IMG/VR virus record: IMGVR_UViG_3300033067_000735
Location: 1-37,979 of that record
Reading direction: 5' to 3' (one strand)
Source of the DNA: a virus
Lineage: Duplodnaviria > Caudoviricetes
Length of the DNA stretch: 37,979 nucleotides
In this document: positions 1 through 37,979 of the stretch, one piece after another
How positions within the stretch are numbered: the first letter of the stretch is position 1
Layout: the number at the start of each line of letters is the position of its first letter
The notes under the pieces: model-generated
Told to the model about the DNA's origin: nothing
Databases searched by the model: none
What the model saw: the letters and a program-made list of their open reading frames with translations, nothing else
Position numbers and translations under genes: made by a program

Positions 1-153
1 GAGCCAGTCGCGCCACTCGACCTCGGTTTCGCTGTCGAGCGGAAAGCCGTTGACGTAGCCGTCCGCCAGCACCTTGCGGCACAGGGCGATGTCAGCCCGA
101 AGCTCGGCGTCGGTGTGCTGCTCGGTGCGGCCGTGGAAGGGGGGTGTGGTCAT
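1..153 (-). CDS. Early leftward hypothetical protein, runs off the window edge (MTTPPFHGRTEQHTDAELRADIALCRKVL...)
   Basis: ATG at 153 with the same GAGGG RBS context as the 237..443 gene; open to position 1. Confidence 0.7.
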   Translation of the reverse strand, partial: MTTPPFHGRTEQHTDAELRADIALCRKVLADGYVNGFPLDSETEVEWRDWL

Positions 154-171
154 GTCAGGCCCTCGTGTTCG
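146..171 (-). repeat. 26-bp direct repeat, copy 1 (CGAACACGAGGGCCTGACATGACCAC on minus strand)
   Basis: Exact match to 436..461; covers RBS, ATG and first codons. Confidence 0.95.
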
Positions 172-217
172 GTAGGGAAGTGGCCGGTATTTCTTCCCGC
201 GCCCCGGCCGGCTCGGG

Positions 218-233
218 TTAGCCGCGCGGCTAA
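218..233. other. Perfect 16-bp palindrome TTAGCCGCGCGGCTAA between early genes
   Basis: Seen directly; lies just after the stop of 237..443; no U-tract, so function is unclear. Confidence 0.5.
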
Positions 234-236
234 GCC

Positions 237-443
237 CTAATTCCAGCCGTTGCCCCGATAGCCGGGGACGAAGAACAGACGCTCCTGCTTGACGCCCTTG
301 CGCGGGTCGTAGACCTCGCCGGGGGTGTGGGCGAGGTAGGTGACCTTGGCGGCGAAGTCCTCGCCCTCGGTCATCTCCATGTTGCCGCCGTGGCGGGCGA
401 TGCAGACGATCTCGAACTTCTCGGTGGTGGTGGCGGTGGTCAT
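237..443 (-). CDS. First gene of the leftward early operon, hypothetical 68 aa
   Basis: ORF with RBS immediately downstream of the left operators. Confidence 0.75.
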   Translation of the reverse strand: MTTATTTEKFEIVCIARHGGNMEMTEGEDFAAKVTYLAHTPGEVYDPRKGVKQERLFFVPGYRGNGWN

Positions 444-461
444 GTCAGGCCCTCGTGTTCG
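436..461 (-). repeat. 26-bp direct repeat, copy 2
   Basis: Exact match to 146..171. Confidence 0.95.
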
Positions 462-470
462 ATGGCCTAC

Positions 471-521
471 GTTACCACAGCGGCAACATACTTCAAGTCA
501 AATCGTTACCGTTTCGGCAAC
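471..521. promoter_or_regulatory. Left operators (471..487 and 505..521), GTTACC-N4-CGGCAAC, over the probable pL promoter
   Basis: gttacc acag cggcaac and gttacc gttt cggcaac; same motif occurs twice between cI and cro; TTGACT/TTGAAG -35-like hexamers on the minus strand between them. Confidence 0.85.
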
Positions 522-567
522 AAAATGCATAGCCGTTCCCGATCAACGGGTTAGGTTGCAGAATCGG

Positions 568-885
568 CTAGGATGCGCGCTTGATCAGGCGGCTGACGAT
601 ATCGGCGGCCATCGCCTGGATATCGTCGGACTGGTCCTTGAGCATCGAGTCGATGCTTCGACGGGGCGGCGGCCGGAACAGCTCTTCCGTTTCAACGTCG
701 AGAGCGTCGGCCAAATGCGCCATTTTCTCAGGATTGAGGCGGTGTTGTTCCTTCACCCACCGCCAGACCGTGGTGCGGTCCATCTCCATCCGCCCGGCGA
801 GCGTCGCCGGGTTCAGCCCACGGAACGCGATCCATTCCTCTAGGTAGAGGTGCGGTCGAGCGTGCCGGCGGATGCGCGTTGCCAT
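568..885 (-). CDS. CI-like XRE-family HTH repressor, 105 aa, no S24 peptidase domain
   Basis: HTH LNPATLAGRMEMDRTTVWRW...LADALDV; divergent from a cro-like gene; flanked by operators; TAGGAT -10 six bases before ATG suggests a leaderless mRNA. Confidence 0.85.
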   Translation of the reverse strand: MATRIRRHARPHLYLEEWIAFRGLNPATLAGRMEMDRTTVWRWVKEQHRLNPEKMAHLADALDVETEELFRPPPRRSIDSMLKDQSDDIQAMAADIVSRLIKRAS

Positions 886-920
886 GCCGGAATCCTAGCC
901 GCATCAATCCGTTACAGTCT

Positions 921-973
921 GTTACCCGTTCGGCAACCGATTTCGCTTGCAATCCTGTTACCGACGCGGCAAC
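921..973. promoter_or_regulatory. Right operators (921..937 and 957..973) and pR (TTGCAA-N17-CAACAT)
   Basis: gttacc cgtt cggcaac and gttacc gacg cggcaac; -35 at 947..952 and -10 at 970..975. Confidence 0.85.
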
Positions 974-983
974 ATGCGCCACC

Positions 984-1184
984 ATGAAACACCCGATCAC
1001 CGCTTTTCGCGAAAAGCACAGCCTGACCGTCGGCGACCTTGCCATGCGGCTCAGCGTCAGCCGTCAGACCATCTGGCGCTGGGAGAACGAGAAGCGCCGG
1101 CCTGACGACCGGCTGCTCCCCATCGTGTCCAAGGTGACCGGCATTCCGATCGTGGATCTGATGAACTTGGACGAGGCCGCCTAG
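984..1184 (+). CDS. Cro-like XRE HTH protein, 66 aa
   Basis: MKHPITAFREKHSLTVGDLAMRLSVSRQTIWRWENEKRRP; divergent from repressor; start moved to ATG 984. Confidence 0.85.
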   Translation: MKHPITAFREKHSLTVGDLAMRLSVSRQTIWRWENEKRRPDDRLLPIVSKVTGIPIVDLMNLDEAA

Positions 1185-1444
1185 TGTCTCGGCCCAACCC
1201 CCATCGCGTCGAGGTAAGCCCGGATGATGGACACGTCGTGTCCGTCCTCCGGGCTGCTCTGCCTCGGCACGATGATCCGCATGATGGCGTGCCGCTCGGA
1301 GCCGTAACGCCGGTACAGTACGGTCTCGGACAGCACGTCGCCCGACGTGCATATGCCCCCGTCGGCGAACACCTCCGGTATCCCGTACAGGTTCAGAAGC
1401 GTCGGCCGGATCAGCCCGGCCGGCGGCGTGATGATGTTCGGCAT
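1181..1444 (-). CDS. Hypothetical 87-aa protein, convergent with cro
   Basis: G-rich RBS before ATG; protein-like composition; fills the gap after cro. Confidence 0.6.
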   Translation of the reverse strand: MPNIITPPAGLIRPTLLNLYGIPEVFADGGICTSGDVLSETVLYRRYGSERHAIMRIIVPRQSSPEDGHDVSIIRAYLDAMGVGPRH

Positions 1445-1587
1445 GTTCCCCCCAACCTTGTTGTGTCGGCGGAACGGTCGTTTTTCCCTCCAATGTCAGT
1501 GGACTCCGGGTTAGCCGGCAACGGATGTCTGGTTGAGGCGCGACCCTACGCAACGGCGGGTTTCCCCGCATATGGGGGGATTGACGC

Positions 1588-2001
1588 ATGAGCGACGCCG
1601 TAGCCGCCGGCCAGGTCCGTAGCATCATCGAGCGCATCCTTCGCCTCAAGAGCGAACAGGACGCCATCGGCGAGGACGTGAAGGAAGTCTACGCCGAGGC
1701 CAAGTCGAACGGGCTCGACAAGACACGCCTCGGCGAGGTCGTCGCCTACATCCGCAAGCGCGAGAAGCGGGGCGCTCAGGAGATGGCCGAGGCCGATGCG
1801 ATTTTCGGCCTGTATCTCGCCGCCTACGAGGGCAGCCTCGCACCCGCACGCGCCCGCGTAGAAATCATTGAGGAAATTGCACCGAACAAGAGCTTGGAGC
1901 CCGCCCTGGGGCCTACCACAGCGACGCCGGCTCCCGCTGCCAAGGAAGCGCCGGCACCCATTCCCATGCGTCCCGAAGCCCTGGAGGGTGACGAGCCGTG
2001 A
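1588..2001 (+). CDS. gapR: GapR/DUF2312-family nucleoid-associated DNA-binding protein with Pro/Ala-rich tail
   Basis: VAAGQVRSIIERILRLKSEQDAIGEDVKEVYAEAKSNGLD matches the GapR pattern. Confidence 0.85.
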   Translation: MSDAVAAGQVRSIIERILRLKSEQDAIGEDVKEVYAEAKSNGLDKTRLGEVVAYIRKREKRGAQEMAEADAIFGLYLAAYEGSLAPARARVEIIEEIAPNKSLEPALGPTTATPAPAAKEAPAPIPMRPEALEGDEP

Positions 2002-2180
2002 GTGTCCCCACCCCCATGGACTGCATCGCCCCCGAGTGCGTGAGCCCTCTGCGCTGCTCTGACTCTGGCAAGTGCCGTGAGCGGGTGAGGGACGGCTACC
2101 AGTCTTACAGCGACGCGATTGCCGAATGCCGGACGAGGGGCGTCATCCCTGCGTCGTGGGTGAGGGAGGAACGGGAGTGA
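1998..2180 (+). CDS. Small Cys-rich hypothetical protein
   Basis: GTGA overlaps with both neighbours. Confidence 0.65.
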   Translation: MSVPTPMDCIAPECVSPLRCSDSGKCRERVRDGYQSYSDAIAECRTRGVIPASWVREERE

Positions 2181-2863
2181 CGATCCACTACCACGGGACG
2201 CCCCTGACGCCACGACCGGCCCTGATGACCATGGCCGGAAAGCACTTCTGTGTGTCGTTCGCAGCCCCGAACGATCTCAAGACGTGCCTGTCCATCGGGC
2301 AGTCCGTGATGTTGGACAACGGGGCATTCTCTGCTTTCACGCAAGGCAACGCGGTCGACATCCACGGCTATCACGAGTGGCTTGACCCTGTCCTCCATGC
2401 CCCCCATTGGGCCGTCATCCCAGACAAGATCAACGGCAGCGTGGACGACCAGCGCGCCATGATGGTTGGGTGGCCGTTCCCGCCCATGCGGTCGGCCCCG
2501 GTCTGGCATTTGGGGCTTTCGACGGATTGGCTCCTAGAACTGGCCGACAAGTGGCCGCGCATCTGCTTCGGCAGCTCTGGCCGGTACTGGCAAGTTGGCT
2601 CGCCGGACTGGTGTCGGCGGGTTGACGAGGCGTTTGACACACTCGCACGCCGCCATCCCAGACTGCCCGACATTCACATGCTGCGCGGCATGGCGATGTG
2701 CGGCGACCGCTGGCCGTTCGCCTCCGTCGATAGCGTCAACGTCGCCCGCAACTACAAAGACACGAACACCGACCCCGAGCGCATGGCCCGGCGCATCGAT
2801 AGCGTCCAGTGCCCTGGCGGTTGGTTCATCAAACCCGAGCAGCAAGGACTTTTCGCAGCATGA
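2177..2863 (+). CDS. TGT-fold (queuine tRNA-ribosyltransferase/DpdA-like) transglycosylase
   Basis: GTG start with GGAG RBS; motifs IHYHGTP, LDNGAFS, IPD, PVWH, GSSG, HMLRG, SVDS; coupled to a VUT transporter. Confidence 0.7.
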   Translation: MTIHYHGTPLTPRPALMTMAGKHFCVSFAAPNDLKTCLSIGQSVMLDNGAFSAFTQGNAVDIHGYHEWLDPVLHAPHWAVIPDKINGSVDDQRAMMVGWPFPPMRSAPVWHLGLSTDWLLELADKWPRICFGSSGRYWQVGSPDWCRRVDEAFDTLARRHPRLPDIHMLRGMAMCGDRWPFASVDSVNVARNYKDTNTDPERMARRIDSVQCPGGWFIKPEQQGLFAA

Positions 2864-3429
2864 TTGGTTATCTCGCGCTTGCGGCATTCGCCCTGACCGT
2901 GCCCGCGGCGAACTGGCTGATCGGCAACGTAGGGACCGAGTGCATACCGGAAGGTCCGTGCCTGATCCCCGTGGGGTTTGGTCTGATGGCCCCGAGCGGT
3001 GTCCTGATGATCGGCCTGGCTCTCGTGCTGCGGGATGTCGTTCACCGCTATCTCGGCGCAGCCTGGGCCATCGCTGCGATCCTCATCGGAGGGGGGCTAT
3101 CCGCTCTTTTCGCGCCCCCCGCTTTGGCCGTCGCGTCGACCGTCGCTTTTCTGCTGTCGGAGACGGCAGACCTTCTTGTGTATGCGCCGCTCTATCGAAA
3201 GAGGCTGATCGCGGCTGTGGTTGCGTCCGGGGTTGCCGGTGCCGTCATTGATAGCGGCGTGTTCCTTTGGCTGGCGTTCGGGTCGTTCGACTTCATCGCA
3301 GGTCAAGTGCTCGGTAAATTTTGGCTGACGCTGCTCGCCGTGCCGCCGCTCCTGATGGTCCGTCTCATCGAGCGCCGGGATGCACGCCGACCGCCCATCG
3401 AAGAACATCAGGAGAGGTATTGGTCGTGA
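2860..3429 (+). CDS. VUT/YhhQ-family queuosine-precursor transporter
   Basis: Multi-pass membrane protein with ANW, GLALVLRD, AFLLSETADLLVY, IDSGVFLWLAFG and GQVLGK motifs. Confidence 0.85.
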   Translation: MIGYLALAAFALTVPAANWLIGNVGTECIPEGPCLIPVGFGLMAPSGVLMIGLALVLRDVVHRYLGAAWAIAAILIGGGLSALFAPPALAVASTVAFLLSETADLLVYAPLYRKRLIAAVVASGVAGAVIDSGVFLWLAFGSFDFIAGQVLGKFWLTLLAVPPLLMVRLIERRDARRPPIEEHQERYWS

Positions 3430-3806
3430 CCGAGCTGGATCTGCAGAAATTCACCGTGTCGCTGCTGCGGTTCAATTCGGCGGATCGGGTGATCTGGTTC
3501 GCCGTGCCCAATGGCGAGAGCCGATCGGCCCGCACCGGGGCGAAGCTCAAGGCCATGGGCGTTCGGCCTGGCGTCGCGGACATGGTGATCGTGCTGCCGC
3601 GCGGCGTCGCCTGCTTCCTCGAGTTGAAGGCGGCCGGCGGCAGGCTGAGCGACCGGCAGAAGGTGTTTCGCACGTTCTGCGAACTGAACGGCGCGCCCTA
3701 CGCGGTCGCTGCCAGCCCCGAGGAAGTCGAGCGCATCCTTCGGGAGTGGGGCGCCATCGGACGGGTCGAGCCCGCCCGCCCCGTGGCCATGGCGGTGGCA
3801 GCATGA
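3426..3806 (+). CDS. VRR-NUC family nuclease / Holliday junction resolvase
   Basis: AVPNG...GVRPGVAD...FLELKAAGGRLSDRQ PD-(D/E)xK motif. Confidence 0.85.
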   Translation: MTELDLQKFTVSLLRFNSADRVIWFAVPNGESRSARTGAKLKAMGVRPGVADMVIVLPRGVACFLELKAAGGRLSDRQKVFRTFCELNGAPYAVAASPEEVERILREWGAIGRVEPARPVAMAVAA

Positions 3807-4015
3807 GCGCGTGGCCCGACGACAGCGCTGTCAGCGCGCGCCGCTCGCGCATCGCGACGTGTCTCGCCAGGGGTTCCGCCGTCTGCCCGTCGTGCACCCA
3901 GGAACACGCGGAAGCGGGCTGGGAACACCTAGAGAAGCCGTGGAGCATCACGCCGCTCTGCCGCGACTGCGGCGAGCCGCTGCGGATGCCGGAACATCAG
4001 GGGAGGGCAGCGTGA
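3803..4015 (+). CDS. Small zinc-ribbon protein
   Basis: CPSC...CRDC; ATGA/GTGA overlaps. Confidence 0.65.
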   Translation: MSAWPDDSAVSARRSRIATCLARGSAVCPSCTQEHAEAGWEHLEKPWSITPLCRDCGEPLRMPEHQGRAA

Positions 4016-4407
4016 CGGAACTGCGGAGGTGGTCTGAGTTTTCGGAGAGCGAGAGGGCCGAAGCCGTAGCCAAGGCGCGGCACATCATTGCCGAGGCGCG
4101 CGGCGGCATGTGGCACTGGCACACGGTCGCCAAGCAGTGCGGCTGCAAAAGCGGGGACGGTATCCGCCGCGCGCTCGACCCGACTTGGCGCGAGGCGTGC
4201 GCCGCGAAGAAGCGTGAGGCGAAGGGCGATCCGGGCGTCGTGGCTGCCCGGCACAATATGCACGCCGAGGCCCGATCCGGGAAGGTCGACCACGACACGT
4301 TCGCGGCCCGGCTGGCGGAAATCCCGCCCGACACGCGCAACCTGACCGGCGTCGTGTTCGGCGACCCTCTGCCCGGCCGTTCCGCGCTCGCCCGGAGGCA
4401 CGCATGA
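4012..4407 (+). CDS. Hypothetical phage protein
   Basis: Coupled ORF; C-terminal DTRNLTGVVFGDPLPGRSAL resembles a recurring motif in rhizobial prophage proteins. Confidence 0.7.
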   Translation: MTELRRWSEFSESERAEAVAKARHIIAEARGGMWHWHTVAKQCGCKSGDGIRRALDPTWREACAAKKREAKGDPGVVAARHNMHAEARSGKVDHDTFAARLAEIPPDTRNLTGVVFGDPLPGRSALARRHA

Positions 4408-4931
4408 CCGGCTGGACGGAAGAGCGCCTGACCCGCGCCGAAGCTCTCTGGCGCGGCGGGCACATGTCGGCGCGGGACATCGCTGCGGACATCGGCGGCG
4501 GACTGACCCGCAACGCCATCATCGGCAAGGCGCACCGCGGGAAGTGGGGCGAGCGGCCGCGTATCGGCCGGCAGGGGCAGGGCAGGCCGCCCAAGGCTGA
4601 CCGCCCGAAGTCGCACAAGCAGACCATCCGCAAGCCGCCGCGCCCGGTCGAGCGCAACTACAGCCTCGGCTTCGGCTCTCGGTTTCAGTCCGAAGTCCCG
4701 GTGCCGCCGACGCCCGTCATCGAGCCGCCCACGCCGCCCGTCGCGCGCATGGTGTCGCTCATGGACCTCAAGTTCGGCGATTGCCGCTTCCCGCTCGGCG
4801 ACCCGCGGCATGCCGACTTCGGCTACTGCGGCGCCAAGGCGGCTCCGGGCCGGTCGTACTGCGACTGGCACGCACAGCTGGCCTATCAGCCCGTCCAGAC
4901 CCGGCGGCAGCGGGAGGCGGCGCACGCATGA
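4404..4931 (+). CDS. gcrA: GcrA-family cell-cycle transcription regulator
   Basis: N-terminal WTEER...LW...SA..IA...TRNAIIGKAHR and C-terminal CRFPLGDP...FGYCG...YCDWH..LAYQ. Confidence 0.92.
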   Translation: MTGWTEERLTRAEALWRGGHMSARDIAADIGGGLTRNAIIGKAHRGKWGERPRIGRQGQGRPPKADRPKSHKQTIRKPPRPVERNYSLGFGSRFQSEVPVPPTPVIEPPTPPVARMVSLMDLKFGDCRFPLGDPRHADFGYCGAKAAPGRSYCDWHAQLAYQPVQTRRQREAAHA

Positions 4932-5296
4932 TGACCCGCTCCGCCGTCGCCTTCTACACGCCGAAGGGAGGAAGCATGGAAGCGATGCCGCCTGTCATCG
5001 TCTCGCCCTACGGGGTCGAGTTCTCATACGAAGCCCCGGCGCCCCAGCCGAAGTCAATGCGCGCGATCTGCGAAGAGGTCGCCGCGACGCATGGGGTTTC
5101 GCTTCTCGACCTTCGGAGCGACCGCCGGCACGAGCGGCTTTGTGTCGCCCGCGACGAAGCGATGTGGCGATGCCGCCAGGAGACGACGGCCAGCCTGCCG
5201 ATGATCGGGCGCGCTCTCGGCAATCGGCACCACAGCACGATCCTGTTCGGCATCCGGCGCCACGAAGAGCGCCTGGCCAAAGCGAGGTCAGAATGA
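4928..5296 (+). CDS. DnaA C-terminal (domain IV)-like HTH protein
   Basis: VAATHGVSLLDLRSDRR...ARDEAMW...SLPMIGRALGNRHHSTILFGIRR. Confidence 0.85.
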   Translation: MMTRSAVAFYTPKGGSMEAMPPVIVSPYGVEFSYEAPAPQPKSMRAICEEVAATHGVSLLDLRSDRRHERLCVARDEAMWRCRQETTASLPMIGRALGNRHHSTILFGIRRHEERLAKARSE

Positions 5297-6330
5297 GCCG
5301 CATACGGTCGATCCATCCCGGCCTGTGGACTGACGAGGCCTTCGCCACGCTGCCCGACGCCGCGGGGCTGCTCTACATCGGATTGCTCAACGAGGCCGAC
5401 GACAACGGCGTCTTCGAGTGGAAGCCCGTCACGATCAAGATGCGGCTCAAACCGGCCTCTGCCCTGACGCCGGGTGAAATCGAGGCCACGCTCACTGCAA
5501 TTGAGCAGTCCGGCATGATCCAGCGGTTCGCCGCCGGGGGAAAACACTATGGGGCAGTTCGGAACTTCGTCCGCTGGCAGCGCCCGAAGAGGCCTAAGGC
5601 GGTCCACCCAATGCCGTCTGATATTACCTTTTTGGGCTTTGATGCTGACGGCAAGCGCCCGCGCGCCGGAACTGGACGGCCTTCTGACGACGATGAAGAC
5701 GACGTTGTTCCGAACACGGCCGGAACTAGTTCCGAACAAACGCGCCAGAGGGAGGATGAAGGAGGAAGGAGGGAAGAGGGAGAGGAAGGAAGAAACAACA
5801 ACCCCCCCTCGACGAGCGAGGGGGGCGATGGCGAGCCCATCGCAACCGAGCCGAAGGCAAGGGCGGAACCTGAGCGCACCCCGGACGAAATCCCGGCGGC
5901 CTTCGACCGGCGCGTCTACCCGGAAGCCTTCGAGGCCCTGTGGGAGGTATACCGGCCGATAGCGGCCAAGAACGCGACGAAGGCCGATGCGTGCGCCGGG
6001 TGGCGCATCCTCAGCGAGCCCGACAAGGCGGCGTGCCTCGACGGGCTGCGGCTTTACGCGGCATGGCTCGGCGAGGAAGCGCAGCGCCGGGACGGGACGA
6101 AGGTCAAGCATCTCGCCACCTTCATCGAAAAACGGGCGTGGGAGCCGTTGCTTGAGGCACGGCCGGCGGCGCGAAGCGCAACCCTGTGGGTGCCCGACGA
6201 TGACGAGCGCTGGCCTGTGGTGGCCGAACGCTGGCGCGCCGAGAAGGGCAAGCCGCCGCCGGCCGTGGCCGGTTCGCACGGGGCGCGCGGCCAGGGCTGG
6301 CACTTCCCCGCCGAGTGGGTGGCGCACTGA
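5293..6330 (+). CDS. Phage replication initiator (lambda O-like position)
   Basis: MSRIRSIHPGLWTDE...ADDNG N-terminus; low-complexity linker containing iteron-like DNA; C-terminal FEALWEVY...KHLATFI domain. Confidence 0.8.
   Translation: MSRIRSIHPGLWTDEAFATLPDAAGLLYIGLLNEADDNGVFEWKPVTIKMRLKPASALTPGEIEATLTAIEQSGMIQRFAAGGKHYGAVRNFVRWQRPKRPKAVHPMPSDITFLGFDADGKRPRAGTGRPSDDDEDDVVPNTAGTSSEQTRQREDEGGRREEGEEGRNNNPPSTSEGGDGEPIATEPKARAEPERTPDEIPAAFDRRVYPEAFEALWEVYRPIAAKNATKADACAGWRILSEPDKAACLDGLRLYAAWLGEEAQRRDGTKVKHLATFIEKRAWEPLLEARPAARSATLWVPDDDERWPVVAERWRAEKGKPPPAVAGSHGARGQGWHFPAEWVAH
5556..5826. other. Putative replication origin inside the initiator gene
   Basis: GTTCnGAAC palindromes at 5557, 5707 and 5729; CCGGAACT at 5666 and 5720; then a long purine tract and a CCCCCCTCG/CGAGGGGGG inverted repeat. 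Confidence 0.6.
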
Positions 6331-6524
6331 TGGCGGACCAGCTCACCGACCTGATCCGTCACGCCGAGGCCCTTGTCGCCTCGATCAACTACGACGACAG
6401 CGGCACGAACGGGCAGGGCGGCAACGGCGGGCTGATCTCGCGGGAGACGATCCGGAAGACGGATGCCCTCCGCATGGCGATCTACGAGGCCAAACGGCAG
6501 GAAAGGGACGCCGACCATGGTTGA
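6330..6524 (+). CDS. Hypothetical 64-aa protein
   Basis: TGATG coupling with the initiator gene. Confidence 0.7.
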   Translation: MADQLTDLIRHAEALVASINYDDSGTNGQGGNGGLISRETIRKTDALRMAIYEAKRQERDADHG

Positions 6525-7206
6525 GCCTGTGACGCTGCTCGACGGGCGGGTGACGCTGTATCTGGGCGATTGCCGCAGCATTTTGCCGACGCTGGGCAAG
6601 GTCGATGCCGTGGTGACAGACCCGCCTTATGGGATCAGGGCAAACGAAAATCCCGTCAGGTCAAAGTGGGGCAAAGACGTCATTCAGGGCGGCAACTGGG
6701 ACCGCGACAGGCCCCCCGCATCCGTGATGCATGCGATGCGGGAAGTGAGCGACCATCAAATTATCTGGGGCGGAAACTACTTCACGGATTATCTCCCGCC
6801 GTCGATGCAGTGGCTTATCTGGGATAAGGGCTCGCGGGAGTTTTCTCTGGCTGACTGCGAGATGGCGTGGTCATCAAAGCACGCAGCCGCCCGTATCATA
6901 AGCTATTCGAGGGCGAAAGCGCAGCAGGACGGCAAGGAACACCCGACGCAGAAGCCGATCGAGGTCATGGAGTGGGCGATCAGCCAACTGCCGCTGCCGT
7001 CCGACACGATCCTCGATCCGTTCATGGGGAGCGGCACAACTGGCGTTGCCGCTGTGAAGCTAGGCCGCCGCTTCATCGGCATTGAGATCGAAGAGCGTTA
7101 CTTCCAAATCGCATGCAGGCGCATCGAGGAGGCTTCCAAGCAGTTAGACTTTTTCGTCAGGCATGACGATCCCAAGCCCGAAACCGCGCTGCTGCCAGGT
7201 ATGTAG
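6517..7206 (+). CDS. Orphan beta-class N6-adenine/N4-cytosine DNA methyltransferase
   Basis: DPPY precedes HPTQKP and DPFMGSGTT; no cognate restriction gene seen. Confidence 0.92.
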   Translation: MVEPVTLLDGRVTLYLGDCRSILPTLGKVDAVVTDPPYGIRANENPVRSKWGKDVIQGGNWDRDRPPASVMHAMREVSDHQIIWGGNYFTDYLPPSMQWLIWDKGSREFSLADCEMAWSSKHAAARIISYSRAKAQQDGKEHPTQKPIEVMEWAISQLPLPSDTILDPFMGSGTTGVAAVKLGRRFIGIEIEERYFQIACRRIEEASKQLDFFVRHDDPKPETALLPGM

Positions 7207-7695
7207 CCGATGGCAATTAGCGCAAAGAAGTTCAAGGTTCCCGGCATTCGCCTCCCAATCACGGAAGCGCCTGCCCCAAGTGTATCCGGTCTTCGGCCGT
7301 ACCTTGGTCGATGGGTCGATGTGGTTGATGTCAAGCGCCCGCACGTCGGCGAAGCCGCACTCTCGGCACTTGCCACCGAGCGCTTCGATCAGCGCCAGCT
7401 TACGGCGCCAATTGCGCGGATGCCTGTGCGTTTTGGCACCATGAAGGTTCCAGTAGTCCTTCTGGCATCTCGGTGTGCAGAACTGGGTCGTGCACTTTGC
7501 GCCGCATTGCTTGCAGGCTCCCGTGCCGCCCCATCTGGCTTCCAGGTAGCAGGCTCGCCCGCAGTATTTCCCGGTCCCGTTTCGGAGCCGGTAGGAGTGC
7601 ATCTTGGCCTGCGATCCGCAGTGAGCGCATGTGATTTGTACTGGGTCTGTTCTCATGCTCCGACCCTATCAACATACGCTGTAAACGCAAGGCCC
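7096..7695 (-). mobile_element. 600-bp HNH cassette inserted in the methyltransferase 3' end
   Basis: The methyltransferase C-terminal coding segment occurs at 7096 and again at 7696, in frame, bracketing an antisense HNH gene with its own promoter-like element. Confidence 0.75.
7144..7656 (-). CDS. Zn-finger HNH (homing-type) endonuclease
   Basis: Several CxxC motifs; LGGKCRECG...LDINHID...NLELLCANCHRLH; TTGCGT-N16-TAGGGT six bases before ATG. Confidence 0.85.
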   Translation of the reverse strand: MRTDPVQITCAHCGSQAKMHSYRLRNGTGKYCGRACYLEARWGGTGACKQCGAKCTTQFCTPRCQKDYWNLHGAKTHRHPRNWRRKLALIEALGGKCRECGFADVRALDINHIDPSTKVRPKTGYTWGRRFRDWEANAGNLELLCANCHRLHTWQQRGFGLGIVMPDEKV

Positions 7696-7800
7696 CGCTA
7701 TTTCGACATCGCCTGTCGTCGAATTGAGGAAGCCTCCAAGCAGGCCGACCTCTTCATCGAGCCCGCTCCCGCTCCCAAGCAGGAGACGATGGCCCTATGA
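7696..7800 (+). pseudogene. Displaced original 3' end of the methyltransferase (RYFDIACRRIEEASKQADLFIEPAPAPKQETMAL)
   Basis: 15 of 16 residues identical to 7096..7143; its stop overlaps the next ATG (ATGA). Confidence 0.8.
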
Positions 7801-8366
7801 GCCGCAAGAAGCGCAAGCCCGGCCACCGCGAGCCCAACGGACGCCTCTCCCGCCGCGTCCTACACACCAAGGAGCGCGAGGAGATGACCCAACGCGAGGC
7901 ACAGTCCGTCGCCATCGCCGCTCGCATGCGCCACACCGGATTGCCCGAGGAGGTCGTCAGCCTCAACGTCGCCGGCAGGCCCAACGCTGGGACCCTCCAT
8001 GGCATCATGTGCCTCCGGGGCGATATCTCCCGCGAGCAGTGGGATGCAGCCGAGTGGTGGATCGGCAAGCGCGGGGCATGGCTCAGGGCGATCGAATCCC
8101 CCAACCAGGAGACAGGCCGCACCGAGGGGGGAGGGCAGTTCGACCCCGATCGTCACGCCGAGTTCTGCCGCATGGCCCGGGAGAGCTGGTCCGCCGTCTG
8201 CGATTGCATCCAGACCGCATCCACAGAAAACCGCGCCCCGCTCATGTCGGCCCTCGACGTGTTTCTCGTTCGCGGCCACCATCTGCAACACATGGTCGGG
8301 GATCTGAGGATTGCGCTCAACGCCGTGCATCGGCGGTTTCTGGCGGGACAGAGGAGGACGGGATGA
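7797..8366 (+). CDS. Hypothetical protein at the late-regulator (Q-like) position
   Basis: Basic N-terminus RKRKPGHREPNGRLSR; lies just upstream of the late promoter/terminator; function inferred from position. Confidence 0.6.
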   Translation: MSRKKRKPGHREPNGRLSRRVLHTKEREEMTQREAQSVAIAARMRHTGLPEEVVSLNVAGRPNAGTLHGIMCLRGDISREQWDAAEWWIGKRGAWLRAIESPNQETGRTEGGGQFDPDRHAEFCRMARESWSAVCDCIQTASTENRAPLMSALDVFLVRGHHLQHMVGDLRIALNAVHRRFLAGQRRTG

Positions 8367-8551
8367 GCGAGTGGCAGCCTATCGAGACAGCGCCGAGGGA
8401 CGGGAGAGAGATGATATTGCTCATTGGGCTGTCGGGTTGGCCCGGGGTTGGGTGGTCGGACACATGGTGGACGCGTAACTACACCGCCGGGGGCGTGCCG
8501 ACGCATTGGATGCGGATCGAGCCGCTGCCCGTGCCGCCGCCGCGGGACTAA
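8363..8551 (+). CDS. DUF551-like small protein
   Basis: MSEWQPIETAPRDG...PTHWM; GAGGAGG RBS. Confidence 0.8.
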   Translation: MSEWQPIETAPRDGREMILLIGLSGWPGVGWSDTWWTRNYTAGGVPTHWMRIEPLPVPPPRD

Positions 8552-8560
8552 CACACCCCC

Positions 8561-8590
8561 TTGACACCCCCTGACGGATGCCCGATAACC
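8561..8590 (+). promoter_or_regulatory. Putative late promoter
   Basis: Consensus TTGACA at 8561, GATAAC 17 bp downstream, upstream of terS. Confidence 0.65.
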
Positions 8591-8616
8591 GTCAGCACTA
8601 CAAGACTCCCGCTTCG

Positions 8617-8645
8617 CGCCCGCGGCCCATGCTGCGGGCGTTTTG
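8617..8645 (+). terminator. Intrinsic terminator between late promoter and terS
   Basis: CGCCCGCGGC-ccat-GCTGCGGGCG followed by TTTTG. Confidence 0.7.
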
Positions 8646-8676
8646 ATTCCGGGCCGAAATCAACCGCGAAAATCAC

Positions 8677-9030
8677 ATGGCATCGAAGCGAGGCGGTTTC
8701 CGCCCTGGCGCTGGACGCAAACCCGGCTCAAAGCCGCCGCCTGCCGAAGCCAAGCGCTCCCTCTCCGAACTCGCCCGCGAACTGACCGACGAAGCAATCG
8801 AGACGCTGCGGTCTGTGATGCGATCGGGGCAGAGCGAGGCGGCGCGTGTTGCGGCTGCCAATGCGGTTCTCGACCGCGGCTACGGCAAGCCCCCACAGTT
8901 CTCGACCGGCGACGCCAAGGCCTTCAAGGCGGCCACGGAAATGACGGATGACGAACTCGCAAGCGTTATCGCCAGTGGAAGCGGCGGTCGAGCTGCTACG
9001 CCGACGAACAGCGCGGCGAAGCCTCACTGA
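8677..9030 (+). CDS. terS: Terminase small subunit
   Basis: RGGFRPGAGRKPGS and AANAVLDRGYGKP motifs; precedes terL. Confidence 0.8.
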   Translation: MASKRGGFRPGAGRKPGSKPPPAEAKRSLSELARELTDEAIETLRSVMRSGQSEAARVAAANAVLDRGYGKPPQFSTGDAKAFKAATEMTDDELASVIASGSGGRAATPTNSAAKPH

Positions 9031-10399
9031 ATACGCCCGCCTTTGCGGGTTCGAGCCTGCCGCCCATCACCGCCTGTTGATCGAGGCGCTTGAGGCCGTC
9101 GCGAGGGGCGACTACCCGAACCTCGCGGTCTTCATGCCGCCGGGCAGTGCCAAGAGCACCTACGGCAGCGTCCTGTTCGCCTCGTGGGTGATGCAGCAGC
9201 GCTGGAACGTGCTTGCAGCCTCGCACACGGTCGAACTGGCCGAGAAGTGGGGCAGGCGGGTTCGCAACCTCGTGGCCGAGCATCGGCTTGTCCTTGGCGT
9301 CACGCCCGATCCTGACAGCCAAGCGGCCGGGCGATGGGCTCTCAGCGACGGGACGGAATACTACGCGGCCGGAGTCAACACCGGCATCGCGGGCTTCCGC
9401 GCCAAGCTCGGCATCATCGACGACCCGGTGCGCTCGCGACAGGACGCGGACTCGGAGCTGATCCGTGACAGGACGTGGGACTGGTACATCAATGACTTTC
9501 GAACGCGCCTTGTCCCTGGGGCTCGTCAGGTTCTCATTCAAACCCGATGGCACGAGGATGACCTGGCCGGCCGAGCCCTCCAACATGGCGACTGGCATGT
9601 GCTCAGCCTTCCGGCCTTGGCTGAGGACAACGACCCGCTGGGACGCCGGCCCGGTGAGCCACTCTGGTCCGACGACGCCTATGGTTACGGTGGGCAGCTT
9701 CTCGACCTAGCGAAGGACACGCCTGCCCGCACATGGAGCGCGCTTTACCAGCAGCGCCCGGCGCCGGAAGAGGGCGACTACTTCAAGGCCGACTGGCTCA
9801 AGACGTACGACACGCTGCCCCCGCGCTCGGAGATGCAGGTCTATGGCGGGTCGGACTACGCCGTTACCGCTGACGGCGGCGACTACACCGTGCACGTCGT
9901 GGTCGGGCTCGACGCTGACAACCGAATGTATCTTTTGGACCTCTGGCGCCGGCAAGCGTCGTCTGATGTCTGGGTTGAGGCATTTGCTGATCTCGTCAAG
10001 CAATGGAAGCCCATCGGCTGGGCCGAGGAAAAAGGCCAGATCGCGTCGGGCGTCGGCCCGCTCCTAGACCGCCGCTCCCGCGAGCGTCAGGCATTCGTTC
10101 ACCGCGAGGCATTCCCGACCCGAGGCGACAAGGCGATCCGCGCTCAGTCGATCCGGGGCCGCATGGCGATGAACGGCCTGTACGTCCCGGCCAATGCGCC
10201 GTGGCTGGCAGAGCTTCGGTCGGAACTGCTGCACTTCCCGGCCGGCAAGCATGACGACCAGGTCGACGCCCTGGGCCTCGTCGGACAGTTGCTCGACAAG
10301 ATGGTGAGCGGCACGCGGCCGAAGGCTGGCGATAAGCCCGCGTTCACGGACTACAAGCCCCGCGCCCCGCGCGACCAGTCGAACATGATGGTTCTCTGA
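8948..10399 (+). CDS. terL: Terminase large subunit
   Basis: Walker A MPPGSAKST, Walker B GIIDDP, QTRWHEDDL, nuclease GSDYA...GDYT and HDDQVDA; exact start uncertain. Confidence 0.95.
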   Translation: MTNSQALSPVEAAVELLRRRTARRSLTEYARLCGFEPAAHHRLLIEALEAVARGDYPNLAVFMPPGSAKSTYGSVLFASWVMQQRWNVLAASHTVELAEKWGRRVRNLVAEHRLVLGVTPDPDSQAAGRWALSDGTEYYAAGVNTGIAGFRAKLGIIDDPVRSRQDADSELIRDRTWDWYINDFRTRLVPGARQVLIQTRWHEDDLAGRALQHGDWHVLSLPALAEDNDPLGRRPGEPLWSDDAYGYGGQLLDLAKDTPARTWSALYQQRPAPEEGDYFKADWLKTYDTLPPRSEMQVYGGSDYAVTADGGDYTVHVVVGLDADNRMYLLDLWRRQASSDVWVEAFADLVKQWKPIGWAEEKGQIASGVGPLLDRRSRERQAFVHREAFPTRGDKAIRAQSIRGRMAMNGLYVPANAPWLAELRSELLHFPAGKHDDQVDALGLVGQLLDKMVSGTRPKAGDKPAFTDYKPRAPRDQSNMMVL

Positions 10400-12387
10400 T
10401 GGCCGTTGGCGTCGCATCCTCCCCGTCAGGCTACGGCGACTCCGGCCGTGGCGTGTCGAGCGGAGGCGGACCCGCGTCCGAAGAGGACAAGGGCGCCAGC
10501 GTCACCGAGCTTCGCAAGCAGTACACCGATTTCCTCTCCTCCAAGCACGCCGAGATCGAGGAACAGCGCCTTCACCGTCACTACTACCACGGCGACCAGC
10601 TTACCAAGGACCAGCTTGCCGAACTCCAGAGGCGCGGCCAGCCGGCGACGATCCGCGACAAGGCGAGCCGCAAGATCAATGGCGTCGTCGGCCTCCTCGA
10701 GCGCCTGAAGCAAGACCCGAAGGCGTATCCGCGCACCCCGAAGCACGAGGAAGGGGCGGAGATTATCACCGCTGCTGTTCGGTATGTGCTGGACGCCAAC
10801 AACTGGTCCGCGCTCTCTGCCGGTGCTGCGCGCGATGGTGCGATCAACGGCATCTTCGGCGTCGAGATGGACCTTATCGAAGGGGACATGGGTGACCCGG
10901 ACATCAGCCTCAACCAGGTCGACAACGACACGTTTTTCTACGACCCGCGCTCGTTCCGCTACGACTTCTCGGATGCCCGCTACATGGGCGTTGCGAAGTG
11001 GGTAGACGCTGATGTTGCCAAGGAGATGTTCCCCGACCAGGAGGACGAGATCGACAGCCTCGTCACCTACGGCACCGGGGCTGAATCGTGGCAGCAGCGC
11101 GACCGCGAACTGAAGTGGACGGACAGCAGCGAGCGACGCATCTTCCTCATCGAGCACTGGTACATCCGCAAGGGCGAGTGGCACGCCTGCTGGTACTGCG
11201 GCGACAAGAAGCTGAAGTCCATCAAGTCGCCGTTCTACGAGAAGCTGCCAACATCTGAACAGCCGGGCAAGACCGCCTGCCGCTACATCATGGGCTCGGT
11301 CAACGTCGACCATGATGGCGACCGCTACGGCTACCTCCGGCTGCTCAAGACGCTGATTGACGAGCTGAACGCGCTCGTCAGCAAGCGGGCGCACCTGATC
11401 AACACCCGTCGCATCATCATGGAAGAGGGTTCCGTGATGGACGTGGACACGGCCCGCAAGGAGGCCGTTCGCGCCGATGGCGTCCTCGTTGTGGCGCCGG
11501 GCCGTCGCTTCGAGTTCGACGACGCCCGCACGATGGCCGACATTCGCTCGATCAACGAGGCGATTGCCGAGGTCAAGACGGAGATCGAGAATTTCGGCCC
11601 GAACCCGGCCTTGATCGGGCAGGGCATCGAGAACAAGTCGGGCCGGGCGATTGCGCTCCTCCAGCAAGCCGGCATTGCCGAACTTGGGCCGGGCATCATC
11701 GGCAACCGCGATTGGAAGCTCCGAACCTTCCGCTCGGTGTCGACCAACCAGCGCAAGCACTGGGGGGCCGAGCGCTGGCTCAGGGTCACGGATGACGAGG
11801 GCGCGCCCAAATTCATGGGCATGAACGTGATGCAGGTTGACGAGATGGGGCAGCCCGTCCTCGTGAGCATCATGCCCGATGGGCGGGTCATCCCCGGCGG
11901 CATCGACGCCCTCGACGTGGATATCATCCTCGACGAGGGGCCGGACACGCTCAACGTCATGCAGGACACCTTCGAGACGCTTCAGGCGCTCGCCCAGAAC
12001 GGGGCACAGGTTCCGCCCGACGTGCTGATCATGGCGAGCAACCTCCCGGCGAGCGAGAAGAAGAAGATTCTCGAGCGCATGGAGCAGGCCAACAAGCCTT
12101 CCGAGTTCGACCAGAAGGTCATGGAGATCAAGACGGTCGAAGCCGAGGGCAAGGCCCGCAAGGTCAACGCCGAGGCGGACAAGATCACGGCCGAAGTGCC
12201 CGGCGTCGATGCCACGGCCATGCAGGCGCGGGCCTCGGCGTTCAAGGACGTTGCCGGCGCTGCCATGGACATTGCAGGGGCCAAGCAGGCCGGTGGCGGC
12301 CCCATGAGCGAGCTAGCCGCTATCCGGCAGCGCAACGGCCTTGAGCCCAGCCCGCCCGACCTCGGCGGCTCTACCCCGTTCGGTTGA
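10399..12387 (+). CDS. Portal protein, P22-like with C-terminal helical barrel region
   Basis: 662 aa after terL; YYHGDQ, FYDPRS..YDFSDARY, SGRAI..LQQAG and DVDIILDEGP motifs. Confidence 0.9.
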   Translation: MAVGVASSPSGYGDSGRGVSSGGGPASEEDKGASVTELRKQYTDFLSSKHAEIEEQRLHRHYYHGDQLTKDQLAELQRRGQPATIRDKASRKINGVVGLLERLKQDPKAYPRTPKHEEGAEIITAAVRYVLDANNWSALSAGAARDGAINGIFGVEMDLIEGDMGDPDISLNQVDNDTFFYDPRSFRYDFSDARYMGVAKWVDADVAKEMFPDQEDEIDSLVTYGTGAESWQQRDRELKWTDSSERRIFLIEHWYIRKGEWHACWYCGDKKLKSIKSPFYEKLPTSEQPGKTACRYIMGSVNVDHDGDRYGYLRLLKTLIDELNALVSKRAHLINTRRIIMEEGSVMDVDTARKEAVRADGVLVVAPGRRFEFDDARTMADIRSINEAIAEVKTEIENFGPNPALIGQGIENKSGRAIALLQQAGIAELGPGIIGNRDWKLRTFRSVSTNQRKHWGAERWLRVTDDEGAPKFMGMNVMQVDEMGQPVLVSIMPDGRVIPGGIDALDVDIILDEGPDTLNVMQDTFETLQALAQNGAQVPPDVLIMASNLPASEKKKILERMEQANKPSEFDQKVMEIKTVEAEGKARKVNAEADKITAEVPGVDATAMQARASAFKDVAGAAMDIAGAKQAGGGPMSELAAIRQRNGLEPSPPDLGGSTPFG

Positions 12388-12399
12388 TAGGAGACAGAC

Positions 12400-12909
12400 A
12401 TGGCGACTTTGGCCGAACTCGGGAGCCGTAAGCTCTCGCGGGGCGGGGACATGACGACGGCTTGGGTATCCACGGCATCGTGGACGCCTGCGGCTGCGGC
12501 CTACGCCGCCAATGATGTGATCTCAACAGCCCAAGAGTTCACCGGCATCGGGTTCCCGAACGGCGGAGAGGTCATGATCAACTCCGCTTCGCTCCTGGTG
12601 GCACATACGGCAGTCATATCGGGGGAGACGAACTATCTCCTCTACCTCTACAACGTCACCCCGCCCAGCGCCCTTGCCGACAACGATGCGTTTGACATCC
12701 CCTCGGGTGATCGAGCCGCTTTGGTTGCCCGCATCGACCTCGGCACCCCTGCAGACCTAGGCTCGACGCTCCTGGTGCAGACAGACGAAATCAACAAGCA
12801 AGTGACGGTCCCAAGTGGCGGGAGTCTCTTCGGCTACCTCGTCACCGTGGGGGCGTTCACGGCCACGGCGGCGGCTCGTCAGGTCACTCTTCACACACGT
12901 TCTCTTTAA
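12400..12909 (+). CDS. Probable virion protein (beta-rich, 169 aa)
   Basis: AGGAG RBS; Thr/Ala/Val-rich; in structural operon. Confidence 0.65.
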   Translation: MATLAELGSRKLSRGGDMTTAWVSTASWTPAAAAYAANDVISTAQEFTGIGFPNGGEVMINSASLLVAHTAVISGETNYLLYLYNVTPPSALADNDAFDIPSGDRAALVARIDLGTPADLGSTLLVQTDEINKQVTVPSGGSLFGYLVTVGAFTATAAARQVTLHTRSL

Positions 12910-12924
12910 GGAAGGGCACCCGCA

Positions 12925-13242
12925 ATGGCTCAGACCAATGGCGTGTCGTTTGTTGAGATCGGCCCTTACATCCGGGGCAGGGCTGCGGCTGATAGCTTGG
13001 TCAAGACCGGCGCCGGCTATTTGCACACGGTCACGATTTCGCCCCTGACGGCGACCCCCACAGCGGGATTGCTGACCGTATACGATGGCACCACCGAAGC
13101 CGGCTTCGTCCTCTATTCGGAGTGGGTTTTCGCGACGACGCCCGGGCACACGGTAATCCTCGACACGCCGTTCGGCTCGGGCATCTACGTCGGCTTCGAC
13201 GCGACGCTAGCCAACGTCAACGTGATGCTGTCTTACCGGTAA
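12925..13242 (+). CDS. Probable virion protein (105 aa)
   Basis: RBS; LVKTGAGYLHTVTI...LTVYDG beta-sandwich-like pattern. Confidence 0.65.
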   Translation: MAQTNGVSFVEIGPYIRGRAAADSLVKTGAGYLHTVTISPLTATPTAGLLTVYDGTTEAGFVLYSEWVFATTPGHTVILDTPFGSGIYVGFDATLANVNVMLSYR

Positions 13243-14501
13243 TGCCTACGCTCGCCGAAATCGAATCCCGCCAGCGGCTATCAGCACAAGGGGAATCCCG
13301 CGTGCTGTCGCTGGGCCAAGAGAGCGGCAAGCCGCTTTCCGGGGGGCGCGGCGGCGAGACGTGGGTGACGGCAACGGGCGGGACAACGGGCTACACCCTT
13401 GCGGACTGGATGGCGTCCATATCGGCCCTCCCGACTGCGGGGACCGGCGACGCCCAGCAGTTGTTTAATTCGAGCTCTGGGCAAGTGCTAGATTTCCGCC
13501 TGGGCACGAGCGCAACGCCTGATACATCACTAAATGCCGGGCTCAAAGTCACCCGCACCATGGGCCACGCTGACGACGGCGGGGCGAGTGATGATGGCGA
13601 GCAACTTACTGCCATCCTCGGCGCTGCGGTTGGTGTCACGGCGATGGTCGGCCAGCCGGTCGGCGTTGTGGGGATTGCCAAGCACAGCGGGACAACGAGC
13701 GGCACAGGTCGTCGCCCTGACGCTGTTGGCATCTACGGTATAGGGGACATCACTGGTTCGGGGACTGGCGTTGGCATCGGTGCATTCTTCCAAGGTCGGC
13801 GCGAGGAGAGCACAGGGAAGCTAACCGGAGTTGAGATTCAGACAGCCAACTACGGGGGGGCTGCGCTGACTTACAGTTCAACGGGGTTTTCCAGCGGTGG
13901 CATATGGCTCAACGCCAACGGCGATGCCGATAGCGCTGCCGGGATAATGATCGCAAACCCGTTCGGGTTTCAGTTCGAGGTAGGGATTGCATTTGTTGGC
14001 CAAGTAGCCGGCGGGAAGACCGGCGGCATCTCCGCCGCCGCGATCCGTGACGACAGTACCGCGACCAAGAGCTACGACATCCGGGGCACCCATAATATCG
14101 CAATCGACGCGACCGGCGCGACCTTGAGCGGGGGTGTTCTCTACGCGCCAAACAACGTCGTCATCCTTCGCGCCAAGAACGCGGCGGGGGATAGCGACGA
14201 CGCGCTGCTGTCTTACAATTCGTCCGACGTGTTGGTGATCGGCTCGACCGACACCAACAACATCTTCATGTCCCAGACCGTGCAGATGCAGGAGGCGAAA
14301 GACCTCCAACTAGGCACGACCACAGGGACGAAGATCGGAACGGGCACCACGCAAAAGCTGTCGTTCTGGAACGCTACGCCGGTCGTGCAGCCGGCTGCGG
14401 TTGCCGATGCATCCGGTGGGGCGACCATCGATGCCGAGGCGCGGACGGCCCTTAATGCTCTCCTTGCTCGCATGCGGACGGTTGGGATGATCGCGACGTG
14501 A
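13242..14501 (+). CDS. Fibre/spike protein (419 aa)
   Basis: Gly-rich beta-repeats; C-terminal KLSFWNATPVVQP...NALLARMRTVGMIA resembles fibre trimerisation ends. Confidence 0.7.
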   Translation: MPTLAEIESRQRLSAQGESRVLSLGQESGKPLSGGRGGETWVTATGGTTGYTLADWMASISALPTAGTGDAQQLFNSSSGQVLDFRLGTSATPDTSLNAGLKVTRTMGHADDGGASDDGEQLTAILGAAVGVTAMVGQPVGVVGIAKHSGTTSGTGRRPDAVGIYGIGDITGSGTGVGIGAFFQGRREESTGKLTGVEIQTANYGGAALTYSSTGFSSGGIWLNANGDADSAAGIMIANPFGFQFEVGIAFVGQVAGGKTGGISAAAIRDDSTATKSYDIRGTHNIAIDATGATLSGGVLYAPNNVVILRAKNAAGDSDDALLSYNSSDVLVIGSTDTNNIFMSQTVQMQEAKDLQLGTTTGTKIGTGTTQKLSFWNATPVVQPAAVADASGGATIDAEARTALNALLARMRTVGMIAT

Positions 14502-14656
14502 CGCTCGACAAGGAAGAACACCGCACAATCCTGCTCGAACTCATCAACAAGAGCGCATTCCCCGGCCAGTTCGCCGAGACGGTGGCCGAGTTGAAGGCGG
14601 CTCTATCTGCCGCCGACGTGCAACCCCCAGACACCCCAAACCCTTCGGCGGGTTGA
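14498..14656 (+). CDS. 52-aa protein, possible fibre assembly chaperone (not in ORF track)
   Basis: GTGA overlap; MTLDKEEHRTILLELINKSAFPGQFAETVAELKAAL. Confidence 0.6.
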   Translation: MTLDKEEHRTILLELINKSAFPGQFAETVAELKAALSAADVQPPDTPNPSAG

Positions 14657-14683
14657 CGCCGACAACGCTGAAAGGAAACTGCC

Positions 14684-15196
14684 ATGCCCTATAACCTCGC
14701 CGAACAGGAGAGCCAGGCTCTCCGAAACGGCCCCAACTACGACATGCTCGTCCCGTTCAAGCGCGCCCAGGCCATGCGGCGCGTCGAGGAGAAGATCTTC
14801 GACCCGATCGGCACCGCCCTGACCACGGCACTCTCGCCCGTCACGGCGTTCGTCGTCTCCGGGCTCGTGATCGCCAAGGTCGTCGGCATCTCCAACGCGG
14901 CGCTCGCCTCGACCAGCACCACCGGCACGCTCGCCGTCGGTGTCTCCGGCGCCACCACGGTTGCCCTCGGCACTACCACCATCAACGGCACCAACTTCCC
15001 GGCCGCGAATACGGTCTGGATCGACACGTCGCCGACGGTGCTGGCCGAGGTCATGGTCGCTGCGAACCTCACCGGGTTTCTGACGGCCTCCAACATCATC
15101 GTCACGGTCGCCACCAACAACATGACGACCGGCGGCCTGTACCTCTACTGCATCTGGGAGCCCGTTTCCCCGAACGCCTCGGTCACCGCCGCGTGA
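14684..15196 (+). CDS. Probable virion/decoration protein (170 aa)
   Basis: AAAGGAAA RBS; strongly biased codons; beta-rich. Confidence 0.7.
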   Translation: MPYNLAEQESQALRNGPNYDMLVPFKRAQAMRRVEEKIFDPIGTALTTALSPVTAFVVSGLVIAKVVGISNAALASTSTTGTLAVGVSGATTVALGTTTINGTNFPAANTVWIDTSPTVLAEVMVAANLTGFLTASNIIVTVATNNMTTGGLYLYCIWEPVSPNASVTAA

Positions 15197-15378
15197 TGAC
15201 CCGAATGGACTACCTCTCCGCCAGCCGATCTTGGCGGGAGCAAGCGGCGAAGGCCGGCAATCCTATCACTTGGTGGATGGCTGAGGCGGCCGATACGCCG
15301 GAACCCCTGTACGACCCCATCGAACCCCGTGGCGTGGCCGGCATCGTGCCGTCTCCCGCTCGCGGCCAGTCAGACTAG
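15193..15378 (+). CDS. Hypothetical 61-aa protein
   Basis: GTGA overlap with previous gene. Confidence 0.55.
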   Translation: MMTRMDYLSASRSWREQAAKAGNPITWWMAEAADTPEPLYDPIEPRGVAGIVPSPARGQSD

Positions 15379-15384
15379 CCTACC

Positions 15385-15490
15385 CCGTAGGGCTCACGAC
15401 ACGAGCCGAACTGCCTCGTACGCGCCGACGACACAGGCGCTCCGCCACGCGCAGCGAAATGCGCGTCTCGTCCCACAAACGAAACTTGTG
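15385..15490 (+). promoter_or_regulatory. Four tandem hairpin/pseudoknot units in the scaffold 5' UTR
   Basis: Stems GGCTC/GAGCC, GCGCC/GGCGC, ACGCGCA/TGCGCGT and CACAA/TTGTG; each loop has RCGA(C/A)A; each stem is preceded by YCGY. Confidence 0.8.
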
Positions 15491-15503
15491 AAGGAACGTT
15501 CTC

Positions 15504-16412
15504 ATGCAGGACGCGGACCTCGATTCCGTCAACGATGGCCTCTCCGAAGCTCTCGCCTCCATCCCCTCCGAGCCGGCTTCCGAGCCGACCAGCGATGCAC
15601 GGGCGGCAACCGAGAGCGAGGCGAGCCAGTCGCGCGACGAGCGCGGGCGCTTCAAGTCCGAAGCCGAAAAGGCCGAGGCAGCGCCGAAGACGGCGGACCC
15701 CGACGAAGGCGAAGGCGGGCGCGTCCCGGCCTGGCGCCTGAGGGAAATCCGTGAGGAGAGGGATGCCGAACGCCGCGAGCGAGAGACCGAACGCCGCGAA
15801 CTGGAGGCCCTGAAGCGCGAACGCGCCGCATGGCTCCAGCAGCAGCAGAGGCAGCAGCCCCCGCAGCGTCCCGACCTCTACAACGACCCGGACGCCTACG
15901 CCGATTACGTCGAGCAGACGGTCGGCGGGCGCGTCAAGACGGTCGAGGAGATGGTCCGCGACCGCTTCGTCAACATGACTTTCGACAGTCAGGCCGAAGC
16001 GCTGGGCAAGGACGTGTTCGACCCCATGGTCAACGCGTTCATCCAGACGGCCGGGGTGGGTGGGTCCGTTGACCCGCAGCTCTTCCGGAGTGTCGTCGAG
16101 GCATCCAATCCCGGCGCCGCACTGGTCCGGTGGCACAAGCGCCATCAGGCACAGACGGAGGTCGGGGGGGACATCGACGGCTACAACGCCCGGCTTCGCG
16201 ACAAGCTCAAGAAAGACCCTGAGTTCCGCAAGGAGTTCATGGCCGAGCTTGAGGCCGAAGCCCGTGGCGGCTCCCCTGCACGTTCCTCAGACAACATCAC
16301 CAGTCTCCCGTCCTTGAACCGCGCCCCCGGTGGGGCAGGCCGCCAGCAACTCGGCGACCTCGGCAGTTCGGACCAGGAGATGTTCTCGAATCTTACCCGC
16401 AAGCGACGCTGA
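15504..16412 (+). CDS. Capsid scaffolding protein
   Basis: Acidic N-terminus, RDERGRF, VPAWRLREIREER coiled coil; directly before the capsid gene. Confidence 0.8.
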   Translation: MQDADLDSVNDGLSEALASIPSEPASEPTSDARAATESEASQSRDERGRFKSEAEKAEAAPKTADPDEGEGGRVPAWRLREIREERDAERRERETERRELEALKRERAAWLQQQQRQQPPQRPDLYNDPDAYADYVEQTVGGRVKTVEEMVRDRFVNMTFDSQAEALGKDVFDPMVNAFIQTAGVGGSVDPQLFRSVVEASNPGAALVRWHKRHQAQTEVGGDIDGYNARLRDKLKKDPEFRKEFMAELEAEARGGSPARSSDNITSLPSLNRAPGGAGRQQLGDLGSSDQEMFSNLTRKRR

Positions 16413-16450
16413 CCGCGCGCCTGCGGGCGTGACCTGAAAGGGCCACTCCC

Positions 16451-17611
16451 ATGGCACTCTCCGAAACCCAGAGCAACAACAAGCTCGTCAAGTACCGCGA
16501 CGACTTCATCGTCGAATGGTGGCGCGAAAATCGGTTCAGCCCGTACCAGGGCGCCGACATGACCTCCATCATCCGCGTCTTCAATGACCTGAAGGCCGGT
16601 GGCGAGGAACTGAACATCCCGATGCTGTCGAAGGCACGCGGGACCGGCGTCGGCTCCGGCACGCTGACCGGCAACGAGGAATCCCTCGACGACTACGGGA
16701 TGCGCGTCCGCGTCGATTGGGCTCGCCACGCCATCGCGATGAAGAAGAGCGAGAAGCGGAAGCAGTCCGCCGACGCCTTCGGCGAAGCCAAGCCGCTCCT
16801 CAACGGCTGGGCGGACGAACTGCGCCGCGACGAGACGATCGTTGCGATGCTCTCGCTCCCCTCGGAATCGGCACAGGCGAACCTCGGCAGCGATGCCGGC
16901 GACCGCGTGGCCGGTATCCGCTACGAGGCGGCCACCGCCACCCAGCGCAACACCTGGAACGCCGACAATAGCGACCGCGTCCTCTACGGCAACGCGACCG
17001 CCAACTACAGCGCCACGCACGCGACCGCGCTGGCGAACGTCGATGCGACCAACGACCTCTTCGGCCTCGGTTCGTCCAAGCTGATGAAGCGTCTCGCCAT
17101 GAACGCCGACCCCGCGATCAAGCCTTTCAAGGTCGAGGGGACCAACAAGGAGTTCTTCGTCGCCTTCCACGGCAGCAACACCTTCGCCGATTTCCAGGCT
17201 GCGCTCGACGCGGCTGGCATCGACAAGGATGCGCGCGCCCGTGAGAAGGGCGGCATGGACGAGAACCCGCTGTTCCAGGGCGGCGACGAGTTGTACCGCG
17301 GCGTCATCCACGTCGAGGTGCCGGAGATCGACCAGTACGTGACCAACACGGCCACGTCGCTCCTGACGGCCGGCGCGGGCTCCATCCGCGTCAACCCGGT
17401 GTTCCTCTGCGGGCAGTCGTCCCTCGTGTTCGGCGTGGGCCAGATGCCCAAGCCGACGTTCCGCGAGTCGACCGACTACCAGTTCGTCGAGGGCGCCGGA
17501 ATTGAAATGTGCTACGTTCTGGCCAAGGCGTTCAAGAAGTACCCCAAGACTGCGACCACGCTGAAGCAGATCGGCATGGTCACCGGCTTCTTCGCCGCGA
17601 CCGGAACGTAG
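16451..17611 (+). CDS. Major capsid protein (DUF4043/N4-gp56-like)
   Basis: 386 aa; LTGNEESL, RHAI, NPLFQG...YRGVIHVE and FLCGQS motifs; highly biased codons. Confidence 0.9.
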   Translation: MALSETQSNNKLVKYRDDFIVEWWRENRFSPYQGADMTSIIRVFNDLKAGGEELNIPMLSKARGTGVGSGTLTGNEESLDDYGMRVRVDWARHAIAMKKSEKRKQSADAFGEAKPLLNGWADELRRDETIVAMLSLPSESAQANLGSDAGDRVAGIRYEAATATQRNTWNADNSDRVLYGNATANYSATHATALANVDATNDLFGLGSSKLMKRLAMNADPAIKPFKVEGTNKEFFVAFHGSNTFADFQAALDAAGIDKDARAREKGGMDENPLFQGGDELYRGVIHVEVPEIDQYVTNTATSLLTAGAGSIRVNPVFLCGQSSLVFGVGQMPKPTFRESTDYQFVEGAGIEMCYVLAKAFKKYPKTATTLKQIGMVTGFFAATGT

Positions 17612-17636
17612 TCCCCAACATCCCCTGAATGACTGA

Positions 17637-17668
17637 CCCGTCCGGCTGGTGGCCGGGCGGGATTCTCT
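17637..17668 (+). terminator. Hairpin after the capsid gene (weak terminator or mRNA stabiliser)
   Basis: CCCGTCCGGC-tggtg-GCCGGGCGGG then ATTCTCT; a second hairpin CTTCGCC/GGCGAAG follows. Confidence 0.55.
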
Positions 17669-17710
17669 GCCCCTTCGCCAATTCCGGCGAAGAAACAATT
17701 GGAGACTCCA

Positions 17711-18136
17711 ATGCCCCGTGAATTCATCAAGTCCGGCTCGCTGCCCGCCTACGGCAACAGCGGCAGCAAGGCTATCGCGTTCAAGTGGAACAGCGGCGCC
17801 GGCATGAACACCATCGTGGACCTCTTTTCCCTCCCGGCCTATGCGTCGGTCTGGGGCGGCGGCATCCACATCCTGACCGCCTTCAACGACTCCGGCACCG
17901 ACACGTTCGACATCGGCTTCCGGGGCGGCTCGGCGACGGATGACCCGGACGCCTACGGCACGCTTCTGGCGGGCACGGCGGTCGGCTTCATCGCCCTCGA
18001 CGAGCTGGCGACGACCACGAACATCATCAACACGAAGCCGGTCATCGTCACCTGTCGCTACAACGCCCAGAACAGCAACGCGACGGCCGGCGTGGCGATG
18101 ATCACGATCGCCTACAGCGTCGTCAATCTGGCGTAG
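17711..18136 (+). CDS. Capsid decoration/cement-like protein
   Basis: GGAG RBS; follows capsid; TAFNDSGTDTFDIG motif. Confidence 0.7.
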   Translation: MPREFIKSGSLPAYGNSGSKAIAFKWNSGAGMNTIVDLFSLPAYASVWGGGIHILTAFNDSGTDTFDIGFRGGSATDDPDAYGTLLAGTAVGFIALDELATTTNIINTKPVIVTCRYNAQNSNATAGVAMITIAYSVVNLA

Positions 18137-18139
18137 CCC

Positions 18140-18418
18140 ATGGCCCTGATAACCTTCCTCGGCGGCCCGGACACGGGCAACGTCGGCGAAGTAGAGTGGG
18201 GGCGATTCACATTCGCCCTCAACCTACCCGTCGAATGCGACGACCCCCACATCGTCGCGAAGGCAAGCGGCAATCGGTTCTTCCGTGTGGAATCTCTGGG
18301 GTCACAAACGACCCCAGAGGCCCCGCCAGAGGCCGTCGTGAAACTCGACCCGCTGGCCAAGGCGCGTGCCGCCAAGGCCGCCAAGCGGGCGTCTGAGGCC
18401 GGAGACGACATGGCATGA
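18140..18418 (+). CDS. Hypothetical head-associated protein
   Basis: Coupled ORF; KASGNRFF motif and basic tail. Confidence 0.65.
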   Translation: MALITFLGGPDTGNVGEVEWGRFTFALNLPVECDDPHIVAKASGNRFFRVESLGSQTTPEAPPEAVVKLDPLAKARAAKAAKRASEAGDDMA

Positions 18419-18864
18419 CCTACCCGACCTTCTCCCGCGAGCAGACCGTAGACCGCGCCTTGCGCGTTCTTGGCGTCGTGCCCTCCGGCCAGACCCCGGA
18501 TGCAGAGGACCGGGCCGTCGTTGACGACCTGGTCCTCCCCCTGCTTGCCCGGCTGAATGCGGAGAAGATCACCTATCACGTCGACCAGGAAGGCAACGTG
18601 ACGCAACTGGACGATCCCGACGCCATCCCGGCGAAGGCGTTCATGGATGTGGCGATCCTCCTGGCCGACGCCTGCAAGCAGGAGTTCGGCATTGCCGCGC
18701 TGCCACAGGCCGACCCGATGATGAGCGAGAAGCGATTGCGGACTGTGTGGAGCGTGGGGCCGACACAGGAGACCTATGAGGAGTGGGTGACGGACCTCGA
18801 CACTGACGTTTCGACCCTCGTCACCAAGCGCCGCAACGAGACCCTCCAGGGAAACTACTTCTGA
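18415..18864 (+). CDS. Head-to-tail adaptor (P22 gp4-like)
   Basis: VDRALRVLGVVPSGQTPDAED pattern; synteny. Confidence 0.7.
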   Translation: MTYPTFSREQTVDRALRVLGVVPSGQTPDAEDRAVVDDLVLPLLARLNAEKITYHVDQEGNVTQLDDPDAIPAKAFMDVAILLADACKQEFGIAALPQADPMMSEKRLRTVWSVGPTQETYEEWVTDLDTDVSTLVTKRRNETLQGNYF

Positions 18865-19364
18865 TGACCGACCTCCGCACGGGCTACTGGTCGCTCTTCG
18901 TCCCCTCGCAGGCGGTGGGCGCTTCGACTGTCTTCTTCGATGTCTGGAACGGCTCGAGCCGCGAGATCACCCTGTCGAGCCTCACGGCAGTCAAGGACGG
19001 CAGCGTGGCTGTCTCCGGTGTCGTGGCAGTGCAACTCTACCTGACCCGCACCACGGCCATAGGGACGGGCGGGACGGCGGCAACGTCGGAGGGCACGAGC
19101 CTGTCGGCCGCGACCATCACCAAACTTCAGACGTTCGCGCTTCCCTCGGGCATCGACGCCCGCAAGACGCCCACGGGCGGTGCGACGGCCGGCGCTGTAG
19201 TTTGCGAGCGCCAGATATTCACCGAAGAGACGAACGCGGCCGACTATGAGGGGATCGAGTTCCTGACGAGCGCGCTTGTGGTTCCCGCCGGCACCGGCAT
19301 CCGCGTCGTGCAGGGTTCGGTTGCCAGCGTCGGCAGCATCGGGTTTGGGGCGGCGTTCTACTAA
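18864..19364 (+). CDS. Probable virion protein (166 aa)
   Basis: TGATG coupling; beta-rich. Confidence 0.65.
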   Translation: MTDLRTGYWSLFVPSQAVGASTVFFDVWNGSSREITLSSLTAVKDGSVAVSGVVAVQLYLTRTTAIGTGGTAATSEGTSLSAATITKLQTFALPSGIDARKTPTGGATAGAVVCERQIFTEETNAADYEGIEFLTSALVVPAGTGIRVVQGSVASVGSIGFGAAFY

Positions 19365-19714
19365 GCGTCGGGAAGGACGATGATGAAGTCCTTCCTCGGG
19401 TTGAAGTCCATGATCGTGTGTTCCTCGCCGGCCTCGATGACGAACGTGTCGTGCCCCTTGCCGCCGTACAGATGATCCTCGCCGCCCTTCCCGAACAGGG
19501 TATCGTTCCCCCGGCCGCCGTATAGGAAATCGTCTCCGATCTGCCCGTACAGCTTGTCGGCACCGCGCCCGCCGAACGCGGTCACAGGGCTCATGGACGT
19601 GGCGATCAACTGATCGTCTCCCCGGAACCCGTACATCGTCGATTCCTCGCCCATGTGGGCGTTGTCGTCCCTCGTGCCGACGAACACGTCGAACGAGTCA
19701 TACGGTCGCGTCAT
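19361..19714 (-). CDS. Small RTX/hemolysin-type calcium-binding repeat protein (moron)
   Basis: Nonapeptides GGRGADKLY, GQIGDDFLY, GGRGNDTLF, GKGGEDHLY, GGKGHDTFV, then IMDFNPRKD; AGGGAGG RBS. Confidence 0.85.
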   Translation of the reverse strand: MTRPYDSFDVFVGTRDDNAHMGEESTMYGFRGDDQLIATSMSPVTAFGGRGADKLYGQIGDDFLYGGRGNDTLFGKGGEDHLYGGKGHDTFVIEAGEEHTIMDFNPRKDFIIVLPDA

Positions 19715-19771
19715 GGCCTGCTTCCTCCCTTGGTTGCGAAGAATGTGGCCCGCCTGTGAGACCCCCGCAAG

Positions 19772-22165
19772 ATGCCCCCAGTTCTTTTCCCGGCCTCTTC
19801 GGCCCCCGGCAAGGATGCCGTCGAGGGCAGCGGGCGGCTGATCAACGCCTATTCGGAAGCGCTGCAACCGGGTGCCCCCGCGCAGTACGTCATCCGTCGC
19901 GCGCCGGGGCTGACGCTCTACAGCGACGCGGCCAGCACCACGGCGCCGCGCGGCGTCTGGTTCGATGCCACGTCCTACGTTTACGCGGCCTATCCCGGCT
20001 CGCTCTCCTATTTCAACGAGTCGGGGACCGAGACAGTCGTCGGCGTGCTCCCCGATGGCGCCGTGTCCTTCACCGGGCGACAGTCGAGCACAACGGACAC
20101 CAACTCCTACACCCTGACATCCGTGCCCTTTGGCGATGCCGTCGCCTCACGACGCATCGTCGTCGGCGTTGCCGCGATGGAATACGAAGGGTCTGAATTG
20201 ACGACCAACGGAGCGTTCACGTCGAACCTGACGGGCTGGACGATAGCACCGTCTGGATCATCGTGGACGTGGGGCGGTGGCGCGGCGGTCAGCGCCATCA
20301 CCGGTCTCGGCGTCGAGATACTCAAAACGCTTTCCCAGGTCATCACCACCGTGGCGGGCGCTACCTACCGTGTTCGGTTTGTCGTCTCGGCGCTGACTGG
20401 CGGCCTGAACGTCAACTTTGGCTCAGGGTCTTTGAGCGTAAACGCTACGGGGACATTCGATTTTGTGGGGGTCGCTTCTGGCACCTCGACGACCGTCTAT
20501 ATCTCGAAAACATCCGCCGATATCCAAAGTGGGACCGTCGCCGATATTTCCATCAAGCGCGTCCAACTCGCCCTCCCAACCGCCGTCACCATTGGCGGTG
20601 TAGGCGCTACCGCGGCGGCATCCGCCACCCGCGCCGCCCTGTGGGTCGCTACCGTGCCGACCGGCACCACCGGCAGCATCGTCCTCACCTACGCCAACAC
20701 CATGAACGAGGCCTATGTCGCCGTCTGGCGCCTCGGCGGTGTATCGAGCGACACGCCGACGGATACGGACACGCCGACCACCACGCCCGGCGCGGCCTCC
20801 GTTACCGTCTCTGCCGGCTCCATCGCCATCTTCATGGCCCAGCACGACAGCGCCATCACCTGGACGGCGAGCGGGGTCGCTCAGGATGATGCCGCCTCGC
20901 CTGCCACCGCCAACCGCTACACCGCCTTCTCGGGCTTCTCGACCGCCGCCGGCACGGCATCCATCACGTCCAGTTCTCCGATCGCATCCATCGCCGCCGC
21001 CGTCTGGCAGGGCACCGTCTCTGCTCTTGGCGATGGCGTCGTGACCTTCGCCAAGAACAACAAGGCGACGCCTGACCAGGTGCTGGTAGTGTCCGGTAAT
21101 GCGCTCGTCACCTTCACCACGGCCTCCATCAGCGCGCCGGTCAGCGTCAACAGCGAAGTGCCTACGTCGGTCTGCTTCGGCGAGTCCTATTTCTTCGTCG
21201 GGACCACGACCGGCTATTGCTACGCCTCGGGCACCAACGCGGCCACCTTCTCCAGCCTCGACCGCGTCCGCATGGAAGCGCGGCCGGGGCCGATCATCCG
21301 CACCGTGTTCTGTAACGGGGAGCTCTACGTCTTCCTCGAATCCAACATCGAGGTCTGGGCATCGAACGGCAACCCGAACGCCACCGGCTTCCCCCTCAAC
21401 CGAACCACCGTCATCTGGCGCGGCCTCATTGCCCCGCTCGCCGTATGCGGCTTTGAGGAGGGTTTCGAGGGCGGGCTGATCTGGGTGGCTGACGACAACT
21501 CCGTCCGTGTCCTCTCCGGCTATAACCCGCAGATCATTTCCACCCCTGACGTGGAGCGGGCGATCGAGGCCTGCACGAACAAGAGCGCCATCCGGTGCTT
21601 CGTCTACGACCTCGACGGCCATGCCTGTGTCGTGGTGGACGTGGCGGGCGAGGCGACGTGGGTCTACGACCTCAGCGAAGGCGGCAAGTGGCACGAGCGC
21701 AAGTCGTCGGGCCTCGATGCCTGGCGCATGACCGGCAACAGCGTGAAGGCCTTCGGCAAGTGGATCGCCGGGGACCGCACGTCGGGCAACCTCTACCAGA
21801 TCGACACCAGCGCCTATGACGAGGCTGGGACGGCGATGTCCTTCGTCGCGGAATCCATTGCCATGGAGGCCTTCCCGCAGCGGCTTCAGATCCCGCGGGC
21901 CGACTTCAACTTCGGAATGGGTGTGGGGACCGATGCCGTGCCGGAACCGCAAGTCTCGGTGCAGTGGTCGGATGACGGCGGGCACCGCTGGTCCGACCCG
22001 GTGTCGCGAAGCCTTGGCGAGAACGGCCGGCGCAAGATGCAAGTTCGCGTCAACCGCATGGGCCTGACAGGCGTGAAGGGGCGTCGTTTCCGGCTCACGA
22101 TCGACGACCCGGTCTATGTCGCACTGCTCGCCGGTTCGATGGAAGTCGAGGCGCGGAAGTCCTGA
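19772..22165 (+). CDS. Tail hub / packaged-DNA stabilisation protein (P22 gp10-like) with a large internal insertion
   Basis: RLINAY, IEVW, ISTPDVERAI, TWVYDL...WHER, WSDDGGHRWS and RVNRMG...RRFRLTIDDPV motifs. Confidence 0.85.
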   Translation: MPPVLFPASSAPGKDAVEGSGRLINAYSEALQPGAPAQYVIRRAPGLTLYSDAASTTAPRGVWFDATSYVYAAYPGSLSYFNESGTETVVGVLPDGAVSFTGRQSSTTDTNSYTLTSVPFGDAVASRRIVVGVAAMEYEGSELTTNGAFTSNLTGWTIAPSGSSWTWGGGAAVSAITGLGVEILKTLSQVITTVAGATYRVRFVVSALTGGLNVNFGSGSLSVNATGTFDFVGVASGTSTTVYISKTSADIQSGTVADISIKRVQLALPTAVTIGGVGATAAASATRAALWVATVPTGTTGSIVLTYANTMNEAYVAVWRLGGVSSDTPTDTDTPTTTPGAASVTVSAGSIAIFMAQHDSAITWTASGVAQDDAASPATANRYTAFSGFSTAAGTASITSSSPIASIAAAVWQGTVSALGDGVVTFAKNNKATPDQVLVVSGNALVTFTTASISAPVSVNSEVPTSVCFGESYFFVGTTTGYCYASGTNAATFSSLDRVRMEARPGPIIRTVFCNGELYVFLESNIEVWASNGNPNATGFPLNRTTVIWRGLIAPLAVCGFEEGFEGGLIWVADDNSVRVLSGYNPQIISTPDVERAIEACTNKSAIRCFVYDLDGHACVVVDVAGEATWVYDLSEGGKWHERKSSGLDAWRMTGNSVKAFGKWIAGDRTSGNLYQIDTSAYDEAGTAMSFVAESIAMEAFPQRLQIPRADFNFGMGVGTDAVPEPQVSVQWSDDGGHRWSDPVSRSLGENGRRKMQVRVNRMGLTGVKGRRFRLTIDDPVYVALLAGSMEVEARKS

Positions 22166-22665
22166 TGGTCAACGTCCCGAATGCAGGCGTTCCGATCACC
22201 GGGGCGCTAGCGATGGCGCGCGACTGGTACTCGTTCCTGACGGACCTCAACCGCAGCAAGTTCCCGGTCGATCCGTCGGCCGCTGAAATCGCGGCGATGC
22301 TGACCACCCTCACGCTTGCCGGGGCCAACTACACGCCGACGGGGACGGGCGTCACGAATGTCGACAGCGTCACTCCCGCCGAGGCGAATTACATCCGGGT
22401 CGGCAGCAGCGTGTTCGTTTCGTTCTATGCCGCCGTGGATGCCACCCTGGCAGCGGCGACCACCACCGTGTTTGCCCTGAGCTTGCCGATCGCGTCGGCC
22501 CTGACCTCTTCCCGTCAACTCTCCGGCGTCGGTACTACAGCCGGCGTTTGGCAGACGGTCGACATCGAGGGCGACGCCACCAACGACCGCGCTTCCCTCC
22601 GTTACACGTCCCCGGTCACGACCGCCATCGCGATCACAGGCATCTTTGGATACCGCATCCTATGA
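22165..22665 (+). CDS. Tail-associated protein (166 aa)
   Basis: Follows the gp10-like gene; MARDWYSFL N-terminus and YIRVGSSVFV beta domain. Confidence 0.65.
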   Translation: MVNVPNAGVPITGALAMARDWYSFLTDLNRSKFPVDPSAAEIAAMLTTLTLAGANYTPTGTGVTNVDSVTPAEANYIRVGSSVFVSFYAAVDATLAAATTTVFALSLPIASALTSSRQLSGVGTTAGVWQTVDIEGDATNDRASLRYTSPVTTAIAITGIFGYRIL

Positions 22666-22925
22666 ACGCTTTCGAGGGGACGCCCGACGAATACCGGGAG
22701 CACCCCGAAGGGTCGCGGCAATTCTGGCGGTTCGTCGATGGCGAGCCAGTCGGGGCGCCGACATGGGTGCGCGAGGGCGTGACCTTCGCCGAAGTCTACG
22801 AGCGCCGGGCCAACCCTCCGCCCCCCGAACCAGACCCCCGAGACGCGAAGATTGCCGCCTTGGAAGCCCGCATCGGCAAGGTCGAAGCGGAAACCATCGC
22901 CGCACGGAAATTGCAGAAGGACTGA
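22662..22925 (+). CDS. Hypothetical 87-aa protein with C-terminal coiled coil
   Basis: ATGA overlap; KIAALEARIGKVE. Confidence 0.65.
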   Translation: MNAFEGTPDEYREHPEGSRQFWRFVDGEPVGAPTWVREGVTFAEVYERRANPPPPEPDPRDAKIAALEARIGKVEAETIAARKLQKD

Positions 22926-22930
22926 AGGCC

Positions 22931-23656
22931 ATGGCACTCGGCGATCTCTTCTCCGACAGCAACGAAAAGCAGGCGGCGAACACCGTCGACAAGGGCTACA
23001 AGAAGGGCTTCAAGCAGGCCACGAAGCAGCTCAACAAGGGCTTCAAGGGCCTCAAGACCGACTACGCCAAGGCGATGGACAGCATCGCCACGGGCGCGGA
23101 TACGGCGACCGGCTATCTACAGCCCTACGCTGACGCTGCCGCCCCAGCGGCGGGCATGTATTCCGACGCCCTTGGCCTCAACGGGGCCGACGGCAATGCC
23201 CGTGCGGTCGGCGCCTTTCAGGTCTCTCCGGGATATGACTTCCAAGTCAATCAGGGCCTCGATGCGCTCGACCGGCGCGCGGCCTCTCGCGGGATGCTCG
23301 CCTCGGGCAACAACAGCATCGACACGATCAACTACTCGCAGGGCGTCGCCAACCAGGAATACGGGGGCTGGCTCGACCGGCTGAACGGCCAGCAGCAGTT
23401 CGGCGCGGGCGTGGCAGGCCAGATGGGCGGCATCGCGACCAACGCGGCCACGCAACAGGCGGCGGTGCGGACGGGCCTCGGCGACGTGAAGATGGGCCTT
23501 GGCGAGCGAAAGGCCGACCTCGCCTATGCGACGCGCCTTGGCCGGGCTGGCGTCGAGGCGGACTACCTTGCCGGCAAGGACGGCACCGGGGCCAACATCG
23601 TCGGCGCCGTGACCGGCGGCATCAGCACGGGCGCCAAACTGCTCGGCGCGGGGTGA
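22931..23656 (+). CDS. DNA ejection/pilot protein (P22 gp7-like)
   Basis: FQVSPGYDFQVNQGLDALDRRAASRGMLASG motif; Gly/Ala-rich. Confidence 0.8.
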   Translation: MALGDLFSDSNEKQAANTVDKGYKKGFKQATKQLNKGFKGLKTDYAKAMDSIATGADTATGYLQPYADAAAPAAGMYSDALGLNGADGNARAVGAFQVSPGYDFQVNQGLDALDRRAASRGMLASGNNSIDTINYSQGVANQEYGGWLDRLNGQQQFGAGVAGQMGGIATNAATQQAAVRTGLGDVKMGLGERKADLAYATRLGRAGVEADYLAGKDGTGANIVGAVTGGISTGAKLLGAG

Positions 23657-23662
23657 TGCGTC

Positions 23663-25051
23663 GTGGCCGACCGGAATTACGCGGCTGAGTTGATGATGGC
23701 AGCACCCGCCGCATCGCCCGTCCCGACGTATGCCGAACGCCTGACATTCGCGTCCATGTACCCCCCTGAACTGGTGAACGCCGAAAACCCGCTCCCGTCC
23801 TACGAGGAATCGTACTGGGACCGGATGACGCGGGCGTTGCCCGATGCGCCCCCGGTGGCGATTGCGAGCGGCATCATCGGCGGCATAGGCGACCTCGCGA
23901 TGCAGGCGAACGAGGCCATGCCGTGGGGCGGGGATAACCCGGCGGCCATCGGCATGTATCCCGGAAGCATGTCCCCGGAAGGCCGGGACGTGCATTCGTT
24001 CGGCGGCATGAACATCGACCCGAGTGTTCTGGTGCCGTTTGCACAGAACGTCGCGGGGATGGCGACGACAGGCAGCCTTGCGGCCCCTGCGGTGAGGAAC
24101 GCAACGGGCATGGGCATCAGGGCCTATCACGGCAGCCCGCACGACTTCGACCGCTTCAGCATGGACAAGATCGGGACGGGGGAGGGGGCTCAGGCTTACG
24201 GGCATGGGCTGTACTTCGCTGAGAATGAGGGGGTGGCGCGAGGGTATCGCGACGCGCTGAAAATGAAGGGTTACGACAACAATCCGATGTACGCAGAAGC
24301 GGTCAATAATCACGGGTTTGGGGCCAAAGAGTTCGACCAGTTTGAGAGCATCGCGAGGCAAACTGTCCATGAGCCGGATGCTTTAGCCAATGCATTCTTT
24401 GACCGAAATGCCGAGTGGAGCCCGCTCAGGGATGACCCTGTAGAGTACCAGAACGTTCGGGATTTTGCCCAGAAGTATATCGACAGCACGCCGCAAGGCC
24501 GCATGTACGAAGTCGACATCAATGCCTCCCCTGACGAGTTCCTTGACTACAGCGCACCACTCGACCGCCAGAGCCCGAAGGTGCGGCAGGCGCTTGAAGG
24601 ACTAGGCGTCAAGATTGGCAAGCGCGACTCCCGCAGTGGCGGCGACATGCTCGGCGAGTTCGGTGACAACCCGGCTGCCGCGTCTCAGGCCCTACGGGAC
24701 GCCGGGATCAAAGGCATCCGATATGAGGATGCAGGGTCGCGGTTCGACCCTGCCGAGGCTCGCAGGGAACTCACGACGCTTGAGGAGGAGTTGGGCTTCG
24801 TCACCCGTAGCCCGGCCCCGGACCCCGTGGCTATCCGCAACCTTGAGCGGCAGATCGGGGACTTGAAGAGCAAACTCGACCGCCCGCAAACGTCCAACCT
24901 GGTAGTGTTTGACGAGGACACGATCAGCATCCTCAAGAAGTACGGCATAGCGGGCCTGACGGCGGGCGGGGCAGGCGCGGCCATGCTCGGCGGCACATCC
25001 GACCCCGCATCCGCTGCCGCCCCTTCCTACTCCACCGGCGGACGTTTCTAG
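23663..25051 (+). CDS. Putative ejected protein with polyvalent-protein ADP-ribosyltransferase-like domain
   Basis: AYHGSPHDFDRF...GTGEGAQAYGHGLYFAE, MYEVDI, GIKGIRY and NLVVFD motifs. Confidence 0.65.
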   Translation: MADRNYAAELMMAAPAASPVPTYAERLTFASMYPPELVNAENPLPSYEESYWDRMTRALPDAPPVAIASGIIGGIGDLAMQANEAMPWGGDNPAAIGMYPGSMSPEGRDVHSFGGMNIDPSVLVPFAQNVAGMATTGSLAAPAVRNATGMGIRAYHGSPHDFDRFSMDKIGTGEGAQAYGHGLYFAENEGVARGYRDALKMKGYDNNPMYAEAVNNHGFGAKEFDQFESIARQTVHEPDALANAFFDRNAEWSPLRDDPVEYQNVRDFAQKYIDSTPQGRMYEVDINASPDEFLDYSAPLDRQSPKVRQALEGLGVKIGKRDSRSGGDMLGEFGDNPAAASQALRDAGIKGIRYEDAGSRFDPAEARRELTTLEEELGFVTRSPAPDPVAIRNLERQIGDLKSKLDRPQTSNLVVFDEDTISILKKYGIAGLTAGGAGAAMLGGTSDPASAAAPSYSTGGRF

Positions 25052-25060
25052 GAGCCCCTG

Positions 25061-25312
25061 ATGCAGGACTACGCTTCCCGTCTCCGCACGCTCCCCGGAG
25101 TCGACACCGCCTCCCAGACCATCGGGCCCGGCTCTGCGCAAGCGCTCATAGGGCCGTATGCCGGCAGCCTCCCGGGGGTAGGCGAGGGGACGGACGGCAA
25201 TGGCTCCGGCTATCAGCTTCAGCTTGCCGACAACGCGCCCGTCACCCCTGAGCAGCGCGGCATCATCGACATGATGATGCAGTTCATGAACAACGCCCCG
25301 AGGGTCCGCTGA
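25061..25312 (+). CDS. 83-aa protein in the ejection cluster
   Basis: AGGAG RBS; TGATG coupling to next gene. Confidence 0.7.
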   Translation: MQDYASRLRTLPGVDTASQTIGPGSAQALIGPYAGSLPGVGEGTDGNGSGYQLQLADNAPVTPEQRGIIDMMMQFMNNAPRVR

Positions 25313-26283
25313 TGGCCTATGTCCCGCCCGTCAACATCCCCTCGCTCGGAGGGCGCAACTATGCCGGCGAGCTGTACGGCATGTTCTCCGGCGTGGGCGA
25401 TGCGTTCTACCAGAACCGCCGCGACAAGGTCGGGGACGCTCAGTGGCAGTCCGAACAGGACCGGATGAACACGGCACAGGCGCTCGCTCAGAAGAACGCC
25501 GACCGCAACTATGCGCTTGAATTGCAGAAGTTCGAGGCCGACAAGGCGTCCGGTGCTGGCGGCGAGAGTTTCTACGGCTCGGCTCAGTGGTATCAGCGTC
25601 CCGACGGTTCGATGGGCTTCGGCGTCCTCGGCAATCAGGGCTCGTTCAAGGACATGCCGCCGCCGGAAGGCACTCAATGGGCGCCGCCTGTCACCTACAA
25701 GGACACGGGCACGTCTTATGTGCCGGTCAACTCCCGGGGCGGCGGGATTGCAGGCGAACCATTGCCGATCGACGTGGCGGGAGAGAAGCGGGCGGGCGCG
25801 ATAGGCACGGCCGGCGGCAATGCCGCCGCCGCGCTTCCCATGATCGAGTACCAGACCGGCGTTCTGCTCGGCAGCATCGACGACGTGATCAACGACCCGA
25901 ACCTGCCGTACCTCACTGACCCGGTCGGCGGCCTCGTCCCCACGTGGATGTTCACCACTGATCCCGGCGGCATGGCGGCCACCCAGGCGAAGATCAACCA
26001 GGTCATCGGCAAGAGCTTCCTCCAGGCCTATGACGCGCTTCGCGGTGCCGGCGCCATCACCGAGCAAGAGGGACAGGCGGCCAAGGAGGCGTGGACGCGC
26101 CTGACCACCCAGACCATGAGCGATGCGGACTACCTTCAGGCGCTCATGGATTACCGCCGCGAGGCCGCTCAGATGCTTGAAATCGCCCGGCAGCGGGCGA
26201 CCGGCGGCCAGCCCGCCGCACAGTCGCAGGGCATCCCCCTCACCACGCCCGGCGGCGTCACGTTCCAGAAAGTGAGCCCGTAG
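25312..26283 (+). CDS. DNA ejection protein (P22 gp20-like position)
   Basis: FLQAYDALRGAGAITEQEGQAA...RL motif typical of podophage DNA transfer proteins. Confidence 0.7.
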   Translation: MAYVPPVNIPSLGGRNYAGELYGMFSGVGDAFYQNRRDKVGDAQWQSEQDRMNTAQALAQKNADRNYALELQKFEADKASGAGGESFYGSAQWYQRPDGSMGFGVLGNQGSFKDMPPPEGTQWAPPVTYKDTGTSYVPVNSRGGGIAGEPLPIDVAGEKRAGAIGTAGGNAAAALPMIEYQTGVLLGSIDDVINDPNLPYLTDPVGGLVPTWMFTTDPGGMAATQAKINQVIGKSFLQAYDALRGAGAITEQEGQAAKEAWTRLTTQTMSDADYLQALMDYRREAAQMLEIARQRATGGQPAAQSQGIPLTTPGGVTFQKVSP

Positions 26284-26284
26284 C

Positions 26285-28336
26285 ATGGCGTGGTCGAGCG
26301 AAGATCAGAACCCCACCATGGGGCCTTCCGCCGCCTATGGCGGGGGCAACTACGCGGCGCAACTGAATGCCGTGTCCTACAATCCCCTGTCGGGCGGATC
26401 GTCCAGCACTGGCATGGCGACGACTACCACGGCCGCGAGCAGCGCGCCGACCTATGCTGACCGACTGAACGCGACGAACCCGGCCCAGCCCAAAACGACA
26501 AGCCAGGCGCTTTCGGCGTCCGCCAAGAAGGGGCCGGCACGCACCGAGGCCCCGACGCGCCCGCCTGACCCGGTGGCCTCGGCGCGTCAGTACCTTGCGA
26601 GCGTCGGCGTGAACAGCGCCTCGATGAATCGCCAGGGCTTCAATCAGGCGATCGGGCGGATGCGCCCCGACTTCGTGGTCGGCCTTGCCAATGCCGTTCG
26701 GCAGGCTCGCAGCGAGGGCATCGGCGTCGGCCCCAACTCCACCTTCCGCGATCCGGTGCTCGACCCCGGCGGCTACAAGGACAAGTGGAACAGCATGCAC
26801 GGCTACGGGATGGGTAGCGACGTGCAGGGCATCGGCGGCAGGGGGTCAGAGGACGCGGTGCGCTTCTCTCAGATCGCAGAGGAGAACGGCATCACGAACC
26901 CCTACGGCCCCTACAACAAGGCCGAATACAACCACTATCAGCTCGTCGATCAGAAGGGGCGTCAGTTCCGCGAGGCCAACCCCGCAGCCACGCCAGCCCT
27001 TCGCGCCTATCGCGAGGCCGGCTCGCCTGTATTCAACCCGCCCGACCCGCGCATGTCGCCCCGCACGTCGCCGGCCTTCGGCGCTCAGGGCGCCCGTGGC
27101 CCGATGCCGAACGACTACCCGGACCCGACCGGGCGCGGCTATGAGCCCGCCCCGGAACTTGCGGCGCTGTGGGCCGCGACGGGCTATCAGGGTGGCGCGG
27201 GCGACTTCAACACCCCGCCCGAGCCCATGGTCGCCTCGGCAGGGAACGACGCCATGGCCGGCGGCAACATGCCTCCCAATCCCCGAATGCGTCCCGACCG
27301 CACGCAGATGGCCTACGCGCCGGCCCCAGAGGCACAGGCGCCGTTCGACGCCGTGCTTGACCCGTCGGCCGATCGTCGCCCGCAGCCGCCCACGCCCCGC
27401 ACCAGGCCGCAACGCGACACGTTGCAGGCCCCGGCCCCGACTGGCGGGGAGTACGTCGTGCGGCGCGGTGACAACCTGACCAAGATCGCCCGTCAGGCAG
27501 GCGTCTCGGTCCAGGAACTCGCCCGCGCCAATGGCATCCGCAACCCAGACCAGATCGACGTGGGCCAGCGGCTCGTCATGCCCGGTGGGCAGGCTCAGGC
27601 CCCTGCCGCCCCGCCCCGCCGCGAGGTCGCCATGCCGTCGCCTCGACCCCGGCCCGAACGCGGGGCGAACGTACCCAACCCCCGGATGCGTCCTCAGCAA
27701 TCGCAGGCCCCGCAGTGGTCGGCGGCAGATCAGGCAACCGAGGTCGACGCGAACGGCAACTACGTCAACCAGCCGGCGCCACAGTCCCAGCCCCGCCGTC
27801 AGGGCGGCATGAACACCGAGGCCGACGTGCAGGCGTCGGTGGCCGACTATCGGCAGCGCAACATCGCTAATGGCCTTCCCGAAGGTCCGGACCTTGAGGC
27901 GGCGGTGCAGCGCTATGAGCAGGACTTGCGCCAGCGAGCGGGTATCGCCCGTCCCGACAGCGGGGCAGCGGACATCGGCCGCGCCGTGTCCAACTTTCGC
28001 TCCCGCGCGCTCCAATCCGGCGTCCAACCCGGCCCGGTCCTCGACGAAGCCACCCGGCGGTTTGAGGAAGCGTACCGCTCCAATGCAGCCGGCGGTCAGC
28101 CCCAGGCGGCCCTTGAGCCCGGCATGGACAACACCGGCCTCATCCGCCCCGTGACGGCGCAAGAACGCGCGTTGCAGCAGAACGCTCGCCTTCCGCTGCC
28201 GACCGGCCAGCAGCCCATGGACCCGCGCAATGCGGCTCAAATGGACATGGCCGACGGCGTGTTCCGTCCCATCGCCGTGCCCGGCGGCCCTCCGTGGGTC
28301 GCCAGCAACGGCATTCGCTTCTATGCGGCGAGGTAG
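26285..28336 (+). CDS. Virion-associated peptidoglycan hydrolase: M15-type Zn peptidase plus LysM, with long disordered linkers
   Basis: STFR...SMHGYGMGSD...EYNH metal-ligand pattern; LysM YVVRRGDNLTKIARQAGVSVQELARANGIRNPDQIDVGQRLVMP. Confidence 0.8.
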   Translation: MAWSSEDQNPTMGPSAAYGGGNYAAQLNAVSYNPLSGGSSSTGMATTTTAASSAPTYADRLNATNPAQPKTTSQALSASAKKGPARTEAPTRPPDPVASARQYLASVGVNSASMNRQGFNQAIGRMRPDFVVGLANAVRQARSEGIGVGPNSTFRDPVLDPGGYKDKWNSMHGYGMGSDVQGIGGRGSEDAVRFSQIAEENGITNPYGPYNKAEYNHYQLVDQKGRQFREANPAATPALRAYREAGSPVFNPPDPRMSPRTSPAFGAQGARGPMPNDYPDPTGRGYEPAPELAALWAATGYQGGAGDFNTPPEPMVASAGNDAMAGGNMPPNPRMRPDRTQMAYAPAPEAQAPFDAVLDPSADRRPQPPTPRTRPQRDTLQAPAPTGGEYVVRRGDNLTKIARQAGVSVQELARANGIRNPDQIDVGQRLVMPGGQAQAPAAPPRREVAMPSPRPRPERGANVPNPRMRPQQSQAPQWSAADQATEVDANGNYVNQPAPQSQPRRQGGMNTEADVQASVADYRQRNIANGLPEGPDLEAAVQRYEQDLRQRAGIARPDSGAADIGRAVSNFRSRALQSGVQPGPVLDEATRRFEEAYRSNAAGGQPQAALEPGMDNTGLIRPVTAQERALQQNARLPLPTGQQPMDPRNAAQMDMADGVFRPIAVPGGPPWVASNGIRFYAAR

Positions 28337-28342
28337 TCCCAG

Positions 28343-30103
28343 ATGGCGCAATACAAGGTCAAGGGTCCGGACGGCGGCGACTACCAGTTCGAGGCCGCGA
28401 GCGATGCCGAAGCCGCTGCGGCAGTGGACGAGTTGTTCGCTACGCAGGGCGGGCAGCAACAGCCGCAGGCCCCCCAGGCTCCGCAGCAATCGCAAGACCC
28501 CGCGTTCCAGAACGTCGACACGGCAGGCCAGTTCGACGCCGCGTTCAATCAGGGCGCTCCCCAGAACATGGACGCATTCCGTCCGAAGATGGAAGCAGCG
28601 CGCCCGGCGATGATGGATGCCGCGGACCAGCAGATCAACGGCGAGGCGGACAACGCCGGCCGGTTCTGGGAGTTCACCAACAGCCTCAACCTCGGCTTCG
28701 GTGACGAGCTTTCCGGCGCGCTGGCGGGCGGGCTCGAATGGGCACAAGGCGGCAGTTTCGACGCGGGCTATGAGCAGAAGGTCAACGCCATCCGCGAGAC
28801 GCGGAAGGGCTACCGCGACCGTCATCCCGTGGAGTCCGCAGCGATCGGCTTTGCCGGCGCTCTCCCGTCCGCGATGATCCCCGGCACTGCCGCGGTGCGC
28901 GGCACGTCCCTCGCCGGCAAGATGGCGCGCGGTGCCGCGGCGGGTGCCGGCTATGGGGCGGTCTCCGGCTACGGTGAGGGCGAAGGTGGTGTCGCGAACC
29001 GGGCGGAGAGTGCGGCCGTCGGTGCTGCCGTGGGCGGCGGCATCGGTGCCGCAGTCCCAGCCGTCGGCGCTGGCATCGGCAGGGCCGTGGGCAAGCGGGC
29101 AGGGCAGGCGGCGGTCCCGACCGTCGAGCAGTTGGACGATGCCGCCAAGGCACTCTACCAGCGCGCCGATAACGCCGGCATCGCCATCCAGCCCCGTGCG
29201 GTTCAGCGCCTTACTTCGGTCCTCCCCCAGCGCCTTGCCAACATGGGCTTTGACCCGGTACTGCACCCGAGGTCGGCCCGCGTCGTCCAGGTGCTTGAGG
29301 AGCGGGTGACTGCGGCGATGCAACCGACGAACGGCGCCCACACGGTCCTGTCTCTCGGCGAGGTCGAGAACATGCGCCGCGTCATCCGGCAGGCGATCTC
29401 CTCGGCGTCCGGCCCGGACAGCAAGGCTGACCGGCAGATGGCCAACCGCATCCTCGACCAGTTCGATAACTGGATGACCGGCCTCCAGCCAAAGGACATG
29501 CTCTCGGCTGGGCCGGGCGGCGTCCCCGGTCGCGAGGCAATCCAGATCGTGCAGGAAGCGCGGGGCCTGTGGACGCGCAAGTCCAAGGGCGACGTGCTGG
29601 CCGATCTGGTCGAACAGGCGCAGCTTTCGGACAATTTCGAGGGCGCGTTGAGGAGCAAGTTCCGCACGCTCGCCAACAACAAGGAACGCATGCGCCAGTT
29701 CACGGCGGGCGAGAAAGACGCAATCCGCAACGTTGCCAAGGGCGGCCCCATGGGCTGGCTCATGCGGGCGGTCGGTTCGTTCGCTCCAGGTGCCACGCCG
29801 AGCGGCGTTGTACGGGGCACCATCGGCACCGGAGCGGGCTTTGCCGCCGGCGGCCCGGCGGGCGCTGCAGTCGTCCCCGCCGTGTCCTACGGCGCCAAGA
29901 AGCTCGCCGAACGCTCGATCCGAAACGCTGCCAGCAAGGCCGACACGATCGTCCGCGGTGGTGGCGCAGTTCCCATCGACGCGAAGGCGGCAAAGACTGC
30001 CGGCGACTATGCCACCCGCCTAATCGGCGCGGCTGGTCAGGCGGGCATCCCGCGTCCGGGGATCGAAGTGATGTTCCCCAACGATAGCCCTGCCTACCGC
30101 TGA
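28343..30103 (+). CDS. DNA ejection protein (P22 gp16-like position)
   Basis: YKVKGPDG N-terminus, LGFGDEL, Gly/Ala hydrophobic helices, QFTAGEKDAIRNV. Confidence 0.7.
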   Translation: MAQYKVKGPDGGDYQFEAASDAEAAAAVDELFATQGGQQQPQAPQAPQQSQDPAFQNVDTAGQFDAAFNQGAPQNMDAFRPKMEAARPAMMDAADQQINGEADNAGRFWEFTNSLNLGFGDELSGALAGGLEWAQGGSFDAGYEQKVNAIRETRKGYRDRHPVESAAIGFAGALPSAMIPGTAAVRGTSLAGKMARGAAAGAGYGAVSGYGEGEGGVANRAESAAVGAAVGGGIGAAVPAVGAGIGRAVGKRAGQAAVPTVEQLDDAAKALYQRADNAGIAIQPRAVQRLTSVLPQRLANMGFDPVLHPRSARVVQVLEERVTAAMQPTNGAHTVLSLGEVENMRRVIRQAISSASGPDSKADRQMANRILDQFDNWMTGLQPKDMLSAGPGGVPGREAIQIVQEARGLWTRKSKGDVLADLVEQAQLSDNFEGALRSKFRTLANNKERMRQFTAGEKDAIRNVAKGGPMGWLMRAVGSFAPGATPSGVVRGTIGTGAGFAAGGPAGAAVVPAVSYGAKKLAERSIRNAASKADTIVRGGGAVPIDAKAAKTAGDYATRLIGAAGQAGIPRPGIEVMFPNDSPAYR

Positions 30104-30289
30104 CCTGCGACGGTCGAGCCATTGCTTGCCGTAATAGGAGGCGATGGCCGTGGCGAGTAGGGCATCCACCACATAGACGCCCCACATCGGCAGGGCGTGG
30201 ATGAACGACGACCACAGGAACGACCACGCGCCGAGGATGGCGAAAAACGCCGCGATCATCGCGACCCGAAGCCTGAGCGGGATGTGCAT
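30020..30289 (-). CDS. Small two-TM membrane protein, possible superinfection-exclusion moron
   Basis: Two hydrophobic segments; convergent with the last ejection gene; TAGGAT six bases before ATG. Confidence 0.6.
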   Translation of the reverse strand: MHIPLRLRVAMIAAFFAILGAWSFLWSSFIHALPMWGVYVVDALLATAIASYYGKQWLDRRRSAVGRAIVGEHHFDPRTRDARLTSRAD

Positions 30290-30338
30290 CGGCGCATCCT
30301 AGCACGCCTCCCCTGATCCTTCCACATCGGAGACTGAC

Positions 30339-30974
30339 ATGACGCTTTTCACGGACAAGGCTCCGTGGGTGATGAATCTGCTGCGCGCGGATTTCAATCT
30401 CACGGTGGAAGAGGCCGCCGCCATCCTCGGCAACATCGGCCATGAATGCGCGGGGTTCGCCAAGTTCCAGGAACAGAAGCCGACCGTGAAGGGCTCGCGC
30501 GGCGGCTTCGGCTGGTGCCAGTGGACTGCGGGACGCCGCGTCGCCTTCGAGGCGTACTGCAAGCGCAACAAGCTCGACCCCATGTCGGACGAGGCCAACT
30601 ACGGCTTCCTCTTCACCGAACTGAAGGGGACGGAGAAGGCGGCCATCCCGGCGATCAAGAAGGCGACCGGCCTTGAGGGCAAGGTGGCGGCCTTCGAGCG
30701 CAGTTTCGAGCGAGCTGGCGTCATCAACATGCCGAGCCGGATGCGCTACGCCAATCAGGCGCTGGCAGCGTGGAAGATCAAGCAGGACGCCCGGCCGCCG
30801 TATCCGGTTGCGCCCGTGCCCGCCACGAAGCCTGTCACGCCGCCGCCATTGCCCGGCGCTCAACCCGGGTCAGCGCCGGCCGACCCCGGTCCAACTCGTG
30901 CAGAAAATGCACAGGTTGCCGCCCCCGGCTGGCTCGCCCGGTTCTTCCTCTGGCTCTCGGGCCGCTCCGCCTGA
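30339..30974 (+). CDS. Endolysin with phage-tail-lysozyme-like domain and Pro-rich/amphipathic tail
   Basis: AAAILGNIGHEC, GGFGWCQWT..RR and FERSFERAG motifs; heads the lysis cluster. Confidence 0.8.
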   Translation: MTLFTDKAPWVMNLLRADFNLTVEEAAAILGNIGHECAGFAKFQEQKPTVKGSRGGFGWCQWTAGRRVAFEAYCKRNKLDPMSDEANYGFLFTELKGTEKAAIPAIKKATGLEGKVAAFERSFERAGVINMPSRMRYANQALAAWKIKQDARPPYPVAPVPATKPVTPPPLPGAQPGSAPADPGPTRAENAQVAAPGWLARFFLWLSGRSA

Positions 30975-31022
30975 GTTCTTTGCAGAAAACGCAAAGAACC
31001 CCCTCACCGAAAGGACACCGCA

Positions 31023-31439
31023 ATGCCCATCCCCGTCATCCTCGCCGGGGCCGTCGCCAAGGTCGCGCTCGGTCCTGTCGTCAAGGCCGCCGTCGCCAAG
31101 GCGGTGACCAAGGTCGCGGACAGCCCCTACATCCCCGAGGTCAACAAGGCGGACGCTGCCCCGGTGGCAAGCGCAGTCATCGAAGCGCTGGGGCAGGACC
31201 CGCAGTTCGTGAACGCCTCGAACAGTGAGCCGTTCTATCAGAGCGGTATCGCGTGGGGCGCGGGCGTCACCGCCTTGGGCGTACTGGTGCCGATGGTCGC
31301 CGGCCTCTTCGGCTTCGATGTATCGACTGAGCGCGTTGTCGAGGTCGGCGGCTCGATCGTAACGATCGTCGGCATTCTGTACACGCTCTATCGTCGGTTC
31401 ACGCCCGGCCTCAAGCCGCTGTTCTCCCGGAAGGCCTGA
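31023..31439 (+). CDS. Holin-like membrane protein
   Basis: EPFYQS followed by two TM segments and a basic C-terminus; follows the endolysin. Confidence 0.65.
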   Translation: MPIPVILAGAVAKVALGPVVKAAVAKAVTKVADSPYIPEVNKADAAPVASAVIEALGQDPQFVNASNSEPFYQSGIAWGAGVTALGVLVPMVAGLFGFDVSTERVVEVGGSIVTIVGILYTLYRRFTPGLKPLFSRKA

Positions 31440-31443
31440 CCCG

Positions 31444-31770
31444 ATGGCCGAGCCGACCCTCAACGATGTCTACCTCCAGCTCGGCCGGCTCACCGAAGGC
31501 ATCGAGGGCCTGACCGACAAGATATCCGAGGCCAAGTCCGACCGGGAGAAACTCGCCGAGAAGGTCGACGGCATCGCCGACCGCACTGCCCGCCTGGAAC
31601 AGATCGTCGAGAAGATCGAGCCGACGGTCGACGGGCTTGCCAACATCCGGGCAAAGGCGATCGGCGGACTCGCCGTCATCGTGTTCGTGGGTGGTGTGGT
31701 CGGCTGGCTCGCCGGCCTCTGGATCACGGAACTGAAGCTGTGGCTGGTCCGGGTCATCGCCGGGCATTGA
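31444..31770 (+). CDS. Coiled-coil protein with C-terminal TM (lysis-cluster accessory)
   Basis: Heptad pattern then IGGLAVIVFVGGVVGWL. Confidence 0.7.
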   Translation: MAEPTLNDVYLQLGRLTEGIEGLTDKISEAKSDREKLAEKVDGIADRTARLEQIVEKIEPTVDGLANIRAKAIGGLAVIVFVGGVVGWLAGLWITELKLWLVRVIAGH

Positions 31771-31772
31771 GT

Positions 31773-31960
31773 GCTGGCGAGGCCGGCATTCCCCGATATT
31801 AGGCTTAGGCGCTGGGACCCATGCGTCGGGTGCGGTTGCCGGCACTGTAGCTAATCGTCGCGCATTCGCGCTCGCCAGTCTCAAAGCCCGATGCCGAAGC
31901 AGAGCGGGAACCTGTTGCGCGCCTAGTCCGCTCGCTTCCCACCCCGGCTTGGCGGGAGCA
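31773..31960 (+). ncRNA. Candidate structured RNA downstream of the lysis genes
   Basis: Nested pairings CTGGCGAG/CTCGCCAG, GCCGGCA/TGCCGGC and CCCGAT/GTCGGG; strand uncertain. Confidence 0.35.
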
Positions 31961-32081
31961 GCGTGGTCATTGAAGTCTGCCGAGGCAGAAATCTACCACA
32001 CCCTGTACCGCCTCACGGGCATTCGCCTCGTCCGACTGGCGCGCCCTTCCTCCTACCACCAACCCAACCGAAAGGGAATCC

Positions 32082-32489
32082 ATGCCCCGCATCATTCTTG
32101 CGGCCGTCGCCGCTTGCCTTCTGCTCGCCGCCCCCGCATCCGCCGCCCAGTCCTGCATGACGTGGGAGGACGGCGTTCGCACCGCTGCCGAGTTCTCCCG
32201 TGACCGCAACGATCGCATCGCCGCGGTCCTTCTCACGGCAGAGGAAACCGCTGCCACCTGGAACGCTCTCTTCCCCGGCAAGGAAGGCCCGCACGTCCTC
32301 GGCGTCATGGTCAGCCAGTCCGAATCGGACAAGGCGTTCATCGCCGGCTTCGACGAGGGCGGGTGTCTCGTCGGCTCCGGCAGCCTTCCGTTCGGCCCGG
32401 TCATCGACGCCATGGTCACGGTCGGCGTGAAGTCCACCTTCGCCATCATCGCGCCGGCCCCGGCTGAGGCGCCGAGCGAAGGCGCCTGA
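32082..32489 (+). CDS. Secreted/periplasmic protein with signal peptide
   Basis: MPRIILAAVAACLLLAAPASA signal; AAAGGGAA RBS; two further Cys. Confidence 0.75.
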   Translation: MPRIILAAVAACLLLAAPASAAQSCMTWEDGVRTAAEFSRDRNDRIAAVLLTAEETAATWNALFPGKEGPHVLGVMVSQSESDKAFIAGFDEGGCLVGSGSLPFGPVIDAMVTVGVKSTFAIIAPAPAEAPSEGA

Positions 32490-32490
32490 C

Positions 32491-32571
32491 ATGGACAGGG
32501 GCGACCTAGCGCTCCTGTTCATTGGCGCTCTGCTCGTGGTGGCCGCTGGCATTGCCGTGCTGGCGGCGTGA
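32491..32571 (+). CDS. 26-aa single-TM peptide (MDRGDLALLFIGALLVVAAGIAVLAA)
   Basis: Starts one base after the upstream stop; hydrophobic. Confidence 0.5.
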   Translation: MDRGDLALLFIGALLVVAAGIAVLAA

Positions 32572-32587
32572 GCCTACATCCCGCCCC

Positions 32588-32797
32588 ATGGCCTTCACCC
32601 CGTCGCCCCCAATCCGCATCCTCCGCACCCAGGGCGGGCTCAAGGTCGTGGACGGGTCGGGCCGACCGCTCGCCTACGTCTACACCCGCGAATCGGAGGC
32701 CGATGCCCGCCATGCCGGCGTGCTGACGGAAGCCGAGGGCGAGGAGGTCGCGAAGGTCATCGCGAGGGCGATGCAGTACGCGGCGGGGACTTCTTGA
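32588..32797 (+). CDS. Hypothetical 69-aa protein
   Basis: VVDGSGRPLAYVY...LTEAE...A..IAR pattern; TTGCCG-N17-TACATC seven bases before ATG. Confidence 0.7.
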   Translation: MAFTPSPPIRILRTQGGLKVVDGSGRPLAYVYTRESEADARHAGVLTEAEGEEVAKVIARAMQYAAGTS

Positions 32798-32866
32798 TCA
32801 GCCGCTCGAAGCCGAACAGCCCCACTTCTCGGCGACCATGGCCGGCGTCAATGCCCGCTCAACCAT
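32798..32866 (-). pseudogene. Truncated excisionase-like HTH stub (MVERALTPAMVAEKWGCSASSG)
   Basis: GAGGGA RBS, overlaps the upstream stop; resembles the first helix of MerR-type/Xis HTH; last ORF of the leftward arm. Confidence 0.55.
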
Positions 32867-33608
32867 CCCGTCCCTCACTGGCCTGTGGCTCGGAGAGGAG
32901 GGCGGACAGCGCGTGGATTTCGGTTAAGCAACCGGCCCATGATGAACGCTGAAGCGCAATCTCCAGCCCGCCCCGCAATCTCTCCACCAGGGCGGTGGCC
33001 TCGTCGCGCTGGCGCTCGGCTTCCGCCAGTTGCGTTGAAAACTGCCTGAGGTCTGGCGACGCTTCTTGCTGCCGCGCGGACAGGGTCACTGTCTCAAGGG
33101 TGAGTTCCGTCTCGGCGAGGCGCTGTTCCAGGTCGGCGATGCGCTTCGCCGAGGGCTCCGGCACGATGGCGCACAGAGCGAAGTCGCGCTCACCGTTCTT
33201 GTCGAGGTCGAAGGCACGGAGGAACCACTGGAAGCCTTCGTGCCAGTCGCTGTTGCCGAAGTAGACCCGGATCGGCCGTGCCCGGCGAATGGAATACTCG
33301 CCTCGCCAATTCGTGTAGCCGAACGTCAATGCCTCCCCTCCATCCGAGGTCGCTGCGGGTGGGGTGGGGGCCTTGCGACAGGCATTGTCGCATTCGATGC
33401 CGGCCATGCACTTGTCCGAACACGGCGCAAGGACTGCCCCCACAGGAGCGGGGGAGAGCTTGGCGATCTCGTCGCGGGCGATCTCGCGGGCCAGCGCGGC
33501 GATACCGATGGCGATGGAAGAGGCGACGATCGGTCCCGCTCCCAGCGTCCGCATCCACTCGCCAACAGCGACTTGGGCAGGATCGATGCGTGCGTCATCG
33601 ATGCTCAT
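32859..33608 (-). CDS. Mosaic protein with a central WYL-like domain and coiled coil
   Basis: YTNWRGEYSIRRARPIRVYFG...WFLRAFDLDKNGERDFAL. Confidence 0.7.
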   Translation of the reverse strand: MSIDDARIDPAQVAVGEWMRTLGAGPIVASSIAIGIAALAREIARDEIAKLSPAPVGAVLAPCSDKCMAGIECDNACRKAPTPPAATSDGGEALTFGYTNWRGEYSIRRARPIRVYFGNSDWHEGFQWFLRAFDLDKNGERDFALCAIVPEPSAKRIADLEQRLAETELTLETVTLSARQQEASPDLRQFSTQLAEAERQRDEATALVERLRGGLEIALQRSSWAGCLTEIHALSALLSEPQASEGRDG

Positions 33609-33961
33609 GGTGCCTCCGGGGGTGTCGTCGTGGATAGCTTGGCGGGATCGCAGCCAAGGATCACTGCGACCAGCCCTTCATCAAGAGCGTGGGTTATGAT
33701 TGCGCGCGCCAGTTTGCTTGGCGGGATATCGTAGCTGGCCGCGTATTGATTCAACTGCTCGCGCTCGTCCACGGACAAAGCGATCCATGATCGAGACATC
33801 TTATCAACTGGGTGCCCCTCGCGCCGGAGACGGAACAGTGTGCTGGCGACGTTGGCATACGAGACGTCTAACTCCCCAGCAATCTCGTCCGTCGTCCACC
33901 CTTTCTTGTGGAGATCGAGTACCTCCCGCCGAAGAACGCCATTTGCCCGCTTCGCCATCAC
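33605..33961 (-). CDS. HTH DNA-binding protein
   Basis: GWTTDEIAGELDVSYANVASTLFRLR plus a possible ribbon-helix-helix C-terminus. Confidence 0.7.
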   Translation of the reverse strand: MMAKRANGVLRREVLDLHKKGWTTDEIAGELDVSYANVASTLFRLRREGHPVDKMSRSWIALSVDEREQLNQYAASYDIPPSKLARAIITHALDEGLVAVILGCDPAKLSTTTPPEAP

Positions 33962-34578
33962 TCCTGTCCCTGTGCCGGGGAGAGGGCGGCGCGGACCTCG
34001 TCACTGGCTTCAAGGCACGTTTCAAGGTGCGCAACCCGAGCCTTGAGGGCGTCCCGCTCGGCTTCGACAGCCTTACACCGGTCCTTCCATGATTTGGCTG
34101 TGAAGGCGGTGTCGCGCCATTTGGCGATCTCCGCCTCCTTGGCAGCGAGGGCGGCGGCGGCGTCCTCGAAGCGGACCCACTGGCCGTCTGGCGTGGGGCG
34201 TACATCCCGGCCGCCATCAGCCTCGTCGTCGCGAACCCACCCGTACCGCGTCAGCCCCACCCCCTCGACAGGGGCGGAGAGGCGGTCGAGGAAGTCGGCG
34301 GCCCAAATGAGCGCGTTCTTGAACTCGCTTACAAATGCAACACGGTCGCCACTGATTTGCCGCAGCCTCTCCGCCAGTGTCTTTGCCTCTGCCGCCGCCC
34401 GCTCCCTCATAGCCTCCTCGGCCCGGTGGCGTTCCGAGAGGAGAGCGGCGTAGATGGCGTCGCGTAGAGCGCGGGCCTTCGGGTACAGCCGCCAATCCCC
34501 GAAGAAGGGGATGCAGGTGTCCATCAGCCCATCCGCCACGGCCATCAGCACCGGGTCACGGTCTGCGGGGTTAGTCAT
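33958..34578 (-). CDS. Mosaic early protein (Ea22/Ead-like position)
   Basis: Coupled ORF; LTRY...DGQWVRFEDA and coiled-coil segments. Confidence 0.65.
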   Translation of the reverse strand: MTNPADRDPVLMAVADGLMDTCIPFFGDWRLYPKARALRDAIYAALLSERHRAEEAMRERAAAEAKTLAERLRQISGDRVAFVSEFKNALIWAADFLDRLSAPVEGVGLTRYGWVRDDEADGGRDVRPTPDGQWVRFEDAAAALAAKEAEIAKWRDTAFTAKSWKDRCKAVEAERDALKARVAHLETCLEASDEVRAALSPAQGQE

Positions 34579-34769
34579 GCGGGGCGTCCTTTGTCGTGAA
34601 TTTCCTTGATGCGGTTCATGGGGATGAACAGGTTGCCCTCCTGCTCCGGCATCTGCCCGAAGCGCCAGATGATCGCCCCCGCCGCGTCCAGCTTGTGAAG
34701 GACGCCGTCGTAGAGGCTGGCGGCCGGGAAGCCGTCATTGGTCAAGATCAGCACTCGGTGCCCGATCAT
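34575..34769 (-). CDS. Hypothetical 64-aa protein
   Basis: GGAGG RBS; MIGHRVLILTND...FIPMNRIKEI, Sm-like pattern. Confidence 0.65.
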   Translation of the reverse strand: MIGHRVLILTNDGFPAASLYDGVLHKLDAAGAIIWRFGQMPEQEGNLFIPMNRIKEIHDKGRPA

Positions 34770-34806
34770 CACCTTCCTCCCCATGCGAGGGGATATGCGG
34801 TAGGGG

Positions 34807-35241
34807 TCATGCGGCCTCCCGGCGCTTCGGCAGAAACTCGATCGGGTCGCAGCCGATGGCCTCTCCGATCCGCTCGAATGCCTGCTTCGTGAACGTCTCA
34901 CGCTCGTTGTCGGTCATCTTGTCGAGGGCGATGCTGTCGACCGTCACGCGGGGCTCGCCGGCCAGCGTGAACGCCATCTCGACGTAGCCGAGGTCGAGCT
35001 TCACCATCTCGTGCAACTTCTCCTTGGACGGCCAGCGGCCGGTGGCATCGACCACATGCCGAAGGACCGTCCAGTAGAACGCCAACTGGTCATGGCCGCG
35101 CACGGAAGCCGGGGACACGCTCACGGTGGTCCCGACCGGCAGGGCGTCCCACTCCTCGGCGTCGAACGATGTTTCCGGAGAGCAGTGCCCGTTCGGCGCC
35201 TTGCGGAACATGATGACCGGCTTTTCCTTGCGCTTGGCCAT
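34807..35241 (-). CDS. NinB/DUF1367-like recombination accessory protein
   Basis: R...QLAFYW...LHEMVKLDLGY...SIALDKM; follows the recombinase. Confidence 0.65.
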   Translation of the reverse strand: MAKRKEKPVIMFRKAPNGHCSPETSFDAEEWDALPVGTTVSVSPASVRGHDQLAFYWTVLRHVVDATGRWPSKEKLHEMVKLDLGYVEMAFTLAGEPRVTVDSIALDKMTDNERETFTKQAFERIGEAIGCDPIEFLPKRREAA

Positions 35242-35245
35242 GTCG

Positions 35246-36181
35246 CTACTCCCCGAGTTCGGTGAAGCTGGCTTCGTCGGTGGGCTCGGCGGTCTCGCGG
35301 TCGTAAACCTCGGCCGCCCGGGCATTGCGCTCGCGAAGCACGTCCTCGCGGTCCCCCGGCTGCAACGTCGGCAGGGTCGACAGGGACATCTCGTTCCAGG
35401 TGTCGATCGCCGCGCTCGAATGGCACTTGCCCAGCTTCATGAGCAGGCCCTTCTTGATCAGGGCGCTGTCGTCGGCAGACAGGACCGTGGCGACCTCGCC
35501 CGTCTCCGGGTCGTGTGTCTCGACCGGCGCCGCGGCGATCTGCTTCGGGGCAGGCGGAGGGGTCAGGCGCTGCTCGATGACCGGCGCCGAGGCGGCGGCA
35601 TCGCGGACGGGCGCCTGATCGTCCAGTTCCTCGCGGAGGTACATGCCGCCGAGCACGTCGGCGAAGCCGTCACGGAGGGCAAAGGCGCGGGCGCGGAGCT
35701 GCAGCATACGATCGGGGAACTGCGACCACGGCCCCGACTTGCCCCATAGCCCGGCCTTGCGGGCGTCGGCGACGGAGAAGGTGCGGGTGACGGCCTCGGG
35801 CTCGCCCTTCCGCTTCGCTTCGCACTTGGCCACACGCTGGTCGCCCTCGCCGGCCATCGTCTCGCGGACGTACTCGCAGAGGCCGGAACCGCGCACCAGG
35901 CCGATCGCGGCGTCGCCCCAGATCGTCGGGCGACCGTTGACGACGGCGATCCGCTGCAGGGCGGCCATCGGCGTCATGCCGATTTCGAGGCCGTGCATGA
36001 TGGCGATCATCGCCTTCTCGGGCGTGTCGAGGCCCTTGGGCGCCATGCCGGCCTTGCAGATTGCGGTGGCGAGCCGATAGGCCTCCTCCATGCTCTGCGG
36101 GACGATGGCGCGCACGGCGCCGCCGGCCATCATCTGGTTCTGCCGGTCACGCGGCGGCGGGATGGTCGCGACGTTCGTCAT
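35246..36181 (-). CDS. RecT-like single-strand annealing recombinase
   Basis: GLEIGMTPMAALQRIAVVNGRPTIWGD, FSVADARKAGLWGK.GPW..FPDRML..RA and DPETGEV motifs. Confidence 0.8.
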   Translation of the reverse strand: MTNVATIPPPRDRQNQMMAGGAVRAIVPQSMEEAYRLATAICKAGMAPKGLDTPEKAMIAIMHGLEIGMTPMAALQRIAVVNGRPTIWGDAAIGLVRGSGLCEYVRETMAGEGDQRVAKCEAKRKGEPEAVTRTFSVADARKAGLWGKSGPWSQFPDRMLQLRARAFALRDGFADVLGGMYLREELDDQAPVRDAAASAPVIEQRLTPPPAPKQIAAAPVETHDPETGEVATVLSADDSALIKKGLLMKLGKCHSSAAIDTWNEMSLSTLPTLQPGDREDVLRERNARAAEVYDRETAEPTDEASFTELGE

Positions 36182-36659
36182 GGGTCTTCTCCTGGTAGGT
36201 GTTGATGGCGCCGCCCGCGGCGGCGATGGCCTTGATGATCTCGCCGGCCAGCTTCTTGGTCAGGCGGTAGTCGGGATAGAGCGCCAGCTTCTCGGCGATC
36301 TGGTCGGCGGAGCGGTCAAGCGCCTCGCCATGCTGCCGCAGCGCATCCATGAGGTCCCGCGCCGGCCCCTCGCTGTCGGGCCAGTAGCCGTTGGCGATTG
36401 CGTCGCGGTAGAATTCTTCGGTGACAGCGGTGCCGAACCCGCCGGCCTCGGCGATGGCTTCCATGTGGCCCGTCGAAAGCGTCTCGCCCTCGCCCCAGCC
36501 GCGGAGCGCGACACGCCGGCCGTCGTCCATCCACACGGCCAGCGGCTGGCCCGACCGCATCCGCCAGAACCCGCACGGCATCTGCGTCCTGTCGGCGGGC
36601 GGGTCCGGGTCGCGGCCGGCCAGCTTCGCCAGCCAGTAGCCGTAGTCGTCGGCGTTCAT
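36147..36659 (-). CDS. Hypothetical 170-aa protein
   Basis: GGAGAG RBS; PCGFWR...PLAVW motif. Confidence 0.7.
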   Translation of the reverse strand: MNADDYGYWLAKLAGRDPDPPADRTQMPCGFWRMRSGQPLAVWMDDGRRVALRGWGEGETLSTGHMEAIAEAGGFGTAVTEEFYRDAIANGYWPDSEGPARDLMDALRQHGEALDRSADQIAEKLALYPDYRLTKKLAGEIIKAIAAAGGAINTYQEKTHDERRDHPAAA

Positions 36660-36660
36660 G

Positions 36661-37062
36661 TCAGGCTCTCCGTTCGTTGAACTTGCGGGACGGGCCGAAG
36701 CCCCGGGACTTGATCTTGCGCTTGGGCTTGGCGGTCGTTGTCCGATGGTCGTAGCTCGTGAGCCGCCAGCGGAACTCTTCCTCGGCCTTCGACAGCCGCT
36801 TCACCTTCGCGATGCGATGCACGTCGCTGCCTGCCGTGGTGGCTCCGTTGCCCCGCGTCTTGACGGCGTGTTCCTCGGCATCCCGCCAGACCAGGTAGTC
36901 CGGGTCATGCTCGTGCGGGATGTAGCCGCCGTCCGGGCTGCGATCGCGCAGGCCCAGTGCCGGGTCGTGGTCGAGCTGGGGCGCCTTGAGATTGAGTTGC
37001 CGCAGGGCGACCTTGAGGGCGATGGCTGTCGGGACCTTACGGCGGGGGAGGCGGGCCATCAC
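36661..37062 (-). CDS. Degenerate HNH-like protein
   Basis: LDHDPALGLR...HAVKT...DVHRIAKVKR...IKSRGF; Zn cysteines absent. Confidence 0.6.
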   Translation of the reverse strand: MMARLPRRKVPTAIALKVALRQLNLKAPQLDHDPALGLRDRSPDGGYIPHEHDPDYLVWRDAEEHAVKTRGNGATTAGSDVHRIAKVKRLSKAEEEFRWRLTSYDHRTTTAKPKRKIKSRGFGPSRKFNERRA

Positions 37063-37826
37063 GCTTCCCCCTTGGCCTTCTTGAGGGCGGGCCGCTGGCG
37101 AACCAGCAGATCAGCGGGGATCGGCGCCTTGCGCGTCATCTGCTTCATGAAGAACGTGCGGCCGAGAACGGTGGACTGGTCGCGAAGGCTGCGGAACCAT
37201 GCCGGGTCGGCATCGCGCGCCTTGTGCGCGCCCTGGTCGGTTTCTCCGCCGACGATGATCCAGTCCGGTGCGTTCTTGTCGAGGATCACAGGGCCGAGAA
37301 GCGGCTCCATGCTGGCGAAGGTGAACGCCGGCTCAAGACGCTCGCGAACCTCCGCCAGCTTCATGCGGTCGCGGTCGTATTCCTCTTGGTTCGGGAGCGT
37401 TGCGCCGATCGCCGCGTTGGCGGGGAGCATGTGGCAGCCGCGCTCCGGGTCGGTCATCTTGAGGACGTTGCCAATGCGCTTGGTCAGGAGAAGCCACGTC
37501 AAATGCGTGGTCTCCGCGACCAGCCGCATCAGTTGGTACCGCCACAGTTCGTCGACCTCGTTGTCGAACACGTCGGCGAGCGACGCGCAGAACACGAACG
37601 TCGGTTCGCCGCTGGTCGCCGCCGCCTTGTTCCACGCGAGCGGTTTCCGCCAATTGGCTGGGCTCGTGCGGACCCGGTCATTGCCCGCGCCCCACTCGAC
37701 GCGGCCATAGCGATGATCCATCATCGCCTCGGCGTAGCAGCCGTCGCACGCAGGGCTGACCTTCGTGCAGCCGATCCACGGGTTGAACGTGTGATCCGCC
37801 CATTCGATCTTGGTGAACTCGCCCAT
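37059..37826 (-). CDS. Gp37/Gp68 (DUF5131) radical-SAM-like protein
   Basis: TKIEWADHTFNPWIGCTKVSPACDGCYA, FCASLADVF, LLTKR, SMEPLLG, WIIVGGE and FFMKQ motifs. Confidence 0.9.
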   Translation of the reverse strand: MGEFTKIEWADHTFNPWIGCTKVSPACDGCYAEAMMDHRYGRVEWGAGNDRVRTSPANWRKPLAWNKAAATSGEPTFVFCASLADVFDNEVDELWRYQLMRLVAETTHLTWLLLTKRIGNVLKMTDPERGCHMLPANAAIGATLPNQEEYDRDRMKLAEVRERLEPAFTFASMEPLLGPVILDKNAPDWIIVGGETDQGAHKARDADPAWFRSLRDQSTVLGRTFFMKQMTRKAPIPADLLVRQRPALKKAKGEA

Positions 37827-37915
37827 CACAGCACCGCCAGCCGCTGCTCGTAGATCCACGCCACGGCGAGGATTCCGACGAAGGCGAGGGACAGGAACAC
37901 GGGGAGGCGGGTCAT
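37826..37915 (-). CDS. 29-aa single-TM peptide (MTRLPVFLSLAFVGILAVAWIYEQRLAVL)
   Basis: GAGGAGG RBS; overlapping start/stop on both sides. Confidence 0.6.
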   Translation of the reverse strand: MTRLPVFLSLAFVGILAVAWIYEQRLAVL

Positions 37916-37979
37916 GGGGTGGCCTCCTCAGCGCGAGCCTTGTCGGCTGCCCAATCGTATTTCCGGTAGTCGTCGATCA
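37912..37979 (-). CDS. 3' end of an upstream gene (...IDDYRKYDWAADKARAEEATP)
   Basis: Open frame ending in an ATGA overlap; begins outside the window. Confidence 0.5.
   Translation of the reverse strand, partial: IDDYRKYDWAADKARAEEATP

What the first reader, a model, noticed from the sequence alone, without database searches (positions are those of the whole stretch)
7096..7800. Self-repairing antisense HNH cassette: exactly 600 bp, in frame, with a recoded replacement 3' end for its target gene
Seen: RYF(Q/D)IACRRIEEASKQ is encoded at 7096 and again at 7696. 15 of 16 residues match, yet 9 of those 15 codons differ synonymously (12 of 48 nt). The downstream copy still overlaps the next start codon, so it looks like the ancestral end. 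Between them is an antisense HNH gene with its own promoter at the cassette edge. The sense frame has a single stop (TAG 7204), followed by ATG 7210, and stays open to 7800. Inference: an intron-less and intein-less homing element that keeps the methyltransferase functional, makes its own allele cleavage-resistant, and preserves translational coupling to the downstream gene by re-initiation or amber read-through.
Basis: partly seen in the sequence, partly recalled or inferred. Interest (0 to 1): 0.8.

Follow-up and report, generated by a model that had tools for sequence, protein, structure and literature searches.

The report
Gene-end-replacing nuclease with junk-frame bridge
A 600-base nuclease cassette sits backwards in the end of a phage DNA-methylase gene and supplies a recoded replacement end; in all 13 complete backwards copies found, its reverse strand has no stop codons, which likely carries ribosomes across the insert so the next gene is still expressed.

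Summary
A near-identical phage lacks exactly 7092-7691, so this is a precise 600-bp insertion and the downstream copy is the original gene end. The insert holds a recoded MTase end, an antisense HNH gene and a conserved extended -10 motif. It belongs to a family: 13 of 13 complete antisense cassettes, in diverse MTases, duplicate the C-terminus at this site. Re-initiation holds up. All 13 keep a stop-free 'bridge' frame of 181-241 codons, starting within -8..+9 nt of the replacement stop and fused in frame to the displaced end. The codons that would close it occur 0 times against 46 expected (controls 31 vs 42, 231 vs 292). Cleavage, homing and translation of the bridge are untested. Closest known: fungal mitochondrial mORFs (replacement C-termini) and the ShiLan hidden HNH. 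My searches found no paper on the bridge. This scan noted similar bridges earlier on other DNA (e1-9759187, e1-3273944). New variant; interest 0.72.

The parts
6517..7206 (+). Phage DNA methyltransferase gene (N6/N4 family; DPPY near the N-terminus, FMGSGTT near the C-terminus), now ending in cassette-supplied sequence
   Evidence: Pfam PF01555 E 6e-26; PHROG 67 E 2e-52; translation
7092..7691 (.). The 600-bp mobile cassette, inserted inside a Glu codon of the GIEIE motif with no target-site duplication
   Evidence: Comparison with empty allele L002; joint 7091->7692 in public contigs
7092..7206 (+). Replacement 3' end of the MTase: recoded conserved helix (7096-7143), then a tail that runs over the antisense of the HNH 3' end and stops at TAG 7204-7206
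   Evidence: The TAG is the antisense of the only TCA/CTA/TTA codon in this HNH gene
7144..7656 (-). HNH endonuclease gene (170 aa): N-terminal Cys repeats, C-terminal CxxC...H...N...CxxCH domain
   Evidence: PHROG 2255 E 5e-15; H112, N140, C97/C100 and C145/C148 invariant in 36 relatives; model pLDDT 86; best structural matches are HNH domains but weak (Z 4.6)
7663..7671 (-). Predicted extended -10 promoter (TG-A-TAGGGT) ending 6 nt before the HNH ATG; likely gives a leaderless transcript
   Evidence: TAnnnT at -12..-7 in 11 of 13 cassettes, TGn before it in 10 of 13; not found by the -35/-10 scan
7210..7800 (+). 'Bridge' ORF (196 aa): codon-aligned antisense of the HNH gene plus the spacer, fused in frame to the displaced MTase end; its ATG is the antisense of the HNH His149 codon
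   Evidence: no Pfam or PHROG hit
7692..7800 (+). Displaced original 3' end of the MTase, identical to the empty allele; its TGA overlaps the next ATG (ATGA)
   Evidence: no mismatch to L002 over 7692-8184
7797..8366 (+). Downstream coupled gene of unknown function, lying before the terminase and portal genes
   Evidence: PHROG 15385 E 8e-25; Atlas lead DUF6456 at rank 23, on 46% of that cluster's members

Best explanation
This is a 600-bp mobile cassette whose HNH nuclease likely cuts empty methyltransferase alleles and is copied in by homing; it supplies a recoded gene end that is predicted to keep the enzyme whole and the allele uncut, and its stop-free reverse frame likely carries ribosomes across the insert to the old stop codon. 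Steps: (1) a leaderless antisense transcript makes the HNH (inferred from the motif). (2) The HNH recognises the conserved stretch coding GIExExxYFDIACxRI and breaks the empty allele; recombination copies the cassette in (inferred; the precise insertion itself is shown). (3) The replacement end completes the MTase frame (shown). It alters the site, above all the Asp codon, so neither half forms an intact target (pattern shown, immunity inferred). (4) Ribosomes that stop at the replacement end re-initiate on an adjacent ATG, read a junk frame through the HNH's reverse strand and the displaced end, and stop on the original codon that overlaps the next gene's start. This would restore translational coupling and avoid about 500 nt of ribosome-free mRNA that could cause polarity (selection on the open frame shown, purpose inferred).
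For: Precise insert in 99%-identical flanks. Same site in MTases only 32-70% identical to the window's: 13 of 13 complete antisense and 4 of 4 sense-oriented family loci carry both ends. Bridge open and fused in frame in 13 of 13, 181-241 codons long. TCA/CTA/TTA codons under the bridge: 0 in 2,087 codons against 45.9 or 41.6 expected, with four-fold sites near saturation between members (11-47% identity, one pair 60%). All 11 such codons in these genes lie in the 167 codons outside the bridge, and 5 of them serve as the MTase stop. Controls: host MTases 31 vs 42.4, non-antisense relatives 35 vs 40.5, 90 other HNH loci 231 vs 292. Five spacer lengths (36, 39, 42, 45, 66 nt) are all multiples of 3, and all 13 spacers are stop-free. 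An ATG lies within -8..+9 nt of the replacement stop in 14 of 14, reached through three different tail frames; 5 use an ATGA overlap. The His codon is CAT in 10 of 10 loci whose tail frame puts it at the bridge start, and in 6 of 13 others. 60 of 80 related MTases end in an ATGA/GTGA overlap. L248 lost the HNH 5' half but kept the bridge in frame, and L170 has a same-strand +1 bridge. Asp after YF: 61 of 79 empty alleles, 12 of 13 displaced ends, 1 of 18 replacements. Synonymous differences replacement vs own displaced end 59 of 84, against 47% among empty alleles.
Against: No cleavage, homing or expression data. Family members share ancestry, so the counts are not fully independent, and the tree is poorly resolved (2 of 14 inner branches well supported). 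The controls also run 15-27% below the null, so the true expectation is nearer 33-39 than 46. The displaced stop overlaps a following ORF of 40 aa or more in only 9 of 13, and several downstream genes, including this one, have a GGAG-like sequence of their own, so coupling may not be strictly required. Three AT-rich sense-oriented cassettes (L167-L169) have no bridge, and the L170 +1 frame alone is not significant (P 0.17). Three of 4 degenerate cassettes do not keep a bridge to a displaced end. In this window the replacement is the least recoded of the family: its synonymous divergence from empty alleles (0.49) equals background. Fold matches to HNH structures are weak (none at E<=0.001).
Confidence: 0.74

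Rival explanations
1. It is a homing cassette, but the open reverse frame serves the element rather than the downstream gene: translation keeps the sense transcript running so that it silences the toxic HNH by convergent transcription, or the bridge protein itself has a role.
For: The bridge covers the HNH gene and its promoter, and several downstream genes have their own SD-like motif. Tight control of phage homing endonucleases is reviewed in PMC2988022 (passages).
Against: Silencing does not require in-frame fusion to the displaced end, yet the spacers are multiples of 3 in 13 of 13. The bridge stays in frame in L248 after the HNH 5' half and its start were deleted. First positions of bridge codons are the saturated third positions of the HNH, so the bridge protein sequence is not conserved.
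Confidence: 0.12
2. The insert is read through in frame (amber suppression, or a ShiLan-like fusion), giving a long MTase that ends in its original tail.
For: In this window and 4 relatives the insert is a multiple of 3 with a single stop. ShiLan inserts are stop-free in the host frame (PMC11855218, abstract).
Against: 8 of 13 inserts are not multiples of 3. The stops are TAG, TGA and TAA. A complete replacement tail makes read-through unnecessary.
Confidence: 0.04
3. The duplication is a neutral recombination scar between two phages, and the open frame is a by-product of GC-rich codon use.
For: In the window alone the open frame has P about 0.045. Each replacement resembles its own host lineage (own end ranks first in 7 of 13), as recombination among relatives would give.
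Against: The same site and layout occur in 17 loci. There are 0 against 42-46 expected stops, including in genes with GC3 0.40-0.59. The junction is precise and the HNH active-site residues are conserved.
Confidence: 0.04
4. The insert is a self-splicing intron or intein, or the HNH is a fixed phage function such as a terminase cofactor.
For: It lies about 1 kb upstream of the terminase genes. Inteins with antisense endonucleases exist (bioRxiv 10.1101/2025.01.02.630785, passages).
Against: No Rfam match at E<=1. The sense RNA folds no better than shuffles (z -1.1). Outside the HNH gene only 52 + 35 nt remain. There is a stop in the host frame. The near-identical phage L002 lacks the gene.
Confidence: 0.03

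Closest known systems
Mobile endonuclease ORFs (mORFs) of fungal mitochondria: Allomyces macrogynus atp6; Glomus sp. atp6, atp9, cox2, nad3 (PMC3630166, passages read)
   Same: An endonuclease gene inserts near a gene's 3' end, brings a foreign C-terminus in phase with the host gene and displaces the native end downstream; the native end matches the uninvaded relative.
   Different: Here the element is a phage HNH rather than LAGLIDADG or GIY-YIG, lies on the opposite strand with its own promoter motif, overlaps the replacement tail, and keeps a second, selected open frame that rejoins the displaced end. The passages I read mention no such frame.
ShiLan domain, a hidden out-of-frame HNH in actinophage DNA methylases (PMC11855218; abstract, second part of Results and Discussion read)
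   Same: An HNH element in a phage DNA methylase, neither intron nor intein, with an overlapping frame kept free of stops.
   Different: ShiLan is translated as a loop inside the methylase, and the text has no hit for antisense, opposite, duplicat or coupling. Here the host gene is completed before the insert, and the open frame is a separate re-initiated ORF. The phage collection holds no close relative of this HNH (5 hits, 32-40% identity).
Free-standing phage homing endonucleases and intronless homing (T4 seg/mob genes; Aeh1 mobE in nrdA; T4 mobA in gene 60) (PMC2988022 passages; PMC3045599 abstract start and passages)
   Same: Intron-less HNH genes that spread by cleavage and repair; some insert inside coding regions, and some overlap neighbouring stop and start codons.
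   Different: Those insertions split the host protein or lie between genes, and their cut sites are often far from the insertion site. Here the insertion is at the presumed target and the gene is completed by a replacement end.
Inteins with antisense or out-of-frame endonucleases (bioRxiv 10.1101/2025.01.02.630785, passages)
   Same: An endonuclease on the antisense strand whose opposite frame must stay open.
   Different: There the open frame is removed by protein splicing; here there is no splicing domain and the frame begins after a stop.

Membership tests
Free-standing HNH homing endonuclease gene | HNH nuclease domain with intact catalytic and zinc residues | tested here: met
   PHROG HNH E 5e-15; H112, N140 and two CxxC pairs invariant in 36 sequences; Pfam HNH below its cut-off; weak HNH fold matches
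Free-standing HNH homing endonuclease gene | Optional presence: occupied and empty alleles in near-identical genomes | tested here: met
   L002; both forms in public contigs
Free-standing HNH homing endonuclease gene | Not within an intron or intein | tested here: met
   No Rfam hit; no unusual folding; 87 nt outside the HNH ORF; stop in the host frame
Free-standing HNH homing endonuclease gene | Cleaves the empty allele, spares its own, and is over-inherited in mixed infection | not testable with these tools
   Indirect only: Asp codon altered in 13 of 13 replacements against 28% of 72 empty alleles
mORF-type gene-end-replacing element | Carries an in-phase replacement C-terminus and displaces the native end | tested here: met
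   17 of 17 complete family loci
mORF-type gene-end-replacing element | Mitochondrial LAGLIDADG or GIY-YIG endonuclease (the described members) | tested here: not met
   Phage HNH: it works like an mORF but is not a member
ShiLan-type hidden HNH | Insert adds no stop in the host frame, so the host protein is translated through it | tested here: not met
   TAG at 7204; a replacement stop in all 14 antisense loci; 8 of 13 inserts not multiples of 3
Group I/II intron | Conserved ribozyme structure | tested here: not met
Group I/II intron | Spliced RNA product | not testable with these tools
   No raw RNA reads available; only contigs could be laid
Beta-class N6/N4 DNA methyltransferase (host gene) | Catalytic DPPY motif before the FxGxG SAM-binding motif | tested here: met
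   Order visible; PF01555 above cut-off; the class definition is recalled, not from a call

The most novel reading that the evidence does not exclude
Phage homing endonucleases have a third way, besides RNA and protein splicing, to make an insertion harmless: replace the interrupted gene end and evolve a junk reading frame over their own gene that hands ribosomes back to the host operon. This family has built such a bridge repeatedly, in three antisense coupling geometries and once as a same-strand +1 frame, so selection for a translated but sequence-free ORF shapes the codon use of the nuclease.
Probability: 0.65. Interest if true: 0.85.

Novelty: new variant of a known kind. Interest (0 to 1): 0.72.

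Why it matters
It shows a selfish gene paying a measurable codon cost (three codons banned over about 160 codons) to keep its host operon working. That gives a clean sequence test for overlapping ORFs that are selected for being translated rather than for their product. It extends gene-end replacement, described from fungal mitochondria, to phages. It supplies a matched empty/occupied pair for a direct homing assay, and a family of small HNH nucleases with a predicted target site. It also warns annotators: gene callers have already recorded these bridges as hypothetical proteins (P0043, P0044).

Tried and rejected
Divisible-by-3 rule and amber read-through: rejected. Intron: no Rfam hit, no unusual fold. 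The standard sigma-70 scan found no promoter. GC bias as the cause of the open frame: rejected by two null models and three control sets. L042, L046 and L050 looked like further duplications but are tandem full MTase genes. L243, L254 and L266 were false pattern matches and were dropped; L084 and L171 are distant HNHs without the MTase layout. Annotated phages hold no close HNH relative. The search with the bridge protein returned mostly MTase tails, one further antisense bridge (P0044) and two likely +1 bridges (P0083, P0098, judged from protein only). Expression: no RNA holder listed, and only contigs could be laid. Fold searches gave only weak HNH matches. Literature searches listed no phage paper on a replacement end plus a coupled antisense frame; find-searches in PMC10448857, PMC12724721 and PMC8393795 showed none. 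Subscription papers and supplements were not seen. Look-ups in the scan's own notes by sequence and by place returned nothing.

Full report
Setting. The window is a 37,979-bp virus record with a replication initiator, terminase, P22-like portal and capsid genes. A GcrA-like gene (below cut-off) suggests an alphaproteobacterial host; that GcrA is typical of this class is my own knowledge. The finding lies in an N6/N4 DNA methyltransferase gene (6517-7206) between the replication and packaging genes.

Observation. The antisense ORF is an HNH nuclease with invariant H112, N140 and two CxxC pairs among 36 sequences. A near-identical phage, L002, lacks it. Base-by-base comparison gives an insert of exactly 7092-7691 with no target duplication; the downstream copy is identical to the empty allele's gene end. 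Flanks differ at 5 of 1,592 nt upstream and not at all over 7692-8184, so the event is recent. Contigs from two runs bridge both junctions, and the empty joint appears in 5 of 8 runs laid, which excludes an assembly artefact.

Family. I collected relatives by HNH protein similarity or HNH motif patterns only, so the selection is blind to the opposite frame. With the window there are 22 distinct family loci beside an MTase motif: 13 complete antisense cassettes, 1 cut by a contig end (L165), 4 with the HNH 5' part deleted (L184, L248, L251, L253) and 4 in sense orientation (L167-L170). I dropped 3 false pattern matches and 2 distant HNHs. All 17 complete loci carry a replacement end before the nuclease and a displaced end after it. 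The host MTases are 32-70% identical to the window's, and the antisense HNHs 36-87% to each other.

Insert length is a multiple of 3 in only 5 of 13 (remainder 2 in seven, 1 in one), and the replacement stop is TAG, TGA or TAA. The 600-bp length and amber read-through are therefore incidental. Splicing is unlikely.

What holds. In all 13 the codon-aligned reverse frame of the HNH is open and runs in frame into the displaced end, 181-241 codons from its ATG. A stop in that frame needs TCA, CTA or TTA in the HNH. Under the bridge there are 0 in 2,087 codons, against 45.9 expected from each gene's own third-position use or 41.6 by synonymous resampling. Four-fold sites are close to saturated between members, except L250/L255, so this is ongoing selection rather than one inherited sequence. 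Controls sit near the null: 31 vs 42.4 in host MTases, 35 vs 40.5 in five non-antisense relatives, and 231 vs 292 in 90 other HNH loci, four of which are family duplicates. All 11 such codons in the 13 genes lie in the 167 codons outside the bridge; 5 of them are the MTase stop itself. The non-coding spacer takes five lengths, all multiples of 3 (chance at most 1 in 81 for four changes), and is stop-free in 13 of 13. An ATG lies within -8..+9 nt of the replacement stop in 14 of 14, through three tail frames. Where the tail frame puts the HNH His codon at the bridge start it is CAT in 10 of 10, elsewhere in 6 of 13 (not independent). The need is plausible: 60 of 80 related MTase genes end in an ATGA/GTGA overlap with the next gene, and 10 of 13 displaced ends end in ATGA, although a following ORF of 40 aa or more overlaps in only 9 of 13. 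L248 kept the bridge in frame after losing half the nuclease, and L170 has a same-strand version in the +1 frame (alone P 0.17). Against this, the AT-rich sense cassettes L167-L169 and three degenerate loci have no bridge.

Recoding. The residue after YF is Asp in 61 of 79 empty alleles and 12 of 13 displaced ends, but in 1 of 18 replacements. The third base of that codon differs from consensus in 13 of 13 replacements. Replacement and own displaced end differ at 59 of 84 synonymous codons, against 47% among 72 empty alleles, yet in protein each replacement resembles its own host's end (mean rank 2.1 of 13; 0 of 20,000 permutations reached the score). This fits a tail kept functional for its host lineage but altered at the DNA level, either to escape cleavage or to avoid deletion between the repeats. 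In the window itself the synonymous divergence is at background level, so this argument rests on the family.

Promoter. The -35/-10 scan found nothing. TAnnnT lies at -12..-7 of the HNH ATG in 11 of 13, preceded by TGn in 10 of 13, the layout expected of a leaderless extended -10 promoter (inference).

Mechanism. Shown: precise optional insertion, completed host frame, family-wide target site, recoding pattern, and selection on an open, coupled, in-frame bridge. Inferred: cleavage and homing, immunity of the occupied allele, translation of the bridge, and whether coupling or avoidance of polarity is the benefit. Overall confidence 0.74; about 0.9 for the homing cassette with a replacement end.

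Comparison. Replacement of a gene end by an endonuclease element is known from fungal mitochondria (PMC3630166, passages). A stop-free overlapping frame over an HNH in a phage methylase is known from ShiLan (PMC11855218; abstract and named sections), where the insert is read as part of the enzyme. Intronless homing and gene-splitting insertions are reviewed in PMC2988022 (passages). Nine literature searches listed no paper that combines these features or describes a re-initiated bridge; subscription journals and supplements were not seen. The scan's own unchecked notes describe similar layouts on other DNA. They gave me the mORF and ShiLan leads but are not evidence; my bridge reading was written down before I saw them.

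Verdict. A real, recently mobile, gene-end-replacing HNH cassette with a selected junk-frame bridge. New variant of a known kind; interest 0.72.

Noticed in passing
L170 (about 600-1270); proteins P0083, P0098: Sense-oriented cassette: the replacement stop overlaps (ATGA) a +1 frame that is open across the whole HNH and fused to the displaced end. Two database 'hypothetical proteins' look like the same kind of +1 bridge.
   Followed up: partly
L248, L184, L253, L251: Degenerate cassettes that lost the HNH 5' part but keep the replacement end, so the MTase tail is now permanently the antisense of an HNH remnant. L248 keeps a shortened in-frame bridge.
   Followed up: partly
window 8363-8551: A short gene (weak PHROG 924 hit) between the downstream gene and a TTGACA-containing stretch is swapped for a different short hydrophobic ORF in L002.
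   Followed up: no
L002 1-90: L002 has a second MTase-like C-terminus (86% identical to window 7711-7800) about 3.5 kb upstream, also ending in an ATGA overlap; the window has no such copy.
   Followed up: no
L042, L046, L050: Two or more related MTase genes in tandem or near-tandem in one phage, mostly joined to the next gene by ATGA overlaps.
   Followed up: partly
window 4404-4931 and 2126-2863: GcrA-like sigma-70 cofactor and a queuine tRNA-ribosyltransferase-like gene (PHROG 887) in the early region.
   Followed up: no
L257 (HNH C-terminus): The second His of the CHRxH motif is replaced by Leu (TTA), whose antisense supplies the MTase stop, so the stop position moved by one codon through a change in the nuclease.
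   Followed up: no

Follow-up and report, generated by a model that had tools for sequence, protein, structure and literature searches.

Matching scaffolding protein to coat protein is a classic problem in phages. In P22, the scaffolding protein is autogenously regulated and represses its own synthesis, as has been reported since the 1980s (PMC5529062), and this autoregulation acts via the N-terminus of the protein (bioRxiv 2022.12.13.520362); the sections of these two sources consulted here name no RNA site for it. An H-type pseudoknot in the gene 32 leader of phages T4 and T2 has been proposed as the entry site of autogenous translational repression (PMC3014915). Phage genes immediately preceded by structured RNAs have also been described; such RNAs include GP20-a and GP20-b (RF02991, RF03003) and six further candidates (PMC10690425). 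Compact H-type folds are likewise found in leaders that work through host machinery and tolerate changes of sequence, as for the tisB 5′ pseudoknot and other S1 binders (PMC7708055) and for obstacles to RNase E (PMC9943677). Here we describe a row of small predicted pseudoknots in front of the likely scaffold gene of a podophage, and its counterparts in related phages.

Results

The window, that is, the whole stretch of DNA analysed, is a virus record of 37,979 bases whose + strand carries the late operon of a podophage. The operon encodes the terminase large subunit (8948..10399, phrog_38), a P22-like portal protein (10399..12387; PF16510, E 1.7e-87), a 61-codon ORF (15193..15378), a likely scaffolding protein of 302 aa (15504..16412), and a major capsid protein of the Pam1 type (16451..17611; PF13252, phrog_334, PDB 7eel), all on the + strand, together with head-closure and ejection genes. 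The interval between portal and scaffold (12400-15378, +) holds ~3 kb of genes without family matches (169, 105, 459, 170, and 61 aa), of which the 459 aa product is rich in Gly, Ala, and Thr and fibre-like in appearance. The products of 23663-25051, 26285-28336, and 30339-30974 (+), in which ART-PolyVal, LysM, and phage-lysozyme domains occur, are likely ejection and lysis proteins, and a DNA methylase is encoded at 6463-7206. A homologue of the cell-cycle regulator GcrA (4404-4931, +; E 6.7e-32) is a candidate transcription activator; this gene, together with close prophages in Rhizobiales genomes, suggests that the host of the phage is an alphaproteobacterium.

The product of ORF 15504-16412, which had no match in Pfam or PHROG, is likely the scaffolding protein. 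Its gene precedes the capsid gene, and a profile of 40 relatives searched against eight sequences matched the annotated scaffolds of Pam5 (E 1e-24) and Pam1 (E 1.5e-6). The same profile barely reached the P22 scaffold with an E value of 0.023 among these eight sequences, and the two proteins are at most remotely related. In the structural model of the 302 aa protein (pTM 0.40), an acidic disordered N-terminus is followed by a long arginine-rich helix (residues 76-117), a helical bundle, and a C-terminal helix; the model gave no significant fold match and no match to a solved structure. Assignment to the P22-type scaffold family PF09306 was not supported, the profile giving no match and the fold search being not significant; PF09306 occurs in 14% of a neighbouring Atlas cluster, which is a weak lead only. 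Two possible markers of an RNA-binding partner, the RDxxGRF motif and arginine density, were also considered and discarded because they did not separate the groups. The motif is absent from 40 of 128 scaffolds, and arginine density did not distinguish modules with arrays from those without.

Between the stop of the 61-codon ORF at 15378 and the Shine-Dalgarno-like AAGGAA (15491..15496, +; 7 nt 5′ of the ATG at 15504), four predicted pseudoknots of one form (form A) occupy 106 bases on the + strand (15385-15490). Unit 1 (15385..15407), which begins 6 nt after that stop, reads CCGT (15385-88), AG, GGCTC (15391-95), ACGACAC (15396-402), and GAGCC (15403-07), with CGU/ACG as stem 1, AG as loop 1, GGCUC/GAGCC as stem 2, and ACAC as loop 3. 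Unit 2 (15416..15440) consists of TCGT (15416-19), AC, GCGCC (15422-26), G, ACGACACA (15428-35), and GGCGC (15436-40), giving stem 1 (U)CGU/ACG(A), loop 1 AC, and stem 2 GCGCC/GGCGC. In unit 3 (15442..15466), composed of CCGC (15442-45), C, ACGCGCA (15447-53), GCGAAA (15454-59), and TGCGCGT (15460-66), stem 1 is compensated to CGC/GCG, loop 1 is C, stem 2 is ACGCGCA/UGCGCGU, and loop 3 is AAA. The terminal unit 4 (15468..15490; TCGT at 15468-71, CC, CACAA at 15474-78, ACGAAAC at 15479-85, TTGTG at 15486-90) has stem 1 (U)CGU/ACG(A), loop 1 CC, and stem 2 CACAA/UUGUG, and its end at 15490 directly adjoins the Shine-Dalgarno sequence of the scaffold gene. Loop 1 is thus 1-2 nt long in all four units. 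A preliminary description of this DNA had written out the four units, AAGGAA, and the ATG, and all of them were confirmed letter by letter.

A strict descriptor found exactly these four sites on both strands of the 38 kb window, whereas 60 dinucleotide shuffles averaged 0.27; this comparison is partly circular because the descriptor was derived from the finding itself. A signature-free pseudoknot finder returned the same four units (shuffle mean 0.3). The folding energy of the whole region was ordinary (z = -0.75, with a tool that does not model pseudoknots); the case for the units rests on covariation in relatives. Elsewhere in the operon, the 50 nt leader of ORF 14684 (14640-14689, +) contains a hairpin UCGGCG/CGCCGA followed by AAAGGAA; this leader is kept in two relatives (L122, L123) and in contigs with differing flanks, and it is possibly a separate cis element.

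We gathered 201 loci of relatives via their capsid and scaffold proteins, of which 177 gave a leader (128 unique). A detector that searches for the hairpin first and is blind to the linker found 217 complete form A units in the 128 unique leaders; the corresponding counts were 7.85 for shuffles, 22 for the reverse strand, and 12 for coding controls. When 40 hairpins with several linkers and 18 without a linker were set aside, the third linker base was complementary to the first loop base in 179 of the remaining 190 hairpins, all with a single linker (U-A 97, C-G 72, G-C 9, A-U 1). Among 53 clusters with less than 50% scaffold identity, 117 of 121 linkers were complementary, whereas 10,000 permutations gave a mean of 55 and a maximum of 75. 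The covariation in the scaffold leaders of homologues that had been proposed as a check was therefore found. At least one form A unit was present in 51 of the 53 clusters, and the arrays had three units in 29 clusters, two in 10, four in seven, five in two, and one in three. The array family is thus widespread in relatives, with two to five predicted pseudoknots per row.

Stem 2 had 124 distinct sequences among 141 form A units. For 33 units that share one geometry and were selected solely by the two outer pairs of stem 2, 93.9% of stem 2 was paired, and each of the five pairs showed two-sided changes; the three inner, unselected pairs were formed in 31, 32, and 26 units, in line with the earlier observation that the four stems of the window differ in sequence and yet pair. 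The consensus of form A is N-C-G-X, 1-2 nt, stem 2 (4-7 bp), 0-1 nt, X′-C-G, A-N-A-(C), and stem 2′. Loop 2 is 0-2 nt long and loop 3 mostly 3-5 nt and A-rich, loop lengths that would fit coaxial stacking on the sense strand. Stem 1 consists of two invariant C-G/G-C pairs, which are uninformative by themselves, and one covarying pair. Linker-loop pairing, as previously proposed, thus holds in its covarying pair, but the outer T-A pair is not conserved, the base before CG in the linker being T, A, or C, and stem 1 is effectively 3 bp long. The predicted units have two interleaved stems, each with covariation support, as expected of an H-type pseudoknot. Within stem 2 of form A, G-U stands to A-C as 29 to 24, a ratio uninformative on the strand. 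Three scaffold leaders (L055, L056, L070) carry a variant unit with the loop RCGU(C/U)A, in which the third linker-loop pair is sometimes A-G or A-A.

A second form of unit (form B) is carried by Rhizobium prophages and by Pam1, Pan3, and Pam5. It consists of a free 3 bp stem 1, G-Y, C-G-C-C, 1 nt, stem 1′, 4-9 nt, and G-G-C-G. In 269 distinct form B units, selected for at least two of three Watson-Crick pairs, all four pair types were in use in stem 1, and G-U occurred 22 times and A-C never, which points to the coding strand acting as RNA, that is, to an element that works on the mRNA strand. Stem 2 of form B is invariant and therefore without covariation support. Form B shares the geometry of form A, and both forms mix within arrays; the array of Pam1 alternates B-A-B-A, and 26 distinct hybrids bear both signatures together. 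The two interchangeable signatures and the hybrids suggest that shape matters more than base identity in these units. A single CG-ended core helix may underlie both forms; it would be knotted downstream in form A and upstream in form B.

Among 197 head modules, an array of at least two units was found only before the scaffold gene in 150, only before the capsid gene in 13, and before both in three; 13 had other combinations with single units, and none was detected in 18, some of which are due to mis-called starts. There is usually one array per head module, and the capsid gene is always downstream. This sample is biased toward relatives of the window, a bias that is lessened by blind pattern scans. 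In a blind scan for form B, 56 of 80 matches on long viral loci preceded scaffold or capsid genes identified by profile. Of the other 24, 11 lay inside long ORFs and 13 were intergenic, in head modules or at contig ends, and none of these 13 precedes an identified non-head gene. Form B also stands before head genes of Mu-gpT-type capsid modules (L513, L280, L548). Both stems were present in 13 of 119 metagenome loci, including seven with head-gene matches, three before acidic scaffold-like ORFs, one at a contig end, and two that are chance-like.

The cultured carriers are Pam1, Pam5, Pan3, CBW1004C-Prop1, KPP25 (in the capsid leader), and Vibrio phage 1.205.O (one unit). A blastn search with two leaders against 50,697 phage records gave meaningful matches only to Pam1 and Pan3. 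The leaders of Bcep22, SopranoGao, Parlo, Claudette, PBC5, and AP1 contained 0-2 generic pseudoknots, which is the level of shuffles. Bcep22, SopranoGao, Parlo, and Claudette, which are without an array, have a phage CsrA-like gene directly 5′ of the capsid gene (L596 1692-1981 for Bcep22; L599, L603, and L604), and the capsid leaders of Bcep22 and Claudette contain a hairpin with an AGGA loop resembling what we take to be a CsrA site. Bcep22-like phages may control capsid translation in another way.

Relative to the Shine-Dalgarno sequence, the last unit stops at -4 to +8 nt in 43 of 51 clusters, and in 12 of 51 the two overlap; by contrast, the gap to the upstream stop can be anything between -6 and 271 nt. 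These 43 clusters thus show conserved structure at or close to a ribosome-binding site, as in an operator of the T4 gene 32 kind, and the relatives strongly support the earlier claim of a structure conserved by covariation that adjoins the scaffold ribosome-binding site. In Rhizobium prophages, GGAG or GAGG is itself the 3′ strand of stem 2. Genome compaction could account in part for the close fit between arrays and Shine-Dalgarno sequences. Of 150 scaffold leaders, 122 had their last unit no more than 22 nt from the start, compared with one of 15 capsid leaders; the nominal P value makes this difference look stronger than it is, because the capsid leaders come from few lineages. Arrays in the capsid leaders were 36-76 nt from the start in 14 of 15. 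The preliminary description, which had anticipated the tandem pseudoknots of form A, did not foresee form B, the hybrids, or these more distant arrays in capsid leaders. Some arrays follow a promoter-like site or a hairpin with a U-tract (KPP25, L255, L521, L593; read by eye).

The spacer between scaffold and capsid genes has its own Shine-Dalgarno sequence. A hairpin resembling an intrinsic terminator was seen in 43 of 118 such spacers, ~25-30 nt after the scaffold stop and directly before the capsid gene (e.g., L002 2918-3001); the window's own spacer is without one. In the window, two GC-rich hairpin-like stretches (17628-17652 and 17672-17691, +; read by eye) lie 3′ of the capsid stop, where they may shield the scaffold-capsid mRNA at its 3′ end.

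P22 has no intergenic scaffold leader. The end of its portal gene, however, contains CGGC-A-GUGU-A-GCCG-AG-ACAC (L201 353-373). This stretch spans -41 to -21 of gene 8, and no other pseudoknot with the form A signature was seen in 3.1 kb of the head region. Sf6, NM-3, and APSE-1 each have one similar pseudoknot just 5′ of the scaffold Shine-Dalgarno sequence. Sf6, whose scaffold is ~27-32% identical to that of P22, retains CGGCA...UGCCG-AG in a different reading frame, with the knot on the upstream side (AGUC/GACU); the knot is AGUU/GACU in NM-3 and also in APSE-1, where the core appears by eye to be compensated (CUGCG/CGCAG for CGGCA/UGCCG). Kc237 has a clean form A unit at -50 to -26, whereas in IME10, a close relative of P22, one pair of stem 2 is mismatched without compensation, and Sf101 and ct3Oc712 gave ambiguous readings. 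Single pseudoknots occur 0.2-0.8 times per shuffled leader of 125 nt, so each of these matches is weak alone, and 80 nearly identical P22 loci showed no covariation. That the pseudoknots of the P22 group are counterparts of the array units is a lead and not a result.

Discussion

The array, known from its sequences, their covariation, the sense-strand bias, and the placement, is best explained as a candidate multivalent operator through which free scaffold would lower its own translation, a reading that we hold at about even chances. We chose it because the array adjoins the Shine-Dalgarno sequence, its stems are marginal, and P22 has a look-alike, all considered together with the autoregulation of P22 scaffold and the gene 32 operator of T4. 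A lone unit, with a stem 1 of 3 bp, a stem 2 of 4-7 bp, a loop 1 of 1-2 nt, and an A-rich loop 3, would be only marginally stable. Scaffold outside procapsids may bind the row cooperatively, perhaps via its arginine-rich helix, and would lock the last unit, thereby lowering entry of the 30S subunit at the Shine-Dalgarno sequence that this unit touches or overlaps. Coat protein would lift this repression by pulling scaffold into shells. Before a capsid gene, where arrays lie 36-76 nt clear of the start, bound scaffold would not block initiation but might shield the capsid mRNA from 5′-end-dependent decay; with either placement, the scaffold-to-coat ratio would tend to return to balance. This capsid-side half is an added assumption, made for the capsid-only arrays of 13 of 197 modules and for form B in Mu-gpT-type modules, whose scaffolds may not be homologous. 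A wider proposal, which we consider doubtful, is that modular CG-core pseudoknots are a general scaffold-sensing RNA of phages with a P22-type portal, including repression where they touch the scaffold ribosome-binding site, protection of capsid mRNA where they stand farther off, and, in P22, scaffold autoregulation through the single unit at -41 to -21 of gene 8.

A constitutive booster that faces the host, without any phage ligand, would be either a long coaxial obstacle of head-to-tail pseudoknots to 5′-end-dependent scanning by RNase E or a standby site for S1 and the 30S subunit, and would raise output from the scaffold-capsid mRNA; it is the main rival, though we think it unlikely. Plain stem-loops do not impede RNase E scanning, whereas H-type pseudoknots do so in proportion to their size (PMC9943677), and S1 binds varied H-type pseudoknots, one of which is needed for standby translation of tisB (PMC7708055). 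A booster would explain why pseudoknots are used and not hairpins, the spacers of 0-5 nt, the interchangeable forms, the wide host range, and the usual single array per head module with the capsid gene downstream, and it agrees with the arrays that follow a promoter-like site or a hairpin with a U-tract. Form B, the hybrids, and the capsid-leader arrays keep a role in protecting mRNA or loading ribosomes alive. However, a 3 bp stem 1 would probably be a poor persistent obstacle, the overlap with the Shine-Dalgarno sequence and the GGAG or GAGG within stem 2 of Rhizobium prophages would be counter-productive, and the element was not found before other genes, though podophages have few other high-copy late genes. 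If the booster were true, the arrays would be naturally occurring tandem pseudoknots, each unit ~25 nt long, that shield mRNA or load ribosomes and could serve expression engineering.

It is improbable that the ligand is unassembled coat or another head protein repressing the whole scaffold-coat module. The capsid gene is downstream in both placements, and the CsrA gene before the capsid gene of the array-less Bcep22-like relatives suggests that capsid synthesis is controlled at translation in these phages, but the capsid-leader arrays are poorly placed for repression, and the spacers' own Shine-Dalgarno sequence and terminator-like hairpins make tight translational coupling of scaffold and capsid doubtful. 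Nucleation of co-translational procapsid assembly, with scaffold, coat, and portal gathered on the mRNA, appears very improbable. The element is multivalent and head-specific, and a route via portal and mRNA was once suggested for P22 (PMC5529062); such nucleation predicts neither the Shine-Dalgarno overlap nor the different distances in scaffold and capsid leaders, and we found no support for the assembly role that the preliminary description had offered beside an operator. A cis-acting antiterminator RNA that lets RNA polymerase read through terminators of the head operon, in the manner of HK022 put, is likewise very improbable. The terminator-like hairpins in 43 of 118 spacers and the arrays directly 3′ of promoter-like sequences would suit it, whereas the abutment to the ribosome-binding site is left unexplained, the window's own spacer has no terminator, and Rfam gave no match. 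Linker and loop also form short inverted repeats (TCGT-N7-9-ACGA), as an operator in double-stranded DNA might; this explanation is largely refuted by a spacing that varies from 5 to 11 nt, the independent covariation of stem 2, and the excess of G-U over A-C (22 to 0) on the coding strand.

Under the operator reading, P22 and Sf6 now offer a precise and mutable candidate site, and ready-made compensatory variants exist in a large natural family to which Pam1, Pam5, Pan3, KPP25, and Vibrio phage 1.205.O belong. Under either the operator or the booster reading, the motif flags start sites of scaffold and capsid genes where scaffolds have no database match.

The comparison with Rfam that had been recommended gave 0 matches at the gathering score for the window and 20 related loci, and only chance-level matches in E-value mode; no family of Rfam 15, GP20-a/b, Mu-gpT-DE, and guanidine-II included, reached its gathering score. 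A description of such an array was not found in the literature searched, in which coverage of subscription journals is incomplete. Six short motif strings had no match in the searched part of the PMC10690425 supplement; since that study mined IMG/VR, one of its unnamed candidates may overlap the array element.

Among the described systems, P22 gene 8 shares the gene slot, the head module with a P22-type portal, and a single pseudoknot of similar size 5′ of the ribosome-binding site, but it has no array, and its single unit lies inside the end of the portal coding sequence. Three small H-type pseudoknots stand back to back in the upstream pseudoknot domain of tobamoviruses, in a viral untranslated region; that domain belongs to the 3′ end of a plant RNA virus and is of unrelated origin. 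GP20, which we take to be Pfam PF06810, belongs to a family now named Phage_scaffold in Pfam, and the array had no Rfam match to the GP20-a/b models. For the six further candidates, the hosts named are Firmicutes, and the part of PMC10690425 consulted describes no pseudoknot array. The tisB and RNase E cases are single elements or engineered reporters (PMC7708055, PMC9943677), whereas the arrays here are tandem and tied to phage head genes. The gene 32 pseudoknot is set back 67 nt from the start (PMC3014915), a placement comparable to that of the capsid-leader arrays here, but it is single and belongs to a gene for an ssDNA-binding protein, whereas two to five smaller predicted units in two interchangeable forms precede head genes here. 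Structured RNAs before phage scaffold genes (GP20-a/b) and a pseudoknot operator (gene 32) are thus already known kinds, and what appears to be new is a modular array of interchangeable predicted mini-pseudoknots tied to head genes.
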